NCBI GenBank assembly: GCA_963704165.1
Contig: CAVPHD010000005.1
Span: 192,001-256,000 of the forward strand
Reading direction: 5' to 3'
DNA length: 64,000 nucleotides
DNA from: an uncultured delta proteobacterium
GTDB lineage: Bacteria; Myxococcota_A; UBA9160; SZUA-336
In this document: positions 1 to 64,000 of the stretch, in pieces
Layout: each line of letters begins with the position of its first letter
Numbering within the stretch: position 1 is the first letter of the stretch
Notes under the pieces: generated by a model
Seen by the model: the letters and a program-made list of their open reading frames with translations, nothing else
Databases searched by the model: none
Told to the model about the DNA's origin: nothing
Position numbers and translations under genes: made by a program

Positions 1-2
1 CA

Positions 3-386
3 CAGATCGTCGGCGTCGTCGCGGAGCGCGCGCCGACCTACGCGCTCTCGTTCGCCGCCGGGCGTGCCGTCCCGACCGATTCGGCGGATACGCTCGCCGA
101 CGGTCTCGCGGTTCGCGTGCCCGATGCGAATGCGCTCGCGCGGATCCGCGCCGGCGTCGAGCGGATCGTCGCGGTTTCGGAAGCGGAGATCCGCTCGGCG
201 ATCCGCGCCTACTTCAGCGACACCCACAACGTCGCGGAGGGAGCGGCCGCGGCTGCGCTCGCCGCCTGCCTGCGCGAACGTCCGGCCGTCTCGGGCAAGC
301 GCGTTGGACTCGTGCTCACGGGCGGAAACATCGACCGCGCGCTCTACCGCGCGATTCTCGACGAGGAGGATTCCACGTGCGACTGA
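3..386 (+). CDS. PLP-dependent threonine/serine dehydratase family protein, C-terminal part (5' end outside window)
   Basis: Frame open from base 3: ...TLADGLAVRVP...AEGAAAAALAA...GLVLTGGNID, fold-type II dehydratase C-terminal motifs. Confidence 0.8.
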   Translation, partial: QIVGVVAERAPTYALSFAAGRAVPTDSADTLADGLAVRVPDANALARIRAGVERIVAVSEAEIRSAIRAYFSDTHNVAEGAAAAALAACLRERPAVSGKRVGLVLTGGNIDRALYRAILDEEDSTCD

Positions 387-1951
387 CTCGTTCGCTGGCT
401 CAGGTCGTTCTGCTCGTGCTGCTCGGCTCCGGCGTCGCGCGCTCCGCTGACGTCGCGAGCGATGCATCGTTTCGCGACGGCCGAGCGCAGGTGTCTCGCG
501 CGCGCGCCGAGGTCGGCCCGACCCGACCGGCGACGAACGTGATCCTCTTCGTCGGGGACGGAATGGGCATCGCCACCGTCACGGCAGCCCGCATTCGCGA
601 CGGACAGCTTCGCGGCGAGATGGGGGAAGAGAATTTGCTCGAGTTCGAGAAGCTCCCCTTCACGGCGCTCTCGAAGACCTGGAACACCGACTTCCAGGTG
701 CCCGATTCGGCCGGCACGATGACGGCGATCATTTCGGGAGTGAAGACGCGTGCGGGCGTGCTCGGCGTCGATGCGAGCGTCGCGCGCGGCGATTTCGCAG
801 CCGCCGCGAAGGGGAGCGTGCCGACGCTGCTCGAGCAGGCAGAGGACCGCGGACTCTGGACCGGCGTCGTCACCACCACCACGATCACGCACGCGACGCC
901 CGGCGCATGCTATGCGCACACGCCCGATCGGAATTGGGAGGTCGATGCGGCCCTGCCCGCGGCGGCGCGAGAGGCGGGCTTTCCCGACATCGCGCGCCAG
1001 CTCGTCGAGTTCGCGCACGGCGACGGGATCGAGGTGGCGCTCGGCGGCGGGCGCGCGTTCTTTCTTCCCTCGACCGAAACCGATCCGGAGTATCCGCAGG
1101 CGAAGGGCGCGCGTGCGGACGGACGCGATCTCGTCGCCGAGTGGAAGAAGCGAAATCCCGGAGGCACGTATGCGTGGAACGCGGAGCAACTGAAGACGAT
1201 TGACGCGGCGAAAACGTCGCGGGTTCTCGGGCTCTTCGAGCCGAGTCACATGAAGTTCGAGACGGATCGCGCGAGCGATCCCGCGGGCGAGCCTTCGCTG
1301 GCCGAGATGACCGCGAAGGCGATCGAGCTGCTCGAGCGCGCGCCGAAGGGATACGTGTTGGTGGTCGAAGGCGGGCGGATCGATCACGCGCACCACGCGG
1401 GCAACGCCTACCGGGCCCTCGGCGAGACGATCGAGCTCTCGAACGCCGTCCGCGTCGCGCGCGAGCGCACCGACCCGGCGAAGACGCTGATCGTGGTCAC
1501 CGCGGATCACAGTCACACGCTGACGATCGCCGGCTATCCGAAGCGCGGGAATCCGATCCTCGGATTGGTCGTGGGCTCGTCGGGAGAGTCCCCGCTCGGT
1601 ACGTCGCCCGCGCCGGATCTGGCCGGTCATCCATACACGACGCTCGGCTACGCGAACGGACCGGGCTACGTAGGCGCGAGCGACGTCCAGCCCGAGGGGC
1701 CGAAGCGCCTGCCGCATTTCGCCAAGAGCTCGACGGCGCCAAAGCTCGGCCGTCCCCAGTTGGCGAGCGTGGACACGGAAGCGGCATCGTACCTGCAGGA
1801 GGCCACGCTGCCGCTCGCCTCGGAAACACACGCCGGAGAAGACGTTCCGATCTACGCGGGCGGACCGGGAGCTGCGCTCTTCCACGGCACCCGGGAACAG
1901 AACTTCATCTATCACGCGCTGGCCTCGGCGCTCGGGATCTCGTCCCCGTAG
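377..1951 (+). CDS. phoA: Alkaline phosphatase (PhoA family), secreted
   Basis: Signal peptide; motifs VGDGMG, VPDSAGT (Ser nucleophile), THATP, EGGRIDHAHH, TADHSH, ETHAGEDV. Confidence 0.92.
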   Translation: MRLTRSLAQVVLLVLLGSGVARSADVASDASFRDGRAQVSRARAEVGPTRPATNVILFVGDGMGIATVTAARIRDGQLRGEMGEENLLEFEKLPFTALSKTWNTDFQVPDSAGTMTAIISGVKTRAGVLGVDASVARGDFAAAAKGSVPTLLEQAEDRGLWTGVVTTTTITHATPGACYAHTPDRNWEVDAALPAAAREAGFPDIARQLVEFAHGDGIEVALGGGRAFFLPSTETDPEYPQAKGARADGRDLVAEWKKRNPGGTYAWNAEQLKTIDAAKTSRVLGLFEPSHMKFETDRASDPAGEPSLAEMTAKAIELLERAPKGYVLVVEGGRIDHAHHAGNAYRALGETIELSNAVRVARERTDPAKTLIVVTADHSHTLTIAGYPKRGNPILGLVVGSSGESPLGTSPAPDLAGHPYTTLGYANGPGYVGASDVQPEGPKRLPHFAKSSTAPKLGRPQLASVDTEAASYLQEATLPLASETHAGEDVPIYAGGPGAALFHGTREQNFIYHALASALGISSP

Positions 1952-1963
1952 CATGGTGCGCGC

Positions 1964-3214
1964 ATGAGTGAACCCGTGGATGCGATCGTGATCGGCGGCG
2001 GAATCATCGGCACCGCGAGCGCGTACTACCTGGCCGAACGCGGCGCGCGTGTCGTCCTGCTCGAGCGTGGCGAGATCTGCTCCGGCGCCTCGTACGGAAA
2101 CGCGGGATGGATCTTTCCCAGTCACGGCTCGCCACTGCCGGCGCCCGGTGTCATCGGCCAGGCGCTTCGCTGGCTCTTCGATCCAGAGAGCCCCTTCTAC
2201 GTCGAGCCGCGCTTCGATCTCGAGCTCGCGCGCTGGCTGTTCGGCTTCTTGCGCGCGTCCACGGCCTCTCGCGCGCTGGAGACGCTTCGATTGAGCCGGG
2301 AGCTCTCGCTGGCGAGCCTTTCGCTCTGCGCCGAGCTGGCGGCGCGACCGGGCATCGACTTCGGCTTCGCCCGGCGCGGGCTGCTCGTCCTCTGTGAGAG
2401 CGACGCCGGCATCGAAGCTGCGCACCACGAGCTCGAGACGCTGCGCGGACTCGGCGGCGACGGCCGCGCGCTCTCACCCGACGACGTTCGGAAGCTCGAG
2501 CCTCGTGTCGCGGGGAGGATCACGGGCGGCGTGCTCTTTCCCGTCGATGCCCACGTGCAGCCCGCGCGACTGGTGCAAGCGCTCGCGGGCCTCGCATCGT
2601 CCCACGGAGCCCGCATCCTCACGGGCCACGAGGTGCTCGCGCTCGAGAGCGAAGGGCGGCGCATCGTTCGCGTGCGCACGACTCGGGGCGACTTCGACTC
2701 GCGTGAAGTCGTGATCGCCGGCGGTGCGTGGTCGCCCGGGATCGCACGTCAGCTCGGCCTTCGGCTTCCGGTCCAGGGCGCGAAGGGTTACAGCGTCACC
2801 GTTCGGTGTCCCCAGGGCTTCGGTGAGATCCCGATCATGCTGTCCGAGTCGAAGGTGTTCATCACACCGATGGGCGAGCAGCTTCGCTTCGGCGGCACGC
2901 TCGAGCTCGCGGGGCTCGATCTGTCGGTGAACCTGCGCCGCGTGCGCGCGGTCCAGCGCGCCGTCGCGCGCGTCCTGCCCGGTGTCGAGCGTGAGCCGCA
3001 CGTCGAGACCTGGCGCGGTCTTCGACCGCTCACGCCCGACGACCGACCGATTCTCGGCCGCACGCGGGCATTCGAGAATCTCGTCGTCGCGACCGGTCAC
3101 GGCATGAGCGGGATCTCGCAAGGCGTGATCACCGGCAAGCTCGTCGCGGAGACGATCGCCGGCGACCGGCCGAGCCTCGACATCACGCCGTTCTCACCCG
3201 ATCGCTTCCGGTAG
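1964..3214 (+). CDS. D-amino acid dehydrogenase / FAD-dependent oxidoreductase (DadA family)
   Basis: VIGGGIIG Rossmann motif, GASYGNAG, KGYS, WRGLRPLTPD, TGHGMSG, C-terminal PFSPDRF. Confidence 0.85.
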   Translation: MSEPVDAIVIGGGIIGTASAYYLAERGARVVLLERGEICSGASYGNAGWIFPSHGSPLPAPGVIGQALRWLFDPESPFYVEPRFDLELARWLFGFLRASTASRALETLRLSRELSLASLSLCAELAARPGIDFGFARRGLLVLCESDAGIEAAHHELETLRGLGGDGRALSPDDVRKLEPRVAGRITGGVLFPVDAHVQPARLVQALAGLASSHGARILTGHEVLALESEGRRIVRVRTTRGDFDSREVVIAGGAWSPGIARQLGLRLPVQGAKGYSVTVRCPQGFGEIPIMLSESKVFITPMGEQLRFGGTLELAGLDLSVNLRRVRAVQRAVARVLPGVEREPHVETWRGLRPLTPDDRPILGRTRAFENLVVATGHGMSGISQGVITGKLVAETIAGDRPSLDITPFSPDRFR

Positions 3215-3382
3215 GTCATGGAGATCCCAAGCGTCGGTCACTCGGCGCTCGCGACTGGCGACAATGTCACCGGCCCATCCTCTACGATCCTCCGCTCTAC
3301 TGAGTCGCGCCTCGCGCGGGGCGGTTCACGCGGCGATCGCGTCTAAAGCCGGAGTCCGCGACTCGTCGATGAGAGGCGCAGC

Positions 3383-3844
3383 ATGCGCGTCCTCGTCGCC
3401 TCGCTCGTACTCCTGCTCGCGGGCCCGCCCGCGAAGCCGGTCGAGGCGTGGCCGCATGCGATCGAGAAGACGTCGTTCACCGGCGTCCTCGTCACCGTTC
3501 GCACGATCGCGATCGACGGGCTCGAGGGTCTGGAAGTCGACGAGAACGCGCTGCTCGAGCAGAGCGTGGATCTGGCCTGGGACGACGATCAGATCCCGCC
3601 GGGCTGGGTGGCGCCGCGGACCCGGTACGCCGCGCGGCCGGTTCCCCTCTGGGAGCTCGGCGGCGCCGACCGCGGTGGCCGCGTCTTTCACGGCTCCGCG
3701 CTGACCGCGTTGCTCGGCGAGCTGGAGCGGACCCTGCGCGAGCGAGGCCTATCGGACGCGCGCGTCGCGCTGGATGCGAAGGCGCTCTCCCGTCTGTCTA
3801 CACCGGGAAGCGACGGCCTGCTGCTGCTCCGCGTCCTGCGCTAG
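3383..3844 (+). CDS. Hypothetical secreted protein
   Basis: Signal-peptide-like N-terminus MRVLVASLVLLLAG; coding-like composition; no family recognised. Confidence 0.55.
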   Translation: MRVLVASLVLLLAGPPAKPVEAWPHAIEKTSFTGVLVTVRTIAIDGLEGLEVDENALLEQSVDLAWDDDQIPPGWVAPRTRYAARPVPLWELGGADRGGRVFHGSALTALLGELERTLRERGLSDARVALDAKALSRLSTPGSDGLLLLRVLR

Positions 3845-3892
3845 CAAGGGCTCGATCGGCGGGGTACGCTCGGCAGCTCTCTCACGGAGGAA

Positions 3893-4428
3893 GTGATGCG
3901 GCCGATCCTCGGCTCCCTGGTGGTGTTGGCGCTGGCGGTGGGCGCGGGCTGCGGCGAGCCCGCCGAGACCCCGGCCAGCCCGTCCAGCGAAGGCGCGCCG
4001 ATCGCGCGCGCGAGCTATCCGTCGATCTGGGTCGACATCCTGGAGCAGCGCGATCGCGTCCACGCCGCCGTCTCGAAGGGCACCGACATGTGGCACCCGG
4101 AGTGCAAAGAGGTCTCCGCGGGCTCGGCTGCGATCGGTGCGCTCGCGATCGAGATGAGCCAGCGCGTCGATCAGCAGCTTCCCGAAGACGTGCGACGCCG
4201 CGGGGTCACCGACGATCTCGGCTATCTCCAGCAGAACATGTCGGGCGATGCGCGGTCATGCGATCGAGGAGGTCGTCGGTGGCCTGCCGCCGTACATGAT
4301 CGCTCTCGACGCGATCCTCCAGAGCATCGAGAAGCGACTGACGACGCGAAGAGATCGGGACCGAGAGCGTCGTGACGCGTCCCGGCTTCAACCCGTTCCA
4401 TCCGCCTCCGCCGCCCTCGCCGATCTGA
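3893..4428 (+). CDS. Hypothetical lipoprotein, two apparent frameshifts (~4248, ~4346)
   Basis: SD ggagga; lipobox AVGAGC; protein-like sequence continues across frames (MRGHAIEEVVGGLPPYMIALD..., then EEIGTESVVTRPGFNPFHPPPPPSPI*). Confidence 0.5.
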
Positions 4429-4429
4429 G

Positions 4430-4860
4430 AGCGAGGCGCCGGGGCAGGCGGGTGCGACCGAGCTCGAGCAGCCGTTCGAACTGACGCTTCTCGACCGGCA
4501 TCACCGAGAGCCGGGACTGCGTGACGAGCTTGAGCTTCGCGAGCGAGCGATCCGCGCGGATCGGGCGAGCGACACCGGCCGCTCGAACGCTCGCAGAGCT
4601 TCGATCTCGACGGCGACCCAGCGAGGGTCTTCGCTGGTCGGGTCCGGGCGCGCCGGTCCGCTGACGCGCGCGATCCCCACGACCTCGGCCTCGTGCGAGT
4701 GATAGAAGAGCACGAGGTCGGACTTCGCCATCGCCGCCAGGTTCTTGCGCGCCTCGTGGTTGCGCACTCCGTCCCAGAGCGTTCGCCCGTCCGCCACGAG
4801 CTGCGCGAAGGGATAGACCTCGGGTTCCGACTTGAGCAGCCAGAAAGCGCGCGCGGCCAT
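4430..4860 (-). CDS. EVE domain protein, frameshift near 4562; 3' end approximate
   Basis: WLLKSEP, WDGVRNHEARKNL, LFYHS, PDPT, PVSL; conserved tail LVTQSRLSVMPV lies in another frame. Confidence 0.8.
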
Positions 4861-6017
4861 CAGACGATCTTTCGGACGGACTCCGGCATCGTCTTGGCCA
4901 CGCGAATGATCGGAATTCCGGTCTGTCGCGCGTCGTACATCTCGCGCATCGCGCGCGGGAGATCCTCGAAGGCGTAGATCTCCTTGTGAACGGTGGGCTT
5001 GAAGACGACGCCGTAGAGCTCCGTCGCCGCCGCGCAGCCCTCGATCGTCTCGTAGTGGGTGTGATCGATCGTCACCTGCTTGACCGACTGAAGCGTCGAG
5101 TTGTAGGTGACCTGCTGCGAGAGCTGCCAACCCGAAGAGACGTTCACGCCGCAGCGCGCCGCGACCGCGAGCCCGGCGTCGAAGACCGGCCCGCGCAGCA
5201 TGTCGCAGACGATGTGCATGTTGACCGAGTTCGTGAGCTTCCGGACCTCGCCCTGGAACGCCTTCACGTCGTCACGCGAGGCAAAGCGATTGAAGACCTT
5301 CTGATCGATCCCCCGGATGCCCTGACGTTCAAGCGCTTCGCGGCGGTCGGGAGAGCCCGAACAGAACCAGGCGTGGTGCCCTTCGGACTTCGCGAGCATG
5401 AGGAAGCACTCGCCGACGCCGCCGCCGAACGACATCACGTTCAGGCGTCGCAATTTGGTGTCGGAAACCTTCAGACGGAAGATGCCGATCGCCCGCCGCC
5501 ACATGTGATAGGCCGTCGGTGCGCGCAGCGGCAGCGCCGCCATTTCCCAGAGGCTCAGTCCGCAGTCGAGCGGCGCGGGCACGAGCTGCCACTCGCCGAC
5601 CACCGCTTCGTCGGCGTACCACCCGATCGAGTCGGGCTGATCGTAAGCCCAGATGCGCAGCGCGTAGCCGTAGGTGTCGGGCTGGCCGTTGCAGTGGGTC
5701 AGCGCGATGTCACCGACCTTGAAGCGCTTGACGTCGTCGCCGACCGCGAGCACCTCGCCGACGGCCGAGTTCCCGGGATAGATCTTTCCGCCGCGCGTGG
5801 CGGCGATGCTGTCGGTATCGGCGAGGATGGCGTGATCGATGTTGTGCTCGCCCGAGACGGCGAGGATGCGCAGGTGCACGTCGGCCGGCCCCATCTTTCG
5901 CAGCTCGAGCTGATCGAGCTTGATCGCGTTGGCGAACTCGAACTTCGCGACGTCGCCCTTGACGCGTTCCTTCTCCTTGACGATGTCGGCGGCGCTGATC
6001 GAGTAGGCTTTGACCAT
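4860..6017 (-). CDS. Medium-chain dehydrogenase/reductase, divergent crotonyl-CoA carboxylase/reductase-like
   Basis: VLAVGDDVKRFKVGDIALTHCN, RIWAYDQPD, LSLWEMAALPLRAPTAYHM, FGGGVG, resembling Ccr motifs. Confidence 0.7.
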   Translation of the reverse strand: MVKAYSISAADIVKEKERVKGDVAKFEFANAIKLDQLELRKMGPADVHLRILAVSGEHNIDHAILADTDSIAATRGGKIYPGNSAVGEVLAVGDDVKRFKVGDIALTHCNGQPDTYGYALRIWAYDQPDSIGWYADEAVVGEWQLVPAPLDCGLSLWEMAALPLRAPTAYHMWRRAIGIFRLKVSDTKLRRLNVMSFGGGVGECFLMLAKSEGHHAWFCSGSPDRREALERQGIRGIDQKVFNRFASRDDVKAFQGEVRKLTNSVNMHIVCDMLRGPVFDAGLAVAARCGVNVSSGWQLSQQVTYNSTLQSVKQVTIDHTHYETIEGCAAATELYGVVFKPTVHKEIYAFEDLPRAMREMYDARQTGIPIIRVAKTMPESVRKIV

Positions 6018-6086
6018 GCCGACGATGATGAACGGGGCGCACCGCGGAGATCAAGCCGACGACGATCCGGAAACGGTAGGAAGCGC

Positions 6087-6800
6087 GTGCCCACTTCGAC
6101 CCGCCCCCGGATTCCGCTGCCCGACGAAGTCGTGTCGATGATCCGACGGAAGATCCTCGACGGATCGTTCGCCCCGGGCGAGCGCCTGCCGGCGGAGCGC
6201 GATCTGGCGGCGAGCCTGCGTGTGAATCGAAGCTCGGTTCGCGAGGCACTGAGGAAGCTCGAGGAGCTGCGCCTCGTCGAGATCCAGCGGGGTTCGGGCG
6301 CGCGCGTGCGGGACGCGGAGCACGCGAGCTTCGAGATCGTCTCGCCGCTGCTGCTCGAAGGCGGCGAACGCGGCCTCGCGCGGATTCGCGAGCTGCACGA
6401 GCTTCGCGAGGTTCTGCTTCCCGGCTTGCTGCAGCTCGCTCTGCGACGCGCGAGCGATGCCGAGCTCGAATCCTGCGTCGCGAGTCTACGCGACCTGACT
6501 CGGCCGGAACGGTCCGACGGCGAATTCCTCGAGTCGCTGCTCGAGCTACAGGTCTTGTTCGCGCGACTGACTCACAATCGTGTACTTCGGATCCTCGCGA
6601 ATTCCGTGACGCGGTTTCTCGGAGAGCACGGCCCGCTTCCCGATTCGGGTGAGATCGTGGCCGAGCGGCGAAAGCTGCGGTCGCTCCTCGAGCGTCTCGG
6701 AGTCGCGATCCTGGCGCGCGATTCGGAGACGGCCGACCGCGTCGGGCGGGAGCTGCTGCGGCGATCGACGGAGGCATTCGTGGGCGGAGCCCGGCCGTGA
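6087..6800 (+). CDS. GntR/FadR family transcriptional regulator
   Basis: GTG start after aggaag; PGERLPAERDLAASLRVNRSSVREAL wHTH; FCD-like C-terminus; divergent from the Ccr-like gene. Confidence 0.88.
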   Translation: MPTSTRPRIPLPDEVVSMIRRKILDGSFAPGERLPAERDLAASLRVNRSSVREALRKLEELRLVEIQRGSGARVRDAEHASFEIVSPLLLEGGERGLARIRELHELREVLLPGLLQLALRRASDAELESCVASLRDLTRPERSDGEFLESLLELQVLFARLTHNRVLRILANSVTRFLGEHGPLPDSGEIVAERRKLRSLLERLGVAILARDSETADRVGRELLRRSTEAFVGGARP

Positions 6801-6872
6801 CGGTTGACCCTGTGCACGCGGCGCGATAAAACCCGTCGGGCCCGGTGCTTTGCCGCCTAGGAGCAGGTGTCG

Positions 6873-7481
6873 ATGAAAACCCCCGTGCGTCCACGCCCCT
6901 CGACCGCGCGCCAGTCGCTCGAGTTCTTCAAGGGCTTTCTGAAGAACCCCCGCGAGGTCGGCTCGGTGATTCCGAGCTCGCGCTTTCTCACGCGCCGGAC
7001 ACTCGAGTGTGGCGACATCGCGCAGGCGCGCGTGATCGTCGAGCTCGGACCGGGTACGGGCGTGTTGACCCGTCGTGCGCTCGAACGGATGCGGCCGGAC
7101 GCGAAGCTCGTGGCGATCGAGATCAGCTCCGCGTTCGTCGATGTGCTGCGCAAGGAGCTCCCCGACCCGCGCCTTCACATCCACCACGGCAGCGCGACCG
7201 AGATCGAGGCCGCGCTCGCGAAGGTGGGTGAATCGAAGGCCGATCTGGTCATGTCCGGGATTCCGTTCTCGACGCTCGAGCACGGCGTTGGATTCGCGAC
7301 GCTACAGGCGGCCAAGCGGGTTCTCGGCGACGAGGGGCGTTTTGTCGCCTACCAGTTCCGCAGCCGGGTGAAGGATCTCGGCGAGCCGGTCTTCGGCGCC
7401 CGACCGGAGACCCACAGCGGCTTCTGGAACGTGCCCCCGATGAAGATCTACGTGTGGAGGCAGAGCGGGGCGCTCGCGTGA
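6873..7481 (+). CDS. Class I SAM methyltransferase, phospholipid N-methyltransferase (PmtA-like)
   Basis: FLKNPREVGSVIPSSRFL, VELGPGTG, SGIPF, FVAYQF, WNVPP. Confidence 0.8.
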   Translation: MKTPVRPRPSTARQSLEFFKGFLKNPREVGSVIPSSRFLTRRTLECGDIAQARVIVELGPGTGVLTRRALERMRPDAKLVAIEISSAFVDVLRKELPDPRLHIHHGSATEIEAALAKVGESKADLVMSGIPFSTLEHGVGFATLQAAKRVLGDEGRFVAYQFRSRVKDLGEPVFGARPETHSGFWNVPPMKIYVWRQSGALA

Positions 7482-8218
7482 ACGTCGAGTTCGCGAGCGG
7501 GGGCGATCGACTCCGCGCCGCGCTCTACCTGCCCGAGGCCGCAGCGGAGAGTTCGAGGACCCGCCCGCCACGGCCGGCCGTGGTGGTCATCCCCGACGTC
7601 TGGGGCCTCCACGATCCGTACCACCGGGTCGCTCGACGACTGGCGGACGCGGGCTTCGTCGCGTTGGCGCTCGATCTCTACTCGCGCGGCGAGAACCCGG
7701 GAACCCCCGCGGACATGCCGGCGGTGATGCGGTTCCTGCACCGCCTTCCGGATCGCCGTGTGCTCGCCGACATCCAGGCCGCCGTCGAGTTCCTGCGTGC
7801 GCGGCCCGAGGTCGGGGGCCGAAAGATCGGGCTGACCGGCTTCTGCATGGGCGGGAAGTACGCGTGTCTGGCCGCTGTTCACTGCACCGGCCTGTCCGCG
7901 GTCGTCTCCTGGTACGGCATGCTTCGCGCCGACACGATCGACGACGCGAATCCCGAGCACGCGATCGACGCCCTCGGGAATCTGTCGATTCCGCTGCTGG
8001 CGTTCTTCGGCGCCGAGGACGTGCTGATCCCGCAATCCGACGTCGAGAAGCTGCGCGAGCGGGCGAAGGCTAGCGGGTTGCCGATCGAGGCGGTGGTCTA
8101 CATCGGGGCAGGGCACGCCTTCGCGAACGATTCACGCCCCGAGAGTTTCCGCGCCGAGGCGGCGGAGGACGCGTGGACGCGCGCGCTCGCCTTCTTCTCC
8201 AGGCAGCTCGAGGTCTGA
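7478..8218 (+). CDS. Dienelactone hydrolase family protein
   Basis: GFCMGG nucleophile motif, GAGHAF; GTGA overlap with upstream stop. Confidence 0.9.
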   Translation: MNVEFASGGDRLRAALYLPEAAAESSRTRPPRPAVVVIPDVWGLHDPYHRVARRLADAGFVALALDLYSRGENPGTPADMPAVMRFLHRLPDRRVLADIQAAVEFLRARPEVGGRKIGLTGFCMGGKYACLAAVHCTGLSAVVSWYGMLRADTIDDANPEHAIDALGNLSIPLLAFFGAEDVLIPQSDVEKLRERAKASGLPIEAVVYIGAGHAFANDSRPESFRAEAAEDAWTRALAFFSRQLEV

Positions 8219-8220
8219 TC

Positions 8221-8604
8221 GTGGATCGGCCGACGAAGCACGAGCTGATCGCCGCGGTCCGCAGCTTCCTCGAGAAGGAACTCCTGCCCGAGCTCGAGGG
8301 CGTTCGCCGCTTCCACGCTCGCGTCTCGGTCAATGCACTCTCGATCGTGCTTCGAGAGCTCGAGCTCGAGGGTGAGCACCGAAGCGCGCAGCACGCGCGG
8401 CTCTCTGCGCTTCTCGGTCGAAACGACGCGAGGCCGTCCGACCCGCGCGAGCTCGATCAGGCGGTCGAGGAGCTGGAGCGCGCGCTCTGCGCCGCGATTC
8501 GCGGCGGCTTCGGCGCAGGTGGAGACGAACGCACGCGTCTGCTCGCACACCTTCGAGCGACGTCCAGCGAGCGCCTCGCCATATCGAACCCGACCTATTC
8601 GTGA
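8221..8604 (+). CDS. DUF6285-like small helical protein
   Basis: DRPTKHELIAAVRSFLE...FHARVSVNAL...RLAISNPTY pattern. Confidence 0.65.
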   Translation: MDRPTKHELIAAVRSFLEKELLPELEGVRRFHARVSVNALSIVLRELELEGEHRSAQHARLSALLGRNDARPSDPRELDQAVEELERALCAAIRGGFGAGGDERTRLLAHLRATSSERLAISNPTYS

Positions 8605-8637
8605 GCTAAGCTCGCCGCCGCCAACGCGGAGGGGTGG

Positions 8638-9891
8638 GTGAGAGAGGCCATCGCATCGGTGGCGCAGCTGCGCGCGTCCTCGACGAGCGTGGACGACGTC
8701 GATTTCTCCGACCTGCACACGCGGGAAGAGATCAGCGTTCGTACCGAGGACGGCTGGGTGCTCGCGCTCACGCGCTACCGCCCGCGTCCGCAGGCCTTTC
8801 CGCAGCCGCTGCTGGGTGTGCCGCTCCTGCTGGTGCATGGCTACACGCAGAACCGCCGTGCGTGGAGCTCCGGCGAGTTCGTGAAGAGCATGCTCTACTT
8901 CGGCGCCGATCTGTTCCTGCTCGAGCTGCGCGGCCACGGCAAGAGCGGAATCGACCAACAGAAGCGCGACGCTCGAGCGAGAGGCGTCGAGCCACCCGCA
9001 GATCTCGACTATCTCTGGGATCTGGACTCACACCTTCTGTTCGATCTGCCCGCGGCCATCGCCGAGGTCAAACGAGTCTCCGGTCGCGAACGCATCTTCT
9101 ACTGCGGTCACAGCCTCGGCGGAATTCTCGGCTACGCCTACGCGACGCTCTTCGACGACCTGCAGGGTTTGATCACGATCGGTTCGCCGTCCGACTTCGC
9201 GCGCCTGCCCGTGTGGCTGCGCCTGCTCGCGTGGGGCCCGGTGCTCGGATTTCCCGCGATCGACGCCGCGCTAGCCGCGGCGAACCTCGCGCGCATCGGT
9301 GCTCGTGCCCTGCAGCGCCTGCCCGGCCTGCGGCCACCGAAGCGCGGCTTCACTCCGTGGCGATTCCGGCGTCTGCCGTTTCGCGCCGCATTCCGCTGGT
9401 TCGAGGGGAATCTTCGCAACGGCGTACACGCGCCCCTGACGGGGCGTCTGCCGTTCAGTCGGCCGCTCTTGTATCAGCCTCGAAACGTCGCGCTCGGAGC
9501 ACTCCGGCCGCTGCTGCGCGAGGGTGGAAACGACGAGCCTCGCGCCACGCTCGAGCAGCTGGCGCGCTGGGCGCGCCGCGGCGAGCTCACGAGTCCGCGA
9601 CTGCGGCACGACATCGCCGCTGCATTCCCGCGCATCGGAATTCCGCTCGCGATCTTCTTCGGCGACGAAGATCCGCTCGCTTCCGTCCGCACCACGCGAA
9701 ACGTCTATCGAGCCGCCTCGAGCGAGTATCTGCTCTGGCGGCCGGTGCGGGGGAACAGTCACCTCGATCTGACGATGGGTTATGACATCCGGCAGATCTG
9801 TTACGACGTGAAGAACCTGATGAGCTACGCGCTCGACCACGAGAGCGGAGGCAATTCGCTCCCGCGCCGCCGTCGCGTTCGCGCGAACTGA
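8638..9891 (+). CDS. Alpha/beta hydrolase (lipase/esterase-like)
   Basis: TEDGWVLAL, LLVHGY, ELRGHG, GHSLGG, catalytic D (GDEDPL) and H (SHLDL). Confidence 0.82.
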   Translation: MREAIASVAQLRASSTSVDDVDFSDLHTREEISVRTEDGWVLALTRYRPRPQAFPQPLLGVPLLLVHGYTQNRRAWSSGEFVKSMLYFGADLFLLELRGHGKSGIDQQKRDARARGVEPPADLDYLWDLDSHLLFDLPAAIAEVKRVSGRERIFYCGHSLGGILGYAYATLFDDLQGLITIGSPSDFARLPVWLRLLAWGPVLGFPAIDAALAAANLARIGARALQRLPGLRPPKRGFTPWRFRRLPFRAAFRWFEGNLRNGVHAPLTGRLPFSRPLLYQPRNVALGALRPLLREGGNDEPRATLEQLARWARRGELTSPRLRHDIAAAFPRIGIPLAIFFGDEDPLASVRTTRNVYRAASSEYLLWRPVRGNSHLDLTMGYDIRQICYDVKNLMSYALDHESGGNSLPRRRRVRAN

Positions 9892-9899
9892 ACTGGGCC

Positions 9900-10535
9900 T
9901 TGGAAATCCTTCTCGTCCGACACGGAGAAGTGGAGGCCGAGGCCGCCCTGACGCGCGGCGACCCGCCGCTTTCCGACGCGGGGCGCGAACAGGCGCGGGA
10001 GCTCGCTCTACGTCTCTCGGACGTCCGCATCGATACCTGCCTCGTGTCGCCGCTGGTGCGTGCGCAAGAGACCGCGCGGCTGCTCGTCGAGGGACGCGGG
10101 ATTCCGCTCGAGACGCATGCGTGCCTGGCCGAGGGTGCCTGGGGAGACCTCGAGGGGATCGAGCCCGCAGAGGCACGACGCCGCTTCCCGGAGTTCTACC
10201 GACGGGGCCGCACCGTCCTGGCTCGGCTCGCGGCTTCCGGACGAACCGCGCCGGGCGGAGAGACGCGTGCGGAGTTCCTGGCGCGAGCGAGATCGGCACA
10301 GGCCCTCGTGTCCGCGCCGCTCTTCCACCCGACCTCGCGTGCGCTCGTGGTCTCGCACGGCGGTCTGCTCGCGTACCTGGTGCAGCTGCTTGTGGGGCAT
10401 GAACCCCGCGATGACGCTTCGATCGGCTTCGATTTCTGCGCGGTCGCGCGCGTGATCGCGTATCGCGAGGATCCTTCGTTCGGTCCATTCGCGATGCTGC
10501 GCTTCGGCTCCGACGGAGCTCCTCGCACCTCGTGA
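9900..10535 (+). CDS. Histidine phosphatase family protein
   Basis: LVRHGE, SPLVRAQETA, GGET, VSHGG. Confidence 0.88.
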   Translation: MEILLVRHGEVEAEAALTRGDPPLSDAGREQARELALRLSDVRIDTCLVSPLVRAQETARLLVEGRGIPLETHACLAEGAWGDLEGIEPAEARRRFPEFYRRGRTVLARLAASGRTAPGGETRAEFLARARSAQALVSAPLFHPTSRALVVSHGGLLAYLVQLLVGHEPRDDASIGFDFCAVARVIAYREDPSFGPFAMLRFGSDGAPRTS

Positions 10536-10620
10536 TGCAGCGATTCGCTGCACTGGACGGCTGGGGTGCGCGAGTCGCCTTGACCCGCCTACGCGCCACG
10601 GGTAACTATCCGCCCGCACC

Positions 10621-11217
10621 ATGCAACCGCGGAAGAGAACTGCCATCGGGCTCTGTGTCCTCGCCGTCTGCGCGTCGGTTCTGACGGCGACGGCTGCGAG
10701 CATGTACGAGTACACGCCCGACGAGCTCGCCGGTCCCGAGCAGCCGATCGCGTTCAGCCACGAGATCCATGCGGGTACGGCAGAGGCCGGAAATCTCGGC
10801 ATCCCGTGTCTGTACTGCCATGGGCCCGCCGAGCGCGGTCCGAACGCCACCGTGCCGCCGGTTTCGACTTGCCTGGGTTGCCACAACTACGTGAAGGCCG
10901 GCCGCACCGAGGGTTCGGCGGAAGAGATCGCGAAGATCCACGAGTACGCGGCGAAGGGCGAGTCGATTCCCTGGGTCCGGATCCACCACGTTCCCGATCA
11001 CGTGCAGTTCAAGCACATGCGCCACGTGAACGCGGGCGTGCAGTGCCAGGAGTGCCACGGCGAGGTCCAGGACATGAAGCGCGTCTACCTGGTTCCGCAC
11101 ACTCAGTTCACCAGACGAAGTCTCTTCACGCCATCGCAGAAGCTCGAGATGGGCTGGTGCATGGAGTGCCACCTGCAACGCGGCGCATCCGACGACTGCG
11201 CGGCCTGCCACCACTAG
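10621..11217 (+). CDS. actA: Alternative complex III pentaheme cytochrome c subunit
   Basis: N-terminal membrane anchor, PEQPIAFSH, five CxxCH (CLYCH, CLGCH, CQECH, CMECH, CAACH); first gene of act operon. Confidence 0.88.
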   Translation: MQPRKRTAIGLCVLAVCASVLTATAASMYEYTPDELAGPEQPIAFSHEIHAGTAEAGNLGIPCLYCHGPAERGPNATVPPVSTCLGCHNYVKAGRTEGSAEEIAKIHEYAAKGESIPWVRIHHVPDHVQFKHMRHVNAGVQCQECHGEVQDMKRVYLVPHTQFTRRSLFTPSQKLEMGWCMECHLQRGASDDCAACHH

Positions 11218-11241
11218 AAGAGCCGGGGACCCGAACACACG

Positions 11242-14235
11242 ATGCCGGAGATCGATCGCCGAGACTTCCTGAAGATCGTGGGCATGACCGCGGGCGCGGC
11301 GGCAACCGTCGCGTGCAAGGAACCGGTCCACAAGATCATCCCGTACCTGAATCAGCCCGCCGAGGTGATTCCGGGCATCGCGACGCACTACAACAGCACG
11401 TGTAGGGCGTGCCCCGCCTCTTGCTCGGTGCGCGTCAAGACGCGCGAAGGCCGGCCGATCAAGATCGAGGGAAATCCGGACGACTCCCTCTCCCGCGGTC
11501 GCGTCTGCGTGCGCGGTGAGTTAGACCTGATGCGCACCTACGACCACGCGCGCTTCAGGCGCCCGATGAAGCGCGTCACCCGTCCGGACGGCTCGATCGC
11601 CTACGACCCGACCACCTGGGAAGCCGCCATGGCGCAGCTGGTCGACGCGCTGCGCGCGAACCCCGGCAAGGCGTTCTTCCTGGGCGGACACGAGACCGGC
11701 ACACGCGATGCGCTGATCGATCAAGCGCTCGCCGCGATCGGCTCCCCCGGTCAGCGGTTGCGTTTCGAGCCCTTTGCGTACGAGGCGCTCCGTCGCGCCG
11801 ACGACCTGGTGTTTGGAACGCGCGCCGTGCCGCAGTTCCGGATCGCCGAAGCCGACGTGCTCGTCGCCTTTGGAACTGATTTCCTGGAGACCTGGCTCTC
11901 TCCGCTCGCGAACCAGATCGGATTCTCCGACGCCCGCCGTGATGCGAAGGGATACGGGATCTTCGTCGGTCCGCGACTCGGCCTTTCGGGCGGCAACATG
12001 GATCAGTGGCTCGCTCCGACGCCGGGCACCGAGGTTCTCGTGGCGATCGCGCTCGCGAGCGAGGTCGCTCGGCGCAAGGGCTCCGCTCCGGACGCGCTGC
12101 GCGGGGTGTTCTCGAAGTACACCGCAGCGTCCGTTGCCGAGCGCACGGGGATCCCGGCTTCCCTTCTCGAGAAGGTCGCGGATCGAATCGCGCAAGCCGC
12201 GGCGCCGCTCGCGCTTCCGCCGGGCGTCGAGGTTCAGGGCATGAACGCCGCGCGCTTCGCAGCGGCGGTGCAGATCCTGAACGTCGTCTCCGGAGCCGTC
12301 GGCAAGACGGTGGCCTTCGGCGCGGATCACAACGTCGGCAAGCTCGCGCGCTTCCAGGATCTGAAGGAGCTCGCCGGGAGGATGCGCGGCGGCGAGGTTG
12401 GCGTCCTGCTCGTGCACGATACGAATCCCGCGCTCACCGCGCCTCAGGTCGGGATCGCCGACGCGATCGTCTCCGGCAAGGTCTTCACGATCAGCTTCGC
12501 GAGCGCGCCGAACGAAACCTCGAACCTCGCCGATCTCGTCCTTCCCGACCACACGCCGAACGAGTCGTGGGGAGACGCGGAGCCGGTGCGCGGCGTGAAG
12601 CAGGTTCAGCAGCCGACGCTGCGCCCGCTCTTCGACACGCGCGCGACCGTCGAAGTCCTGCTCGATGCCGCACGCGCGCTCGGCGGGACGGTTCCCGAGG
12701 GCAGCCTGCGCGATCAGCTCCGCTCCGCTTGGGGCGGGCAATCGAGCTTCGACGCCGCGCTCGCACGGGGAGGCGAGAGGCAGAGCGTCGCTGCGGTCTC
12801 CGTCGGGCTCGCGCCCGGCGTCGGCTCGATCGACTTCGAGCCTGCGCCGCTGGCTGGCGACGCCGCGAATCCGGTCCTCGTCGTGTATCCGTCGCACCAT
12901 CTCTTCGACGGGCGACTCGCTCGGATCCAGGCGCTGCACGAGATCCCGGACCCGGTCACGAAGACGATGTGGGGCAGCTACGCGGAGCTGCATCCCGAGA
13001 CCGCGACCGCACTCGGCGTCGAGCTCGGCGACGTACTCACCGTCACGACCGAGGGCGGGGAAGTCCAGATCACCGCTTTCCCGCACACGGCGATCCGCCC
13101 CGGCGTGATCGCGATCCAGGTCGGTCGAGGCACCGTCGCACGCGATTCCGAAGCGCCGCTTTCCGGTCAGGGTATGTGGGGACGCGACGTCGTCGGTGTG
13201 AACGCGTTCGAGCTGATTCCCGGCCGACTCGATGCCGAGAGCGGCGCGCTCGCCTGGCTCTCGACTCGCGCAGCGGTCAAGAACACGAAGGTTCGCGCCA
13301 CCGTCACGCGCGCACAGATCACCTTCGATCAGGAAGATCGCGGATTCGGAAAGGCGGTCGGAATCGCGGCTCTTCCGCATCTCGAGCCGTGGGGCAAGAA
13401 AGCCCACGGTGGGGGGCACGAGAAGAAGTCCGACGGCGAGCACGCGGTGGTCACGCCGTGGCAGGGGGACGCCGAGCACCTCGTGATCCAGGAATACGAC
13501 GTCGCCGCGGACGCGGGCGCAGACAGCCCGTACCGCTGGGGAATGTCGATCGATCAGGACGCCTGCACGGGATGCAATGCCTGCATCGCGGCCTGCGTCA
13601 CCGAGAACAACATCCCGGTCGTCGGCCCGACGAACGCGCGCGTCGGCCGCGAGATGCACTGGATCCGGATCGCACGGTTCGTCGAGACGGTCGGCGAGAA
13701 CGAGATCGACGTCCGTCACATACCTTCGCTCTGCCAGCATTGCGGCGCAGCGCCGTGCGAGAGCGTCTGTCCCGCCATCGCGACCTATCACAGCGCCGAA
13801 GGGCTGAACGTGATGGTGCCCAACCGCTGCATCGGAACGCGGTTCTGCGCCAACAACTGCCCCTACAAGGCGCGGCGCTTCAATCACTGGGCGTACGATT
13901 GGTACGTCCCGGAACCGGAACATCTCGCGCTCAATCCCGACGTGATGGTGCGTTCGAAGGGCGTGATGGAGAAGTGCACGTTCTGCGTCCAGCGCATCAA
14001 CGGCGCGAAGGACACGGCGCGGCGCGAGAACCGGACCGTTCGCGACGGCGAGTTCACCGTCGCCTGCGCTCAGGCGTGCCCGTCGAACGCGATCACCTTC
14101 GGCAACCTGCGCGACGCGGAGTCGGCCGTCGCGAAGGTGCGGACGATCCCGCGCGCCTATCGGCTCCTGGAACACTTGTATACGCGGCCCGCGGTCTCCT
14201 ACCTGATGTCGATCCGGCGCGTGGAAGAGGCGTAA
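11242..14235 (+). CDS. actB: Alternative complex III subunit B (molybdopterin-oxidoreductase-like plus Fe-S domain)
   Basis: Tat motif DRRDFLK; REGRPIKIEGNP; C-terminal CTGCNAC, CQHCGAAPC, CIGTRFCANNCP, KCTFC. Confidence 0.92.
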   Translation: MPEIDRRDFLKIVGMTAGAAATVACKEPVHKIIPYLNQPAEVIPGIATHYNSTCRACPASCSVRVKTREGRPIKIEGNPDDSLSRGRVCVRGELDLMRTYDHARFRRPMKRVTRPDGSIAYDPTTWEAAMAQLVDALRANPGKAFFLGGHETGTRDALIDQALAAIGSPGQRLRFEPFAYEALRRADDLVFGTRAVPQFRIAEADVLVAFGTDFLETWLSPLANQIGFSDARRDAKGYGIFVGPRLGLSGGNMDQWLAPTPGTEVLVAIALASEVARRKGSAPDALRGVFSKYTAASVAERTGIPASLLEKVADRIAQAAAPLALPPGVEVQGMNAARFAAAVQILNVVSGAVGKTVAFGADHNVGKLARFQDLKELAGRMRGGEVGVLLVHDTNPALTAPQVGIADAIVSGKVFTISFASAPNETSNLADLVLPDHTPNESWGDAEPVRGVKQVQQPTLRPLFDTRATVEVLLDAARALGGTVPEGSLRDQLRSAWGGQSSFDAALARGGERQSVAAVSVGLAPGVGSIDFEPAPLAGDAANPVLVVYPSHHLFDGRLARIQALHEIPDPVTKTMWGSYAELHPETATALGVELGDVLTVTTEGGEVQITAFPHTAIRPGVIAIQVGRGTVARDSEAPLSGQGMWGRDVVGVNAFELIPGRLDAESGALAWLSTRAAVKNTKVRATVTRAQITFDQEDRGFGKAVGIAALPHLEPWGKKAHGGGHEKKSDGEHAVVTPWQGDAEHLVIQEYDVAADAGADSPYRWGMSIDQDACTGCNACIAACVTENNIPVVGPTNARVGREMHWIRIARFVETVGENEIDVRHIPSLCQHCGAAPCESVCPAIATYHSAEGLNVMVPNRCIGTRFCANNCPYKARRFNHWAYDWYVPEPEHLALNPDVMVRSKGVMEKCTFCVQRINGAKDTARRENRTVRDGEFTVACAQACPSNAITFGNLRDAESAVAKVRTIPRAYRLLEHLYTRPAVSYLMSIRRVEEA

Positions 14236-14241
14236 GCACCC

Positions 14242-15582
14242 ATGGCGGCGATCACCGAACCCGTTCCACAGAGCCCGGATCAGATCAACGACGACATCCT
14301 GCGCGTTCTGGAGCCACCCACGCCCCTCTACGTGCTCGGCGTGCTCTTCTGCGCGACGCTCTTCGCCTTCGGTCTGATCGCGTTCCTCTACCAGACCTAC
14401 TGGGGCATGGGGCCGACCGGACTGACGCATCCCGTGATGTGGGGCGTGTACATCACGACCTTCGTGTTCTGGGTCGGTATCGCGCACGCGGGCACGCTGA
14501 TCTCGGCGATCCTCTTCTTGTTCCGCGCGAAGTGGCGCAACGCGGTGAATCGCGGCGCGGAGTCGATGACGGTCTTCGCCGTGCTGATCGCGGCGATGTT
14601 CCCGCTGATCCACATCGGCCGTGTCTACAAGTTCTATTTCATGATGCCCTACCCGAATCAGCGCGGGCTCTGGGTCAACTTCAAGTCGCCGCTGGTCTGG
14701 GATCTGTTCGCGATCAACACGTACATGCTCGTCTCGATCATGTTCTTCTTCGTCGGGCTCGTCCCCGACCTCGCCGCGGCCCGCGACCGCGTCCGCGACT
14801 GGCGCCGGCACCTCTACCGCGTGCTCGCGCTCGGGTGGCGCGGCTCGTCCGAGCAGTGGCGCCACTGGTCGCGTGCCGTCTTGCACCTTTCGGGGCTGGC
14901 GACGCCGCTGGTCCTGTCGGTGCACAGCGTCGTGTCCTGGGACTTCGCCACGTCGCTGGTGCCGGGCTGGCACACCACGATCTTCGCGCCGTACTTCGTC
15001 GCCGGCGCGATCTTCTCCGGCGTCGCGATGGTCATCACCGTGCTCGTGCCGGTGCGCAAGGCGTTCGGACTCGAAGCGTATCTGCGCAAAGAGCACTTCG
15101 ACAACATGGGCAAGTTGATCCTGCTCACGTCGTCGATCGTCGGGTACTCCTACGGCTTGGAGTACTTCATGGCGTGGTACAGCGCGAACCCGTACGAGCA
15201 GATGTCGTTCTGGTTCCGCGGATTCGGTTACCACTGGACCTCGACCTGGATCATGATCAGCTGCAACGTGCTCTCGCCGCTGCCGCTCTGGTTCAAGTGG
15301 TGCCGCACGAACGTCGCCTGGATGTGGGTCACGTCGATCTTCATCAACATCGGCATGTGGTTCGAGCGCTACGTGATCATCATGACGGGCCTCTCGCACG
15401 AGTACGATCCCGCCGCCTGGGGCTACTACGTGCCGAGCATCACCGAGCTCACGGTTCTCGTCGCGAGCTTCGGGCTCTTCCTCACCATGTTCCTCGTCTT
15501 CCTGCGTCTTGCACCGGTGATCGCGATCCAGGAAGTGAAGGAGCTCTGGTTCGAAGCCCGAAGCGAGAAGGGGCATCACTGA
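14242..15582 (+). CDS. actC: Alternative complex III quinol-oxidising membrane subunit (NrfD family)
   Basis: FVFWVGIAHAGTLISA, HIGR, NFKSPLVWD, VLSVHSVVSWDFA, WHTTIF. Confidence 0.93.
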   Translation: MAAITEPVPQSPDQINDDILRVLEPPTPLYVLGVLFCATLFAFGLIAFLYQTYWGMGPTGLTHPVMWGVYITTFVFWVGIAHAGTLISAILFLFRAKWRNAVNRGAESMTVFAVLIAAMFPLIHIGRVYKFYFMMPYPNQRGLWVNFKSPLVWDLFAINTYMLVSIMFFFVGLVPDLAAARDRVRDWRRHLYRVLALGWRGSSEQWRHWSRAVLHLSGLATPLVLSVHSVVSWDFATSLVPGWHTTIFAPYFVAGAIFSGVAMVITVLVPVRKAFGLEAYLRKEHFDNMGKLILLTSSIVGYSYGLEYFMAWYSANPYEQMSFWFRGFGYHWTSTWIMISCNVLSPLPLWFKWCRTNVAWMWVTSIFINIGMWFERYVIIMTGLSHEYDPAAWGYYVPSITELTVLVASFGLFLTMFLVFLRLAPVIAIQEVKELWFEARSEKGHH

Positions 15583-16085
15583 TGGCGCAGGTGCTCGGCA
15601 TCCTGAAGACGCCGGACGAGATGGTCTCGGCGATCCAATCGCTGAAGTCCGCGGGCTTCGACAAGCTCGAGGTCTACTCGCCGGTTCCGAGTCACGGGAT
15701 CGAAGAAGCGCTCGATCGCGGTCCGTCGCTGGTGCGTCTGTTCACGCTGATCGGCAGCCTCACGGGCGTGACGTTCGGTTACTTCCTCCAGATCTGGGTC
15801 GCGTACGAGTGGCCCGTCGTGATCGGTGGCAAGCCGTTCGCGTCGATCCCCGCGTACACCATCGTCGGCTTCGAGCTGAACATCCTGCTCGGCGCCCTCT
15901 TCACGGTCCTCTCTCTGATGTTCCTGGGCATGTGGAAGACGCGGAAGGGACACGACGCGTACCAACCCAGTTTCTCGGGCGATCAGTTCGGCTGCGTGGT
16001 CTCTTGCCATGGCGATCAGATCGCGCGCGCGCAGGATCTGCTGAAGCGCAGCGGCTCCACGGAGGTGCGAGTTGTCGAGAGCTAA
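15582..16085 (+). CDS. actD: Alternative complex III subunit D (DUF3341)
   Basis: ATG overlapping actC stop; YSPVPSHGIEEAL, WPVVIGGKP, FELNIL; two TM helices. Confidence 0.88.
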   Translation: MAQVLGILKTPDEMVSAIQSLKSAGFDKLEVYSPVPSHGIEEALDRGPSLVRLFTLIGSLTGVTFGYFLQIWVAYEWPVVIGGKPFASIPAYTIVGFELNILLGALFTVLSLMFLGMWKTRKGHDAYQPSFSGDQFGCVVSCHGDQIARAQDLLKRSGSTEVRVVES

Positions 16086-16617
16086 GACCCTCGCGACGCT
16101 GCTCGCGGTCCTCCTGACGTCCGGATGTTGGGAGCAGGTCGACAAGCACTGGTTCTCCCAGATGAAGAACGGCCCCGCGGTGCAGGCGCTCGCCCAGCCG
16201 CCACGCGTTCCGCCCGAGGGCACGATCCCGGCCGGAGGCATGGCGCCGCGTCTTCCCGCGGACTACCCGATGCCGCTTCAGGCCCCCGAGGGACGCGCGC
16301 TCGCGAACCCGATCGCGCCGACGCCCGAGTCGATCGCGCGAGGCAAGGCGCAGTACGAGACGGGCTGCGCGGTGTGTCACGGCGCCGACGGACTCTCGGT
16401 GCCCGGCCCGCAGAACCCGGTCGCCCTGAAGTTGATTCAGAACGGCGCGGTGGTCTTCCCGCTCGCCGGCATTCCCGCGTACACCGACGGGATGATCTTC
16501 TACAAGATCTGGTACGGGAAGCCGAACATGCCCGGCTACCCGCAGATCCCTGAAGCGGACCGCTGGCACATCATCAATTACCTGCGCACGCTGTTCAAAG
16601 GGGCCCCCCAGCCGTGA
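16072..16617 (+). CDS. actE: Alternative complex III monoheme cytochrome c lipoprotein
   Basis: Lipobox LLTSGC, PPEGTIP, CAVCH, distal Met NMP, RWHIINYLR. Confidence 0.88.
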   Translation: MSRAKTLATLLAVLLTSGCWEQVDKHWFSQMKNGPAVQALAQPPRVPPEGTIPAGGMAPRLPADYPMPLQAPEGRALANPIAPTPESIARGKAQYETGCAVCHGADGLSVPGPQNPVALKLIQNGAVVFPLAGIPAYTDGMIFYKIWYGKPNMPGYPQIPEADRWHIINYLRTLFKGAPQP

Positions 16618-17909
16618 GTCACGACACAGCGTCTCCCGGATCCCTGCCGAAGGTCCCCGCCGCCGTCTTCGGCGCGCTCGTCGCTGTCGGGGCGGTCACG
16701 TTGATCTTCGGCGCGGCGAGCTCCGACGTCGAGCTCGCCAACCGCACATATCGCGTGTTCCTGCACAACTGGCTGCTCTGGGCCGTGCTCTCGAACGGCG
16801 CCTTGGTGTTTTCGGCGGCCATGCGGCTCACGAACGCGAACTGGCAGGGACCGATCCAGCGCGTGGCTGATTCGATGGGCGCGTACGTTCCGGCGTCGCT
16901 CCTGCTCTTCTCGGTGATCTACTTCGGCCGCCACCATCTCTTCGAGTGGGTCGAGCATCCGATCCACGGCAAGGAGTTCTGGTTCGAGCCGACGTTCACG
17001 TTCACCCGCGACCTGATTGCGCTGGTCTGGATCACCTTCATTTCCGTGTTCTACCAATACCTGTCGATCCGGCCGATGCTGGGCCGCGCGCGAGAGACCG
17101 CGACCGGACTGCGCGGCGCGATCTACGCGCGCTGGACCGCGGGTTGGCGTGGCGAAGAGCGCGAGCGAGATCTCGCTTCGAGGCGCGCCCGCAAGCTCGC
17201 CGCCGTCCTCGCGCTGTCGTATGCCATCTGTTACTCGCTGATCGGCATCGACATGATCATGTCACTCGCCGCCGAGTGGGTGAGCACGATGTTCCCGGCC
17301 TACTACGCCTGGGGAGGATTTCTTTCCGCGATCTCGATGACGACGCTGATCTGTCTCGTCATGCGAAACTCGAAGGAGCTGTCGGGCCAGATCACCACGA
17401 GCCGCATGCACGACCTTGGCAAGATGGTTTTCGCGTTCTCGATCTTCTGGATGTACTTGTTCTGGTCGCAGTACTTCGTGATCTGGTACGCGAACATCCC
17501 CGAAGAGACCGGGTTCATCCTGAACCGGCTCGGCACCGAGTTCGTGCAGGACACCTGGTACTTCGCCGGGTACTTCACGCGATTGGCCGAACCGTACGTG
17601 CACCTGACGCTCGCGGCCTGGTTCCTGATCTGGGTGATCCCCTTCTGGGTTCTGCTCGGAGCGAAGCCGAAGAAGACACCCGCAATCCTCGGAACGGTCA
17701 CCGTCGGTTCTCTGCTCGGCTTCTATCTCGAGCGCTACATCCTGGTGACGCCATCGCTGATCCCGCCGAAGGCCGTGCTCGAGGGCGCTGCGGTCACCCC
17801 GTTCGGAGTGGTCGAGCTGGGGATCGCCGTCGGCTTCATCGGCCTTTTCTTCATCTGCTTCCTCGGCTTCGCCAAAGTCTTCCCGGGAACGCTTCCGGCC
17901 AAGAGCTGA
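16614..17909 (+). CDS. actF: Alternative complex III membrane subunit F
   Basis: Multi-TM; DMIMSL..W.STMF, HDLGKMVFAFSIFWMYLFWSQYFVIWYANIPEE. Confidence 0.88.
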   Translation: MSHDTASPGSLPKVPAAVFGALVAVGAVTLIFGAASSDVELANRTYRVFLHNWLLWAVLSNGALVFSAAMRLTNANWQGPIQRVADSMGAYVPASLLLFSVIYFGRHHLFEWVEHPIHGKEFWFEPTFTFTRDLIALVWITFISVFYQYLSIRPMLGRARETATGLRGAIYARWTAGWRGEERERDLASRRARKLAAVLALSYAICYSLIGIDMIMSLAAEWVSTMFPAYYAWGGFLSAISMTTLICLVMRNSKELSGQITTSRMHDLGKMVFAFSIFWMYLFWSQYFVIWYANIPEETGFILNRLGTEFVQDTWYFAGYFTRLAEPYVHLTLAAWFLIWVIPFWVLLGAKPKKTPAILGTVTVGSLLGFYLERYILVTPSLIPPKAVLEGAAVTPFGVVELGIAVGFIGLFFICFLGFAKVFPGTLPAKS

Positions 17910-17966
17910 CGGTCGTCCGCTCACCGCGGATGTCCTCTGCTACCATCGCGACAGCGAGTATGGCCG

Positions 17967-20900
17967 TTGGGTAGTGAGATTCGGCGAATAGCGATCCTGA
18001 ATCGCGGCGAGGCCGCGACTCGTGCGCTGCGTGCGATTCGCGAGCTCCGCGTCGAGGAAGGCAGCGACCTCGTCGGTATCGCGCTCTACACCGAGCCCGA
18101 CGCTTCCGCTCCGTTCGTTCGCGAGGCAGACGAATCGCTTTCGCTCGGCCCCGCGTTGCGCGCCGCCGGAAGCGGAGCCATGCGGCCGGCCTATCTCGAT
18201 CACGATCGAGTCCTCGCGGCGCTGCGCGCGACTCGCGCCGATGCGGTCTGGCCGGGCTGGGGATTCTTGGCCGAGGATCCGAGCTTCGTCGAGAAGCTCG
18301 AGGCCGCGGGGGTTCATTTTCTCGGACCGTCCTCGCAGACGATGCGCCGGCTCGGCGACAAGATCACGAGCAAGCGCATCGCCGAGGCCGCGCCGTGTTC
18401 CCGTGTCGCCGTGGAGCGGCGGAGCCGTGCAGCGACTCGAGCTGCCGGATCTCGCCAAGCGCATCGGTTTCCCCGTCATGCTGAAGGCGACCGCGGGCGG
18501 CGGCGGTCGCGGCATCCGGATGCTTCGCGAGGGCGACGACCTGTCCACCGCATTCGACAGCGCGCAATCCGAGGCTGCGAATGCCTTCGGCGACGGCACG
18601 CTCTTCGTCGAGAAGGCGATTTCGGGTGCGCGCCACGTCGAGGTGCAGATGGCGGCCGACCGCCACGGAACGGTGCTCGCGCTCGGACTGCGCGACTGCT
18701 CGGTGCAGCGCAAGCACCAGAAGGTGGTCGAAGAGGGACCGCCTCCGGGGCTCTCGCAGACGCTCATGCACCAGCTTCGCGAAGCGTCGATCCGCCTGCT
18801 TCGCGAGGCCGAATACCGAGGAGTGGCGACCTGCGAGTATCTCGTGATCGCGGCGGGCGGTGACGAGTCGTTCTACTTTCTCGAGGTCAATCCGCGTCTG
18901 CAGGTCGAGCACGGAGTCACCGAGCTTCTCACCGACTTCGATCTCGTGAAGGCGCAGATCCGCATCGCGCGCGGCGAACGCCTGCCCGACGACGCCCCCG
19001 GAGGAGAGCGGCTGCGCGATCGAGGTCCGGCTCTGCGCCGAGGATCCCGCGGCGTCGTTCGCACCGAGTCCCGGGCGGATCGCGCTTCTCGATCTGCCCG
19101 CTGGACCGGGCGTTCGCGTCGATGCGGGCATCGCTGCGGGCGGAACGATCCCGTCCGAGTTCGATTCGATGATCGCGAAGATCCTCGCGCGAGGCGCGAC
19201 GCGCGAAGAGGCGCGCGCGCGCCTGGTTCGCGCGGTCGCCGACGCACGCGTCGTCGTCGAGGGCGGGATGACGAACAAGGGATTCCTGCTCGACGTGCTC
19301 GAGCATCCCGAAGTTCCGAAGCGGCGGAGTCACCACCAACTGGCTCGACGGAACGAGCCTCGCTGCCGCACCCGAGCCGACGATCGAGGCGCTGATCGTG
19401 GCCGCGATCGAGACGTATCAGCTCGAGCGCGTGAAGGTGCGGGCGAATTTCTTCGCCGCTGCCGCGCCGCGGTCGGCCGCGCGAGATCCCGCCGTCGTCG
19501 GGAGCGGAGATCGATCTCGTCTACGCCGGCCAGACGTATCGACTTCGCGTGTTCGCGATCGGCGGCTGGGCGTACCGGGTTCATTCCGGAGACAGCGTCG
19601 CACAGGTCTCGCTGCTCGAGCGCGGCCCGTACTCGAGCCTGTTGGTGATCGGCGACCGCCGATCGCAAGTGCTCGTCTCGGGCTCCGAGGTCGAGATGCG
19701 GGTCGAGATCAACGGCCGGCTGCACCGCGTTCTTTGCGACGTCGGCGGAAAGGTTCGCGCGCCGTCGCCGGCGCTCCTGATCGAAGTCGCGGTGAAGCCG
19801 GGAGATCCCGTCGAGGTCGGCACGCGACTCGGGATCTTCGAGGCGATGAAGACGGAGACGGCGTTCTTCGCGCCGGTTGCCGGTGTCGTGCGCGAAGTTG
19901 CTCGTGCGCCCGGGCGAGCGCGTCTCCGCGGGCGACGTGATCCTGGTGATCGAGCCCGTCTCCGACGCCGTGACCGCGCCCCGAGCGTGCAGGTGCGCTC
20001 GAGCTTCCGGTCGAGGACGAGCCGCTCGAGCTGTTCTACACCGAGGACGGCGGCGCCGACTTCGAGCGCGCGAGCGCGGAGCCGGCGTCGGTGCGCGCGG
20101 CGGCGGTCGCGGCGCTGCGCGGTGAGATCCGCCGCGATCCTGATGGGCTACGACGTCAATCCGGAGCGCGCGGACCGGCTCGTCGAGATCCTCGAGGCAC
20201 CGGTCGCCAAGCTCTCCGACGCGCTGCGCGCGGATCTCGCGCAGCTCGCCGGCGCGGTCGAGATCTTCTCGGACGTCGAGACGCTCTTCTCGCGCTCGCC
20301 GACGCGGCTCGCCGGAGACGAGCTCGGACCGTCCAACGACGCGCGCATGGCGATGTACCTGCGGCGCATCGCCGTCCTCGGTGCGGGAATCGACCCGGCG
20401 TTCCTGGAACTGTTGAAGAAGGCGCTCTCCCACTACGGGATCAACTCGCTCGCCCACTCCGACACGCTCGAGCGCGCGGTGCTCCGTCTCTACGCGACGC
20501 GCACCACGCTGGCGCTGCGCAGCCGCCTGATCGGCGCGCTCCTGCACCTGTTGATCGGGCTCGGCGAACGGGGCGAGATGTTCGCCCGACGGCCCGAGCT
20601 CGCGCTCGCGCTCGACGCGCTCTCGCTCCTGCGCGGGACGGTGGCGCCGAGCGTCGCGGACCTGGGCGCACAGGCGAGATTCCTGCTCTACGACCGACCG
20701 CGACACGCCGAGACCGAGGCGCGGCCGAAGCCGCGCTGCAGATCTCGGGTTCACCAGCGTCGATGCGCCCGATCCGTCGGTCCTGAAACGGATCGCGGAG
20801 TCGGTCGACATGGACGTCGCGGATGCGCGTCGCCTCGAACTCTGGCGGCTCGAGCTCTTCGAGCTCACCCGTCTCGACGCTTCCGGCTGGAGCGGGATCG

Positions 20901-23069
20901 ATGCCTTCTACGGCGTCTCGCGCGACGACTATCGCGACGAGCGCATCATCTGTTTCGCCGAGGTCGATGACGTCGGCCCCGCAGCGCCGCACGCACCGGA
21001 CCTCGCGCTCTTCGAGGAGCGCTTCCACGAGGCGATCGAGGCGATGCGGTCGATCCAGGGACAACGCGATCCGGAGCATCGGCTCCAGTGGAACCGGCTC
21101 TATCTGTTCGTGCGTCAACCGATCGCACTCACGAATCAGCTCCTCACCGAAGCGCTGCGCAGACTCGCTCCCGAGACCGGTCACCTCGGGCTCGAGAAGG
21201 TCATCGTCCGAATCGCGAATCACATCGGAGATGCGCCGAGCTCGGCACCCCGCCTGATCGAGCTACTCGCTGGGAATCCGACCGGGAGTCGCATCGAGTG
21301 GACCATCCGCGATTCCACACGATCGTCCGCTCGAACCCGCGACGCCGTACGCGCAGCGAGTCGCATCGGCGCGCGCTCGCGGGCTGACCTATCCGTACGA
21401 GGTCGTGCGTTTGTTCACCGCTCCACCGGAAGGCGCCAGGCGAGGGGGTGGGTTCGCCGACGGGTGCGGGAAGCTTCCAGGAGCACGACCTCGTCGGTGG
21501 CCGTGCAGAGTCCGTGACGCGACCGCCCGGTTTGAACCGCGCGGGTGTCGTGTTCGGCGTCGTGTCCACACCCACGCGCAAGCACCCGGAGGGCATGCGT
21601 CGTGTGCTCATCGCGGGTGACGCGACGCGCGACATGGGTGCACTGACGGCGGACGAGTGCGATCGGATCGTCGCGGCGCTGGATCTGGCGGAGCGGGAAC
21701 GCCTGCCGGTGGAGTGGGTGGCGGTCTCGGCCGGCGCGCGAATCGCGATGGACAGCGGCACGGAGAACCTCGATGCCACGGCGCGAGTCGTGCGGCGCCT
21801 GGTCACGTTCACCGACGCGGGCGGCGAGGTGAATCTGGTGCTGCCGGGAATCAACGTCGGTGCGCAGAGCTACTTCGACGCGCTCGCGACCATGGAGATG
21901 CGCTCGCGCGGAATCCTGATCATGCTCGCGAACGCATCGATGGTGCTCACCGGCCGTGCGGCGCTCGAGTTCTCGGGCGGCGTCGCGGCGGAGGACGAGA
22001 TCGGCGATCGGCGGGTACGAGCGAATCATGGGGCCGAACGGCGAGGCGTCACACCAGGCGCGCGACCTCGCCGACGCCTATTCGATCCTGCTCGAGCACT
22101 ACGCGTGCAGCTACGTCGTACCGGGCGAGACGGCCCCGCGGCGGCTCGACACCGTCCGATCCGATCGATCGCGACATCTCGCTCTCGCCCTACGAGGGCG
22201 ACGAGGGCTTCACGACCATCGGGGAGGTCTTCTCGGCCGAGGCGAATCCCGGGCGCAAGCGCCCGTTCGCGATGCGACCGCTGATGCGCGCGGTGATCGA
22301 CGACGACGCCGGCTGGCTGGAGCGCGGCCGTGACTGGTCCGCTGCCGAGACGGCGATCATCTGGGACGCACACCTCGGCGGCTGGCCGGTGACCCTGATC
22401 GGGATCGAGAGCCGCCAGATACCGCGCATCGGCTACGTGCCGAACGATGGACCGGATGTCTGGACGGCGGCGACGCTCTTTCCGCAGTCCTCGAAGAAGG
22501 TCGCGCGCGCGATCAACTCGGCCAGCGGAAATCGCCCGGTCGTGATCCTCGCGAACCTCTCCGGATTCGACGGATCGCCGGAATCGATGCGCCGCGGCGT
22601 ACTCGAGTACGGCGCCGAGATCGCGCGCGCCATCGTGCGGTTCCGCGGCCGGATCATCTTTACCGTCGTGACCCGCTATCACGGCGGCGCGTACGTCGTG
22701 TTCTCCCGCGAGCTCAACGACTCGATTCGTGCGATTGCGCTCGAGGGTAGCTACGCATCGGTGATCGGCGGGCCCGCCGCCGCGGCGGTCGTCTTCGCGC
22801 GCGACGTGCGCAGGCGAACTCAAGTAGATCCGCGCGTCTCGAGCGCGCGGAGCGCCGTCGACTCGGCGACGGATCCGGCGATTCGTCTCGCGCGCCGCGC
22901 GCGACACGACCAGATCGTCGAGGACGTGATTCTCGAAAAGCAGGCCGAGGTGGCGGCCGAGTTCGACGCGATCCACACGGTCGAGCGCGCGAAGAACGTC
23001 GGCTCGATCGAGGAGATCCTCGGACCGCGCCAGCTGCGACGATCGCTGATCCGCTACCTGTCCGACTAG
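17967..23069 (+). pseudogene. Single-chain biotin-dependent acyl-CoA carboxylase (BC-BCCP-central region-CT), about 12 frameshifts, possibly sequencing indels
   Basis: Ordered motifs across frames: NRGEAA, WPGWGFLAE, LKATAGGGGRGIR, RDCSVQRKHQK, FLEVNPRLQVEH, EAMKT (biotinyl Lys), SAGARIAMDSG, LANLSGFDGSPESM, RYHGGAYVV. Confidence 0.85.
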
Positions 23070-23476
23070 CTCCGACCGAGGTGCTCGAGCTCGGTGCCGT
23101 CACGCAGAACGCGGTAGTAGCACTGGCGCCGGGCGCTTCCCGTCGCGTCCTTCGTATGGCAGACCCCCGCGCGTGGACGGACGCGGTAGAGCAGCGAGTT
23201 CTGCTCGCAGTTGACGCGAACGTCCACCAGATCGAGCCAGTCTCCCGACGTCGCGCCCTTGTGCCAGAGCTCGTTGCGCGAGGTGGACCAGAGCACGGCC
23301 TGACGCAGTCGGAGCGTCTCTCGGAGCGCGAGCTCGTTCGCGTAGCCGATGAAGAGCACTTCATCGGAGTCGGCGTGCTGCAAGACGACCGGCAACACGT
23401 CCTGTCCGGTCTCGGCGACCTTCCGCAGCTTCGCGAAGTCGAGCTTCGCACGCGTTCCCTCTTCGAGCTCATTCAT
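23066..23476 (-). CDS. hisI: Phosphoribosyl-AMP cyclohydrolase
   Basis: WSTSRNELWHKGATSG, NCEQNSLL, VCHT...CYYR. Confidence 0.9.
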   Translation of the reverse strand: MNELEEGTRAKLDFAKLRKVAETGQDVLPVVLQHADSDEVLFIGYANELALRETLRLRQAVLWSTSRNELWHKGATSGDWLDLVDVRVNCEQNSLLYRVRPRAGVCHTKDATGSARRQCYYRVLRDGTELEHLGRS

Positions 23477-23508
23477 GGGATCGGGAGAGTACGCTACGCT
23501 CGCCTCCC

Positions 23509-23838
23509 GTGCGAACAGCAGAAGCAGTCATCGCAGTCCTCGGAATCCTCGGTCTGGCCTGTCAGCCGTCAGGGGAGAAGAGCCCGATCGAGGTCGGCCG
23601 GCGCGCCTACGTCGCGAACTGCACCGCCTGTCACGCGCCCGACCCGTCCAGGGAGGGAACGCTCGGGCCCGCGATCGCGGGGAGCTCGCTCGCGCTCGTC
23701 GAGGCCCGCGTGCTGCGCGCCGAGTATCCGCCGGGCTACACGCCCAAACGAGACTCGAACCTGATGCCGGCTCAGCCGTTCCTGAAGCGCGAGATCCCGA
23801 ACCTCGTCGCCTATCTCGAGTCGATCGCGCCGAAGTGA
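23509..23838 (+). CDS. Monoheme cytochrome c lipoprotein
   Basis: Lipobox LGLAC, CTACH, GPAIAG, LMP. Confidence 0.85.
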   Translation: MRTAEAVIAVLGILGLACQPSGEKSPIEVGRRAYVANCTACHAPDPSREGTLGPAIAGSSLALVEARVLRAEYPPGYTPKRDSNLMPAQPFLKREIPNLVAYLESIAPK

Positions 23839-23845
23839 GCGAGCT

Positions 23846-24544
23846 CTAGAGCAGAAGCTCCGCTGCGGCGTAGAGAGCGACGGTGAGGCCGAGTCCAGCG
23901 TGGATCGTGCCGGAGACGCTCCCGAGCGGCTTCTGCGTCGCGGCCGTGCCCTTGAAGATGTTCGCTTGGAAGAGGATCACGAGGATCGTCATGACGGCGA
24001 AGTAGAGGCCGTACTTGGGCGTTTCGGCGTTGACGACCGTGAGGTGCCGGGCCGCGCCCATGAAGAAGAGCATCGGGATCGAGAAGAGCGTGTTCGTGCG
24101 CGAGGCTCGGCCGGCGATCGGCGCCTGCTTGGCGGCCTCCGGGTTCGCTTGACCGCCCGCCGCGACGGCTTCTGCGGAGGCGATCGCGAGCCGTTGCCGC
24201 GGCATGATCACGAACCAGACGTTGAACCACATGAACGTGCCCATCGTGCCGCCGGTCAGGATCATCGTGTAGTAGGGCATCGATCCGGTGCCGGTCATCA
24301 TGTGCATGATCACGATCGTCCAGCCCGTCAGGAACGTGAACATCGCGCCCCAGCGGAACCACCACAGCGCGTTCGGAACCAGACCGCGCATCATCGCGCT
24401 GCGTGCCTGTCCGCCGAGATCGGTCCCGAAGTACGGGGTCTGGATGAAGTTGAAGTAGTAGAGAACACCGATCCAGGTGATGCCCGCCAGGAAGTGCAGC
24501 CAGCGCAGCAGGAAGAAACAGCCCTCGAGCGTGAATAGCGACAT
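23846..24544 (-). CDS. PuuD-like (urate hydroxylase membrane domain) integral membrane protein, no fused cytochrome
   Basis: LRWLHFLAGITWIG.LYYFNF, ALWWFRWGA, MWFNVWFVIMPRQ, ASRTNTLFSIPM. Confidence 0.7.
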   Translation of the reverse strand: MSLFTLEGCFFLLRWLHFLAGITWIGVLYYFNFIQTPYFGTDLGGQARSAMMRGLVPNALWWFRWGAMFTFLTGWTIVIMHMMTGTGSMPYYTMILTGGTMGTFMWFNVWFVIMPRQRLAIASAEAVAAGGQANPEAAKQAPIAGRASRTNTLFSIPMLFFMGAARHLTVVNAETPKYGLYFAVMTILVILFQANIFKGTAATQKPLGSVSGTIHAGLGLTVALYAAAELLL

Positions 24545-24684
24545 GGCTCTCGCTCCCTCTTGGTTGGTCTCGACCCGCGCGTATTCGAACGAAGCGCCGG
24601 GGCCTTGTCAACCAATTTTGCCGATGGTGAGTCGGCTCGCCTTCGGCCGGATCATCATCGACGCCCGGATTCCTCGCTGACTCG

Positions 24685-24978
24685 TCAGCGTCCGCGGTGC
24701 TTGTCGGAGAAGGGAAACGCTCGCTGCCGATCGGCCTCGTCACCTGCATTCAGCCAATCGGGTGTTCGCGCCGCGAACATCCTTCGTGTCGGCACGTAGA
24801 CGTCGCCGACCGGCTCCGCCGCGTACTCGGGCTTGCACCCGCACGAGCAGCGGTCGCTCCCGGCGCAGGCCCCACAGCAGAACCAGGCCTCGTCCTTCCG
24901 GGTCGAGGCGTAGCCGAGGGCGCAGCCGCAGTGCGTACACGTTCCGCTCACGGGTGCTTGATGTCCGATGTCGCTCAT
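24685..24978 (-). CDS. Bacterial metallothionein-like protein with C-terminal tail
   Basis: SD aggag; 9 Cys in CTHCGC...FCCGACA...CSCGC; tail ends AFPFSD. Confidence 0.7.
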   Translation of the reverse strand: MSDIGHQAPVSGTCTHCGCALGYASTRKDEAWFCCGACAGSDRCSCGCKPEYAAEPVGDVYVPTRRMFAARTPDWLNAGDEADRQRAFPFSDKHRGR

Positions 24979-25118
24979 CGCGCTCCTACTCTCTCCTATC
25001 GATCGGGAAAATTCCCGATCTCCACAAGTGGGGCGGGGCCGGGCCGACGTGTTCCCGGGTCCCCGCCGGAGGACCTTCGACCCGCCCGTCGAGGACGAGT
25101 GAAGTAGAATCGAGCCCG

Positions 25119-25682
25119 ATGAAGATCTACACGAAGGGCGGGGATACCGGGCAGACCTCCCTGTTTGGCGGGGAACGGGTCAGCAAGAGCGCTCCACGCG
25201 TTCGTGCGTACGGCGAGGTCGACGAGCTGAACTCGGTGCTCGGCGTCGCCGCGACCGAGATCGCACACGACGACCTGATGGCGATGCTGCGCGTGATCCA
25301 GTCGTCGCTTTTCGATCTCGGCGGCGAGCTGGCCACGCGCGCCGGCGATGCGAAGGGGGAGCGAGGCCGCGGGGCGGCACGCGTCAGCGATCGCGACGTA
25401 GCCGAACTCGAGGGCTGGATCGACGCGCTCGAAGCCGAGCTCGAGCCGCTGCGGAACTTCATCCTGCCCGGAGGCATCAAGGGCGCGGCACTGCTTCATC
25501 TGGCGCGGACGGTCTGTCGTAGGGCGGAGCGCGAGCTGATCGCGCTTCGCGAAGTCGAAGACATCGATGCGGTACTCGTTCGATACCTGAATCGCCTCTC
25601 GGATCTGATCTTCGTGATGGCGCGCGCGATGAACCGGCGAGCCGACGTCGCGGAGCCGCAGTGGATCGGACGCGAGCGTTGA
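25119..25682 (+). CDS. pduO: ATP:cob(I)alamin adenosyltransferase (PduO type)
   Basis: MKIYTKGGDTGQTSL, AYGEVDELNS, FILPGG, ARTVCRRAER, YLNRLSD. Confidence 0.93.
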   Translation: MKIYTKGGDTGQTSLFGGERVSKSAPRVRAYGEVDELNSVLGVAATEIAHDDLMAMLRVIQSSLFDLGGELATRAGDAKGERGRGAARVSDRDVAELEGWIDALEAELEPLRNFILPGGIKGAALLHLARTVCRRAERELIALREVEDIDAVLVRYLNRLSDLIFVMARAMNRRADVAEPQWIGRER

Positions 25683-26281
25683 CCGAGGTGGAGTACGCGA
25701 AGCTGCTCGTCTCGATCGGTGCGGTCGAGCTCCGGACCGATCCGGCGACGTGGTTCACCTGGGCTTCCGGTGAGCGGGCACCCATCTACTGCGACAATCG
25801 GATCGTGATGTCCCATCCGTCGGTGCGCAAGCAGATCGCCGATGGTCTCAGCTCCGCGATCCGCCGCACCCATCCCGATGCCGAGGTGATCGCGGGTACG
25901 GCCACGGCCGGCATTCCGCACGCGGCCTGGGTCGCCGAGCGACTCGACCTGCCGATGGTCTACGTCCGCGGTAGCGCGAAGGAGCACGGCAAGGGGAAGC
26001 GCGTCGAAGGGAAGGCGCTTCGCGGCGAGCGCGTGGTGCTGATCGAGGATCTGGTTTCGTTCGGCGGCAGCGCGCTGGCGGCGGTCGAGGCGCTGGAGGA
26101 CGAAGGCGGGAAAGTGGTCGGGGTGCAGGCGATCTTCAGCTACGGATTTCCGAAGGCGGCGGAGCGCTTCGCGTCGGCCGGAAAGCCCGTGCATTCGCTG
26201 ACCGGATACGACGCGCTGCTCCAGACGATGACACTCGACGAGGTCACGAAGCGAGCGCTGCTCGCTTGGCGAGCGCGCTGA
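25679..26281 (+). CDS. pyrE: Orotate phosphoribosyltransferase
   Basis: FTWASG..APIYCDNR, GTATAGIPH, KEHG, VVLIEDLVSFGGS; TTG overlapping pduO stop. Confidence 0.93.
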   Translation: MTEVEYAKLLVSIGAVELRTDPATWFTWASGERAPIYCDNRIVMSHPSVRKQIADGLSSAIRRTHPDAEVIAGTATAGIPHAAWVAERLDLPMVYVRGSAKEHGKGKRVEGKALRGERVVLIEDLVSFGGSALAAVEALEDEGGKVVGVQAIFSYGFPKAAERFASAGKPVHSLTGYDALLQTMTLDEVTKRALLAWRAR

Positions 26282-27215
26282 AGCCGTCGAGCGCCGAGCC
26301 CGGACTCGCGACGACGAGCGCCTCGGCGGCCGCTCTTCCGCCGACGCGCTCGAGCCCGAAGCTCCCGTAGCGGCGCACGAAGAGCTCGAGCGCCCAGGCG
26401 AGACGCGCGCGGGCGCGGCGTGTCTCGAGCTCGCCGTGCAGGAGATGCGCGCGGTGGCTCGCAATCGCGGCGGCGACCTCGCCGATTCCGACTCCCGTCT
26501 GACTGCTCGCGCCGATCACGGGCGGCCGCCAGGCGCCAGGCGCGAGCGTCGAGAGACCGAGCCAGCTCTCGAGGTCCGCGCGCGTTCGCGTGGCCTGCGT
26601 GCCGAGATCCCACTTGTGGACCACGAACACGTCGGGAATCTCGAGGATGCCCGCCTTCATGAACTGAAGGGTGTCGCCAGAGCCGGGCTGCAAGACGAGG
26701 ACGACCGTCTCCGCGACGGTCTCGACGTCGATCTCGCTCTGCCCGACGCCGACCGTTTCGACGAGCACCGTCCCGAAGGCCGCGCGAAGCACGACGACGG
26801 CGGCGCGTGTCGCCGGCGCGAGACCGCCGAGCTGGTCACGCGCGGCCATCGAACGGACGAAGACGCGCTCGTCCGGACGAAATCGCAGACGTGCGCGATC
26901 GCCGAGCAGGGCTCCGCCGGATCGACGGCTCGTCGGGTCGACCGCGACCATGCCCACGCCCTCTCCGCGGGCCAACCACTCGCCGATCAGCGCGCCGGCG
27001 AGCGTCGACTTGCCCGCGCCCGGCGGGCCGGTCAGCCCGACGACGGCGTGCGCGCGTGGTGTCTCGAGATCGAGTCGGCCGATGAGCGTGCGAATGGTTT
27101 CGAGTGACTCGGGGCGCGTATCCTCGACGCGCTCGAGCGCGGAGGCAATCGCTGCAGCGTCCCCCGAGCGCACGTCGCGCACGAGCGCGTCGAGGTTCGC
27201 GTCAGCCGACGCCAT
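26244..27215 (-). CDS. meaB: Acyl-CoA mutase-associated GTPase MeaB/ArgK
   Basis: GLTGPPGAGKST, AVDPTS..SGGALLGDR, VETVGVGQSE, GDTLQFMKAG. Confidence 0.92.
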   Translation of the reverse strand: MASADANLDALVRDVRSGDAAAIASALERVEDTRPESLETIRTLIGRLDLETPRAHAVVGLTGPPGAGKSTLAGALIGEWLARGEGVGMVAVDPTSRRSGGALLGDRARLRFRPDERVFVRSMAARDQLGGLAPATRAAVVVLRAAFGTVLVETVGVGQSEIDVETVAETVVLVLQPGSGDTLQFMKAGILEIPDVFVVHKWDLGTQATRTRADLESWLGLSTLAPGAWRPPVIGASSQTGVGIGEVAAAIASHRAHLLHGELETRRARARLAWALELFVRRYGSFGLERVGGRAAAEALVVASPGSALDGFSALAKRAALAS

Positions 27216-29142
27216 GTGCCGAGGCGGCGATTTCGACCATCTCGCTCAGGATGCGCAGCACGTCGTAGTCGCGAGGCGTGTAGACGGCGGCGACTCCTTC
27301 GGAGCACAGCTTCGCGGCGTCCGCCTCGGGGATGATTCCACCGACGATCACCGGCACCGATGCGCGGCGCGCGATCTCGGGCGCGAGCGCGAGGTGCGAG
27401 CCCGAGAGGATCGAGAGCCCGATCAGGTGCACCCCTTCCTGCAGCGCGGCCGTCACGATCTCGTCGGTGGTCATGCGGATTCCCTGGTACACCACCTCGA
27501 GTCCGGCGTCGCGCGCGAAGATCGCGATCTGCTCTGCGCCGCTCGAGTGGCCGTCGAGCCCGGGCTTTCCGACGAGCAGCTTGAGCCGCCGGCCGAGCTT
27601 CGCGCTGACCTCGTCCACACGCTTGCGCAGCGTGCCGAGCCGCGCGGCGTCGGAGCGCGGCGCGACGGCTGCATCGACTCCCGTGGGCGCGCGAAACTCT
27701 CCGAACACGGTGCGGAGCGCATCGGCCCACTCGCCCGTCGTCACGCCGGCGTGCGCGCAGCGCACCGAAGGCTCCATCACATTCGAGCCCGAAGCGAGCG
27801 CGTCGCGCAATCCGCGCAGCGCCGATTCGACCTCGGACGAGCTCCGATTCGCGCGGTGTGCGCGCAGGCGCTCGACCTGTTCGCGGCCCTGCGATTCGTC
27901 GACCGACAGGATGGAGTTGGCGCCCTGAAGCAGCGGCGAGGGCTCGGCCTCGCTGAATCGATTCACGCCGACCACGATGCGCTCCCCTGCCTCGATCGAA
28001 GCGACGCGCCTCGCGTTCGCCTCGACGAGCGCTCGCTTCATGTAGCCCGATTCGACCGCGGCGATCGCGCCGCCCTGCTCGTCGATTCGCGCGATCTCGG
28101 CCCACGCGGCCTTTTCGATCTCGGCGGTCTTCTTCTCGATCACGACCGAGCCCTCGAAGATGTCGGGGTACTCGAGGATGTCCGTCTCGTAGGCGAGGAT
28201 CTGCTGGATTCGCAGCGACCACTGCTGATCCCACGGCCTCGGTAGCCCGAGGGCTTCGTTCCAGGCGGGAAGCTGGAGCGCGCGGCAGCGTGCGTCGCGC
28301 GAGAGCGTCACGCCGAGTGCCTCGAGTGCGATTCGCGGCACGTTGTTCTCGGGTTGCGCCTCGGTGAGGCCGAGCGAGTTCACCTGCACGCCGTAGCGGA
28401 AGCGGCGCTGGGTCTCGTCCGTCACGCCGTAGCGCTCGAGCCCGATCCGCTCCCACATGCGGGTGAACGCGCGCAGCTTGCAGATCTCCTCGATGAAACG
28501 GATTCCGGCGTTGCAGAAGAACGAGATCCGTCCGAAGACCGGTCCGAGCTTCTCGCGCGGAACGCGCACCGAGTCGAGCACGGCCATCGCGTTGGCGAGC
28601 GAGAACGCGATCTCCTGCACCGGCGTCGCGCCGACCTCCTGCAAGTGATACGAGCAGATGTTGATCGGGTTCCACTTCGGCACCCGCTCGACGGTCCACT
28701 CGATCATCTGGCGCGTCAGGTCGAGGGACGGCCGGGGCGGGAACACGTAGGTCCCGCGCGACAGGTACTCCTTCACGATGTCGTTCTGCGTCGTGCCCTG
28801 GAGCACTTCGCGCGCGACGCCGCGCCGCTCCGCCACCGCGACGTACAGCGCGAGCAACCACGCGGCCGTCGCGTTGATCGTCATCGACGTGTTCATGCGG
28901 TCGAGCGGGATGCCTTCGAAGAGCTGCTCCATGTCGGCGATCGAGCCGACCGGAACTCCGACCTTGCCGACTTCGCCGGCCGCGAGCGGATGGTCCGCGT
29001 CGTAGCCGGTCTGCGTCGGCAGGTCGAACGCGATGGAGAGGCCCGTCTGCCCCTTGGCGAGGTTCTGCCGGTAGAGTTCGTTCGACGCGCGGGCGTTCGA
29101 GTGACCCGAGTAGGTGCGGAAGATCCAGGGTCGATCAGTCAC
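27202..29142 (-). CDS. meaA: Ethylmalonyl-CoA mutase (MeaA/Ecm), B12-dependent
   Basis: PWIFRTYSGHS, GQTGLSIAFDLPTQTGYD, YGVQVNSLGLTE, B12 motif KPGLDGHSSGAEQIA. Confidence 0.9.
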   Translation of the reverse strand: MTDRPWIFRTYSGHSNARASNELYRQNLAKGQTGLSIAFDLPTQTGYDADHPLAAGEVGKVGVPVGSIADMEQLFEGIPLDRMNTSMTINATAAWLLALYVAVAERRGVAREVLQGTTQNDIVKEYLSRGTYVFPPRPSLDLTRQMIEWTVERVPKWNPINICSYHLQEVGATPVQEIAFSLANAMAVLDSVRVPREKLGPVFGRISFFCNAGIRFIEEICKLRAFTRMWERIGLERYGVTDETQRRFRYGVQVNSLGLTEAQPENNVPRIALEALGVTLSRDARCRALQLPAWNEALGLPRPWDQQWSLRIQQILAYETDILEYPDIFEGSVVIEKKTAEIEKAAWAEIARIDEQGGAIAAVESGYMKRALVEANARRVASIEAGERIVVGVNRFSEAEPSPLLQGANSILSVDESQGREQVERLRAHRANRSSSEVESALRGLRDALASGSNVMEPSVRCAHAGVTTGEWADALRTVFGEFRAPTGVDAAVAPRSDAARLGTLRKRVDEVSAKLGRRLKLLVGKPGLDGHSSGAEQIAIFARDAGLEVVYQGIRMTTDEIVTAALQEGVHLIGLSILSGSHLALAPEIARRASVPVIVGGIIPEADAAKLCSEGVAAVYTPRDYDVLRILSEMVEIAASAHGVG

Positions 29143-29154
29143 GGGAGCGGACTC

Positions 29155-30099
29155 CTAGCTCCCGAACACGGATCGCGCGAAGCGGCAGATCGAGGCGATC
29201 GCGCGCTCGCCCGCATCGATTCCCGGGAAGAGCATGAAATCGTGCGGCATGCCGGGGTGCGACTGGAGCTCCACCTTTCGTCCCGCCTGCTCGAGCTTGC
29301 GTGCGAACTTGACGCCGTCGTCGAGCAGCGGATCGATCTCACCCACGACGACGAGCGTCGGGGGAAATCCCGACACGTCGCCTCGCAACGGACTTGCGAA
29401 TGGGTCGCTCCAGTTCTCGGGGCGCACGTAGCAGTCGCGAAACCACGTCATGATCTCCGTGTCGAGCACGCCGTCCTCGGGTCCGAACGTGCGCATCGAA
29501 TCGGAGTCGAGCGCCATGTCGGTCCAGGGACAGAGCAGAAGGATCGCAGCGGGTGGTGCTTCGCGCGCCGCGATCAGCCGCAAGCACACCGAGGCCGATG
29601 CGTTCCCACCGGCCGAGTCGCCCGCGACCGCGATGCGCGCGGGATCGCCGCCGAGCTCGCGTGCGTTCGCGCGAACCCAGCGAAACGCGGCCAGGCAGTC
29701 TTCGAGCGGTGCGGGGTAGCGGTTTTCGGGCGCCAGCCGGTACTCGACGCTGACGACGATCGCGTCCGCCCCGACGCAGAGCTGCTTGGTCAGCTTCTCG
29801 TGGGTTTCGGGGCTCATCACGACGTAGCCGCCGCCGTGGAAGTAGACGATCACGGGAGGCGCGGCGCCTGCTCGATCGCGCGGCGCGAATACGCGCGCGC
29901 GCAGCGGCCCCGCGGGACCGGGAATCCGGATCTCGCTCTCCGCCGCGACCGCGGGTGCGCCAGCGACGAGCAGCGGCGCGAGTGCCCCGAGACCTTCGCG
30001 CATCGGGCCGGGCTCGAGCACGCGCTCGGCGCGGTTCGCTCCCATGAGGTCGAACAAGACCTTCACCTGCGGGTCGAGCGGGGCGCGGGGGTCGGGCAA
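29155..30099 (-). CDS. HSL-family esterase/lipase
   Basis: HGGGY, YRLAPE, GDSAGG, DPL.DDG, HDF. Confidence 0.92.
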   Translation of the reverse strand: MPDPRAPLDPQVKVLFDLMGANRAERVLEPGPMREGLGALAPLLVAGAPAVAAESEIRIPGPAGPLRARVFAPRDRAGAAPPVIVYFHGGGYVVMSPETHEKLTKQLCVGADAIVVSVEYRLAPENRYPAPLEDCLAAFRWVRANARELGGDPARIAVAGDSAGGNASASVCLRLIAAREAPPAAILLLCPWTDMALDSDSMRTFGPEDGVLDTEIMTWFRDCYVRPENWSDPFASPLRGDVSGFPPTLVVVGEIDPLLDDGVKFARKLEQAGRKVELQSHPGMPHDFMLFPGIDAGERAIASICRFARSVFGS

Positions 30100-30136
30100 C
30101 TCGGGTCTCCGGGTCGGTTGGAGCCCTACACTACCA

Positions 30137-30529
30137 TCAGTCCGGGCGGATGCGATCCGCCAGCAGCGCGCCGATCTTCACCTGCAGCTGCTCGGGCGTG
30201 AAGGGCTTGCGCAGATAGTCGGTCGCGCCCACCGAGATCGCCTCCTCCACCTTCTCGAGGCCGCCCTCGGTCGTGATGATCAGGATCGGCACCTCGGCCG
30301 AGACGGTCGGGTCCAGGCGAGCGCAGCGGACCAACGACAGCCCGTCCATTCCCGGCATGTTGATGTCCGAGAGCACGAGATCGAACTCGCCTCCGCGCAA
30401 GGCTCCGAGCGCGCTCTCGCCGTCACCCGCCTCGATCACGTCCCAGTCGCCAAAACCCGCGTCTGCGAGGGCCTTGCCCATGATCTTGCGCATCGTCGCG
30501 GAGTCGTCCACGACCAGAACTCTCGGCAT
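30137..30529 (-). CDS. Single-domain response regulator (CheY-like)
   Basis: VLVVDDS, SDINMPGMDG, ITTEG, YLRKPF; divergent from cheX. Confidence 0.9.
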   Translation of the reverse strand: MPRVLVVDDSATMRKIMGKALADAGFGDWDVIEAGDGESALGALRGGEFDLVLSDINMPGMDGLSLVRCARLDPTVSAEVPILIITTEGGLEKVEEAISVGATDYLRKPFTPEQLQVKIGALLADRIRPD

Positions 30530-30645
30530 CGAAACCTCGTCTGTGGGGCGCCCGTGGGCGTCGATCGCTTGTCGGCCCTGGCAAGCGCGGGCTGAAGCCA
30601 AGGGCGCGCTACAGGCCGCCTCGCACAGGGTCGAGAAGAGCGAGG

Positions 30646-31128
30646 ATGGCACCGCACGAGCTGGCCGAGATCATCCAGAAGTCCACGCACAGCGTGTTCT
30701 CGACCATGCTCGGCACGGAGCTCTCCCCGCTCGAGGCACTCGACGATCCCAAACCCTTCATGTCGAGCGAGGTGATCGGCTTCATCGGCATGGCCGGTGA
30801 TTTCGCCGGCTACGTATCGATCCACCTCTCGCGAAGGCAAGCGACGGATTTCACCGCGCGTCTGGTCGGCGTGGACGTCGCCGAGGTGACGTCGGAGGAC
30901 GAGATCCGCGACGCGGTGGGCGAGATCACGAACATGATCGCCGGAAACGTCAAGACGGCGCTCTCGCCGCTCGGCATCGTCGAGATCGCGCTCCCGACGG
31001 TCGTGATGACCCCGAAAGCCGATCTTCGCGTCCAGGGCGCGCGGGGTGTGGCCGTGCCATTCGAGGATTACACGGGCGTGTTTCACGTCGACCTGATCCT
31101 CAGCAGCGGCACAGCCCCGATCCACTAG
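30646..31128 (+). CDS. cheX: CheX-type phosphatase
   Basis: IGFIGMAG, DAVGEITNMIAGN (ExxN), LPTVV. Confidence 0.9.
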   Translation: MAPHELAEIIQKSTHSVFSTMLGTELSPLEALDDPKPFMSSEVIGFIGMAGDFAGYVSIHLSRRQATDFTARLVGVDVAEVTSEDEIRDAVGEITNMIAGNVKTALSPLGIVEIALPTVVMTPKADLRVQGARGVAVPFEDYTGVFHVDLILSSGTAPIH

Positions 31129-31185
31129 CCCCGAGCCGAGATTCCGCTTCGCGACTCGAGCGTTGCTGAGAGCTATGCTCTGGGC

Positions 31186-31626
31186 ATGAAGCGCATGTCA
31201 CTCGCGCTCGCATTCGTGCTGTTCGCGGCGAGCGCGCTCGCGCAGGACGAGGTCGAACTCGATCGCGCTCGCGTGGCGCACGAGCTCTCGCGCGAGCTCA
31301 TGAGCCCGTACTGCCCGGGTCGCACGTTGGCCGACTGTCCGAGCCCCGATGCCGGAGTGGTGCGCGAGGAGATTCGCGAGGCGCTCCGCGCCGGCGAGTC
31401 CAGTGACGCGATTCGCGCGCGCATCGAAGCGCGCTTCGGTGGAAGCGTGATCGGCGTGCCCACCACCACCCTCGGGTGGCTGATTCCCATACTCATGCTC
31501 GCGGCGGGCGCCGTCGTGCTCGTGTTCGCGCTTCGTCGCGCTCTCGCACCTCCCGCGATCGCGCCGCGGGTCTCCCCCGAAATGGTGACTCGGCTCACAA
31601 GAGAGCTGCGCGACCTCGAACGCTGA
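31186..31626 (+). CDS. ccmH: Cytochrome c biogenesis protein CcmH/NrfF-like
   Basis: Signal peptide, ELMSPYCPGRTLADCPS, IR..I.ARFG, C-terminal TM with WLIP. Confidence 0.75.
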   Translation: MKRMSLALAFVLFAASALAQDEVELDRARVAHELSRELMSPYCPGRTLADCPSPDAGVVREEIREALRAGESSDAIRARIEARFGGSVIGVPTTTLGWLIPILMLAAGAVVLVFALRRALAPPAIAPRVSPEMVTRLTRELRDLER

Positions 31627-31763
31627 GTTCACGCGCGTCGGAGACGCATCTCCGGGCGCAATCTCCGGCGGCATCCGCACTTCTCGCATGTGCAACGCGC
31701 CGCGCGCACCGCGCGTGAGAGTCGTCACGCTGTTCGGTTTTCGCGCGCCGATCCATACAGGCG

Positions 31764-34052
31764 ATGAAGAAGCGCTTCGCTCTGCATGTGCTGTCGACGG
31801 TGATCGTGCTTTTCGGACTCGCCGCGTCCACTCCGGCGCAAGCCCAGCTTCGCAGTCACGAGCTGCGATTCGTTCCGCCGAGCGATGCGCGCGTCGTAGG
31901 ATTTCACGTCTATGTGAGCTCGGACTCCATGTCGTTCGCGGACTGGCGAGACGACGTGAACTTCGTGCCTCCGGTCGACGCGAGCGGATCCGCCGCGTTC
32001 ATGCTGACGGGCCTGGAGGTGAACGACGACGTCTACATCGCGATGAAGTCGTACGACCAGGAAGGGGAGGAGTCGGTCCTCTCGAACGAGATCCGACTGC
32101 CGGCCCAACCGCTCTGCGAGACGAGCGGCTGCAACGACGGCAATCCGTGCACGGTCGACACCTGCACCGCGAACGGCTGCACGTTCGACGCGTCCGCCCT
32201 GCGCGGAACGGTCTGCAACGACGGCAACGCGAGCACGTACGGCGATGTCTGCGGCGCGAGCGGGATCTGCTCCGGCACGACCGGCCAGTGCAACATCGAC
32301 GCGGACTGCGGCGCGTCGAGCAATGCCTGCGCAGGGCCGCGCGTCTGTTCGAATCACGTCTGCGTCGATGGCGCTCCGCGCGCGAACGGCACGAGCTGCA
32401 GCGATGGGAGTGCGAGTACACGCTACGACGTCTGTGAGTCGGGAACGTGCCGCGGGTACGCCTGTGGAAGCGACTCCCACTGTTCCGACTCGGAGGGCTG
32501 CAATGGCGTCGAGCGTTGCGTGAATCGAGTCTGCGTCGCCGGAACTCCGATGGTCTGCGGCGACGGAAACGTCTGCAATGGCACCGAGTCCTGCAGCCTA
32601 TCGACCTGCGTCTCGGGCCAGGCGATGCAATGCCCGCTCGAAGGGGGCCCCTGCTTCGACTCCTTCTGCGATCCCGCCGAGGGATGCAGCGTCGAGGCCC
32701 ATCCCGACGGGTCCACGTGCACGACCTCGGCGTCGAGTCTCGCGGGTCGGTGCGCGAGCGGACTCTGCATCGCCGACGTGTCTCCGCCCCCGGGCGGCGG
32801 CGATCCGGTGGATTGTGACGCGGCGTATGGCCCGCCCACCGATGTCTACCAGGCGCTCGCCGGGTCGTCCGAAAGCACGCGCAGGATCGTCTGGTCCGCG
32901 CCGCTGCACCCGATGGGCGCGCAGATCGACTACCGGGCGGAATTCGAGAACCGCTGGACGACGCTGCGAGCCTACCCGGATTCGTCGGACGGCTGCGAAG
33001 CGGTGTGGTCCGCGACTCTCACCGGACTCAAGTCGCGCGTGCGCTACGTCTACCGGGTGAGCGGCGCGTCCCCCGAGGGCCGTGTCTTCAGCGACTCGTT
33101 CGCACTCCGAGGCGGCCCCGCGTCGTCGCGCGATTCGGTCAAGTTCGCGTTCTTCGCCTCGAACGGTCTCGCCGCGAGCGCGCAATCGACTCGAGCGGCG
33201 AGCGTGCTCGCGCAGATTCGAAGCGGTGGCTACCCGCTCGTGCTCGGCGGCGGCGGTTTCGCGCTCTCGAACGAGGCGATCGCGTCCGGAGCCGCTTCCG
33301 ACGCGGACTCGGCGATTCGCGCCTGGAAGCAGCAGGCGAGCGCGGTCAGCGCGAACTCGATCTTCGCGCCGGTACTCGGCGACACCGAGGTCGAGAGCTA
33401 CGCGCACTCGGAGGACGCGGCTGACTACGCGGAGTTCATGTCCGCCGTCGGAAACGCCTCGCCGCCGGATCCGAGCTACTCGTACGACTTCGGCGGCGTT
33501 CATTTCGTCGCGCTGCATGCTCCGAATCTGGGCAGCCTGTACTCGCGTACGAGCGCCGGAGCCGCGAAGCTCGCCTGGCTCGACGCCGATCTCGCTGCGG
33601 CGCGGGCGAGCGGCGCGCGCTGGATCGTCGTCTACATGCACGTCGATCTGCTCTCGAGCGAGCGCATCGACGCGCTGTCGATCTCGGTTCGCAAGTCGCT
33701 CGGTGCGATCCTGGAGCGCCACGGTGTGAATCTCGTCCTGTCCGGCGAGGGCAACAGCTACGAGCGATCCAATGCGCTGCGCGGTCCGCTCGAGAGCCCG
33801 GTCGTCGGCCCCAAGTCCCGCCGGGTCGTGACCGCCCGAGACGGGATCGTTCTCGTGCGCGCGGGCTCCGGTGGTCGAACCGAGTTCGGCCGCTGGATCT
33901 TCGAGACCCCCCCCGACTGGTCGGCCGTGCGCAACAACGCGACGGCGGTGTACCTGGGCGTGACGGCCAACGGCAACTCGCTGGGCGTGGTCGCCTACGC
34001 CGTCGACGAGAACGGCTTGCGAAGCGTGATCGACGCCGTCGAGATGCGCTGA
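31764..34052 (+). CDS. Secreted modular protein: FN3-like domain, Cys-rich repeats, purple-acid-phosphatase-like domain with degenerate metal motifs
   Basis: Signal peptide; repeats CNDGNPCTVDTC, CGDGNVCNGTESC; LTGLKSRVRYVYRV; SYSYDFGGVHFVAL, WLDADL, WIVVYMH, VNLVLSG. Confidence 0.75.
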   Translation: MKKRFALHVLSTVIVLFGLAASTPAQAQLRSHELRFVPPSDARVVGFHVYVSSDSMSFADWRDDVNFVPPVDASGSAAFMLTGLEVNDDVYIAMKSYDQEGEESVLSNEIRLPAQPLCETSGCNDGNPCTVDTCTANGCTFDASALRGTVCNDGNASTYGDVCGASGICSGTTGQCNIDADCGASSNACAGPRVCSNHVCVDGAPRANGTSCSDGSASTRYDVCESGTCRGYACGSDSHCSDSEGCNGVERCVNRVCVAGTPMVCGDGNVCNGTESCSLSTCVSGQAMQCPLEGGPCFDSFCDPAEGCSVEAHPDGSTCTTSASSLAGRCASGLCIADVSPPPGGGDPVDCDAAYGPPTDVYQALAGSSESTRRIVWSAPLHPMGAQIDYRAEFENRWTTLRAYPDSSDGCEAVWSATLTGLKSRVRYVYRVSGASPEGRVFSDSFALRGGPASSRDSVKFAFFASNGLAASAQSTRAASVLAQIRSGGYPLVLGGGGFALSNEAIASGAASDADSAIRAWKQQASAVSANSIFAPVLGDTEVESYAHSEDAADYAEFMSAVGNASPPDPSYSYDFGGVHFVALHAPNLGSLYSRTSAGAAKLAWLDADLAAARASGARWIVVYMHVDLLSSERIDALSISVRKSLGAILERHGVNLVLSGEGNSYERSNALRGPLESPVVGPKSRRVVTARDGIVLVRAGSGGRTEFGRWIFETPPDWSAVRNNATAVYLGVTANGNSLGVVAYAVDENGLRSVIDAVEMR

Positions 34053-34384
34053 CGTATCCCTGTTCCGCTCCTCGGATTCCGCGAGGGGGAAACAGGCTTC
34101 CACTCCACCCTCGAGGCCAGGAGGTCCGCCGGCGCGCAGGCGTACGGGCGTGTGTCCGCCGCTGCACGGAATCCGGGGCCGGCGGCTTCCGCTGGCACGG
34201 ATTCTGCTCGACCCCGAGGCACGACCGCTGATCGGACGTGCACCGGGGTCGGAGCGCAGCAGGCACTCCCAACTCTTCTCTCCCCCACAGAGAACTGCCG
34301 GAAAGCCGGCCGAGCCGAGCCGCCCGGCCCCGGATGCACGACCGAGTTGCTATCGTCGCCCTCGAGGTCACAGGAGGGCGAGCG

Positions 34385-37066
34385 ATGGCGGGTTTCGCGG
34401 AGGGCACACTTCGAGTCGGGACGAAGTCCTATCGAATCCACCGACTCGCGGCCGTCGAGGACGCCGGACTCGGCAAGCTCGCGCGGCTTCCCCGCTCGAT
34501 CCGAGTCCTGCTCGAGAATCTGCTCCGCCACGAGGACGGCGTCACGGTCGTGCGCGAGGACATCGCGGCGCTCGCGGCCTGGCGGAGCGACGGCAAGAAC
34601 ACGCGCGAGATCGCGTATCGACCCGCTCGTGTCGTCCTGCAGGACCTGACGGGTGTGCCCGCGGTCGTCGATCTCGCCGTCATGCGCGATGCGATGACGG
34701 ATCTCGGCGGAGACCCCAAGCGCATCAATCCTCTGTGTCCCGCGGACCTGGTGATCGACCACTCGGTGCACGTCGATTTCTACGGCACGGCGGACGCGCT
34801 CGAGAAGAACTCGAAGCTCGAGTTCGAACGCAATATCGAGCGCTTCGAGTTCCTGCGCTGGGGACAGTCCGCGTTCTCGTCGTTTCGGGTCGTTCCGCCG
34901 GCGACCGGGATCGTTCACCAGGTGAACCTCGAATATCTCGCCCCGGTGGTGTTTGCGGACCCATCCGGCGACGTGCCGCTCGCCTACCCGGACACGGTCG
35001 TCGGCACCGACTCGCACACGACGATGATCGGTGCCGTGGGCGTGGTCGGCTGGGGCGTCGGCGGGATCGAGGCCGAGGCGTGCCTGCTCGGTCAACCTCT
35101 CACGATGTTGATTCCGGACGTCGTCGGCTTCGAGCTCACGGGTCAGCTTCCGGCGGGCGCGACGGCGACGGATCTCGTTCTGACGATCACGCAGACCCTG
35201 CGCAAGCACGGAGTGGTCGAGAAGTTCGTCGAGTTCTTCGGCCCCGGCATGCGTTCACTCGCCGTCGCCGACCGCGCGACGATCGCGAACATGGCACCGG
35301 AATACGGCGCCACCATCGGCTTCTTCCCTGTCGACGAGAAGACGCTCGAGTATCTGCGACTCACCGGCCGCAGTGAGGAATCGATCGCGCTCGTCGAGGC
35401 GTACTGGCGCGCCCAGGGGATCTTCGCCGAGGCGGATTCTCCCGATCCGGAGTTCGGCGCCAGGCTCAAGCTCGACCTGTCCACGGTGGTGCCGTGCCTT
35501 GCCGGCCCGTCTCGCCCGCAGGATCGCGTCGCACTCGGCGACGTCGCGTCCGATTTCGCGCGACAGCTTCCGAAGCTCGTCGGCGGAAAGACCGAGCCCG
35601 ATCCTGCGGCGCTCGCAAAGAGAGTGCGCGTCGGCGAGGGATCGGGCGGCTACGAGCTCGGTCACGGCAGCGTCGTGATCGCGGCGATCACGAGCTGCAC
35701 GAACACGTCGAACCCGAGCGTTCTCACCGCGGCCGGGCTCCTGGCGCGCAACGCGATCGCCCGCGGCCTCGACGTGAAGCCGTGGGTGAAGACCAGTCTC
35801 GCACCCGGCTCGCGTGTCGTCGCCGACTACCTCGCGCATTCGGGATTGCTCGCGCACCTCGAGAAGCTCGGCTTCAACGTGGTCGGTTACGGCTGCACGA
35901 CTTGCATCGGCAACAGCGGACCCCTGCCGAAGCCGGTCGCGGACGCGATCGGAGAGGGAAACCTCGTCGCTGCGGCGGTGCTCTCCGGCAACCGGAACTT
36001 CGAGGGACGGATCAGCGCGCTCGTGCGCGCGAACTACCTGGCTTCACCGCCGCTCGTGGTCGCCTACGCGCTCGCGGGGCGCATCGATGTCGACCTCTCG
36101 CGCGAGCCGATCGGGACCGACGAGGCCGGCAAGCCCGTGCTCCTCTCCGACATCTGGCCGAGCGCGGAAGAGGTCGCGCGCACCGTCGCGAGCTCGGTGA
36201 AATCCGAGATGTTCCGCAAGCGCTATGCGGACGTCTTCGAGGGTGACGCGGCCTGGCGCGCGATCGAAGCGCCGGAAGGGGATCGCTACGCGTGGTCGAA
36301 GAGCTCGACCTACATCCGAAAACCGCCGTTCTTCGACGGGATCAAGCGCGAGCCCGACGCCCGCGAGGACGTTCACGGTGCGCGCGTGCTCGCGCTGCTC
36401 GGAGACTCGGTCACGACCGACCACATCTCGCCCGCGGGCTCGATCGCGGTCAAGAGCCCGGCGGGACGCTGGCTCGTCGAGCAGGGAGTCGCGCCCGCGG
36501 ACTTCAATTCCTACGGCGCGCGGCGCGGGAACTACGAGGTCATGGTGCGCGGAACGTTCGCGAATACCCGCATCAAGAATCTGCTGGCGCCTGGAACCGA
36601 GGGGGGAGTCACGACCTATCTGCCCGACGGCGACGTGACGACGATCTTCGAGGCGGCCGAGCGCTACGCTCGCGCGGGAACGCCCCTGATCGTGCTCGCG
36701 GGCGCCGAGTACGGCACGGGCTCGTCGCGGGACTGGGCCGCCAAGGGCACGATGCTGCTCGGTGTTCGCGCCGTGATCGCGACGAGCTTCGAGCGCATCC
36801 ACCGCAGCAACCTCGTGGGCATGGGCGTGCTGCCGCTCGAGTTCGCGGAAGGCGGGAATCCGGCATCGCTCGGACTCACCGGCCGCGAGCTCTTCGACAT
36901 CGAGGGGCTCTCCCGCCTTCGGCCGCGCGCCGAGATCTCGGTGCGGGCGCGGCTCGACGGGGGCGAGCGCAGCTTCCCCGTCGTCGTACGCATCGACACC
37001 CCACGCGAGCTCGAGTACTTCGAGCACGGCGGCATCCTGCCCTACGTCCTGAGACAGCTCGTCTGA
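34385..37066 (+). CDS. acnA: Aconitate hydratase A
   Basis: SD caggagg; LLENLLR, DLVIDHSV, GTDSHTTM, AAITSCTNTSNP, YGCTTCIGNSG, TTDHISP, GSSRDWAAKG. Confidence 0.97.
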   Translation: MAGFAEGTLRVGTKSYRIHRLAAVEDAGLGKLARLPRSIRVLLENLLRHEDGVTVVREDIAALAAWRSDGKNTREIAYRPARVVLQDLTGVPAVVDLAVMRDAMTDLGGDPKRINPLCPADLVIDHSVHVDFYGTADALEKNSKLEFERNIERFEFLRWGQSAFSSFRVVPPATGIVHQVNLEYLAPVVFADPSGDVPLAYPDTVVGTDSHTTMIGAVGVVGWGVGGIEAEACLLGQPLTMLIPDVVGFELTGQLPAGATATDLVLTITQTLRKHGVVEKFVEFFGPGMRSLAVADRATIANMAPEYGATIGFFPVDEKTLEYLRLTGRSEESIALVEAYWRAQGIFAEADSPDPEFGARLKLDLSTVVPCLAGPSRPQDRVALGDVASDFARQLPKLVGGKTEPDPAALAKRVRVGEGSGGYELGHGSVVIAAITSCTNTSNPSVLTAAGLLARNAIARGLDVKPWVKTSLAPGSRVVADYLAHSGLLAHLEKLGFNVVGYGCTTCIGNSGPLPKPVADAIGEGNLVAAAVLSGNRNFEGRISALVRANYLASPPLVVAYALAGRIDVDLSREPIGTDEAGKPVLLSDIWPSAEEVARTVASSVKSEMFRKRYADVFEGDAAWRAIEAPEGDRYAWSKSSTYIRKPPFFDGIKREPDAREDVHGARVLALLGDSVTTDHISPAGSIAVKSPAGRWLVEQGVAPADFNSYGARRGNYEVMVRGTFANTRIKNLLAPGTEGGVTTYLPDGDVTTIFEAAERYARAGTPLIVLAGAEYGTGSSRDWAAKGTMLLGVRAVIATSFERIHRSNLVGMGVLPLEFAEGGNPASLGLTGRELFDIEGLSRLRPRAEISVRARLDGGERSFPVVVRIDTPRELEYFEHGGILPYVLRQLV

Positions 37067-37212
37067 CCTCTCCCGTCCGCGCGCGTCCGGTCTGACATCG
37101 TCCGAGCGCCCCCGGCCCTGGTCGAGTTCGAGTTCGCACGCGCCGATCCACAGGAAGGCTGCGTTACGGATTCGTTCGTATCCGTATCGATGCGTGCCGT
37201 GCGAGGGAAGAA

Positions 37213-39885
37213 TTGCTCTCTGATCCGAATTTGATCGCCGAGTTCGTGGTCGAGTCGCTCGAGCATCTCGAAGCGATCGAACCCCTCCTGCTCGAACTCG
37301 AGAAGCGCGGCGCGGCGGATGACGCGTCGTTGAACGAGGTCTTTCGCGCGATTCACAGCATCAAGGGAGCCGCGGGCTTCCTCGGGCTCGAGAACGTCTG
37401 CTCGCTCTCGCACGCCGGCGAGAGCCTGCTCATGAAGCTCCGCGACGGTCAGTGTCCGTTCCGCGCCGAGATGGCGGAGCCGCTCCTGCGCGCCGTCGAT
37501 GCGCTGCGCACGTTGTTGCGTGGCCTTCCGGAGTCGCAAGGCGAGCGCGCGAGCGAGCTGATCGCGAAGCTCGAGGCGCTGCTCGAGCCGGCGACCGACG
37601 TGCACGCGGTTGGCGCAGAGTCGGAGGGATTCGCCGGGGATTGTGAGGCGCAGCGGAGCAAGGGGCACCATCTCGTGCGCATCGCGCTTCCGGCGCGCAA
37701 GCGCGAGCGAACCAAGCTCGTCGCGAAGCTCGAGCGCTACGGCGAGCTCGTTCCCGAGCCGACAGGGGATGGCAAGAGCGTCGTCGTCGGCTCGCCGCTC
37801 GAGCCGGACCTTCTGGCCGAGGCGATCGAGCTCGATCCGTCGCTTCTCGAGCCGGTCGGCGCGAGTGCCCCCGTGGGAGCCCAGGAATTCGGGCTTCCCG
37901 ATTCGACCCGGCCGCTCGCGTTCTATACCGGCCAGATCGCCGTCGATCTCGGCTTCATCACCGACGAGAACCGTCGCGAGATCCTGCGCGCGCAGCAGCG
38001 ATCCTTGCTGCGCCGCTCCTTCGGCGAGACGGCGATCGAGCTCGGTCTGCTGTCCGCGTCGGGTGTCGAGACGATCGTGAGCACGCAGGCGCGGCTTCTC
38101 GCCGAAGCGGGCCTCGAGGCACTCCCCTCCGAGGATGCGGAGCTCGAATCCGATGCCGCGACCGACGCGAAGGGCGCCATCGGACGCGGCCCGCGCAACG
38201 ATGCGACCGGAACGCTCGAGAAGCGGGCCGACACGATCCGTGTCTCGCTCGCGCGGCTCGACAAGCTCATGAACCTGGCCGGCGAGCTCGTTCTCGCTCG
38301 GAATCAGATGAGACAGCTGCTCGAAGCCTCCAAGCACGCGGGTGTCAAGGAGGTTCTGCAGAGTCTCGACCTCGTCACGAGCGAGCTGCAAGAGAACATC
38401 ATGAACACGCGGATGCAGCCGATTCGAGTGCTCTTCGACCGGATGCCGCGGCTCGTGCGCGATCTGGCGCAGAAGCTCGGCAAGAAGGTCGAGCTCGAGA
38501 TCGGCGGAGCCGACGTCGAGCTCGACCGGTCGATCATCGAAGCGCTCGCGGATCCGATGACGCACATGCTGCGCAACGCGCTCGACCATGGCCTCGAGGA
38601 CCCGCAGGGCCGCGCCGTGCTGGGAAAGCCCGAGACCGGCCGGGTGTGGGTGCGCGCATTCCACGAATGCGGTCGCGTCATGATCGAGGTTCGCGACGAC
38701 GGGCGCGGCATCGATCCCGAAAGGGTGAAGGATTTCGCGATCGCGCGCGGCGCGATCAGCGAGGAGCAGGGCGCGACGATCTCCGAGAAGGACGCGATCT
38801 CGCTGATCTTCGAGCCGGGCCTGTCTACGGCACCCGAGATCTCCAATCTCTCGGGGCGCGGCGTCGGCATGGACGTGGTGCGTACGAACATCTCGAACCT
38901 GGGCGGCCAGATCGACGTCGTGACCGCGATCGGCGAGGGCACCACGCTGCGCGTGCACCTGCCGCTCACGCTGGCGATCATCCCATCGTTGATCGTCTCG
39001 GTCGCGGGCGAGCGTTTCGCGGTTCCGCAGGTCAACGTCGTCGAGGTCGTGCGCCTGAAATCCGAGGCGCAACAGATCGAACGCATCCGTTCGACCGAGG
39101 TGCTGCGCCTTCGCGGAGAGCTGCTGCCGCTGGTCCGGCTCGCAGACTGCCTCGAGATTCCGATGTCGGAGGGTGTGAAGCGACCGCGGTCGAACGTGGT
39201 CGTGGTCCGAAGCGGCTCGCACCTGTTCGGATTGGTCGTCGACGAGCTGCACGATCACGAAGAGATCGTCGTGAAGCCGGTCTCGTCCCACCTCGCCGAC
39301 TGCGGCTGGTACGCGGGTGCGACGATCCTGGGCGACGGGCGAGTGGCGATGATTCTCGACACGATCGGGATCGCGCGGCGCTCGGGGACTCGCTTCGAGC
39401 AGGTCGTCGAGGCGTCCAAACGGGGCTCGCGCGCCGGATCGGCGCCGGAGACTCCGGGTGCGGAGCGCCGGTCCCTGGTCCTGTTCGCGAACACCGCCGA
39501 CGAACGCTTCGCGGTTCCGCTCAGCGATCTGCTGCGGCTCGAGCGTGTCGACAAGACGCAGGTGGAGTGGATCGGCGACAAGCCGTTCCTGAACCACCGG
39601 GGTCGGGCGATCCCACTCGTGAATCTCGAAGACGTGCTGCCGGTCGGTGGCAACTCGGGCGACAGCGACGAGTTCTTCGTTCTGATCCCGCGCATCGACG
39701 GGTACGAGGCCGGGATCATCGCCTCGCGAATCGTCGACACGCTCGAGAGCGACGCGCAGCCGGAATCCGCGCAGATCCACGCGCGCGGATTGCTCGGATC
39801 CGCGATCGTCGATGATCGCCTCACGCTCTTCCTCGACGCGCGTCAGCTGCTCGAAGCGGCGGGGATCGAGAGGATGGGCGTATGA
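37213..39885 (+). CDS. cheA: Chemotaxis histidine kinase CheA with MshEN-like insert and two CheW-like domains
   Basis: HPt FRAIHSIKG, LMNLAGELV, HMLRNALDHGLE, DDGRGID, SGRGVGMDVV, LPLTLAII. Confidence 0.95.
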   Translation: MLSDPNLIAEFVVESLEHLEAIEPLLLELEKRGAADDASLNEVFRAIHSIKGAAGFLGLENVCSLSHAGESLLMKLRDGQCPFRAEMAEPLLRAVDALRTLLRGLPESQGERASELIAKLEALLEPATDVHAVGAESEGFAGDCEAQRSKGHHLVRIALPARKRERTKLVAKLERYGELVPEPTGDGKSVVVGSPLEPDLLAEAIELDPSLLEPVGASAPVGAQEFGLPDSTRPLAFYTGQIAVDLGFITDENRREILRAQQRSLLRRSFGETAIELGLLSASGVETIVSTQARLLAEAGLEALPSEDAELESDAATDAKGAIGRGPRNDATGTLEKRADTIRVSLARLDKLMNLAGELVLARNQMRQLLEASKHAGVKEVLQSLDLVTSELQENIMNTRMQPIRVLFDRMPRLVRDLAQKLGKKVELEIGGADVELDRSIIEALADPMTHMLRNALDHGLEDPQGRAVLGKPETGRVWVRAFHECGRVMIEVRDDGRGIDPERVKDFAIARGAISEEQGATISEKDAISLIFEPGLSTAPEISNLSGRGVGMDVVRTNISNLGGQIDVVTAIGEGTTLRVHLPLTLAIIPSLIVSVAGERFAVPQVNVVEVVRLKSEAQQIERIRSTEVLRLRGELLPLVRLADCLEIPMSEGVKRPRSNVVVVRSGSHLFGLVVDELHDHEEIVVKPVSSHLADCGWYAGATILGDGRVAMILDTIGIARRSGTRFEQVVEASKRGSRAGSAPETPGAERRSLVLFANTADERFAVPLSDLLRLERVDKTQVEWIGDKPFLNHRGRAIPLVNLEDVLPVGGNSGDSDEFFVLIPRIDGYEAGIIASRIVDTLESDAQPESAQIHARGLLGSAIVDDRLTLFLDARQLLEAAGIERMGV

Positions 39886-40376
39886 CGACACCCGTCGCGG
39901 GCGCGCCGAAGCGCCTCTGCACGTTCTACCTCGGCGAGGAACGCTACGGGATCGACATCCTCACGGTGCGCGAGATCAACCGCCAGGTGGAGATCACGCC
40001 CGCGCGCGGAGGGCCGAAGGCCGTGCGAGGCTTCGTGAACCTGCGCGGCCAGATCGTGACCGTGATCGATCCGGCGGTGCGGCTCGGATACCCGCCGCGC
40101 GAGCTGCTCCGGACCAGCCGACTGGTCATTCTGAAGACGAATGCAGATCTTCAGAGACTCGGCCTGGCCGACCTCGAAACCGACGATGAGCTCGCAGGGC
40201 TGTGGATCGATCGCATCGCGGACGTCGTCACCGTCGAAGCCGATCAGATCAGTCCGGCGCCACCCGATCAGTCCAACGACGGTCGTTCGTCGATCTCTGC
40301 CGTCGTGCAGCAGAACGAACAGGTCATCCGTCTGGTCGACCCGAGTGCTCTCCTGCACCCGGGCGAGTCGGGATAG
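39882..40376 (+). CDS. cheW: Chemotaxis coupling protein CheW
   Basis: YGIDILTVREI, GFVNLRGQIVTVID. Confidence 0.93.
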   Translation: MTTPVAGAPKRLCTFYLGEERYGIDILTVREINRQVEITPARGGPKAVRGFVNLRGQIVTVIDPAVRLGYPPRELLRTSRLVILKTNADLQRLGLADLETDDELAGLWIDRIADVVTVEADQISPAPPDQSNDGRSSISAVVQQNEQVIRLVDPSALLHPGESG

Positions 40377-40379
40377 CTC

Positions 40380-41426
40380 ATGTCCGCGCAACTGAAGATA
40401 CTGATCGTCGATGACAGCGCGATCTATCGCAGCCTGATCGCCGGCTGCGTGCGCGAAATCCCGGACCTCCACTGCGTGGGTCTCGCTCACGAGGGTCGCG
40501 AGGCGGTCGCCAAGGCGAGGTTGCTCCGTCCGGATCTGATCCTGCTCGACGTCGAGATGCCCGTGCTGAGTGGCCTCGAGGCGATCCCGCAGCTTCGCGC
40601 GGTCGCCCCCGACGCGGGCATCATCATGATTTCGAGCCTGACCACGGAAGGCGCGAACGTGACGATGGAGGCGCTCCAGGCCGGCGCATTCGACTTCGTC
40701 ACCAAGCCGCGCGTGAAGGCGGGAGAAGACGGATTCGCCGCACTGCGCGAGCCGCTCCGCGCGGTCGTCGCGGCATTCCGCGAGGGACGCCTGCAGCGAT
40801 CCCGGCCCGCGAAGCTCCCGCCGCGCCCACGCGAGCGGTGCAAGACTCCCGTGATCGACGTCGTCGCGATCGGGGTTTCGACTGGCGGGCCGAGCGCGCT
40901 CGCCGAGCTGATTCCGAACCTCCCTCCCGATCTTCGGGTGCCGGTGCTGGTCGTGCAGCACATGCCGGCGCGATTCACGCCGTCGCTCGCGGCCTCTCTC
41001 GCCAGGCGATCGAAGTTGCGGGTCCTCGAGGCGGAGGACGGCCGACCGCTGCGCGCGGGCGAGGTGCTCGTGGCGCCCGGGGGCCGGCACCTGACGATCT
41101 CCGCCGCGAACTCGGAGCCGTTCGTCCGACTCACCCAGTCCGAGCCCGTGAATTCATTTCGCCCTTCGGTGGACGTGCTCTTCGCCTCGCTCGCCGACTC
41201 GCATCCCGGGCGTTCCCTGTGTCTGGTGATGACCGGCATGGGTGCCGACGGTCTTGCCGGCGTGAAGAAGGTCCGCGCACGCGGCGGATGGTGCATCGCA
41301 CAGGACCAGGCGAGCTGCGCGGTCTACGGCATGCCGCGCTCCGTGGTCGAAGCCGGTCAGGCCGACGAGGTGCTCGGCCTCGCAGATCTGCCGGCACGCG
41401 TGGCGGAGATCGCGAGCACACGATGA
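40380..41426 (+). CDS. cheB: Chemotaxis methylesterase CheB
   Basis: REC domain plus GVSTGGP, VQHMP, FRPSVDVLF, MTGMGADG, VYGMP. Confidence 0.95.
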   Translation: MSAQLKILIVDDSAIYRSLIAGCVREIPDLHCVGLAHEGREAVAKARLLRPDLILLDVEMPVLSGLEAIPQLRAVAPDAGIIMISSLTTEGANVTMEALQAGAFDFVTKPRVKAGEDGFAALREPLRAVVAAFREGRLQRSRPAKLPPRPRERCKTPVIDVVAIGVSTGGPSALAELIPNLPPDLRVPVLVVQHMPARFTPSLAASLARRSKLRVLEAEDGRPLRAGEVLVAPGGRHLTISAANSEPFVRLTQSEPVNSFRPSVDVLFASLADSHPGRSLCLVMTGMGADGLAGVKKVRARGGWCIAQDQASCAVYGMPRSVVEAGQADEVLGLADLPARVAEIASTR

Positions 41427-42274
41427 ACGTCCCCATCCTCGAAGACGACGAGTTCAAGCTGCTCCGCGACCTGATCCGGACGTGGTGCGGAATCGCGCTC
41501 GAGGACTCGAAGAAGTACCTCGTCGAATCGCGGCTTCGCGATCTCGTCCGTGAGACCGAATGTCCGACCTTCGGCGACTTCTACGCGAAGGCGCGGAAGG
41601 GAGACCTCCGGCTCCGGGACCGGATCATCGACCACATGACCACGAACGAAACTTCGTGGTTTCGCGATGGGACGCTCTGGGAGACGGTGCGCAAGGTGGT
41701 CATTCCCGACGCGATCGAAACTGCGCGGGCCGAGGGCCGGCCGCACATCTCGATCTGGTCGTCGGCCTGCTCGACGGGACAGGAGCCGTACACGATCGGG
41801 ATCCTGCTTCGCGAGATGGAAGCGGCGCGCGAGCTCGGCGGCTATCGCGCAGAGAGCTTCGACATCCTCGCCACGGACATCAGCCGTGCCGCCGTCTCGA
41901 TTGCCGAGGCTGGACGCTACGACCCGATCTCGATGTCGCGCGGGCTCGCGCCTGCGTACCGCGAACGCTGGTTCGAGAAAGCCGGCCGGATCTCCTGCCT
42001 GAGCGGCGACGTGAGGAAGCTCGTGCGGTTCGAGCGCATGAACCTCCTCGACGCGTTCGGCGGGCTGGGTCCGTTCGACGTGGTGTTCATGCGCAACGTG
42101 CTGATCTACTTCTCGGGCGAGTGCAAGAACTCGATCCTGTCGAAGGCAAGCCGCTCGCTGCACGCGGGCGGTGCGGTCCTCGTCGGCGCGACCGAGACAC
42201 CCGAGTTGTACTCCGACAGTTTCGAAGTCGTCCGGCACGGCCGGTCGACGATCTACCGAGTGAAGGAAGCGTGA
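41423..42274 (+). CDS. cheR: Chemotaxis methyltransferase CheR
   Basis: MTTNETSWFRD, IWSSACSTGQEPY, ATDIS, FMRNVLIYF. Confidence 0.95.
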   Translation: MNVPILEDDEFKLLRDLIRTWCGIALEDSKKYLVESRLRDLVRETECPTFGDFYAKARKGDLRLRDRIIDHMTTNETSWFRDGTLWETVRKVVIPDAIETARAEGRPHISIWSSACSTGQEPYTIGILLREMEAARELGGYRAESFDILATDISRAAVSIAEAGRYDPISMSRGLAPAYRERWFEKAGRISCLSGDVRKLVRFERMNLLDAFGGLGPFDVVFMRNVLIYFSGECKNSILSKASRSLHAGGAVLVGATETPELYSDSFEVVRHGRSTIYRVKEA

Positions 42275-42275
42275 G

Positions 42276-42647
42276 ATGAAGGTCCTGGTCGTCGATGACT
42301 CCGCGATCATGCGAAAGGTGATCGCACAGATCCTGGAGATGCTTGGTCACGACTCCGTGCCCGCTTCGAACGGAATCGATGCGTTCGATCGTCTCAAGGA
42401 GCACGAGGATGTCCGCCTGATCCTCCTGGATTGGAACATGCCCGAGATGAACGGAATCGAGTTCCTGCGCGAGATCAAGGGCCGGCAGAAGCTCTCCGAG
42501 ATCCCGGTGATCATGCTCACCACCGAGTCGGAACGCCGGAAGATGATCGAGGCGATCGAGGCCGGGGCGAAGCACTACCTGACCAAACCCTTCCAGCCCG
42601 AGACGCTGGCGACCAAGATCCTGCAGTGCGCGGGAGGTGGCGCATGA
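42276..42647 (+). CDS. cheY: Chemotaxis response regulator CheY
   Basis: [22 protein letters not shown]; inside che operon. Confidence 0.92.
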
Positions 42648-43921
42648 CGACGAGCCTGGATTCCTCGAATCGGACGTGCGCGGCGGCTGTGATCGTCGCT
42701 CTGGCCGCGGTCCTCGGGCTTGCCGGGCTCGGCCACGTCTGGAGTTCGGCCCTCGTCGCCTGCTTCGCGCTCGCGGCACTCTGGACCTTCACGACGCTGG
42801 TCCTCCTGCCGCCGCTCGTCCGCGCGGCCGAGGAGCGAGACGCGCGGATCGCGGAGCTCGAGTCCAACGCTTCCGAGATCGGGCTCGCCGTCGATACGCT
42901 CTCGAAGCTCGCGGCTTCGCTCGCGCCGTCGACCGAGACGCTGGACCACGCCACGGCCACCCTGCTTCGCGACACCGAGGAGATGAGCGAGGCCAGCGAG
43001 ACGACGATTGCCGCGATCTCGGCGGTCGCGGCCGCCGTCGAGGAGTCGAGCGTGAACGTGCGCGACGTCGCGAACGGCGCGGGTTCGGTCTCGCAGCACA
43101 TGAGCGCCGCCGTTTCCGCCAGCGACATCTTCAACGACTCGATTCGATCCGTGAATGCGGCCGTGGAGGAGATGAGCGCATCGCTGCACGACGTCTCGGT
43201 GAGCTGTCAGCACTCCGCCGACGTCGCGGCCCAGGCAGCAACGCTCGCCGACGAGACCAATCAGACCGTGGCCGTCCTCGGCACCGCGGCTCGCGAGATC
43301 GGTCGCGTCGTCGACGTGATCAACGACATCGCCGACCAGACGAATCTGCTGGCGCTCAACGCCACGATCGAAGCCGCGAGCGCGGGTGACGCCGGACGCG
43401 GTTTCGCGGTCGTCGCGAACGAGGTGAAGGAGCTCGCGCGCCAGACGGGCGCCGCCACCGACGAGATCGTGAGCAAGGTCGATGGAATTCGCCGGACCAC
43501 CGAGGCCGCGGTCGCGTCGATCGAGAAGATCGGAGGGATCATCCAGTCCATGCGCGAGGCGACCCAGACGATCGCGACCGCGGTCGAAGAGCAGACCGCG
43601 ACGAGCAGCGAGATCTCGTCGAGCGTCAACACCGCGGCCGGTCGCGCCGAGGACATCTTCGGCTCCGTCCAGCGTGCGGCCTCCACGACCCAGAACGTGG
43701 CTCGAACGACCGACGAACTCTCGTCGGGCACGAACGAGATCGCGATGAACGCCGCCCAGGCCTCGGGTGGCGCGGGCGCGCTGCGCCGCAAGGTCGAATC
43801 CGTGCGGGCGACCGCGCAGAAGACGCGCGAGCTCGGGACCGAGACGCTCACCGCGATCCACGAGATCAACGACCAGAGCGATCGGATTCGCGCGCTGCTC
43901 TCGAAGTCTCGGCGCCGCTAG
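42644..43921 (+). CDS. Methyl-accepting chemotaxis protein without an evident sensor domain
   Basis: Two adjacent N-terminal TM segments; [37 protein letters not shown] hairpin. Confidence 0.92.
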
Positions 43922-43935
43922 CGGATAATCCCGGC

Positions 43936-44229
43936 GTGGACATGCGGGGGCGCATCGAGGCGCGGCTTCGGGAGGCGTTCGCGCCTCTCGTGCTCGAGGT
44001 TCGAGACGACAGCGCCCGCCATCGCGGACATGCCGGCGCTCGCTCCGGGGCGGGGCACTACCGCGTCGTCCTGGTCTCGGATCGCTTTCGCGGCGTTCCC
44101 CGCCTGGCTCGTCACCGGATGGTGTACGAGACTCTCTCCGATGGCCTCCGGCGGGAGATCCACGCACTCGAGCTCTACGTGCGGAGCCCGGACGAGCCGA
44201 TGGACGAATCCCAGAGAGAGAGCGGATGA
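43936..44229 (+). CDS. bolA: BolA family protein
   Basis: [31 protein letters not shown]. Confidence 0.9.
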
Positions 44230-45836
44230 CCCCGGAGTGGAAGGCGCTCGAGACCCACTACGCGCGGATCGAGCCGGCGCATCTGCGTGATCTCTTCGCG
44301 GGCGACCCCCGCCGCGGCGAACGGTTCCGTGCCGAGGCGTGCGGGATCCATCTCGACTACTCGAAGAACCGGATCGACGACGAGACGATCTCGCTTCTGA
44401 TCCGTCTGGCCGAAGCCTGCGGTCTGCGGTCGCGAATCGACGCGATGTTCCGCGGCGAGAAGATCAACGTTTCGGAGAACCGCGCCGTCCTCCACGTGGC
44501 GTTGCGGGCGCCGAAGTCGGCCCGGATCGTCGTCGACGGTGTGGACGTGGTGTCATCCGTTCACGCGGTGCTCGACCGGATGGCGGCATTCGCCGCACGC
44601 GTCCGCGCGGGCGAGTGGAAGGGACACACGGGCCGGCGCATTCGCAACGTGGTCAACATCGGGATCGGCGGCTCGGATCTCGGACCGGCGATGGCCTACG
44701 AGGCGCTGCGAAGCCACAGCCTTCGTGAGCTCTCCTTCCGCTTCGTCTCCAACATCGACGGGAGCGATTTCGCGGAATCCGTTCGCGATCTCGATCCGGC
44801 GGAGACGCTGTTCATCGTCGCCTCGAAGACCTTCACGACCCTCGAGACGATGACCAACGCGCGCAGTGCGCGGCTGTGGTTGCTGGCTGCACGGGGCTTC
44901 GATGCGACCTCGATCGCGAAGCACTTCGTCGCGGTCTCCGCGAACCGACGGGAAGTCGCCGGCTTCGGAATCGACCCCGCGAACATGTTCGAGTTCTGGG
45001 ACTGGGTCGGAGGACGGTACTCGCTCGGCTCCGCGGTCGGGCTCTCGACGATGCTCGCGATCGGACCGGAGAACTTCCGCGCAATGCTGCGCGGATTCCA
45101 CGAGATGGACGAGCACTTCCGGACCGCGGCCTTCGAGCGCAACCTACCGGTGCTGATGGGCCTGCTCTCGGTCTGGCACGTGAACTTCTTCGGGTCCGAA
45201 ACCGCGGCGGTCCTGCCCTACGCGCAGAACCTGCGGCGCTTTCCCGCGTATCTTCAACAGCTCTCGATGGAGAGCAACGGGAAGCGCGTGGAGGTCGATG
45301 GGAGCGAGGTCGGCCATGCCACCGCGCCGGTCTGGTTCGGTGAACCCGGAACCAACGGCCAGCACTCCTTCCATCAGCTCCTCCATCAGGGGACTCCGCT
45401 GATTCCCTGCGACTTCATCGTCTTCGCGAAGACAGAGCACCCGCTCGGCCGACACCACGACATGCTCGTCGCAAATGCGCTCGCGCAGTCCGAGGCGCTG
45501 GCGTTCGGCAAGACACTCGCGCAGGTCCTCGCCGAAGGGACACCCGAGTCACTCGCGCCCCATCGCGTGTTCGAGGGAAATCGGCCCTCCAACACGATCC
45601 TCGCAGAGCAGCTCTCGCCCGAGACGCTGGGCAAGCTGATCGCGCTCTACGAGCACAGCGTCTTCACGCAGGGCGCGATCTGGAACATCGACTCGTTCGA
45701 CCAGTGGGGCGTCGAGCTGGGCAAGGCGCTGGCCGAATTCATCCTCCCGGAACTCGAGAGCGGGGTCGAGCCGGTGCTCGAGCACGACAGCTCGACCAAC
45801 GCGCTGGTTCGCCTCTACCGGAAGCTTCGCGGCTAG
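44226..45836 (+). CDS. pgi: Glucose-6-phosphate isomerase
   Basis: [56 protein letters not shown]. Confidence 0.97.
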
Positions 45837-46636
45837 TTCGTTGCGGGAAGCTCGACGCGGAAGACCGTCCCCGGACCGGCACCCCGCACGAGTTCGAGCG
45901 CACCGCCGTGCTCTTCCGCGATTCTCCGGCTGATGTAGAGCCCGAGGCCGGTGCCCGCTCCCGATGCCTTGGTCGTGAAGAATGGCGCGAAGATCTTCTC
46001 CTCGAGCTCGCCGGAGATGCCGGGGCCGGTGTCTTCGATCTCGATTCGGACTCCGTCGGGAAGGTCGCGCGTGCGCACCGCGATCCGATGCGACCGGCCG
46101 GGCAGGGCGGCGCAGGCGTCGATCGAGTTCTGGAGCAGGTTGAGGAAGACCTGGCCGAGCCGCGTCCGGTCGCCTTCGATCGCACGCGTCGCCTGGAGAT
46201 CGCGCACCAGCTCGGCTCGCGCGGAGAGCGAGCGGGAGACGAGCCGCAGCGTCTGGTCGAGCACGTCGGAGATCGAAAGGGTCGAAATCACGCGCTCGCC
46301 GCTGCGAGAGAGCGAGAGCAGGTCGCGTACGAGGTCGCGGATCCGCTGCGCGCCTTCGGTCGCGTCAGCGAGCAGTTCCGCGGCCAGATCGAGCCCTCCG
46401 CACTCGTCGAGCTTCCACTCGAGGTCCGAGATCCGGGACTCCGCGTTCGCGAGGCCGGAGCCCCGGATCGCGTCGCGATAGCCATCGAGGGTCTCTTTGA
46501 TCGCCGCGCAGGAACGCGCCAGCTCGCCGAGATTCGCGAGGACGTACGTGATCGGGTTGTTGATCTCGTGCGCCACGCCCGCCACGAGCGCCGCGGTCTC
46601 GCCCGAGCTTCGTACGTCGCTACTCCGAACCGGCAT
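45833..46636 (-). CDS. Histidine kinase (HisKA+HATPase) lacking a sensor domain; start approximate
   Basis: [41 protein letters not shown]. Confidence 0.85.
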
Positions 46637-46712
46637 CTCTCGATACATCGGACGCATCGGGGCGGCACTTTCGGGCTCGACGCGGGCGCAGCCGCGAGCC
46701 AAGCTTCCCGAC

Positions 46713-47966
46713 GTGGACGGAGCGCCCCTCGCGCGCGCGATTCTGCACGCGGACATGGACGCGTTCTTCGCGGCCATCGAGCAACGCGACGATCCGCGCC
46801 TGCGCGGCCGGCCCGTCGTCGTCGGCGGAGCGACGGCGCGAGGCGTCGTGGCGGCCGCGAGCTACGAGGCGCGCCTCTTCGGCATTCACTCCGCGATGCC
46901 TTCGGCACAGGCGCGCAAGCTCTGTCCACACGCCGTCTTCGTCCGCGGACGCATGCCGGTGTACCGTCGGGAGAGCCGCAGGATCTTCGAGATCTTTCGC
47001 AGGTTCACGCCCTCGGTCGAGGGGATCTCGCTCGACGAGGCGTTCCTCGATCTGACGGGAACCGAGCAGCTCTTCGGCCCACCCGAGCGAACCGCCGTGC
47101 GCCTTCGCGCCGAGGTCCGAAGCGAGACCGGCCTCGCCGTCTCGGCCGGGCTCGCGCAGGTGAAGCTCGTCGCGAAGATCGCGAGCGATCTCGCCAAGCC
47201 CGATGGTCTCTTGATCGTTCGCCCCGGGGAGGAGCGAGCCTTCCTCGAGAAGCTCCCGGTCGGACGCATCTGGGGCGTCGGGCCGGTCACGCGCGCGCGA
47301 CTCGAGCGGGTCGGGATCCGCACGATCGGCCAGCTCGCGGCTCGGCCGGATGCGGAGCTCCTCGCCCTGCTCGGCAGCTTCGGTCCCGCGGCCGCGCGAC
47401 TCGCGCGCGGAGAGGACGCGCGCGAGGTCGAGACGTATCGCGAGGCGAAGTCCTACTCGGAGGAGAGCACGTTCGAATCCGACATCGCGTCCCGTGTCGC
47501 GCTCGAGCGGGCGATTCGTGCCCACGCAGAGGCCGTCGCGCGACGGCTTCGGAACGACGGTCTGCGCGCGCGCGGCGTCGCGCTCAAGCTGAAGCTCGCC
47601 CGTCCCCTCGGCGGTGGCCGCTTTCCGATCCTCGCGCGCTCGTGCACGCTCGAGCGCGCGAGCGACGACGGTGCCGATCTCGCGGCCGCGGGCTGCGCGC
47701 TGCTCGCGCGAGCCGGGCTGACGGAGCCGGTGCGACTGCTCGGGCTCGCGGCGGAACGGCTCCTGGCCGAAGCACCGGAGCAGCTCTCGCTTCTCGACGA
47801 GACCGCCGAGTCCCGCGCGCGGCGCACGAGGCTGAATCGCACGCTCGACGCGATCCGCGAGCGGTTCGGTCCGACCGCGCTCGATCGGGCCGAGGGTGGA
47901 GTCGAGCGCGACGGTCTCTCGTTCCAGATCAAGAGAGGCGAGGACCCGGACGAACGCGTCGAGTGA
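46713..47966 (+). CDS. dinB: DNA polymerase IV
   Basis: ILHADMDAFFA, AASYEAR.FG..SAMP, SLDEAFLD, AKIASD..KPDG, IWGVG. Confidence 0.95.
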   Translation: MDGAPLARAILHADMDAFFAAIEQRDDPRLRGRPVVVGGATARGVVAAASYEARLFGIHSAMPSAQARKLCPHAVFVRGRMPVYRRESRRIFEIFRRFTPSVEGISLDEAFLDLTGTEQLFGPPERTAVRLRAEVRSETGLAVSAGLAQVKLVAKIASDLAKPDGLLIVRPGEERAFLEKLPVGRIWGVGPVTRARLERVGIRTIGQLAARPDAELLALLGSFGPAAARLARGEDAREVETYREAKSYSEESTFESDIASRVALERAIRAHAEAVARRLRNDGLRARGVALKLKLARPLGGGRFPILARSCTLERASDDGADLAAAGCALLARAGLTEPVRLLGLAAERLLAEAPEQLSLLDETAESRARRTRLNRTLDAIRERFGPTALDRAEGGVERDGLSFQIKRGEDPDERVE

Positions 47967-47979
47967 TATCCTCGCACTC

Positions 47980-49179
47980 ATGCTGGACCCACGACACGTC
48001 GCCCCTACACCGGAATCCGTTGGCCTCGACTCGGCCCTGGTCGAAGCCCTCTTCGCGCGGGCCGCCAAGGAAGTCGATCTGGGCCTGCTTCCCTCCGCGC
48101 AGATCGCCATCGCCCGAAACGGCAAGGTCGCGGCGATGCGCACGTTCGGCACCGCGCGCCACGAGGGTGTGGATTCGCCCGCGACGAACGAGACGCTGTA
48201 CTGCGTGTTCTCGTCGACGAAGGCGATCACGTCGGCGGCGGCATGGCTCCTGATCCAGGAAGGATTGCTCGACATCCGCGCGCGCGTTGCCGATCTCGTT
48301 CCCGAGTTCGCGCAGAACGGAAAGCACGAGGTCACGGTCGAGCAGCTCTTCACGCATACCGCCGGTTTTCCGCAGGCCCCGTTCATTCCGAGTCACTTTC
48401 TCGACCGCGAGAAACGGCTCGCGCGCTTCGCGAGCTGGAAGCTGAATACGAAGCCGGGCGAGCGTTTCGAGTACCACCCATCGTCGTCGATGTACGTGAT
48501 CGCGGAGCTGATCGAGCGGATCTCGGGCAAGAGCTACGGCGCCTTCGTGCGCGAGCGGATTGCCGAACCGCTCGGACTCGACGACCTCTGGGTCGGGCTT
48601 CCGACGGCCCTGCACGGCCGGCTCGCCGACTGCGTTCACGTCGGCGAGGCGCTCACCGACGAGGATTACCGCAAGCTCGGCATGCCGAAGCCGCCCGTCA
48701 CCGAGGTGACCGAGGACGCGATCTCGGCCTTCAACCGCGCAGACTTCCGCATCGCGGGAATTCCCGGTGGCGGCGGCACGATGACCGCCGCGGATCTCGC
48801 GCTCTTCTACCAGGCGCTGCTCGACGGTGGACGCGCGATGGCGGGGTGCGAGCTCTGGAAGCCCGAGATGCTCGTGCGCGCGAAGGAGATCCGTTCGGGG
48901 TCGCTCCGCGATCTGCTCTTCGGGAAGGCCGCGAATCGCTCGCTCGGCCTGATCATCGCCGGCGACGACGAACGGACGTATCGCGGATTCGGCCACACCA
49001 ACTCGGAGCTCGCGTTCGGTCACGGCGGCGCGGGCGGCCAGATCGGCTGGGCCGATCCGAGCACAGGCATCTCGATCGGCTACTGCACCAACGGCCACGA
49101 CCGCAACACGATCCGCCAGGCGCGCCGCGGCGTGGGGATCTCGAGCCGCGCGGCCAGCTGCGCACGCCACGCGAGTTGA
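47980..49179 (+). CDS. Serine hydrolase, beta-lactamase family
   Basis: FSSTK (SxxK), LFTHTAG, EYH, FGHGGAGG. Confidence 0.88.
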   Translation: MLDPRHVAPTPESVGLDSALVEALFARAAKEVDLGLLPSAQIAIARNGKVAAMRTFGTARHEGVDSPATNETLYCVFSSTKAITSAAAWLLIQEGLLDIRARVADLVPEFAQNGKHEVTVEQLFTHTAGFPQAPFIPSHFLDREKRLARFASWKLNTKPGERFEYHPSSSMYVIAELIERISGKSYGAFVRERIAEPLGLDDLWVGLPTALHGRLADCVHVGEALTDEDYRKLGMPKPPVTEVTEDAISAFNRADFRIAGIPGGGGTMTAADLALFYQALLDGGRAMAGCELWKPEMLVRAKEIRSGSLRDLLFGKAANRSLGLIIAGDDERTYRGFGHTNSELAFGHGGAGGQIGWADPSTGISIGYCTNGHDRNTIRQARRGVGISSRAASCARHAS

Positions 49180-50405
49180 AGAAGAGCGAGTTCTTCCGCC
49201 GCGCGCGCACGGACCTTCCCGGTCCACTCGCGGGCTTGAGCGTTCTCGAGGCGACGACGACATGGGCCGGGCCGATGTGCGCATGCGTGCTCGCCGACTT
49301 CGGCGCCGATGTGATCAAGGTCGAGCTTCCGGGGGGTGAGGTCGCGAGACGGCTTCCGCCGACGCTGCCGGACGGCGAGCCGCCGCTCTCGTTCATGCAC
49401 GTGACCGCGAATCGAAACAAGCGCAGCCTGACACTCGATCTGCGCCGACCCGAGGGACGCGACGTCTTCCTCGCGTTGGCTGCGCGTGCGGACGTGGTGG
49501 TCGAGAACTTCCGCCCCGGAACGATGGCTGGATGGGGACTCGGCTACGAGCACGTGCGGACGGTTCGACCCGATACGGTGTACGTCTCGATCAGCGGATA
49601 CGGGCAGTTCGGTCGCGACAGCGAGCGCGCCGGGTACGACCCGATGGCGCAGGCCTCGAGTGGCTGGCTGTCGTTGAATGGCGAGCCGGACGGAGCGCCG
49701 GTGAAGGCACCGACCTTCATCGGCGACGACCTCGCGGGTCTGCACGGCGCGCTCGCGGCGATGGCCGCCCTTCGTCACCGTGATCGCACCGGTGAAGGAC
49801 AACACTGCGATGTGGCGTTGCAGGACGCGCTCCTCTTCCAGTCGAATGGCTACCCGATGCTCGCCGCGCTCGGCGTGCCGCTCCCGCGCATGGGCAGTCA
49901 GTTCGTAGTCGCGGCACCGGCGGGCGTGTACGCGTGCAGCGACGGATTCGTCATGCTCGGAGTCCTGCTCGATGCGCACTGGAGGACTCTCGCGGGCTTG
50001 CTCGGTCATCCCGAGCTGGCGACGCACGCCGACTACGCCACCACCATGGGCCGAGTCGCGCACCGCGCCGAGTTGAACGCCCTGGTCTCGGAGTGGGTCG
50101 CGGAGCTTCCGGTCGCGGACGTCGTTGCTCGCCTCGAGGTCGAGGGCCTTCCCGCATCACCCGTGCGCAGCTTCGCCGAGTCCGCAAGCGATCCGCACGT
50201 GCTCGAGCGCGACATGCTGCAGACGGTCGTGCTCGAGAACGGCCGACCGGCGCCCGTCGTCGGGCCGGCGACCAAGTTCTCTCGAACGCCGGTGCGCGTG
50301 CGTTCGGCTGCGCCGGCACTCGGAGCACACAACGACGAGATCCTGGCCGAGATCGGACTCGACGAGGCCGCGCGCGCGCGACTTCGCGACGACGGGATCG
50401 TCTAG
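49176..50405 (+). CDS. CoA transferase, family III (CaiB/BaiF)
   Basis: AGP...LADFGADVIKVE, NRNKRSL.LDL, ADVVVENFRPG, ISGYGQ, GYD, APALGAHN. Confidence 0.92.
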   Translation: MKKSEFFRRARTDLPGPLAGLSVLEATTTWAGPMCACVLADFGADVIKVELPGGEVARRLPPTLPDGEPPLSFMHVTANRNKRSLTLDLRRPEGRDVFLALAARADVVVENFRPGTMAGWGLGYEHVRTVRPDTVYVSISGYGQFGRDSERAGYDPMAQASSGWLSLNGEPDGAPVKAPTFIGDDLAGLHGALAAMAALRHRDRTGEGQHCDVALQDALLFQSNGYPMLAALGVPLPRMGSQFVVAAPAGVYACSDGFVMLGVLLDAHWRTLAGLLGHPELATHADYATTMGRVAHRAELNALVSEWVAELPVADVVARLEVEGLPASPVRSFAESASDPHVLERDMLQTVVLENGRPAPVVGPATKFSRTPVRVRSAAPALGAHNDEILAEIGLDEAARARLRDDGIV

Positions 50406-51199
50406 TCCCGCGCTCTCGTTCGGGTGAGGACGAGAGCCAACGCGGCGACACCAATCAGCGTCGTGGCCGGAGCCTCCGGCACGGCGACGATGGCGTCGAT
50501 CTCCGAGGCGTACGTGTCGTCCGCGGGCTGCCAGATCCGCACGTACTCGATCCAGGGCAGGTCGAAGTCCGCGAGGTCGATCCCGACGCCGCCGCCGGCA
50601 CCGGCGTACAGCGCCGCGATCTGCGCGGTGTCGAGCCCGACGAAGTCGGAGGCGTCGAGCGACGGATCGACCGGAAGCGTGAAGCGGGTCGGAATCGTTC
50701 CTCCCGCCGAGAACGGCCCCGTCGGGTCGCGATACGCGAGCGTCGGGAAGAGTGTGTCCGCGAAGATCCCGATGGCGTCGATCCAGAAGACGCCATCCTG
50801 ACTGAGCGAGATCCGCGCCGGCTCGCCGAAGACCACGCCGTCGGCGAGCCCGGTCTCGAAATCGATGCCGAGGAACGCGTTTCCGTAGATCAAGAGATCG
50901 ATCCCGAACGGATTTGCGGGATCGTCCTCGACGAGTCGGTCGAAGCGAACGATCAATTCGCCGCCGGCTCCGATCGCGACGACCTGCTCCGGGAGATAAG
51001 CTGCGTTGAACGGCGTGACGTCGCCGTCGTAGGGACCGTTCCCCGTCGAGCGCGCGGGCGCGCCGAGGGAGCTGAGCGGATCGTCCCACCCGAAGGGCAC
51101 GTTGCTGCCGGGCGTGTAGCTGACGACCTGCGTCGCGAACGACGAGGCGAACGCGGGATGCGCCAGTACGCAGAGCAATGAGAGGACGAGCATTCGCAT
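50402..51199 (-). CDS. PEP-CTERM surface protein under a cobalamin riboswitch, putative BtuH-like B12-binding domain
   Basis: SD aagga; signal peptide; C-terminal VPEA + hydrophobic helix + basic tail; motifs IGAGGELIVRFD, DLLIYGNAF, EPARISLSQDG, GGVGIDLAD, IEYVRI. Confidence 0.75.
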   Translation of the reverse strand: MRMLVLSLLCVLAHPAFASSFATQVVSYTPGSNVPFGWDDPLSSLGAPARSTGNGPYDGDVTPFNAAYLPEQVVAIGAGGELIVRFDRLVEDDPANPFGIDLLIYGNAFLGIDFETGLADGVVFGEPARISLSQDGVFWIDAIGIFADTLFPTLAYRDPTGPFSAGGTIPTRFTLPVDPSLDASDFVGLDTAQIAALYAGAGGGVGIDLADFDLPWIEYVRIWQPADDTYASEIDAIVAVPEAPATTLIGVAALALVLTRTRARD

Positions 51200-51240
51200 G
51201 TGGATTCCTTTCTCGCGGCCGGAGAAGTTCATACCCACGT

Positions 51241-51386
51241 GGAAGGCCGGTCTTCTGGCTCCCGGATCACTCTCACGCCGCGCCTTCCCAGGATCTCGCG
51301 ATCCCAGTGGCTTGCTCATGCGGCGCTCGTCCCCGGATACAGCGACGGGCTCGCGCCGGATTCCCACCGGCTTCCCGACACCTTCC
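51241..51386 (-). ncRNA. Cobalamin riboswitch (leader of the PEP-CTERM gene)
   Basis: Minus strand: GGAAGGUG..GGGAAGCCGGUGGGAAUCCGGC..CCCGUCGCUGU..GCCACUGGG..GGGAAGGC..AGCCAGAAGACCGGCCUUCC (B12 box; P1 GGAAGG/CCUUCC). Confidence 0.9.
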
Positions 51387-51481
51387 ACGACTCTTGTCGG
51401 GCGAGTACTACGCCGTCGTCGACGGCGGGTCAAGCGTGTCGCGGTTGACACGCGAGCGCGGCGGGTGATAACGATTCGCCC

Positions 51482-51640
51482 ACTCGGTGTCCGCGATGCG
51501 GACCAATGAGGGAAGGCCGTGAGAATCGGCCGCGGTCCCGCCACTGTGATGGGGAAGTCAGACCGAACGAAGCCACTGGGGAATGCCCTGGGAAGGCTCG
51601 GATCCGACGCTCGACCCCTGAGCCAGGAGACCTGCCGAGT
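51482..51640 (+). ncRNA. Cobalamin riboswitch (leader of btuB)
   Basis: ACUCGGUG..AUGAGGGAAGGCCGUGAGAAUCGGCCGCGGUCCCGCCACUGUGA..GCCACUGGG..GGGAAGGC..AGCCAGGAGACCUGCCGAGU. Confidence 0.95.
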
Positions 51641-51682
51641 TTTCGGGACGATCGTCCCGCTCTCCGCGGAGGGAGTCACTCG

Positions 51683-53776
51683 GTGCAGAAGAGTCACTGG
51701 CGAATCGCGTGTGCTCCGGCGCTCGCACTCCTATTAGCGACGGCTTCGCGCGCTCCGGCCGGTGAGCTGTCGGAATCTCCCGACGATCCGTCCGCCTTCA
51801 CCACGGTGATCGATGCACGCGCGTTCGACGAGCGGTTCGCGACCGTCGAGGAGGTTCTCGGTCAGGTTCCCGGCGTGCGCGTGCGCCGTTTCGGCGGGCT
51901 CGGTTCCTCGAGCACGGCCTCGATCCGAGGGTCGAAGTCGGAGCAGGTTCTCGTCCTGCTCGACGGTGTACGGCTGAACAGCGCGCAGCTCGGATCGGTG
52001 GACCTCTCGACGATTCCGCTTCGCCAGGTCGAGCGAATCGAGGTGATCCGCGGCGGTGGCTCCGCGCGCTACGGCAGTGACGCCGAGGGGGGTGTCATCG
52101 CGATCACGACGCGCAAGCCCGAGAGCGAGGCGCTCGGAGCCGACGCTTCGTTCAGTGCCGGATCCCAGTCGACGCTGGGCGGAGACCTCGCGATCTCCGG
52201 GGGCGGTGAGCGGGCACGCGGGCTCGTGACCTACTCGCGCCTGCGCAGCGAGAACGACTACCGCTTCGAGATCGAGCCACCTCCACGCGGTGGTGGCGGC
52301 CGTCCGGGCACGGGAAGCGCCGCGGGTGGTGCGGCGACGCACACGAGGCTCAATGCGGACTTCGTCGAGAATGCGGGGCTCATGCGCGGGTCGCTCGAGA
52401 CCGGCCGTCACTCCAGCCTCGACGCCACGCTCGACCTCTACGAGAAGGACGGTGGCGAGCCCGGTGGAACCTGGGGCAAGCCGGTCGTCGACGTTCCCGA
52501 CGACGTGGTCTCGTGCGTCACGGCCGACGAGTCGTACCGCCGCGGCGTCGGACGTCTGGCGTGGAGTCACTCGCGCGCATTCGGAGGCTCGCTCTCGATT
52601 GCCGGCGCGCTCCGTTCCGAGGACTCGGAGCTCGACGATCCGGGCGGCGCGTGCGGATTCGTGTCGCCGATCGTGACCGGCGGACGCGATCAGGCCCACT
52701 CGAGCGAATCCGAATCGTCTCTCGAGGCGCGCTGGGTTTCGGGTTCGAAGCTCTTCGGTCCGCTCGAGCTCGGCGCGCGTGCCGGGTCGGGCATCCGATA
52801 CGCACGTGTCGATGCGTCGGAGTCGGACGTTCACCGCCGCACGACGGTGTTGATCTCGATCCAGCCCGAGCTCGCGCTCTTCGATCGAGAGCTTCGGCTG
52901 TTCCCGGCGCTCGGCTTCGAGCGCGCGGACACGAGCGAAGGCGAGGCTCGCAGGTCGGCCTCCCAGCCGATGGTGCCGGTCTCGCCGCGCGACGAGAACG
53001 CGTGGTTGCCCTCGGTCGGCGCGATCTGGCAGGTGGCGCCGGGACTGCGCGCGAAGGCGAACTGGAAGCGCGTGCTTCGCCGTCCGACCTTCACGGATCT
53101 TTTCCATCCCGACTGGGGGTTCATCCGCGGAAACCCCGAGCTGCTCTCGGAGCGCGGCTGGAACGCGGACGTCGGATTCGAGCTCGCGGGTCGCGGCTCC
53201 GGACCCCTCGGAGATCTGCGACTCGAGGCGGACGTGTTCCAGCGTGAGCTCGACGAGGGAATCGAGTGGGTGCTGAACGTGAACAACGCGTACATGCCCT
53301 TGAATACCGGCCCGTCGCGCGCGCGCGGCGTCGAGGTCGGGCTCGGCGCGACGCTCTTCGAACGCCTGCAGATCGGCGCGTCCTACACCTACACCGACGC
53401 ACGCTATCTCGGTGGTGGCAGCGACGCCGCCTACGAGAGCGGCGTCGAGCGGATCTTCCCGCACGTTCCCGAGCACGCGTACTCGCTGAATGCCGCAGTC
53501 GACCTCGGCGCGCTCGAGCCTTGGACGGAGCTGCGCTACGAGAGCGAGGTCTCCTACCAGGTCGGGCGCGCGACACTCTCCGACGACGCGCTTCAGATCG
53601 ATGCCGGCGTGATCCTCCGGCCGGAGCGCATGCGCGGCCTCGCGTTCCTGCCGTCGGGCGTGACGCTCTCGGTCGAGGCTTCGAACCTGACGGGCGAGCA
53701 GCGCAGTGACTCCCTCGGGCAGCCCCTACCGAATCAGACGCTCTGGCTGGTTCGTGTTCGCGGTGCGACGAGATGA
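51683..53776 (+). CDS. btuB: TonB-dependent receptor, cobalamin transporter BtuB-like
   Basis: GTG after ggagggag; plug motifs VPGV, SIRGS..EQVLVLLDGV, IEVIRG..SARYGSDA.GGVI; GNPELLSE; directly behind a B12 riboswitch. Confidence 0.85.
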   Translation: MQKSHWRIACAPALALLLATASRAPAGELSESPDDPSAFTTVIDARAFDERFATVEEVLGQVPGVRVRRFGGLGSSSTASIRGSKSEQVLVLLDGVRLNSAQLGSVDLSTIPLRQVERIEVIRGGGSARYGSDAEGGVIAITTRKPESEALGADASFSAGSQSTLGGDLAISGGGERARGLVTYSRLRSENDYRFEIEPPPRGGGGRPGTGSAAGGAATHTRLNADFVENAGLMRGSLETGRHSSLDATLDLYEKDGGEPGGTWGKPVVDVPDDVVSCVTADESYRRGVGRLAWSHSRAFGGSLSIAGALRSEDSELDDPGGACGFVSPIVTGGRDQAHSSESESSLEARWVSGSKLFGPLELGARAGSGIRYARVDASESDVHRRTTVLISIQPELALFDRELRLFPALGFERADTSEGEARRSASQPMVPVSPRDENAWLPSVGAIWQVAPGLRAKANWKRVLRRPTFTDLFHPDWGFIRGNPELLSERGWNADVGFELAGRGSGPLGDLRLEADVFQRELDEGIEWVLNVNNAYMPLNTGPSRARGVEVGLGATLFERLQIGASYTYTDARYLGGGSDAAYESGVERIFPHVPEHAYSLNAAVDLGALEPWTELRYESEVSYQVGRATLSDDALQIDAGVILRPERMRGLAFLPSGVTLSVEASNLTGEQRSDSLGQPLPNQTLWLVRVRGATR

Positions 53777-55545
53777 GTGCTGCAGCCGTCCTGCTCGCCG
53801 CGACGCTCAGCGTCGGCTCGGCCTCGACCGACACGCTGCTCGTCGATGCGTTCGCGCCCCCGGCACTGGAGTCACACCCGACCGACGCCGACCGCGCGTT
53901 CGTCGCCGCGTCGAGCAATGGCCCGGGCGTCTTCGAGCTGCGGATCGCGCCGGGGCAGTCGCTCGCCTACGTGGGCGCGTCGTATCTGCTCCCGGGGAAC
54001 CTGAACTGCACGGAGTCGGCGCCCTTCACGGTTCCGACGCTCGGAAACGTGACGCTCGAGCGCGGGACCGGCGCGAGCCGGGGCTGGATCACGACTTCGG
54101 GCTGCGAGCTCGCTTTGCCGTTCAACTGGGCGACCGGCGCCGGATGGCCGTTGCTCTACTCGTCGCAGAGCCGCACGTCGGTTCCGACCCGGCACACGAT
54201 CGCAGGCGCCTTCACGCGCTATCAGAACGGCGGCGGCGGCGCCTCGATCAGCTCGTTCAAGACCAACTTCACGAGCGCGGCGCTTCGGATCGGGAGCCGG
54301 CTGGTGGTCGCGACCTCGAACATCCATCAGGCGGGGTCGAATCCGGTCTGGAACCCCGGCACGGTGCTCTTCTTCGCGATCGACGATTCCGGGCCGACGA
54401 CGACCGTCGCGCCGGCGAGCCCGTTCTTCGCGATCACCTCGGAGCCGAACCCGGTCGCGCTGACCGAGCTCCCCGGTGGGCGCGTTGCGGTGACCAACGC
54501 GGGGATCTTCGATGCCGGCTTTCCTCCGCAGCTCACCGGCCGGGGCAGCATCGACGTGCTCGACGCGCAGACAGGACTCTTCGTCGGCTCGATTCCACTC
54601 GGAGCCGGCAATCCGGCGGGCCGTGGGCTCGCGCTCGATCCGACGAGTTCGGTCGCGGTCGCGGGTTCTGCGACGTTGCGCCAGCTGGTCGCGATCGACA
54701 TTCGCGGCATCGCGGCGCTTTCGACGGTCGCGGTCGATGCGCGCCTGCAGCGACCGTCGTGCAATGACGGCACGCCCGCGACCGCCGGGGGCGTCCCGTG
54801 TCTGCGTGAACGGGTGATCCGCGACGGCGCGAATCCGATCGTACTCCCGCCGCCACCGGGATCGAGCGGTCTCTACTCGTACGTCTCGCAGGTGCGCTTC
54901 GGCGCCTCGGGGGACTTCCTCGCCGCCACGTCGTACAACGACGGAGGCCTCGCGCTGCTCGCCTTCGACCCCCGGAACCTCTCGACGCCGCACCCGCTGC
55001 TCGCGTCGCGTTTCGGTGTAGCCCAGACGCTCGCCGCCACGGGCCCCGCCGGCGTGATCGGCGAGGAGTGCTGTCCGGGTCCGATGATCCTGCACGCGAA
55101 CAGCGGGGGAGGACTCGCTGGCGCGGATCTCCTGCTCGCGACCGCGAGCCCCAACGGCATCGTCGTTCGCGGGCACCTCGCCGGAGCCGTCACGTCCGCG
55201 ACCGGTGATCACGATGGCGACGGCGTCGAGGACGCGCTCGACGACTGCCCGGTCACTTCGAACGCCGCACAGACCGACTCGGGTGGACTCGCGACCCCGG
55301 TCCCCGATGGAATCGGCGACGCGTGTCAGTGCGGCGACTCGAGCGGCAACGGCATCGTCGATCTCGCGGACGTGGGCGCGCTGCGCTCGTTCCTGGCCGG
55401 CTCTCTGGGCGCGCTTCCCGCGCCGGAGAAGTGCGACGTCGGAGGCAGCATCGGCTGCGATCTCGAGGACTTCGTCCGGCTGAGTCGGGCGCTCGGGGGA
55501 CTCGCGCCCGGGATCGCGCATGTCTGCGGGCCGTTTCTCCCGTAA
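53773..55545 (+). CDS. Secreted beta-rich (propeller-like) protein with TSP3-like and dockerin-like C-terminus
   Basis: ATGA coupling to btuB; signal peptide; NPVALTELPGGRVAVTNAG, GSIDVLD; tail DHDGDGVEDALDDCP..DGIGDACQCGDSSGNGIVDLADV..CDVGGSIGCDLED. Confidence 0.75.
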   Translation: MSAAAVLLAATLSVGSASTDTLLVDAFAPPALESHPTDADRAFVAASSNGPGVFELRIAPGQSLAYVGASYLLPGNLNCTESAPFTVPTLGNVTLERGTGASRGWITTSGCELALPFNWATGAGWPLLYSSQSRTSVPTRHTIAGAFTRYQNGGGGASISSFKTNFTSAALRIGSRLVVATSNIHQAGSNPVWNPGTVLFFAIDDSGPTTTVAPASPFFAITSEPNPVALTELPGGRVAVTNAGIFDAGFPPQLTGRGSIDVLDAQTGLFVGSIPLGAGNPAGRGLALDPTSSVAVAGSATLRQLVAIDIRGIAALSTVAVDARLQRPSCNDGTPATAGGVPCLRERVIRDGANPIVLPPPPGSSGLYSYVSQVRFGASGDFLAATSYNDGGLALLAFDPRNLSTPHPLLASRFGVAQTLAATGPAGVIGEECCPGPMILHANSGGGLAGADLLLATASPNGIVVRGHLAGAVTSATGDHDGDGVEDALDDCPVTSNAAQTDSGGLATPVPDGIGDACQCGDSSGNGIVDLADVGALRSFLAGSLGALPAPEKCDVGGSIGCDLEDFVRLSRALGGLAPGIAHVCGPFLP

Positions 55546-55557
55546 GCTCCGCCGGCG

Positions 55558-56289
55558 ATGAAGAACGAAGAGGTGCGGCAGCTCGCCGGTCCCGTCGAGA
55601 TCGACGAAGCGCTGCGCGAAGGCCGGGACGTGCGACTTCTGCTCGTGCAGGAGGATGCGCGCCACGAGGACGTGGTGAAGCTCGTCGCGCGCGCGCAGGA
55701 ACTCGGGATTCCCGTACGCACGGCGACGCGCAACGTCGTGTCACGGCTGTGCAGGGTGAGGCCGGCGGAGGAGGTCCTCGCGCTCGTCGGTCGCGATCCG
55801 GACGCGGACCTCGCCGCGTCATTGGCGCGTCGCGGCGCGTTCTGGCTGCTCGTCGGCGTCGTCTACCCCGGGAACATCGGCATGGTGATTCGGACCGCCG
55901 AAGTGTCCGGCGCCGACGCGATCGCCATCGACGGCGAGTTCGACCACGAAGCCAAGCGCGCCGCACTTCGCGCGGCGATGCGAGCCGACAAGTTCATGCC
56001 CGTGTTCTGGCGGCGCGCCGGGGAGGTCCTCGACGCTGCGCGCGCGACGGGGCACTCGGTGCTCGCGCTCGACGAGTCCGCCGATCGCGCGCCGTGGCAG
56101 ATCGATCTCCTGGGGCCGAAGGTCTTCGTCGTGGGTGGCGAAAACGGTGGGATCCCGCCCGAGATCCTCGCGCGCTGCGACTCCGCGATCCGCGTGCCGA
56201 TGGGCGGCTTCATTCCCTGCTACAACCTGCAGGCGGCGGTGTCTGCGATCGCGACGGAACGGTTGCGGCAGCTCTCGAACGCGGACTGA
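55558..56289 (+). CDS. TrmH/SpoU family RNA methyltransferase
   Basis: PGNIGMVIRTAE..G, VVGGENGGI, IRVPMGG...YNL.AA. Confidence 0.88.
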   Translation: MKNEEVRQLAGPVEIDEALREGRDVRLLLVQEDARHEDVVKLVARAQELGIPVRTATRNVVSRLCRVRPAEEVLALVGRDPDADLAASLARRGAFWLLVGVVYPGNIGMVIRTAEVSGADAIAIDGEFDHEAKRAALRAAMRADKFMPVFWRRAGEVLDAARATGHSVLALDESADRAPWQIDLLGPKVFVVGGENGGIPPEILARCDSAIRVPMGGFIPCYNLQAAVSAIATERLRQLSNAD

Positions 56290-56300
56290 TTCGCGCCCGC

Positions 56301-56537
56301 TCAGTCGTCGGTGTCGTCGTCTACGTCGGATTCCCGAGACGGGTCCATGGCGTCATCGACGTCCACCTCGCGGCTCTCGTCGTCGAGGTCGTCTACGTCG
56401 AACTCCCGCGAGGGATCCATCGCGTCGTCCACGTCCACCACTCGGCGCTCGTTCGGCTCCTCATCGGCGAGCGACGTTTGCGCCAGGAGCAGGCCCGACA
56501 TCAGCCCGACGGCAATCAGCGTGCGTACGGTCGTCAT
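56301..56537 (-). CDS. Small secreted acidic repeat protein
   Basis: Signal peptide then two copies of VDVDDAMDPSRE.DVDD; alternative start at 56546. Confidence 0.7.
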   Translation of the reverse strand: MTTVRTLIAVGLMSGLLLAQTSLADEEPNERRVVDVDDAMDPSREFDVDDLDDESREVDVDDAMDPSRESDVDDDTDD

Positions 56538-56584
56538 GCCGGACATGATCGGCAGGGAGCCGGCAGCTTTGTAGCGACGAATGA

Positions 56585-58945
56585 CTACGCCGCCGCCGGG
56601 TCTTCGGGTACGAACCGGAAGAAGCCGGCGCACTCGAGCACGGCCGTTTCGGCCACCTCTTGCTCGCACATCGAGCCGAGTTCGCGGATCCCGTCCGCCG
56701 CGCGGGCGTCGAGCTTCAGCTCCTCCGGCTTGGCGGGGCGGGCCCTCGGAAGCAGCTCGATGATCTTTCTGGCCCATTCGGGGCGATGCTCGCCCTTGGT
56801 GTCGAAGACGACTGGCTGCACGGACGCGCCGTCCTTGAAGATGCAGATCACGCCCGCGCCGCGGTGATCGGAAGACGGCACGGTGAACATCGCGGTACGG
56901 CCGCGCGTGCCGTCCTCGAGCTCGAGCAGCAGGCCCTCGACGAGCGGGTGGCCACTCGCGAAGAAATCGAACTCGTCCTTCTGCAGCGCCTCGACACGCT
57001 CGAAGGTGCCGAGCCAGCGGCTCTCGTCGGGCACACCCGGGATCGACTCGACGGTGAGCGAGGTGCCGAGCTCGAGGTAGTAGAGCGCCGTGCCTCCCTT
57101 GTCGACGATCTTCAGGCCGAGGTCGTTCGCGGCGCCGAGCGTGTAACGCCGCGTCAGGGACTCGAGCTCGGGGGGCACGAGTGCGAGCAGCTTCTCGGCC
57201 TGTGACTCGTCGTAGGCGTCCTGGTAGATCACGCGCGGGATGTCGGCGATCGTTCGCGCGCGCGCGGCGTCGATCGACGCGCAGAGCGCGTCCGCGTCGA
57301 GATCGCTCCCCTCTCGCTCCGACCGTTCGAGCGCTTCGCGCACGCCCGAGAGCGCGAGATCGAGGCCCGCCGACGGTCGGCCGAACAGATCGAGCCGCTC
57401 GTAGAGTCCGGCCGTATCCGGCTGCGATTTCTCGCAACGGAAGTAGACGATCTCGACGTCCTTCGTGCGGCCGATCCGATCGAGGCGGCCGATGCGCTGC
57501 TCGAGCGTGACCGGATCCAACGGGAGATCGAAGTGCACCATCCGGTCGCAGAACTGGAAATTGCGTCCCTCGGTCGCCGCCTCGGTGCAGAGAAGTACGG
57601 GCAGATTCGTCTCGCGAAAGCGCGCGACCTCGAGGTCGCGCTGTGCGGGAGTGAGCGCCTCGTGAAACGTCGCCATGTGCGTGTGCGTCGTCGTCTCGAG
57701 GTGCTTGCGCAGCTTCTCGAGTCGCTCGAGGTCGTGCACGAAGACGAGCGCCTTCTCCTTCCGCTTGTGCCAGCCGCGGACGTTCTTCGCGAGCCACTCC
57801 GCGCGCGGATCCTTCTTCAAGTCCTTCGTCGTCGGGCCGAGATCGATCCGGATCGGTTTCCTCGGCGGGAGTCCGCCGAGATCGCTGCGGCGCACGGCGC
57901 TCGTGCACGGAAAGACCGCCCGACCTTCGGACACCGATGCGTCGAACGCATTGAACTCGCTGAACCGATCCGGGTGAAGGAGCTGCAAGAGGTGGAAGAA
58001 GCCGCGCCGATCCGCCTGCAGCGGCGTTGCCGAGAGCAGGATCGCGTGCTTCGACTCTCGGATGATCGGCGCCACCGCGGCATCGACGTCCTCGAGCGCG
58101 AGGCGATGGGCTTCGTCGACGACGACGAGGTCGAGATCGGCGTTCCGCGCCATCCGCGCCAGAGCCGGATCGGTGGCGAGATCCTCCATCGAGATCACCC
58201 CGAAGGGGTGCACGTCGAAGGGATTGTTTCCTTCACCGTAGTCGCGTTCGACGCTCTCGATGCGCGCCTCGTCGAGCAGCACGAAGACCTGATGGAATTT
58301 TCGGTAGAGCTCGCCCAGCCACTGCACCGTCAGCGTCGAAGGTGCGATCACCAGCGCGCGCTTCGCGCGTCCGGTGCGAACCAGAGCCGAGAGCACGAGA
58401 CAGGCCATGATCGTCTTGCCGAGCCCGACCTCGTCCGCGAGCAACCAGCGGACGGAGTCCATCCGAACCGCCGCGAGTGCCGTGTGGAGCTGGTGCGGAA
58501 AGAGGGCGATGCGTCCGCCGAGGAAGCTGCCGAGTCCTCCGGCTTCGCGGATCGTTCGCAGCGAGAACCCATCCACGCGATTTCGGAACGATCCGAGGCG
58601 ATCGAGCTTGAACAGCGCGAGTCGCTCGATCGGGCCCGGACTGCCCTCGACGGGCCACAGGTCGGCATCCTCGACGCGCCGTCCGTCCGCGAGCAGGTAC
58701 GCGTCACCGTCCCAACGGTCGATGCGCACTTCGCGTTCGGCCGTGAGCTCGATCGCGATCGACCCCGGCGCCATGATCAGCGGCGTCAGGCCCGCGCCCT
58801 GCGCCGCGAGCGTGACCTCGCGTTCGACGGCCGGGAAGTACACCACGAGATACCGGCCGTCGACACGACGAACGAGACCCACCCCAAGCTCGGGATTGAA
58901 GGGGTGGACGAGCTTGCTGCCTTCCCGCCAGGCTGGGGTCGCCAT
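56585..58945 (-). CDS. rapA: RapA/HepA-like SNF2 family ATPase
   Basis: NPELGVG, PHQL, LLADEVGLGKT, DEAH, LSATP, LLCTE...EGRNFQF, EQRIGRLDRIG, HPLV. Confidence 0.8.
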   Translation of the reverse strand: MATPAWREGSKLVHPFNPELGVGLVRRVDGRYLVVYFPAVEREVTLAAQGAGLTPLIMAPGSIAIELTAEREVRIDRWDGDAYLLADGRRVEDADLWPVEGSPGPIERLALFKLDRLGSFRNRVDGFSLRTIREAGGLGSFLGGRIALFPHQLHTALAAVRMDSVRWLLADEVGLGKTIMACLVLSALVRTGRAKRALVIAPSTLTVQWLGELYRKFHQVFVLLDEARIESVERDYGEGNNPFDVHPFGVISMEDLATDPALARMARNADLDLVVVDEAHRLALEDVDAAVAPIIRESKHAILLSATPLQADRRGFFHLLQLLHPDRFSEFNAFDASVSEGRAVFPCTSAVRRSDLGGLPPRKPIRIDLGPTTKDLKKDPRAEWLAKNVRGWHKRKEKALVFVHDLERLEKLRKHLETTTHTHMATFHEALTPAQRDLEVARFRETNLPVLLCTEAATEGRNFQFCDRMVHFDLPLDPVTLEQRIGRLDRIGRTKDVEIVYFRCEKSQPDTAGLYERLDLFGRPSAGLDLALSGVREALERSEREGSDLDADALCASIDAARARTIADIPRVIYQDAYDESQAEKLLALVPPELESLTRRYTLGAANDLGLKIVDKGGTALYYLELGTSLTVESIPGVPDESRWLGTFERVEALQKDEFDFFASGHPLVEGLLLELEDGTRGRTAMFTVPSSDHRGAGVICIFKDGASVQPVVFDTKGEHRPEWARKIIELLPRARPAKPEELKLDARAADGIRELGSMCEQEVAETAVLECAGFFRFVPEDPAAA

Positions 58946-59145
58946 GCGACGCGTTGGGTAGCCCAGCCCGCGTCGCTTGCAAAGCCCCGTGCGCGCAGGT
59001 CCCGCGCAGCTTCCCTGCCCGAGTGGCGGCAGGCGCAGGTCGATCGCTCGAAGGACCCGCCGATGCTACGGGATCGGACTCGGCTCGGCACCGAAGTTCG
59101 CGCTTGACCCGGCTCGGTACGGCCGCGTATTCATGCGGATCAGAA

Positions 59146-59163
59146 CCGGAATTCTCATTCCGG
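59146..59163. promoter_or_regulatory. Inverted repeat, candidate TetR operator
   Basis: CCGGAAT-tctc-ATTCCGG, between a TTGACC(59104)/TATTCA promoter-like site and the tetR start. Confidence 0.45.
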
Positions 59164-59187
59164 CAACTCGATGACGGGAGATTCGCA

Positions 59188-59862
59188 ATGGCCGCCCCCC
59201 AGCTACAGCCCCAGGCGCTCGAATGGGTCCGCCCACCCCGCCAGGCGCGCAGCCATCTGACGCTCGGTCGGATTCTCGATGCCGCGGAGTCGCTGCTCCG
59301 AGAGAAGTGCTGGGAGGACGCCTCGGTGGCGGAGATCGCCCGCTGCGCCGGATCGTCCGTGGGAGCGTTCTACTCGCGATTCCGGGACAAGGATGCGCTG
59401 CTCACGGCGCTCCACGAGCGCTTCGTCGAGGAGGCCATCGCGACGGCCGAGCACGCGATGAGCGAGCAGCGCTGGGCGGGCTCGTCGATCTGCGAGATCG
59501 TCCGCGAGCTCGTGGCGTTTCAGGTTCGCATCCAGGATCAGAACGCGGGGCTCGGGCGGGCGATCGTTCGACGCGCCTCGGTGAACCCGGATTACCAAGC
59601 GCGAAGTCTGCGGCTGGCCAGACACATCGAAGAGCTCTTCGCTCGCCTCGTCGTCGCGCGTCGTCACGAGATCCTGCACCCGGTCCCGGTCGTCGCGGCC
59701 GCATTCGCGAGCCGTCTGATCTCGGGCGTGATGCTGCACCGGCTGGTCTTTCCCCTGACGGCCAGCATCGGCAGCCCCGGCGCCTCGCTCGTCGAAGAGC
59801 TGACACACGCTGCGCTTGCCTACCTCGGTGTCTTCCCCGAGGACGCGATCGACGCCTACTGA
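59188..59862 (+). CDS. TetR/AcrR family regulator
   Basis: RQARS..T..RILDAA, SVAEIARCAGSSVGAFYSRFRDKDALL. Confidence 0.9.
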   Translation: MAAPQLQPQALEWVRPPRQARSHLTLGRILDAAESLLREKCWEDASVAEIARCAGSSVGAFYSRFRDKDALLTALHERFVEEAIATAEHAMSEQRWAGSSICEIVRELVAFQVRIQDQNAGLGRAIVRRASVNPDYQARSLRLARHIEELFARLVVARRHEILHPVPVVAAAFASRLISGVMLHRLVFPLTASIGSPGASLVEELTHAALAYLGVFPEDAIDAY

Positions 59863-59869
59863 GCCGACG

Positions 59870-60309
59870 ATGCGTGCGTCCTTGTGGGTCGCCTGCGTCG
59901 CGCTCGTGTTCGCCTGCGGGCGCGAGGAGCGGGTGTCGGTCCCCGAGGCCGCCCCGGTCGCGAGCGCGCCCGTGGACCCGCTCGGCCGCCTCGATCCGGC
60001 CCCGTACCGCCCGGAGATCGAGGCGGCGGAGAACTTCTCTACGCCGGGGAGGGACTCTCGGCCGACGGCTGGAAGGCGCTGTCGAAGGCACTGCTCGAGC
60101 TGCACAACGAGATCGTCTTTCGCGACGAGTCCGCGAACGCCCGAGACACGAGCGCGAAGCTCTTCTTCCTCTCCGCCCGCGCGGAGGCCACGAACAGCCG
60201 GGACGACGGCGATGCCGAGCTCGCCGAGCTACGCGAGCTCTGGAAGCAGCTCAGCGCGGAGGGATTCGCGCCAGCGGATTGGATGCGCGCAAAGGCGGCC
60301 GCCCCCTAG
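59870..60309 (+). CDS. Hypothetical lipoprotein, frameshift near 60035
   Basis: MRASLWVACVALVFAC lipobox; continues in another frame as LLYAGEGLSADGWKAL... Confidence 0.55.
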
Positions 60310-60342
60310 CCTCGACAGCGACGCGGACCTGCAGTCCGATTC

Positions 60343-60957
60343 TCAGCGCGCGAGCTCGCCGAGTCGCTTCTGGATCCAACGCCGATACAGCTCGGCGGGA
60401 TGTGCGCCGGTGATCGCGGTATCCGTGCCGGCCATCTGCACGGCCGGAACTCCGCCCACGCCGAGCTCGACGGCCTGGTTGTGCTCCTCGCTCACCTGCT
60501 GGAGCAACGCGGGATCCGCCGCGCGCGCGAACTCCCGCTCCGGCAGGCCCGACTCGAGCCAGATCGCACGCAGCGTCGCCTCGTTCGAGATGTCGCGGTT
60601 GCGCGCGAAGTAGGCGTGAAGGAGGGCTCCGTGAACGCGCTCGAAGGATTCGCGGCCGAGCGAAGCCGCAGCCTTCGCGACGAGGTGCGGCGGAAGGCTG
60701 TGAGACGGCGGCCCCTCGTCGCTCTGCCAGACCTGGAATACCGCTTCCGGCTCCTCCTCCGACGCGCGGCGCCACGATTCGGTGTAGCGACGGAACTTCT
60801 CGAGGCTGCGGCCCGGCTCGGGATGCGGGCGGAGCAGAAAGCTCTTCCACCGCAGCTCGATCGCGTCGCCGAACTCGCTCTCGATCTCTCGCAGCCGGAC
60901 CGCCGCGACGTTGCACCATGGTCAGAGGTAGTCGGACCAGACGTTCAGAACGACCAT
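60343..60957 (-). CDS. DsbA/FrnE-like thioredoxin-fold protein with in-frame TGA at the catalytic position (selenoprotein candidate, UPWC)
   Basis: Hand translation: MVVLNVWSDYL(TGA)PWCNVAAVRL...WKSFLLRP...LLHAYF..NRDIS...GVGGVPAV..ITGAHP; 204 codons, otherwise open. Confidence 0.85.
60889..60908 (-). promoter_or_regulatory. Putative bacterial SECIS hairpin
   Basis: UCGCGGC-GGUCCG-GCUGCGA 7-bp stem; G-starting apical loop begins 20 nt after the UGA (60922-60924). Confidence 0.6.
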
Positions 60958-60987
60958 GCTCGCGAGCCTAGCACGTGCCCGGCGGGT

Positions 60988-62052
60988 TCATTCCTTCGGC
61001 AACAGGGCTTCGAAGCGCGCCTTCTCGGTGGCCTTCAGGTAGGCGTCGTGCGGGGTGACGCGCTTGCTCTGCACGAGCTCGAAGAGCGCGTCGTCCATCA
61101 GCTGCATGCCGTCCTGTTTGCCCTGCTGGATGAACGAGCCGAGCATCGAGACGTTCGCCTCGCGGATGATGTTCGGCAGCGCCTTCGTCTTCAGCATGAT
61201 CTCGTTCGCGGGGACGCGATCCTTGCCGTCGGCGGCGGGCAGCAGTAGCTGCGAGACGACGGCGGCCAGGGAGTCGGCGAGCGAGAGGCGCGCTTGCGCC
61301 TGCTCGTCGGCGGGAAACGTGTCGATGATGCGGTCGATCGTCTTGGGGGCGCTGTTCGTGTGCAGCGTTCCGAAGACGAGCAGGCCCATTTCGGCTGCGG
61401 TCAACGCCAGTGAGATCGTCTCGTAGTCGCGCATCTCGCCGACGAGGACCACGTCGGCGTCCTGGCGGATCGCGGCGCGAAGACCCGGGCCGAAGCCCTT
61501 CGTGTGCGAGCCGATCTCGCGATGCGAGAAGATGCTCTTCTGGTTCTGGTGCACGAACTCGATCGGCTCCTCGAGCGTGAGGATGTGTCTCGAGCGGGTG
61601 CGGTTGATTCGATCGATGATGGCTGCCAGCGTCGTCGACTTCCCCGAGCCCGTCGGTCCGGTCACGACGACCAGGCCCTTGCGGAGCTCGGCGAGCGACT
61701 CGATCGCCTTCGGCAGCTTAAGATCCTCGAGCGGGACGATCTTCTCGGGGATCATTCGGAGAACGGCCCCCGCGCCGCGCTCCTGCACGAAGAAGTTCGC
61801 GCGAAAGCGCGCCACGCTCTCGAGCCCATAGGCGAAGTCGAGGTCGTGGCATTCCGTGTAGCTGGCCCACTGCGCTTCGGTCGTGATCTCGCGCATCAGC
61901 TTGCGCAGGCCCGCGTCGTCGAGTGGCGTCGCCCCTGCGACCGGACGCAGCTCGCCGTTCACGCGCACGCGAGGATCGATCCCCGCGGCCAGATGCAGGT
62001 CGGACCCGCCGTGCTGCTTCAAGTACCGAAGAAGGTCGTCGATCTGCGCCAA
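60988..62052 (-). CDS. pilT: Type IV pilus retraction ATPase PilT family
   Basis: SDLHL, RFRANFF, GPTGSGKSTTLAA, EEPIEF, VLVGEMRD, GTLHT, GMQLMD. Confidence 0.92.
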   Translation of the reverse strand: MAQIDDLLRYLKQHGGSDLHLAAGIDPRVRVNGELRPVAGATPLDDAGLRKLMREITTEAQWASYTECHDLDFAYGLESVARFRANFFVQERGAGAVLRMIPEKIVPLEDLKLPKAIESLAELRKGLVVVTGPTGSGKSTTLAAIIDRINRTRSRHILTLEEPIEFVHQNQKSIFSHREIGSHTKGFGPGLRAAIRQDADVVLVGEMRDYETISLALTAAEMGLLVFGTLHTNSAPKTIDRIIDTFPADEQAQARLSLADSLAAVVSQLLLPAADGKDRVPANEIMLKTKALPNIIREANVSMLGSFIQQGKQDGMQLMDDALFELVQSKRVTPHDAYLKATEKARFEALLPKE

Positions 62053-62068
62053 CCCGTTCCCCTCGTTC

Positions 62069-63565
62069 CTACGTGCTCGGGATCAGTTTCGGATCGTCGG
62101 CGTGCAGAAGGGCGTCTTCGCGCGTCACGTCTCCCGACTTCACGAGCTGCATCAGCGACGTGTCGAGCAGGTTCATTCCCTGAGCGCTGCCCGTCTGCAT
62201 CATCGATCGGATCTGGATCGTTTCGTTCTTCCGGATCAGATTTCCGACGGCGCGGTTCATGGTCAGAACCTCGACCGCAGGGGTCATGCCCTTTCCATTG
62301 GCGCGCGGCAGCAGGCGCTGCGAGACGACCGCGCGCAGCGACTCCGAGAGCATCGCGCGGGCCTGTTCCTGTTGGTCGGGCGGGAACGATCCGATCATCC
62401 GATTCACGGTGCGCAGCGCGTTGTCGGTGTGCAGCGTCGCGAGCACGAGGTGCCCGGTCTCCGCGGCGGTCATGGCGAGCGAGATCGTCTCGCGGTCACG
62501 CAACTCCCCGATCACGATCACGTCGGGATCTTCGCGGAGTGCAGCTCGAAGCGCGCGCGCGAAGGACTCGGTGTGCCGCTTCACGTGGCGCTGATTCACG
62601 ATGCAGCGCTTCGAGGGGTGGAGGTACTCGATCGGGTCCTCGACCGTCAGGATGTGCTCGGCGCGCTCCTCGTTGATCAGATTCACGAGCGCGGCCATCG
62701 TCGAGGACTTCCCGCACGCCGAAGGACCGGTGATCAGCACCATGCCTTGGTGGAAGTTCACGAACTTCGCGAACGCCGACGGCAGCCGCAGATCCGCCAA
62801 CGTCGGCGGTTGGAGGGAGATGCGCCGCAGGGTCGCATCGAGCCCGCGGAGCTGGCGATAGACGTTCAAGCGGAAACGCGCGAGACCCTTGACGGTGTAG
62901 CTGAGGTCGATCTCGCCGTCGGACTCGAGTACCGCGCGCTCGTCCGCCGACAGAATCGGAAGGATCAGTCGCTCCGCATCGGCCTGCGTGACCTTCGTGT
63001 CGGGCACCTCACACAACGCGCCTCGCACTCGCACGTGCATCGTCGCGCCGCTGTGCAGGTGAACGTCGCTCGCGCCCCGGCCGGCGGCTTCGATCAACAG
63101 CGTGTCGAGACCGCGATCGAGAGCAATCGCGCCCATCGCGCTCGTCGTCGGGTTCGGGCGCGCGGGAATCGGGCTCACCTCGCGTGCCGTCGCCGGGGCG
63201 GGGACGGCCTTCCGCGCATGCTCGCGGGCGGCCTGACCGTCCGTTTCCGTCCCGATCTCGACGGCGGGGCGCGCGACCGGCGGGGTCTGCGCAGCGACTC
63301 GAGGCTTCACCGCCGATTCGCCCGCGGCGGCCTTCTTCTGCTCGGCTCGCTCCAGGACGGCCTTCTGCAGATCGAGCGCCCGCTGGAGCTGCGTCGGGGA
63401 GAGAAATCCGAGCTCGACGAGCACTTCGCCCAACCGTTTCTCGACTCCACTGCGGCCCTGCTCGCGTGTCGCCTGCGCGAGCTGATCGACCGTGATCAGC
63501 TTCGCCGACAGCGCCACGCGGCCGAGCAGCTGGTCGGACGCGTCGGTGGTCGGGGAGTTGGGCAT
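62069..63565 (-). CDS. pilT: PilT-family ATPase with N-terminal MshEN-like domain
   Basis: N-terminal RLGEVLVELGFLSPTQLQRALDLQ; Pro/Ala linker; ASDVHL, GPSACGKSST, EDPIEY, ALREDPD, ATLHT, AVGNLIRK. Confidence 0.9.
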   Translation of the reverse strand: MPNSPTTDASDQLLGRVALSAKLITVDQLAQATREQGRSGVEKRLGEVLVELGFLSPTQLQRALDLQKAVLERAEQKKAAAGESAVKPRVAAQTPPVARPAVEIGTETDGQAAREHARKAVPAPATAREVSPIPARPNPTTSAMGAIALDRGLDTLLIEAAGRGASDVHLHSGATMHVRVRGALCEVPDTKVTQADAERLILPILSADERAVLESDGEIDLSYTVKGLARFRLNVYRQLRGLDATLRRISLQPPTLADLRLPSAFAKFVNFHQGMVLITGPSACGKSSTMAALVNLINEERAEHILTVEDPIEYLHPSKRCIVNQRHVKRHTESFARALRAALREDPDVIVIGELRDRETISLAMTAAETGHLVLATLHTDNALRTVNRMIGSFPPDQQEQARAMLSESLRAVVSQRLLPRANGKGMTPAVEVLTMNRAVGNLIRKNETIQIRSMMQTGSAQGMNLLDTSLMQLVKSGDVTREDALLHADDPKLIPST

Positions 63566-63880
63566 GGGCGGCTGAGGTATCGGCAGCCGTTCGGTGCGTT
63601 GTGAGGGACGGGGGGCCTGCGATTGGATGTGGCGAACACCCCACGATCCGACTCCAGGGTCGGGGCGAATGTGGCGAAAACCCTGCAGCGTGCAGCAGAT
63701 CGGCAAGCCAGCGCATTTAGATCAGATATTTCAACTAGTTAGACGAGATCGGCGACACCGGGGAAGGCGTTTCCGGAGCGCGGGGATCGACACGAAGAGC
63801 CGCTGGCGCGTCACGCGACGCTGTAGTTTCCCACTCTCATGCGGTAGGCTGGTGAAATCGCCTCGGAGGGACCCCCCGTA

Positions 63881-64000
63881 ATGCTCATGCGGAAGTTGCT
63901 CGGATTCTGTACCCGGGCGCCAGCAGCGTTCGTCGCCTTGGCGCTGGGATTGGTCGCCCAGCCAAGCTTCGCATTGCCCGTCGTGTGCGAGCCGCCGGCT
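63881..64000 (+). CDS. Start of a probable secreted protein (runs off the window)
   Basis: SD ggaggg; MLMRKLLGFCTRAPAAFVALALGLVAQPSFA signal-peptide-like. Confidence 0.5.
   Translation, partial: MLMRKLLGFCTRAPAAFVALALGLVAQPSFALPVVCEPPA

Follow-up and report, generated by a model that had tools for sequence, protein, structure and literature searches.

The genome of an uncultured Myxococcota bacterium includes two cobalamin riboswitches that lie back to back and point away from each other, each at the head of its own transcription unit, and this arrangement raises the question of whether the two units together encode a single system for capturing B12 at the cell surface. The locus is located within a 64,000-nucleotide stretch of DNA, referred to here as the window; its features are collected in Table 1. 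A first-pass annotation had described both riboswitches as complete, and the Rfam covariance model RF00174 (gathering score 31.5) did match both strands, the minus element included, with each match spanning model positions 1-189 (124.1 and 99.2 bits). The riboswitch cores marked in that annotation are 95 bp apart and fall within the Rfam matches, whose facing ends are separated by 67 bp. These two are the only RF00174 matches in the genome (3.87 Mb assembly, 84% complete), and the divergent layout is kept in 18 of 19 relatives that have two switches.

Table 1. Features of the divergent cobalamin riboswitch locus; coordinates are positions in the window.
Feature	Coordinates	Strand	Characteristics
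btuH-like gene	50402..51199	-	265 aa; signal peptide ~1-18, acidic beta-sandwich BtuH-type domain ~19-239, PEP-CTERM-like tail 240-265
PEP-CTERM-like sorting tail	50405..50482	-	VPE-APA variant, hydrophobic helix (predicted 246-263), basic end; read from sequence
Cobalamin riboswitch ahead of btuH-like gene	51228..51400	-	RF00174 99.2 bits, E 1.4e-23; without P2 arm
Predicted sigma70-like promoter (TTGACC, 17 nt, TAGTAC)	51405..51433	-	Outward-facing paired pattern
Predicted sigma70-like promoter (TTGACA, 15 nt, TGATA)	51445..51473	+	Pattern across related loci
Cobalamin riboswitch ahead of btuB	51468..51653	+	RF00174 124.1 bits, E 1e-30
Conserved hairpin holding btuB ribosome-binding site	51660..51675	+	Conservation across loci
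BtuB-like TonB-dependent receptor gene	51683..53776	+	697 aa, GTG start; no terminal aromatic residue
Propeller gene, exported protein	53773..55545	+	590 aa; very short apolar leader, predicted beta-propeller ~10-472, TSP3 repeat, dockerin-like tail
Dockerin-like tail of propeller protein	55321..55542	+	Also carried by 10 further predicted proteins encoded in the genome

The outward-facing pair of promoter patterns was found in 16 of 19 loci and in none of 5000 shuffles, and the plus-strand pattern in 13 of 17 loci (background 0.0006). A strict sigma70 scan returned no promoters at this locus, the minus-strand candidate included, and a scan of the leaders found no terminator. Conserved hairpins sit at the ribosome-binding sites of both leaders, and their position suggests that btuB is likely controlled at the level of translation through the hairpin at its ribosome-binding site. 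A model in which this site becomes hidden when the segment after the aptamer is blocked was considered and set aside, as simple folding in 16 loci gave no consistent effect.

The plus-strand switch had been proposed to lead a TonB receptor coupled to a secreted beta-rich protein, and this is what we found: a BtuB-like receptor followed by an overlapping gene for a predicted beta-propeller. The plug and barrel domains of the receptor (PF07715 and PF00593) exceed the Pfam cut-offs. On TIGR01779 it scores 151.7 bits, far under the equivalog cut-off of 599.7, and this is still its best match of 33 families; a receptor profile searched against the PDB found E. coli BtuB as the best match (E 8e-47, the next receptor being at 6e-41). 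The start of the propeller gene overlaps the btuB stop by 4 nt (ATGA), an overlap present in 20 of 20 loci, which shows at the level of gene arrangement that the coupling of receptor and propeller is tight across the class. A programmed frameshift fusing the two proteins was considered as an explanation for the short propeller leader and rejected: inspection of 20 junctions by eye showed no slippery run. A survey of 7988 candidates for longer, fused propellers found none, which is weak evidence.

As single sequences, neither the minus-strand protein nor the propeller protein had a match for its main domain in Pfam, NCBIfam or the PDB. The predicted structure of the minus protein was more informative. 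Its first three Foldseek matches were BtuG1 (8BLW_B, E 1.2e-5) and BtuH2 (7BIZ, E 8e-5 and 3.5e-4), with no other match reaching E <= 0.001, and a VIA-align search of 48,161 chains placed BtuH2 and the BtuG1 H-domain at the top with Z of 13.2 and 12.8, the next fold being at 10.0. The best VIA-align match has an rmsd of 2.9 over 145 aligned residues with 22% identity, and the BtuH alignment is partial, covering 145-150 of about 225 residues with a Foldseek TM of 0.36. A first profile built from close homologs found no BtuH match and broader profiles were needed: a profile search of the BtuH-like family matched the BtuG1 H-domain at E 0.0027, and a second profile matched it at E 5.5e-6 as the sole match at E <= 1. 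The accessory protein had originally been put forward as an analog of BtuH; judging from fold and profile matches taken together, it is a remote BtuH homolog rather than a merely analogous protein. The motifs V.Y.PG, SLG.GG, GNA and EPG.V.VS.D are common to its family and to BtuH2 (BT1956) and the BtuG1/BtuGH H-domain (BT1490), from which it differs by its low identity (21-22%), the lack of an Ig/PKD or propeller fusion, and a PEP tail at its C-terminus in place of a lipid at the N-terminus. The residues of BtuH2 that contact B12 are Q333, N399, F401, H476, Y510, W511, W577 and L578 (PMC8941943). N107 of the minus protein is conserved in every one of 36 diverse family members, and from the spacing N107 and F109 likely correspond to BtuH2 N399 and F401. 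Gln333 has no conserved counterpart, this position being variable in the family, and no mapping of the corrin-contacting His, Tyr and Trp of BtuH2 onto the minus protein was obtained.

Homologs of the minus gene are linked to B12 regulation well beyond the source genome. A riboswitch lies upstream on the same strand at 74 of 80 homolog loci and at none in reversed controls; Rfam confirmed it at 17 of the 19 loci scanned, and among distant myxobacterial homologs it precedes the gene in 24 of 27 loci. The minus gene product had also been annotated as a PEP-CTERM protein; a tail of this type can be seen in the sequence, though as a VPE-APA variant that scores on neither the Pfam nor the NCBIfam models. 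The PEP motif is present in 68 of 76 members of the BtuH-like family, and TIGR02595 matched three of five homologs tested. The genome has three PF09721 (exosortase family) matches above cut-off, and about 15 of 20 PEP-CTERM pattern matches in it look genuine by eye. The minus protein lacks Cys and thus any lipoprotein site, the PEP tail standing in place of the lipid, and is predicted to be anchored by exosortase through this tail.

The propeller model has a pLDDT of 92.6, and its residues 7-472 align with WD40/YncE propellers at a Z of about 30, templates from which we take the number of blades to be seven. Its charge is near neutral (28 D+E, 24 K+R). No sequence link to BtuG was obtained with two profiles or with PF16819, used as the model for BtuG, and BtuG was absent among the matches listed in three fold searches, where generic propellers fill the lists and BtuG could rank lower. 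The leader is only about nine residues long in the source genus, and a lipobox is absent from 19 of 19 family loci (two of them cut at the N-terminus). In the sister families, in contrast, 18 of 18 homologs carry a lipobox cysteine, and the propeller takes the position of BtuG there as a lipoprotein bearing a Gly-rich linker. A TSP3/dockerin-like tail replaces the lipobox in 18 of 19 family propellers; TSP_3 scores 24.8 bits in the source protein, against a cut-off of 25, and the tail resembles solved dockerins weakly (E 0.056; profile E 0.0045-0.07). Therefore the proposal that both accessory proteins are anchored without lipid stands in part: the loss of lipidation relative to the sister families, seen at the sequence level, and the exosortase-family genes agree with it, but no cohesin (PF00963) was found in the 84% complete genome and the dockerin-like tail, also carried by other secreted proteins, is internal in some of them.

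We consider that this two-operon, riboswitch-led locus likely encodes a system for cell-surface capture and import of cobamides, composed of a BtuH-type protein with predicted exosortase anchoring, a propeller partner and a BtuB-like receptor, and we give this reading a probability of about 0.7. When B12 is scarce both switches would leave the ribosome-binding sites open and both operons would be made. Once exported and processed by an exosortase, the BtuH-like protein would be presented on the cell surface, and its Gly-Asn-Ala-Phe pocket may bind the nucleotide loop of the corrinoid there. The propeller would act as a BtuG-like lid or feeder of the receptor and hand B12 to it. TonB would draw the vitamin into the periplasm; from there a BtuF/C-like ABC transporter, encoded away from the locus, would deliver it to mutases and methionine synthase in the cytoplasm. 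The genome encodes mutases, pieces of MetH, unlinked BtuF/C-like genes, TonB and exosortases. The B12 users claimed for the window (ecm, meaB, pduO) have counterparts there, namely pduO (25119-25682, passing its cut-off), a MeaB-like GTPase (26244-27215, just under its cut-off) and a methylmalonyl-CoA-mutase-family gene (27202-29142, the candidate ecm), but each of the three lies over 21 kb from the locus and forms no part of it.

The propeller could be located in the periplasm, because it has no lipobox and its leader is so short in the source genus, and in that case a B12-binding BtuH-like protein would be combined with a periplasmic receiver, receptor assembly helper or corrinoid hydrolase rather than with a surface lid. 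The language-model look-alikes of the propeller, which are YncE/lactonase-type propellers, are compatible with such a role, and the receptor may need a helper because the terminal F/W is missing in 20 of 20 family copies (it is present in 14 of 17 sister-family copies). We regard this arrangement as unlikely in view of the lipoprotein counterpart found in the BtuG position in sister families, the recurrence of the tail on other secreted proteins and the presence of a type II secretin (GspD).

Another view, that the two units are simply neighbors, with btuB and the propeller gene serving for uptake as an ordinary operon while the minus gene encodes a B12-repressed surface protein that binds carbohydrate or another ligand, could draw on the carbohydrate-binding modules that share the fold class of the minus protein (CBM32 and lectin folds come next in VIA-align, at Z 8-10), on an ancestry different from that of the BtuH-like genes of the class, and on the Planctomycetota loci, in which no receptor of the kind found at the source locus was detected beside the BtuH-like gene. 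Three methods nevertheless ranked BtuH2 and the BtuG1 H-domain first, a B12 switch precedes nearly all homologs, and the sister-family homolog is part of the btuB operon, all of which makes mere proximity quite improbable. B12 switches also control cobalt transporters, and this fact together with the low equivalog score of the receptor could point to import of cobalt or incomplete corrinoids instead of B12. The known route would not allow such substrates to be completed, since CobS was detected in just 1 of the 32 family genomes, and the closest solved relatives of the receptor are BtuB proteins; we give this option hardly any weight.

The presence of two switches likely reflects the origin of the locus. 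The sister families have a single riboswitch, with the BtuH homolog inside the btuB operon. The source BtuH-like gene groups with Planctomycetota and away from the BtuH-like genes of the class sisters, and therefore the second cassette, consisting of the switch and the btuH-like gene, was likely acquired by transfer. A self-contained cassette of the Planctomycetota type would have come to lie head-to-head with the btuB operon already in place. A broader scenario, which we put forward tentatively and with some doubt, is an independent origin of a lid-capped B12 importer in this class of Myxococcota, with the whole relay going lipid-free in the source family: the lid lipobox would have given way to a calcium-binding dockerin-like tail, the receptor would have lost its terminal aromatic residue, and the exosortase-anchored BtuH cassette with its own riboswitch would have come from PVC bacteria.

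The closest known system is the Btu relay of Bacteroides thetaiotaomicron, which consists of BtuB-BtuG with BtuH, BtuJ and BtuK (PMC6143338, PMC8941943, PMC10404256, PMC12751083, PMC13616437). Both systems are controlled by cobalamin riboswitches and comprise a BtuB-type receptor, whose gene adjoins one for a beta-propeller, together with a BtuH-domain protein, and in both the host has a low capacity for B12 synthesis. The source locus differs in its phylum, in its two divergent transcription units and unlinked btuFCD, in its lack of lipoproteins, the BtuH-like protein ending in a PEP-CTERM tail and the propeller in a TSP3/dockerin-like one, and in a propeller with no detected homology to BtuG. 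The E. coli btuB gene, whose product is the best PDB match of the receptor family, likewise has a switch in its 5' leader, but its locus has no accessory capture genes (PMC6143338). BtuG homologs have been described as exclusive to Bacteroidetes among 313 gut genomes (PMC6143338) and lipoprotein-capped TonB transporters as seemingly so (PMC10404256), and a 2026 review lists BtuH outside Bacteroidota only in three Firmicutes (PMC13616437). A search of open-access main texts found nothing that joins BtuH with PEP-CTERM and nothing describing such a system; supplementary homolog tables may list relatives of BtuH or BtuG from outside Bacteroidota. PEP-CTERM and the cobalamin riboswitch are mentioned together in literature on denitrifying reactors.

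The locus suggests that multi-protein surface capture of B12 extends to an environmental phylum, where the anchoring chemistry differs. In components and logic it matches the known system, and so it widens an existing paradigm and does not found a new one. The unannotated BtuH-like family has 1017 representatives at E <= 1e-10, and its domain is a small soluble target; binding, if true, would give a ligand to more than 1000 unannotated proteins. The main text of the LIC_13355 paper never mentions B12, cobalamin or BtuH, and the NCBIfam model NF033170 (LIC_13355 family lipoprotein, Leptospira), which does not match the minus protein itself, recognizes 22 of the 36 sequences in the broad BtuH-like alignment with a best E of 8.5e-17.

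The two cobalamin riboswitches point outward, and their earlier description in the first-pass annotation as complete and back to back was borne out by Infernal searches with Rfam on both strands (see the table). Both cover the full model length, no other Rfam matches were found in the window, and they are the only RF00174 matches in the 3.87-Mb genome (84% complete). The two elements (186 and 173 nt) share just 114 identical aligned positions and each type is kept separately among relatives, which argues against a recent duplication. No terminator was found after either aptamer and conserved hairpins overlap or abut the ribosome-binding sites of both operons, features of the sequence that make translational repression by both switches likely; a simple folding test of the leaders did not reproduce switching. 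Outward TTGAC-type promoter patterns, paired between the switches, occur at 16 of 19 loci and in none of 5000 shuffles, a lenient test because the pattern was built from the same loci, and a strict promoter scan between the switches found none.

Coordinates of the riboswitches, genes and other features (window positions unless a locus is named)
Feature	Position	Strand	Remark
cobalamin riboswitch	51468-51653	+	124.1 bits
cobalamin riboswitch	51228-51400	-	99.2 bits
btuH-like gene	50402-51199	-	led by minus switch
receptor gene	51683-53776	+	BtuB-like
receptor C-terminal end	53740-53776	+	no terminal Phe/Trp
propeller gene	53773-55545	+	
propeller leader	53773-53800	+	
pduO, meaB-like and mutase-family genes	25119-29142		clustered
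small acidic protein	56301-56546		
further PEP-CTERM protein gene	63881-64000		start only; continues past window end
metH	G000:C7:5625-9176		window genome; frameshifted pieces
FecCD-type permease	G000:C1:556062-556890		window genome; frameshifted pieces
switch, BtuH-like and DUF1559 genes	L027:5567-7646		Planctomycetota example
small lipoprotein gene	L124:5674-6141		other myxobacterial family
small lipoprotein gene	L132:5421-5891		other myxobacterial family

The 265-aa protein encoded behind the minus switch has no meaningful match in Pfam, NCBIfam or PDB sequences. Its AlphaFold2 model is a confident β-sandwich (pLDDT 92.2), for which the sole Foldseek matches at E ≤ 0.001 were BtuG1 (8BLW_B) and BtuH2 (7BIZ). 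The same pair ranked first in an independent fold search of 48,161 chains, with Z values of 13.2 (rmsd 2.9, 145 aligned, 22% identity) and 12.8, while carbohydrate-binding modules trailed at Z ≤ 10. Profiles of 95 and 36 homologs reached the BtuH domain of BtuG1 with E-values of 0.0027 and 5.5e-6, respectively. The B12 contacts of BtuH2 include Asn399 and Phe401, according to PMC8941943; the invariant Asn107 and nearby Phe109 of the window protein are their likely equivalents, judging by residue spacing. The homolog alignment and profile held no conserved counterpart of BtuH2 Gln333 and no positions onto which its corrin-contacting aromatics could be mapped. Acidic residues strongly outnumber basic ones in the domain (31 D+E vs 7 K+R), and the protein is cysteine-free and ends in a VPE-APA tail; PEP is present in 68 of 76 close homologs, and three exosortase-family matches were found in the genome. 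The protein is by homology a member of the BtuH superfamily, yet it is no lipoprotein.

The receptor includes plug and barrel domains. Its best NCBIfam family is BtuB, at 152 bits, far under the 600-bit cut-off, and E. coli BtuB ranked first when the receptor family profile was compared to solved structures. The terminal Phe/Trp is missing from all 20 family copies and present in 14 of 17 sister-family copies. The propeller gene overlaps the receptor stop by 4 nt at all 20 loci examined. Its product was modeled as a β-propeller over residues 7-472 (pLDDT 92.6), the fold matches being generic WD40/YncE propellers (Z about 30) and the language-model look-alikes YncE/lactonase-type clusters; profile searches found no link to BtuG. 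The modeled protein is a counterpart of BtuG in position and predicted fold, without demonstrated membership. Its tail consists of one TSP3 repeat and a dockerin-like module; 11 predicted proteins of the genome, the propeller included, carry it, some at their end and some internally. No cohesin was found in the genome (84% complete). The tail is thus a module of general use among secreted proteins in this genome, with a putative anchoring role. The propeller leader in the window genus has about 9 apolar residues and no basic one, followed by a conserved ATL[ST]VG; in the family's other genera this motif is preceded by a signal peptide of normal length, about 20 residues.

A survey of 141 genomes of the class showed that close orthologs of receptor and propeller always occur together, in 19 of 31 family genomes and in the window genome. 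All 19 have two switches, in a divergent pair in 18 among the matches listed, and a BtuH-like ORF lies behind the second switch at 18 of 20 loci (16 close, 1 partial, 1 distant), the remaining two ending at contig ends. In sister families a single switch is the rule, and their propeller homologs are distant (80 of the 141 genomes match). Six of their loci have the order switch, btuB, propeller, further exported genes and BtuH-like gene, with PEP-CTERM proteins among the extra genes in four; the two of these six operons that were checked both terminate in TonB. At two other loci the BtuH-like gene lies ahead of btuB. The sister operons L116-L121 are divergent from or adjoin a dienelactone-hydrolase-family gene and carry extra PEP-CTERM proteins of ~340 aa.

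A hydrophobic signal followed by Cys and a Gly-rich linker was recognised in all 18 sister-family propellers, in 16 from the pattern and in 2 by eye; the dockerin-like tail is absent from every one of them. This tail is present in 18 of 19 own-family propellers, the other ending at a contig end, and a lipobox in 0 of 19 (two loci lack the N-terminus); the sole own-family pattern match was discounted because it sits behind a normal signal peptide. The lipid-to-tail anchor swap suggested in the first-pass annotation is therefore visible in the propeller sequences as a change that arose during the evolution of a single class. The loss of the receptor's terminal aromatic goes together with that of the propeller's lipobox.

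A quick tree was built from 77 domains, with about half of the PVC rows included; it places the BtuH-like proteins of the family together with PVC homologs and apart from the class sisters (SH-aLRT 100, branch 1.74). An AU test of 33 rows rejected a single clade of the family with six or eight class sisters (p 3e-5 and 9e-106). The simplest reading is that the family's BtuH-like gene was replaced, a switch-plus-btuH cassette having presumably arrived by transfer; the direction is not given, since the tree is unrooted and the PVC rows were gathered with the family's own alignment.

A total of 278 relatives of the BtuH-like protein were confirmed in GTDB. Among the best 80 of the 278 loci, which were fetched and are in majority from Planctomycetota, a same-strand switch lies upstream in 74 (nhmmer profile), against no hits when the loci were reversed as a control; four of the six switch-less loci have <500 nt of upstream sequence. 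Rfam confirmed the switches at 12 of 13 loci and, in a second scan, 17 of 19. No receptor resembling that of the window was detected in the Planctomycetota loci. At 55 loci of this phylum (within L013-L082) the switch precedes a BtuH-like PEP-CTERM gene and a DUF1559 prepilin-like gene, often joined by a PQQ-type propeller gene. Matches, mostly distant, were found in 107 of 201 genomes of the window's own phylum; many of the distant proteins are predicted lipoproteins (by eye), and a switch lies upstream at no fewer than 24 of the 27 loci examined (18 within 1.5 kb, some weak, and at least six more in widened loci). NF033170, the Leptospira LIC_13355 lipoprotein family, matches 22 of 36 BtuH-like proteins (alignment A7, L089-L114); as the paper on LIC_13355 does not mention B12, this family may be related to BtuH without having been recognised as such. 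Loci of other myxobacterial families (L124 and L132) have, between the switch and a BtuH-like lipoprotein gene, a small lipoprotein gene that is unannotated and without Pfam match; the product of this small gene is a candidate further B12 binder.

Published work reports BtuG from Bacteroidetes alone among 313 gut genomes (PMC6143338), BtuH outside Bacteroidota from three Firmicutes only (PMC13616437), and B12 binding by both domains of BtuGH as well as a spread of the BtuJ family over several phyla (PMC12751083, PMC13398666). A search of main texts in the open literature found no published description of the present system. The locus likely works like the Bacteroides Btu relay; binding, complex formation and location are predictions. 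Of the analogous capture system first proposed, the BtuH part stands by fold and profile, and the propeller part lacks a detected BtuG link.

The window genome has five methylmalonyl-CoA-mutase-family matches, MetH in pieces, one BtuF-like gene with an adjoining FecCD-type gene, and both TonB and GspD. No match for CobS was found in the window genome (84% complete), and just 1 of 32 family genomes has one; this fits dependence of the host on imported B12. The frameshifts in metH and the FecCD-type permease are probably assembly errors. The B12 users named in the first-pass annotation for the same window (here pduO, a meaB-like GTPase and a methylmalonyl-CoA-mutase-family gene) are indeed present and clustered, but lie >21 kb from the locus, and Rfam found no riboswitch near them in the window. 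The gene at 56301-56546 encodes a small acidic protein that is secreted and carries DVDDAMDPSRE-like repeats.

Follow-up and report, generated by a model that had tools for sequence, protein, structure and literature searches.

Reading frame of the predicted selenoprotein gene

The window analysed in this study is a stretch of 64,000 nucleotides from the genome of an uncultured delta proteobacterium. Its minus strand carries a frame of 204 sense codons, counted in the window translation with one internal TGA included, which starts with ATG at position 60957 and is terminated by the TGA at 60345-60343. The sole internal stop is the TGA of codon 12 (60924-60922), which lies in the context S-D-Y-L-stop-P-W-C. 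The next in-frame start is found only at codon 151, and the frame is for that reason missing from the ordinary list of ORFs. The first-pass annotation had described this frame as absent from the ORF track and as interrupted only at the first Cys of a D..CPWC motif. Both statements were borne out, the second by the translation and by the alignment with the best PDB sequence matches, Deinococcus FrnE (drFrnE) and Streptomyces SCO1869, in which the TGA column corresponds to the first Cys of CPWC.

60343..60957, minus strand: DsbA/FrnE-fold gene (predicted selenoprotein), 204 aa, based on translation, PF01323, PDB sequence matches and AlphaFold model
60922..60924, minus strand: UGA codon 12, where selenocysteine is predicted to replace the attacking, N-terminal Cys of D-x-x-C-P-W-C, based on the orthologue column
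60913..60924, minus strand: U-P-W-C redox motif, U12 and C15, based on translation, alignment and model

The 192 codons behind the internal TGA are coding-like in composition, with a hexamer score of 0.63 per codon and a GC3 of 0.86. Two overlapping ORFs, 60251-60919 (minus strand) and 60400-61248 (plus strand), were rejected as genes due to their non-coding composition (hexamer scores -0.83 and -0.09). The dN/dS values against all three same-genus TGA orthologues compared are 0.18-0.26, and none of the 11 TGA-containing frames shows a second stop over 190-197 codons. Residues 4-192 match the Pfam family PF01323 (DSBA) with 79.6 bits (cut-off 25.6, E 3e-22), and no NCBIfam model scores above its cut-off for the 204-aa protein. 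In our judgement the gene is intact and has been conserved; that its UGA is decoded as selenocysteine (Sec) is very likely, indeed close to certain. If the read-through is ignored, the protein is either invisible or stripped of its active site; this missed gene is now corrected.

Distribution of Cys and TGA among the orthologues

A search of 41 genomes yielded 30 orthologous loci and a scan of a genome collection another 25, from which L084 and L085, both of them weak and only partial, and eight duplicates were dropped, so that 45 distinct orthologues were left. Their hosts are recorded mostly as Myxococcota or Deltaproteobacteria and some as Binatia. At the column of codon 12 these orthologues contain either TGA (11) or a Cys codon (34, of which 16 are TGT and 18 TGC) and no other codon. 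The same TGA is thus present in ten other, independently assembled genomes. The match in one further genome of the family contains a single TGA as well, and selA is present there.

Within the genus, which is represented by 12 genomes, selA, selC and selD were found in all four TGA genomes and in none of the seven Cys genomes; the twelfth genome has the Sec machinery, and the orthologue was not found in it. Five of the seven Cys genomes without the machinery are 90-96% complete and two are 74% complete. The same three genes, selA, selC and selD, are encoded by the three TGA genomes from outside the genus that were tested, which brings the count to seven out of seven TGA genomes among the 30 genomes with an orthologue. 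Another 16 genomes have the Sec machinery and yet a Cys at the codon-12 column. The seven Cys genomes of the genus form one clade (support 99/97) which is sister to the TGA clade, and the correlation between machinery and codon within the genus therefore amounts to about one evolutionary event. The whole tree requires at least three changes between Sec and Cys. The Cys clade of the genus sits together with the TGA clade inside a less well supported group (91/85), and the remaining sequences of that group carry TGA, which suggests that Sec was lost in the Cys clade; the tree is midpoint-rooted and does not by itself establish the direction.

An alternative would be that the gene is an ordinary Cys gene, its TGA being due to a nonsense mutation or to faulty sequencing. 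The assembly is indeed error-prone: the serine hydroxymethyltransferase gene (L125, C3:116239-116682) contains a spurious TGA at a non-Cys position together with a broken frame, which is probably an assembly error, and full-length Cys proteins of 73-82% identity are present in metagenomes. Due to this error rate the TGA in this assembly alone proves nothing and the case rests on the relatives. One wetland metagenome run shared 5% of words, and its contigs stem from relatives that are less than 90% identical; two of these contigs cover codon 12, with no difference listed there. A shared nonsense allele is moreover incompatible with purifying selection over 190 codons. The conservation of the TGA in ten other genomes refutes this explanation, to which we leave only a trace of probability. 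The view that the gene is recoded and not broken, which had been put forward together with the advice to look for orthologues with Cys or TGA at this column, is supported by the Cys/TGA pairing, the purifying selection and the co-occurrence with the Sec machinery.

As a possible footprint of a former TGA we considered the codon TGT, which is used by all seven same-genus Cys orthologues. It was rejected as evidence, because TGT is common for Cys before Pro in this genome (125 of 302 cases, 41%) and because the seven sequences represent one clade.

Selenocysteine machinery and other predicted selenoproteins

The genome (3.87 Mb in 12 contigs, 68% G+C, 84% complete) encodes selA (509 bits), selB (282 bits) and selD (334 bits), all above the curated cut-offs, as well as a tRNA-Sec (selC) which scores 72.9 bits, also above cut-off. 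All four genes that had been named as those to look for are thus present, and selD itself carries an in-frame TGA. The tRNA-Sec has the anticodon UCA and is the only tRNA with that anticodon found in the genome. The same anticodon was seen in 30 of 30 tRNA-Sec loci checked across genomes, and no tRNA-Sec match was obtained in the TGT genomes, so that the idea of Sec being encoded by a Cys codon in these genomes was rejected. A variant genetic code or a suppressor that reads UGA as Trp or Cys has a practically negligible probability. We found no evidence in its favour. In this genome TGA terminates 1484 or more long frames with coding-like composition, the gene described here among them, and the only tRNA found with a UCA anticodon is the tRNA-Sec.

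In a genome-wide scan for in-frame TGA codons 152 candidates were obtained by coding score, and 19 regions picked by eye were scanned. Of these, 13 match known selenoprotein types (loci L120, L122-L124, L126-L134), which is a hand-picked lower bound: SelD, four peroxiredoxin/redoxin-like proteins, one TlpA-like protein with WAxxUGC, two AhpD-related proteins with CFYUT, three PrdB/GrdB-like proteins, one UGSC protein and one ArsC-like protein. In the other six regions the TGA was judged to be either a genuine stop or an error, and they were rejected. Twelve of the 13 genes possess a hairpin of -7.5 kcal/mol or better in the window of the bacterial SECIS (bSECIS) model. Judged from these genes, the organism appears to have a fairly large selenoproteome, with at least 14 predicted selenoproteins counting the one described here.

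The weak point of the machinery is selB. In comparison to two other genomes of the genus (G007, G010) the gene contains one extra base (L002:2898-2951, contig C1), which puts the last approximately 140 residues in another frame. It is the C-terminal part of SelB that binds the SECIS. If this frameshift was real, the lineage would have used Sec and the strain would have lost it, and the gene would be untranslatable past codon 11. SelB is however full length (629-632 aa) in four of five relatives; in the fifth, a 3-contig assembly (L119, G012:C2), selB also leaves the frame before the C-terminal part. Frame breaks were found in 8 of 71 orthologous genes tested, so that the assembly is prone to indels, and one of the broken genes lies just upstream of selB and is presumably the essential gene for seryl-tRNA synthetase. 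Because other genes are broken in the same way and selB is whole in relatives, the frameshift is probably an assembly error. Since selA, selD, the tRNA-Sec and 13 other TGA genes are retained as well, we give the loss of Sec in this strain only a slim chance. The earlier statement that the organism uses Sec is supported by these retained genes and is qualified with regard to selB, which scores above cut-off but is frameshifted in the assembly.

The predicted SECIS hairpin

Downstream of the UGA a hairpin with the sequence UCGCGGC[GGUCCG]GCUGCGA can be folded, the loop of which starts 20 nt after the UGA and the free energy of which is -11.6 kcal/mol.

60889..60908, minus strand: predicted bacterial SECIS with a 7-bp stem and the 6-nt loop GGUCCG (60901-60896), based on folding and conservation

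According to a 2026 review, the bSECIS model consists of a loop of 3-9 nt with a G in the first two places and a stem of 4-16 bp, at a distance of 16-37 nt from the UGA and with at most -7.5 kcal/mol (PMC13188914). In our own implementation of this model, which is not the program bSECISearch, the hairpin agrees with every one of these properties. The G-starting loop at 20 nt and the fit to the bacterial model, both claimed before, can thus be confirmed, but alone the hairpin does not go beyond chance. The same test is passed by 216 of 1484 ordinary coding frames ended by TGA at -7.5 kcal/mol and by 57 of 1484 at -11.6 kcal/mol, which corresponds to a chance rate of 4-15%, and the region folds no better than its shuffles (z +0.5 to +1.9). 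The hairpin alone is therefore weak evidence, and it becomes persuasive through its conservation only.

In seven TGA orthologues of the family 93.9% of the stem cells are paired in the same register, against at most 51% for controls with slid partners, whereas nine Cys sister sequences show 50.8% pairing and are no better than the slid controls. The hairpin is kept in the TGA orthologues and has decayed in the Cys sister clade. Part of the stem pairing follows from amino-acid conservation. In the stems of the TGA forms two base pairs have been substituted, one on both sides (U-A to A-U) and the other on a single side (G-U to A-U); this covariation is thin, since 15 of 500 shuffles score as high and the sequences are related. 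The strict hairpin test is passed by 5 of the 11 TGA orthologues, with the four most distant ones failing it, and by 3 of the 34 Cys orthologues. No Rfam match was obtained at the hairpin, which has no bearing either way.

Genomic neighbourhood and predicted promoter

60988..62052, minus strand: PilT/PilU-family ATPase, upstream neighbour (context), based on TIGR01420 (425 bits, above cut-off) and synteny
60965..60973, minus strand: extended -10 element (predicted), TG-n-TAGGCT, at a distance of 7 nt from the ATG, based on conservation and spacing

The stop of pilT ends at 60988 on the same strand, which leaves a gap of 30 nt to the ATG. This distance had been noted in the first-pass annotation and is correct; the position itself is probably incidental. 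The gene might be thought to encode a redox partner of the adjacent type IV pilus retraction ATPases that is co-transcribed with pilT, and besides the short gap it speaks for that idea that pilT lies upstream in all 11 loci of the genus as well as in two other members of the family. In the remaining 32 of the 45 loci, however, pilT is absent within the flanks examined (1.5-3 kb), and the genomes of the Cys clade have an EthD gene, in some cases accompanied by a second gene, between pilT and the orthologue. The gene seems moreover to possess a promoter of its own. The arrangement TAGGCT-N7-ATG is conserved in all four same-genus TGA orthologues, and genome-wide the spacing between TAnnnT and ATG peaks at 6-9 nt (167, 114, 96 and 106 cases, in comparison to 16-69 at other spacings). 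The position of the box suggests a leaderless transcript which may belong to this gene alone, and the enrichment of TAnnnT at 6-9 nt before ATG suggests many leaderless transcripts in this organism. A scan for two-hexamer sigma-70 promoters found no promoter at the gene, and no terminator was found there. Because of the predicted leaderless promoter and because pilT is upstream in only 13 of 45 loci, nearly all from one genus, we judge the adjacency to pilT as probably incidental and a function as partner of the pilus ATPases as very improbable.

A survey of the neighbours, in which 65 of 148 predicted ORFs across 26 loci were scanned, revealed a flavin reductase (PF01613) adjacent to the orthologue in nine loci, an EthD domain in five and a luciferase-like monooxygenase in two. 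Dehydrogenases or monooxygenases also recur, and these neighbours hint at a catabolic setting. In the Cys clade and several other family members (L063:2601-2987; L064, L065, L083) the EthD-domain gene is the immediate upstream neighbour, its stop adjoining the start codon of the orthologue, and it is not directly upstream in the four same-genus TGA genomes.

Some further observations concern the surroundings. The first of two tandem PilT-family ATPases (62069-63706, minus strand) has at its N-terminus a c-di-GMP-binding domain related to MshE (NF053729, 43.9 bits, cut-off 38). The convergent lipoprotein-like gene at 59870-60309 (plus strand) seems to be divided between two frames, with ORFs at 59816-60613 and at 59884-60309, and the frame scanned has no Pfam or NCBIfam match. 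A RapA-like SNF2 helicase is encoded at 56585-58945 (minus strand), with PF00176, PF00271 and RapA_C; its score for the RapA model of NCBIfam does not reach the cut-off. At 51228-51400 (minus strand) and 51468-51653 (plus strand) a divergent pair of cobalamin riboswitches was identified (RF00174; 99 and 124 bits). The ORFs that follow them we take, from reading their translations, to encode a PEP-CTERM-type surface protein-like and a TonB-dependent receptor-like protein. Four near-identical units 138 bp apart are found at contig C4:403351-403765.

Active site, fold and predicted location

60445..60453, minus strand: G-V-P loop (G169-V170-P171), in which P171 is predicted to be the cis-proline of the thioredoxin fold, based on alignment

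Apart from C15 the protein contains no Cys. P13, W14 and C15 are invariant in 20 of 20 aligned orthologue rows, and so are V170 and P171. The GVP loop, rightly described as intact before, aligns with the GVP of drFrnE and SCO1869, its cis geometry being a prediction from sequence. Outside the redox motif the invariant residues of the subfamily in the 20-row alignment include LLRP, KFxxYTxxW and PPSHSxP.

The AlphaFold model, which was built on the same 20-row alignment, has a mean pLDDT of 94.7 and places the redox motif at the start of a helix formed by residues 13-32. The closest folds are 2in3 (Z 23.5) and drFrnE (Z 23.0, rmsd 2.1 over 196-197 residues), followed by YjbH (Z 22.9), 3kzq (22.2), SCO1869 (21.6) and DsbM (21.3); kappa GST comes next at Z 19.9 and HCCA isomerase at Z 19.3. 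drFrnE and 2in3/3kzq, which stand for FrnE (cd03024) and FrnE-like (cd03025) proteins, are both among the top matches within 1-1.5 Z. We assign the protein to the FrnE type on account of its DsbA-like thioredoxin fold and of a CP(W/F)C-type motif near the N-terminus, in which Sec is predicted to replace the first Cys. Among the 120 closest homologues CP(W/F)C is present in 111, eight are N-truncated calls and one has CSWC. A C-terminal CxxxxC is present neither in any of the 120 nor in the 204-aa protein itself.

The hydropathy scan found no hydrophobic signal stretch, as the best 19-residue value (1.12) belongs to the first beta strand. The redox motif begins already at residue 9, and 114 of the 120 homologues have no long N-terminal extension or are truncated. 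In agreement with the earlier proposal, the absence of a signal peptide supports a likely cytoplasmic location.

Proposed function

For the synthesis of the protein we propose the established bacterial pathway, in which SelB-GTP-Sec-tRNA would bind the GG-loop hairpin and insert Sec at codon 12. By analogy to thioredoxin-fold chemistry and to drFrnE, the selenolate of U12 at the start of helix 1 would attack a substrate disulfide, and C15 would be the resolving thiol for the mixed bond. Since the protein lacks the CxxxxC relay that drFrnE has at its C-terminus, an outside reductant would be needed, and the U12-C15 bond might be re-reduced by glutathione or by thioredoxin/TrxR, both of which are genome-encoded (gshB and trxB are present). 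The enzyme would reduce cytoplasmic disulfides, as drFrnE does. Given the recoding, UxxC, the lack of a signal peptide and the lack of the C-terminal CxxxxC make a cytoplasmic disulfide reductase the likely function, with odds clearly in its favour. This assignment is to be read with the qualification that identities to characterised proteins are only 20-24% and that kappa GST and HCCA isomerase follow at a short distance in the fold comparison. The explanation as a whole, an intact recoded gene giving a 204-aa cytoplasmic thiol-disulfide reductase of FrnE type, we consider as probable.

The selenoprotein could instead act on a small molecule, as a glutathione-dependent reductase, isomerase or transferase in flavin-dependent catabolism, and not on protein disulfides. 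The fold matches to DsbM with GSH, kappa GST and HCCA isomerase are in line with this, the many invariant residues outside the redox motif resemble a ligand pocket, and the flavin reductase, EthD and luciferase-like monooxygenase genes recur in the neighbourhood. On the other hand, kappa GST and HCCA isomerase have a serine at the position of the redox motif, while nearly all homologues keep the redox residues and the cis-Pro loop, and the neighbours vary by lineage with none of them universal. We rate this function as unlikely, though as by far the most serious competitor of a protein disulfide reductase.

Equally doubtful is the wider proposal that Myxococcota and their neighbours possess a FrnE-like subfamily which has gone unstudied and in which Sec would serve a small-molecule, glutathione-linked step of flavin-dependent catabolism and the Sec form would be widely hidden in the databases. 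Among the best 150 cluster representatives 93 are single-domain proteins, of which 27 begin just after the motif and 29 carry CPWC. At least one of the 27 truncated representatives resembles a Cys-type sequence. These numbers hint that many database entries of the subfamily may be candidate truncated Sec forms. The other 57 representatives are long, with 443-1163 aa, and most of them show repeated CPFC motifs; two that were scanned (P0012, P0038) contain three or four tandem DsbA domains.

With respect to the disulfide reductase, one genus offers natural Sec and Cys versions which share about 70% identity and of which the Cys branch has only a decayed hairpin. Such a matched pair makes a direct test of what selenium contributes to an FrnE-type enzyme straightforward. 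If the small-molecule subfamily was true, the pair would be a case in which the codon, the SECIS and the Sec machinery were lost together.

Comparison with known systems

With the periplasmic DsbA oxidases of the E. coli type the protein shares the thioredoxin fold with helical insertion, the CxxC and the cis-Pro loop. It differs from them in the lack of a signal peptide and in its CPWC-type motif, where the E. coli-type DsbA has CPHC, and the periplasmic DsbA entries match the model only with Z of about 15-16 over about 160 aligned residues. DsbM from Pseudomonas aeruginosa (5hfg/5hfi), known to us from the PDB titles as a cytosolic disulfide reductase crystallised with GSH, is similar in fold, size (192 residues aligned) and cytosolic location at an identity of 18%; the protein described here lacks a C-terminal Cys relay, so that it would need an outside reductant.

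The similarity to drFrnE (PDB 5cnw/5cp1), a cytoplasmic disulfide reductase, comprises the fold, D-x-x-C-P-W-C, the GVP loop and the absence of a signal peptide. The two proteins are however only 24% identical, Sec replaces the first Cys, and the C-terminal CxxxxC tail that regenerates the active site of drFrnE is missing (PMC8945050), as it is in some other FrnE homologues (PMC8945050).

DsbA-like proteins with UxxC had been stated to be known as selenoproteins, and this is correct. A DsbA-like selenoprotein family (COG2761, nine sequences) is described from the Sargasso Sea in 2005 (PMC1088965), a DsbA-like selenoprotein is listed in 2006 for cultured bacteria including Anaeromyxobacter dehalogenans (PMC1794560), and the 2022 and 2026 reviews contain a "DsbA-like protein form 1, PF01323, UxxC" (PMC9312934, PMC13188914). 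The main text of the BSepDB paper (PMC13326102) does not mention DsbA. According to the 2026 review, the functions of such predicted selenoproteins are largely uncharacterised (PMC13188914). Our literature search, which extended to sources other than subscription papers and supplements, found no experimental study of a bacterial FrnE-type selenoprotein and, with a guessed class name, no selenoproteome study of this delta-proteobacterial lineage.

As far as these sources describe it, form 1 agrees with our protein in PF01323, in UxxC with Sec first, in the existence of Cys homologues and in a downstream bSECIS-type hairpin, and it is listed for A. dehalogenans, a relative from the same phylum-level group (PMC1794560). 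Form 2 is given as "DxxUP" with no second Cys listed (PMC13188914), and the motif found here fits both UxxC and DxxUP, the two forms being compared by description only. The gene is a missed annotation and a member of an already known predicted selenoprotein family.
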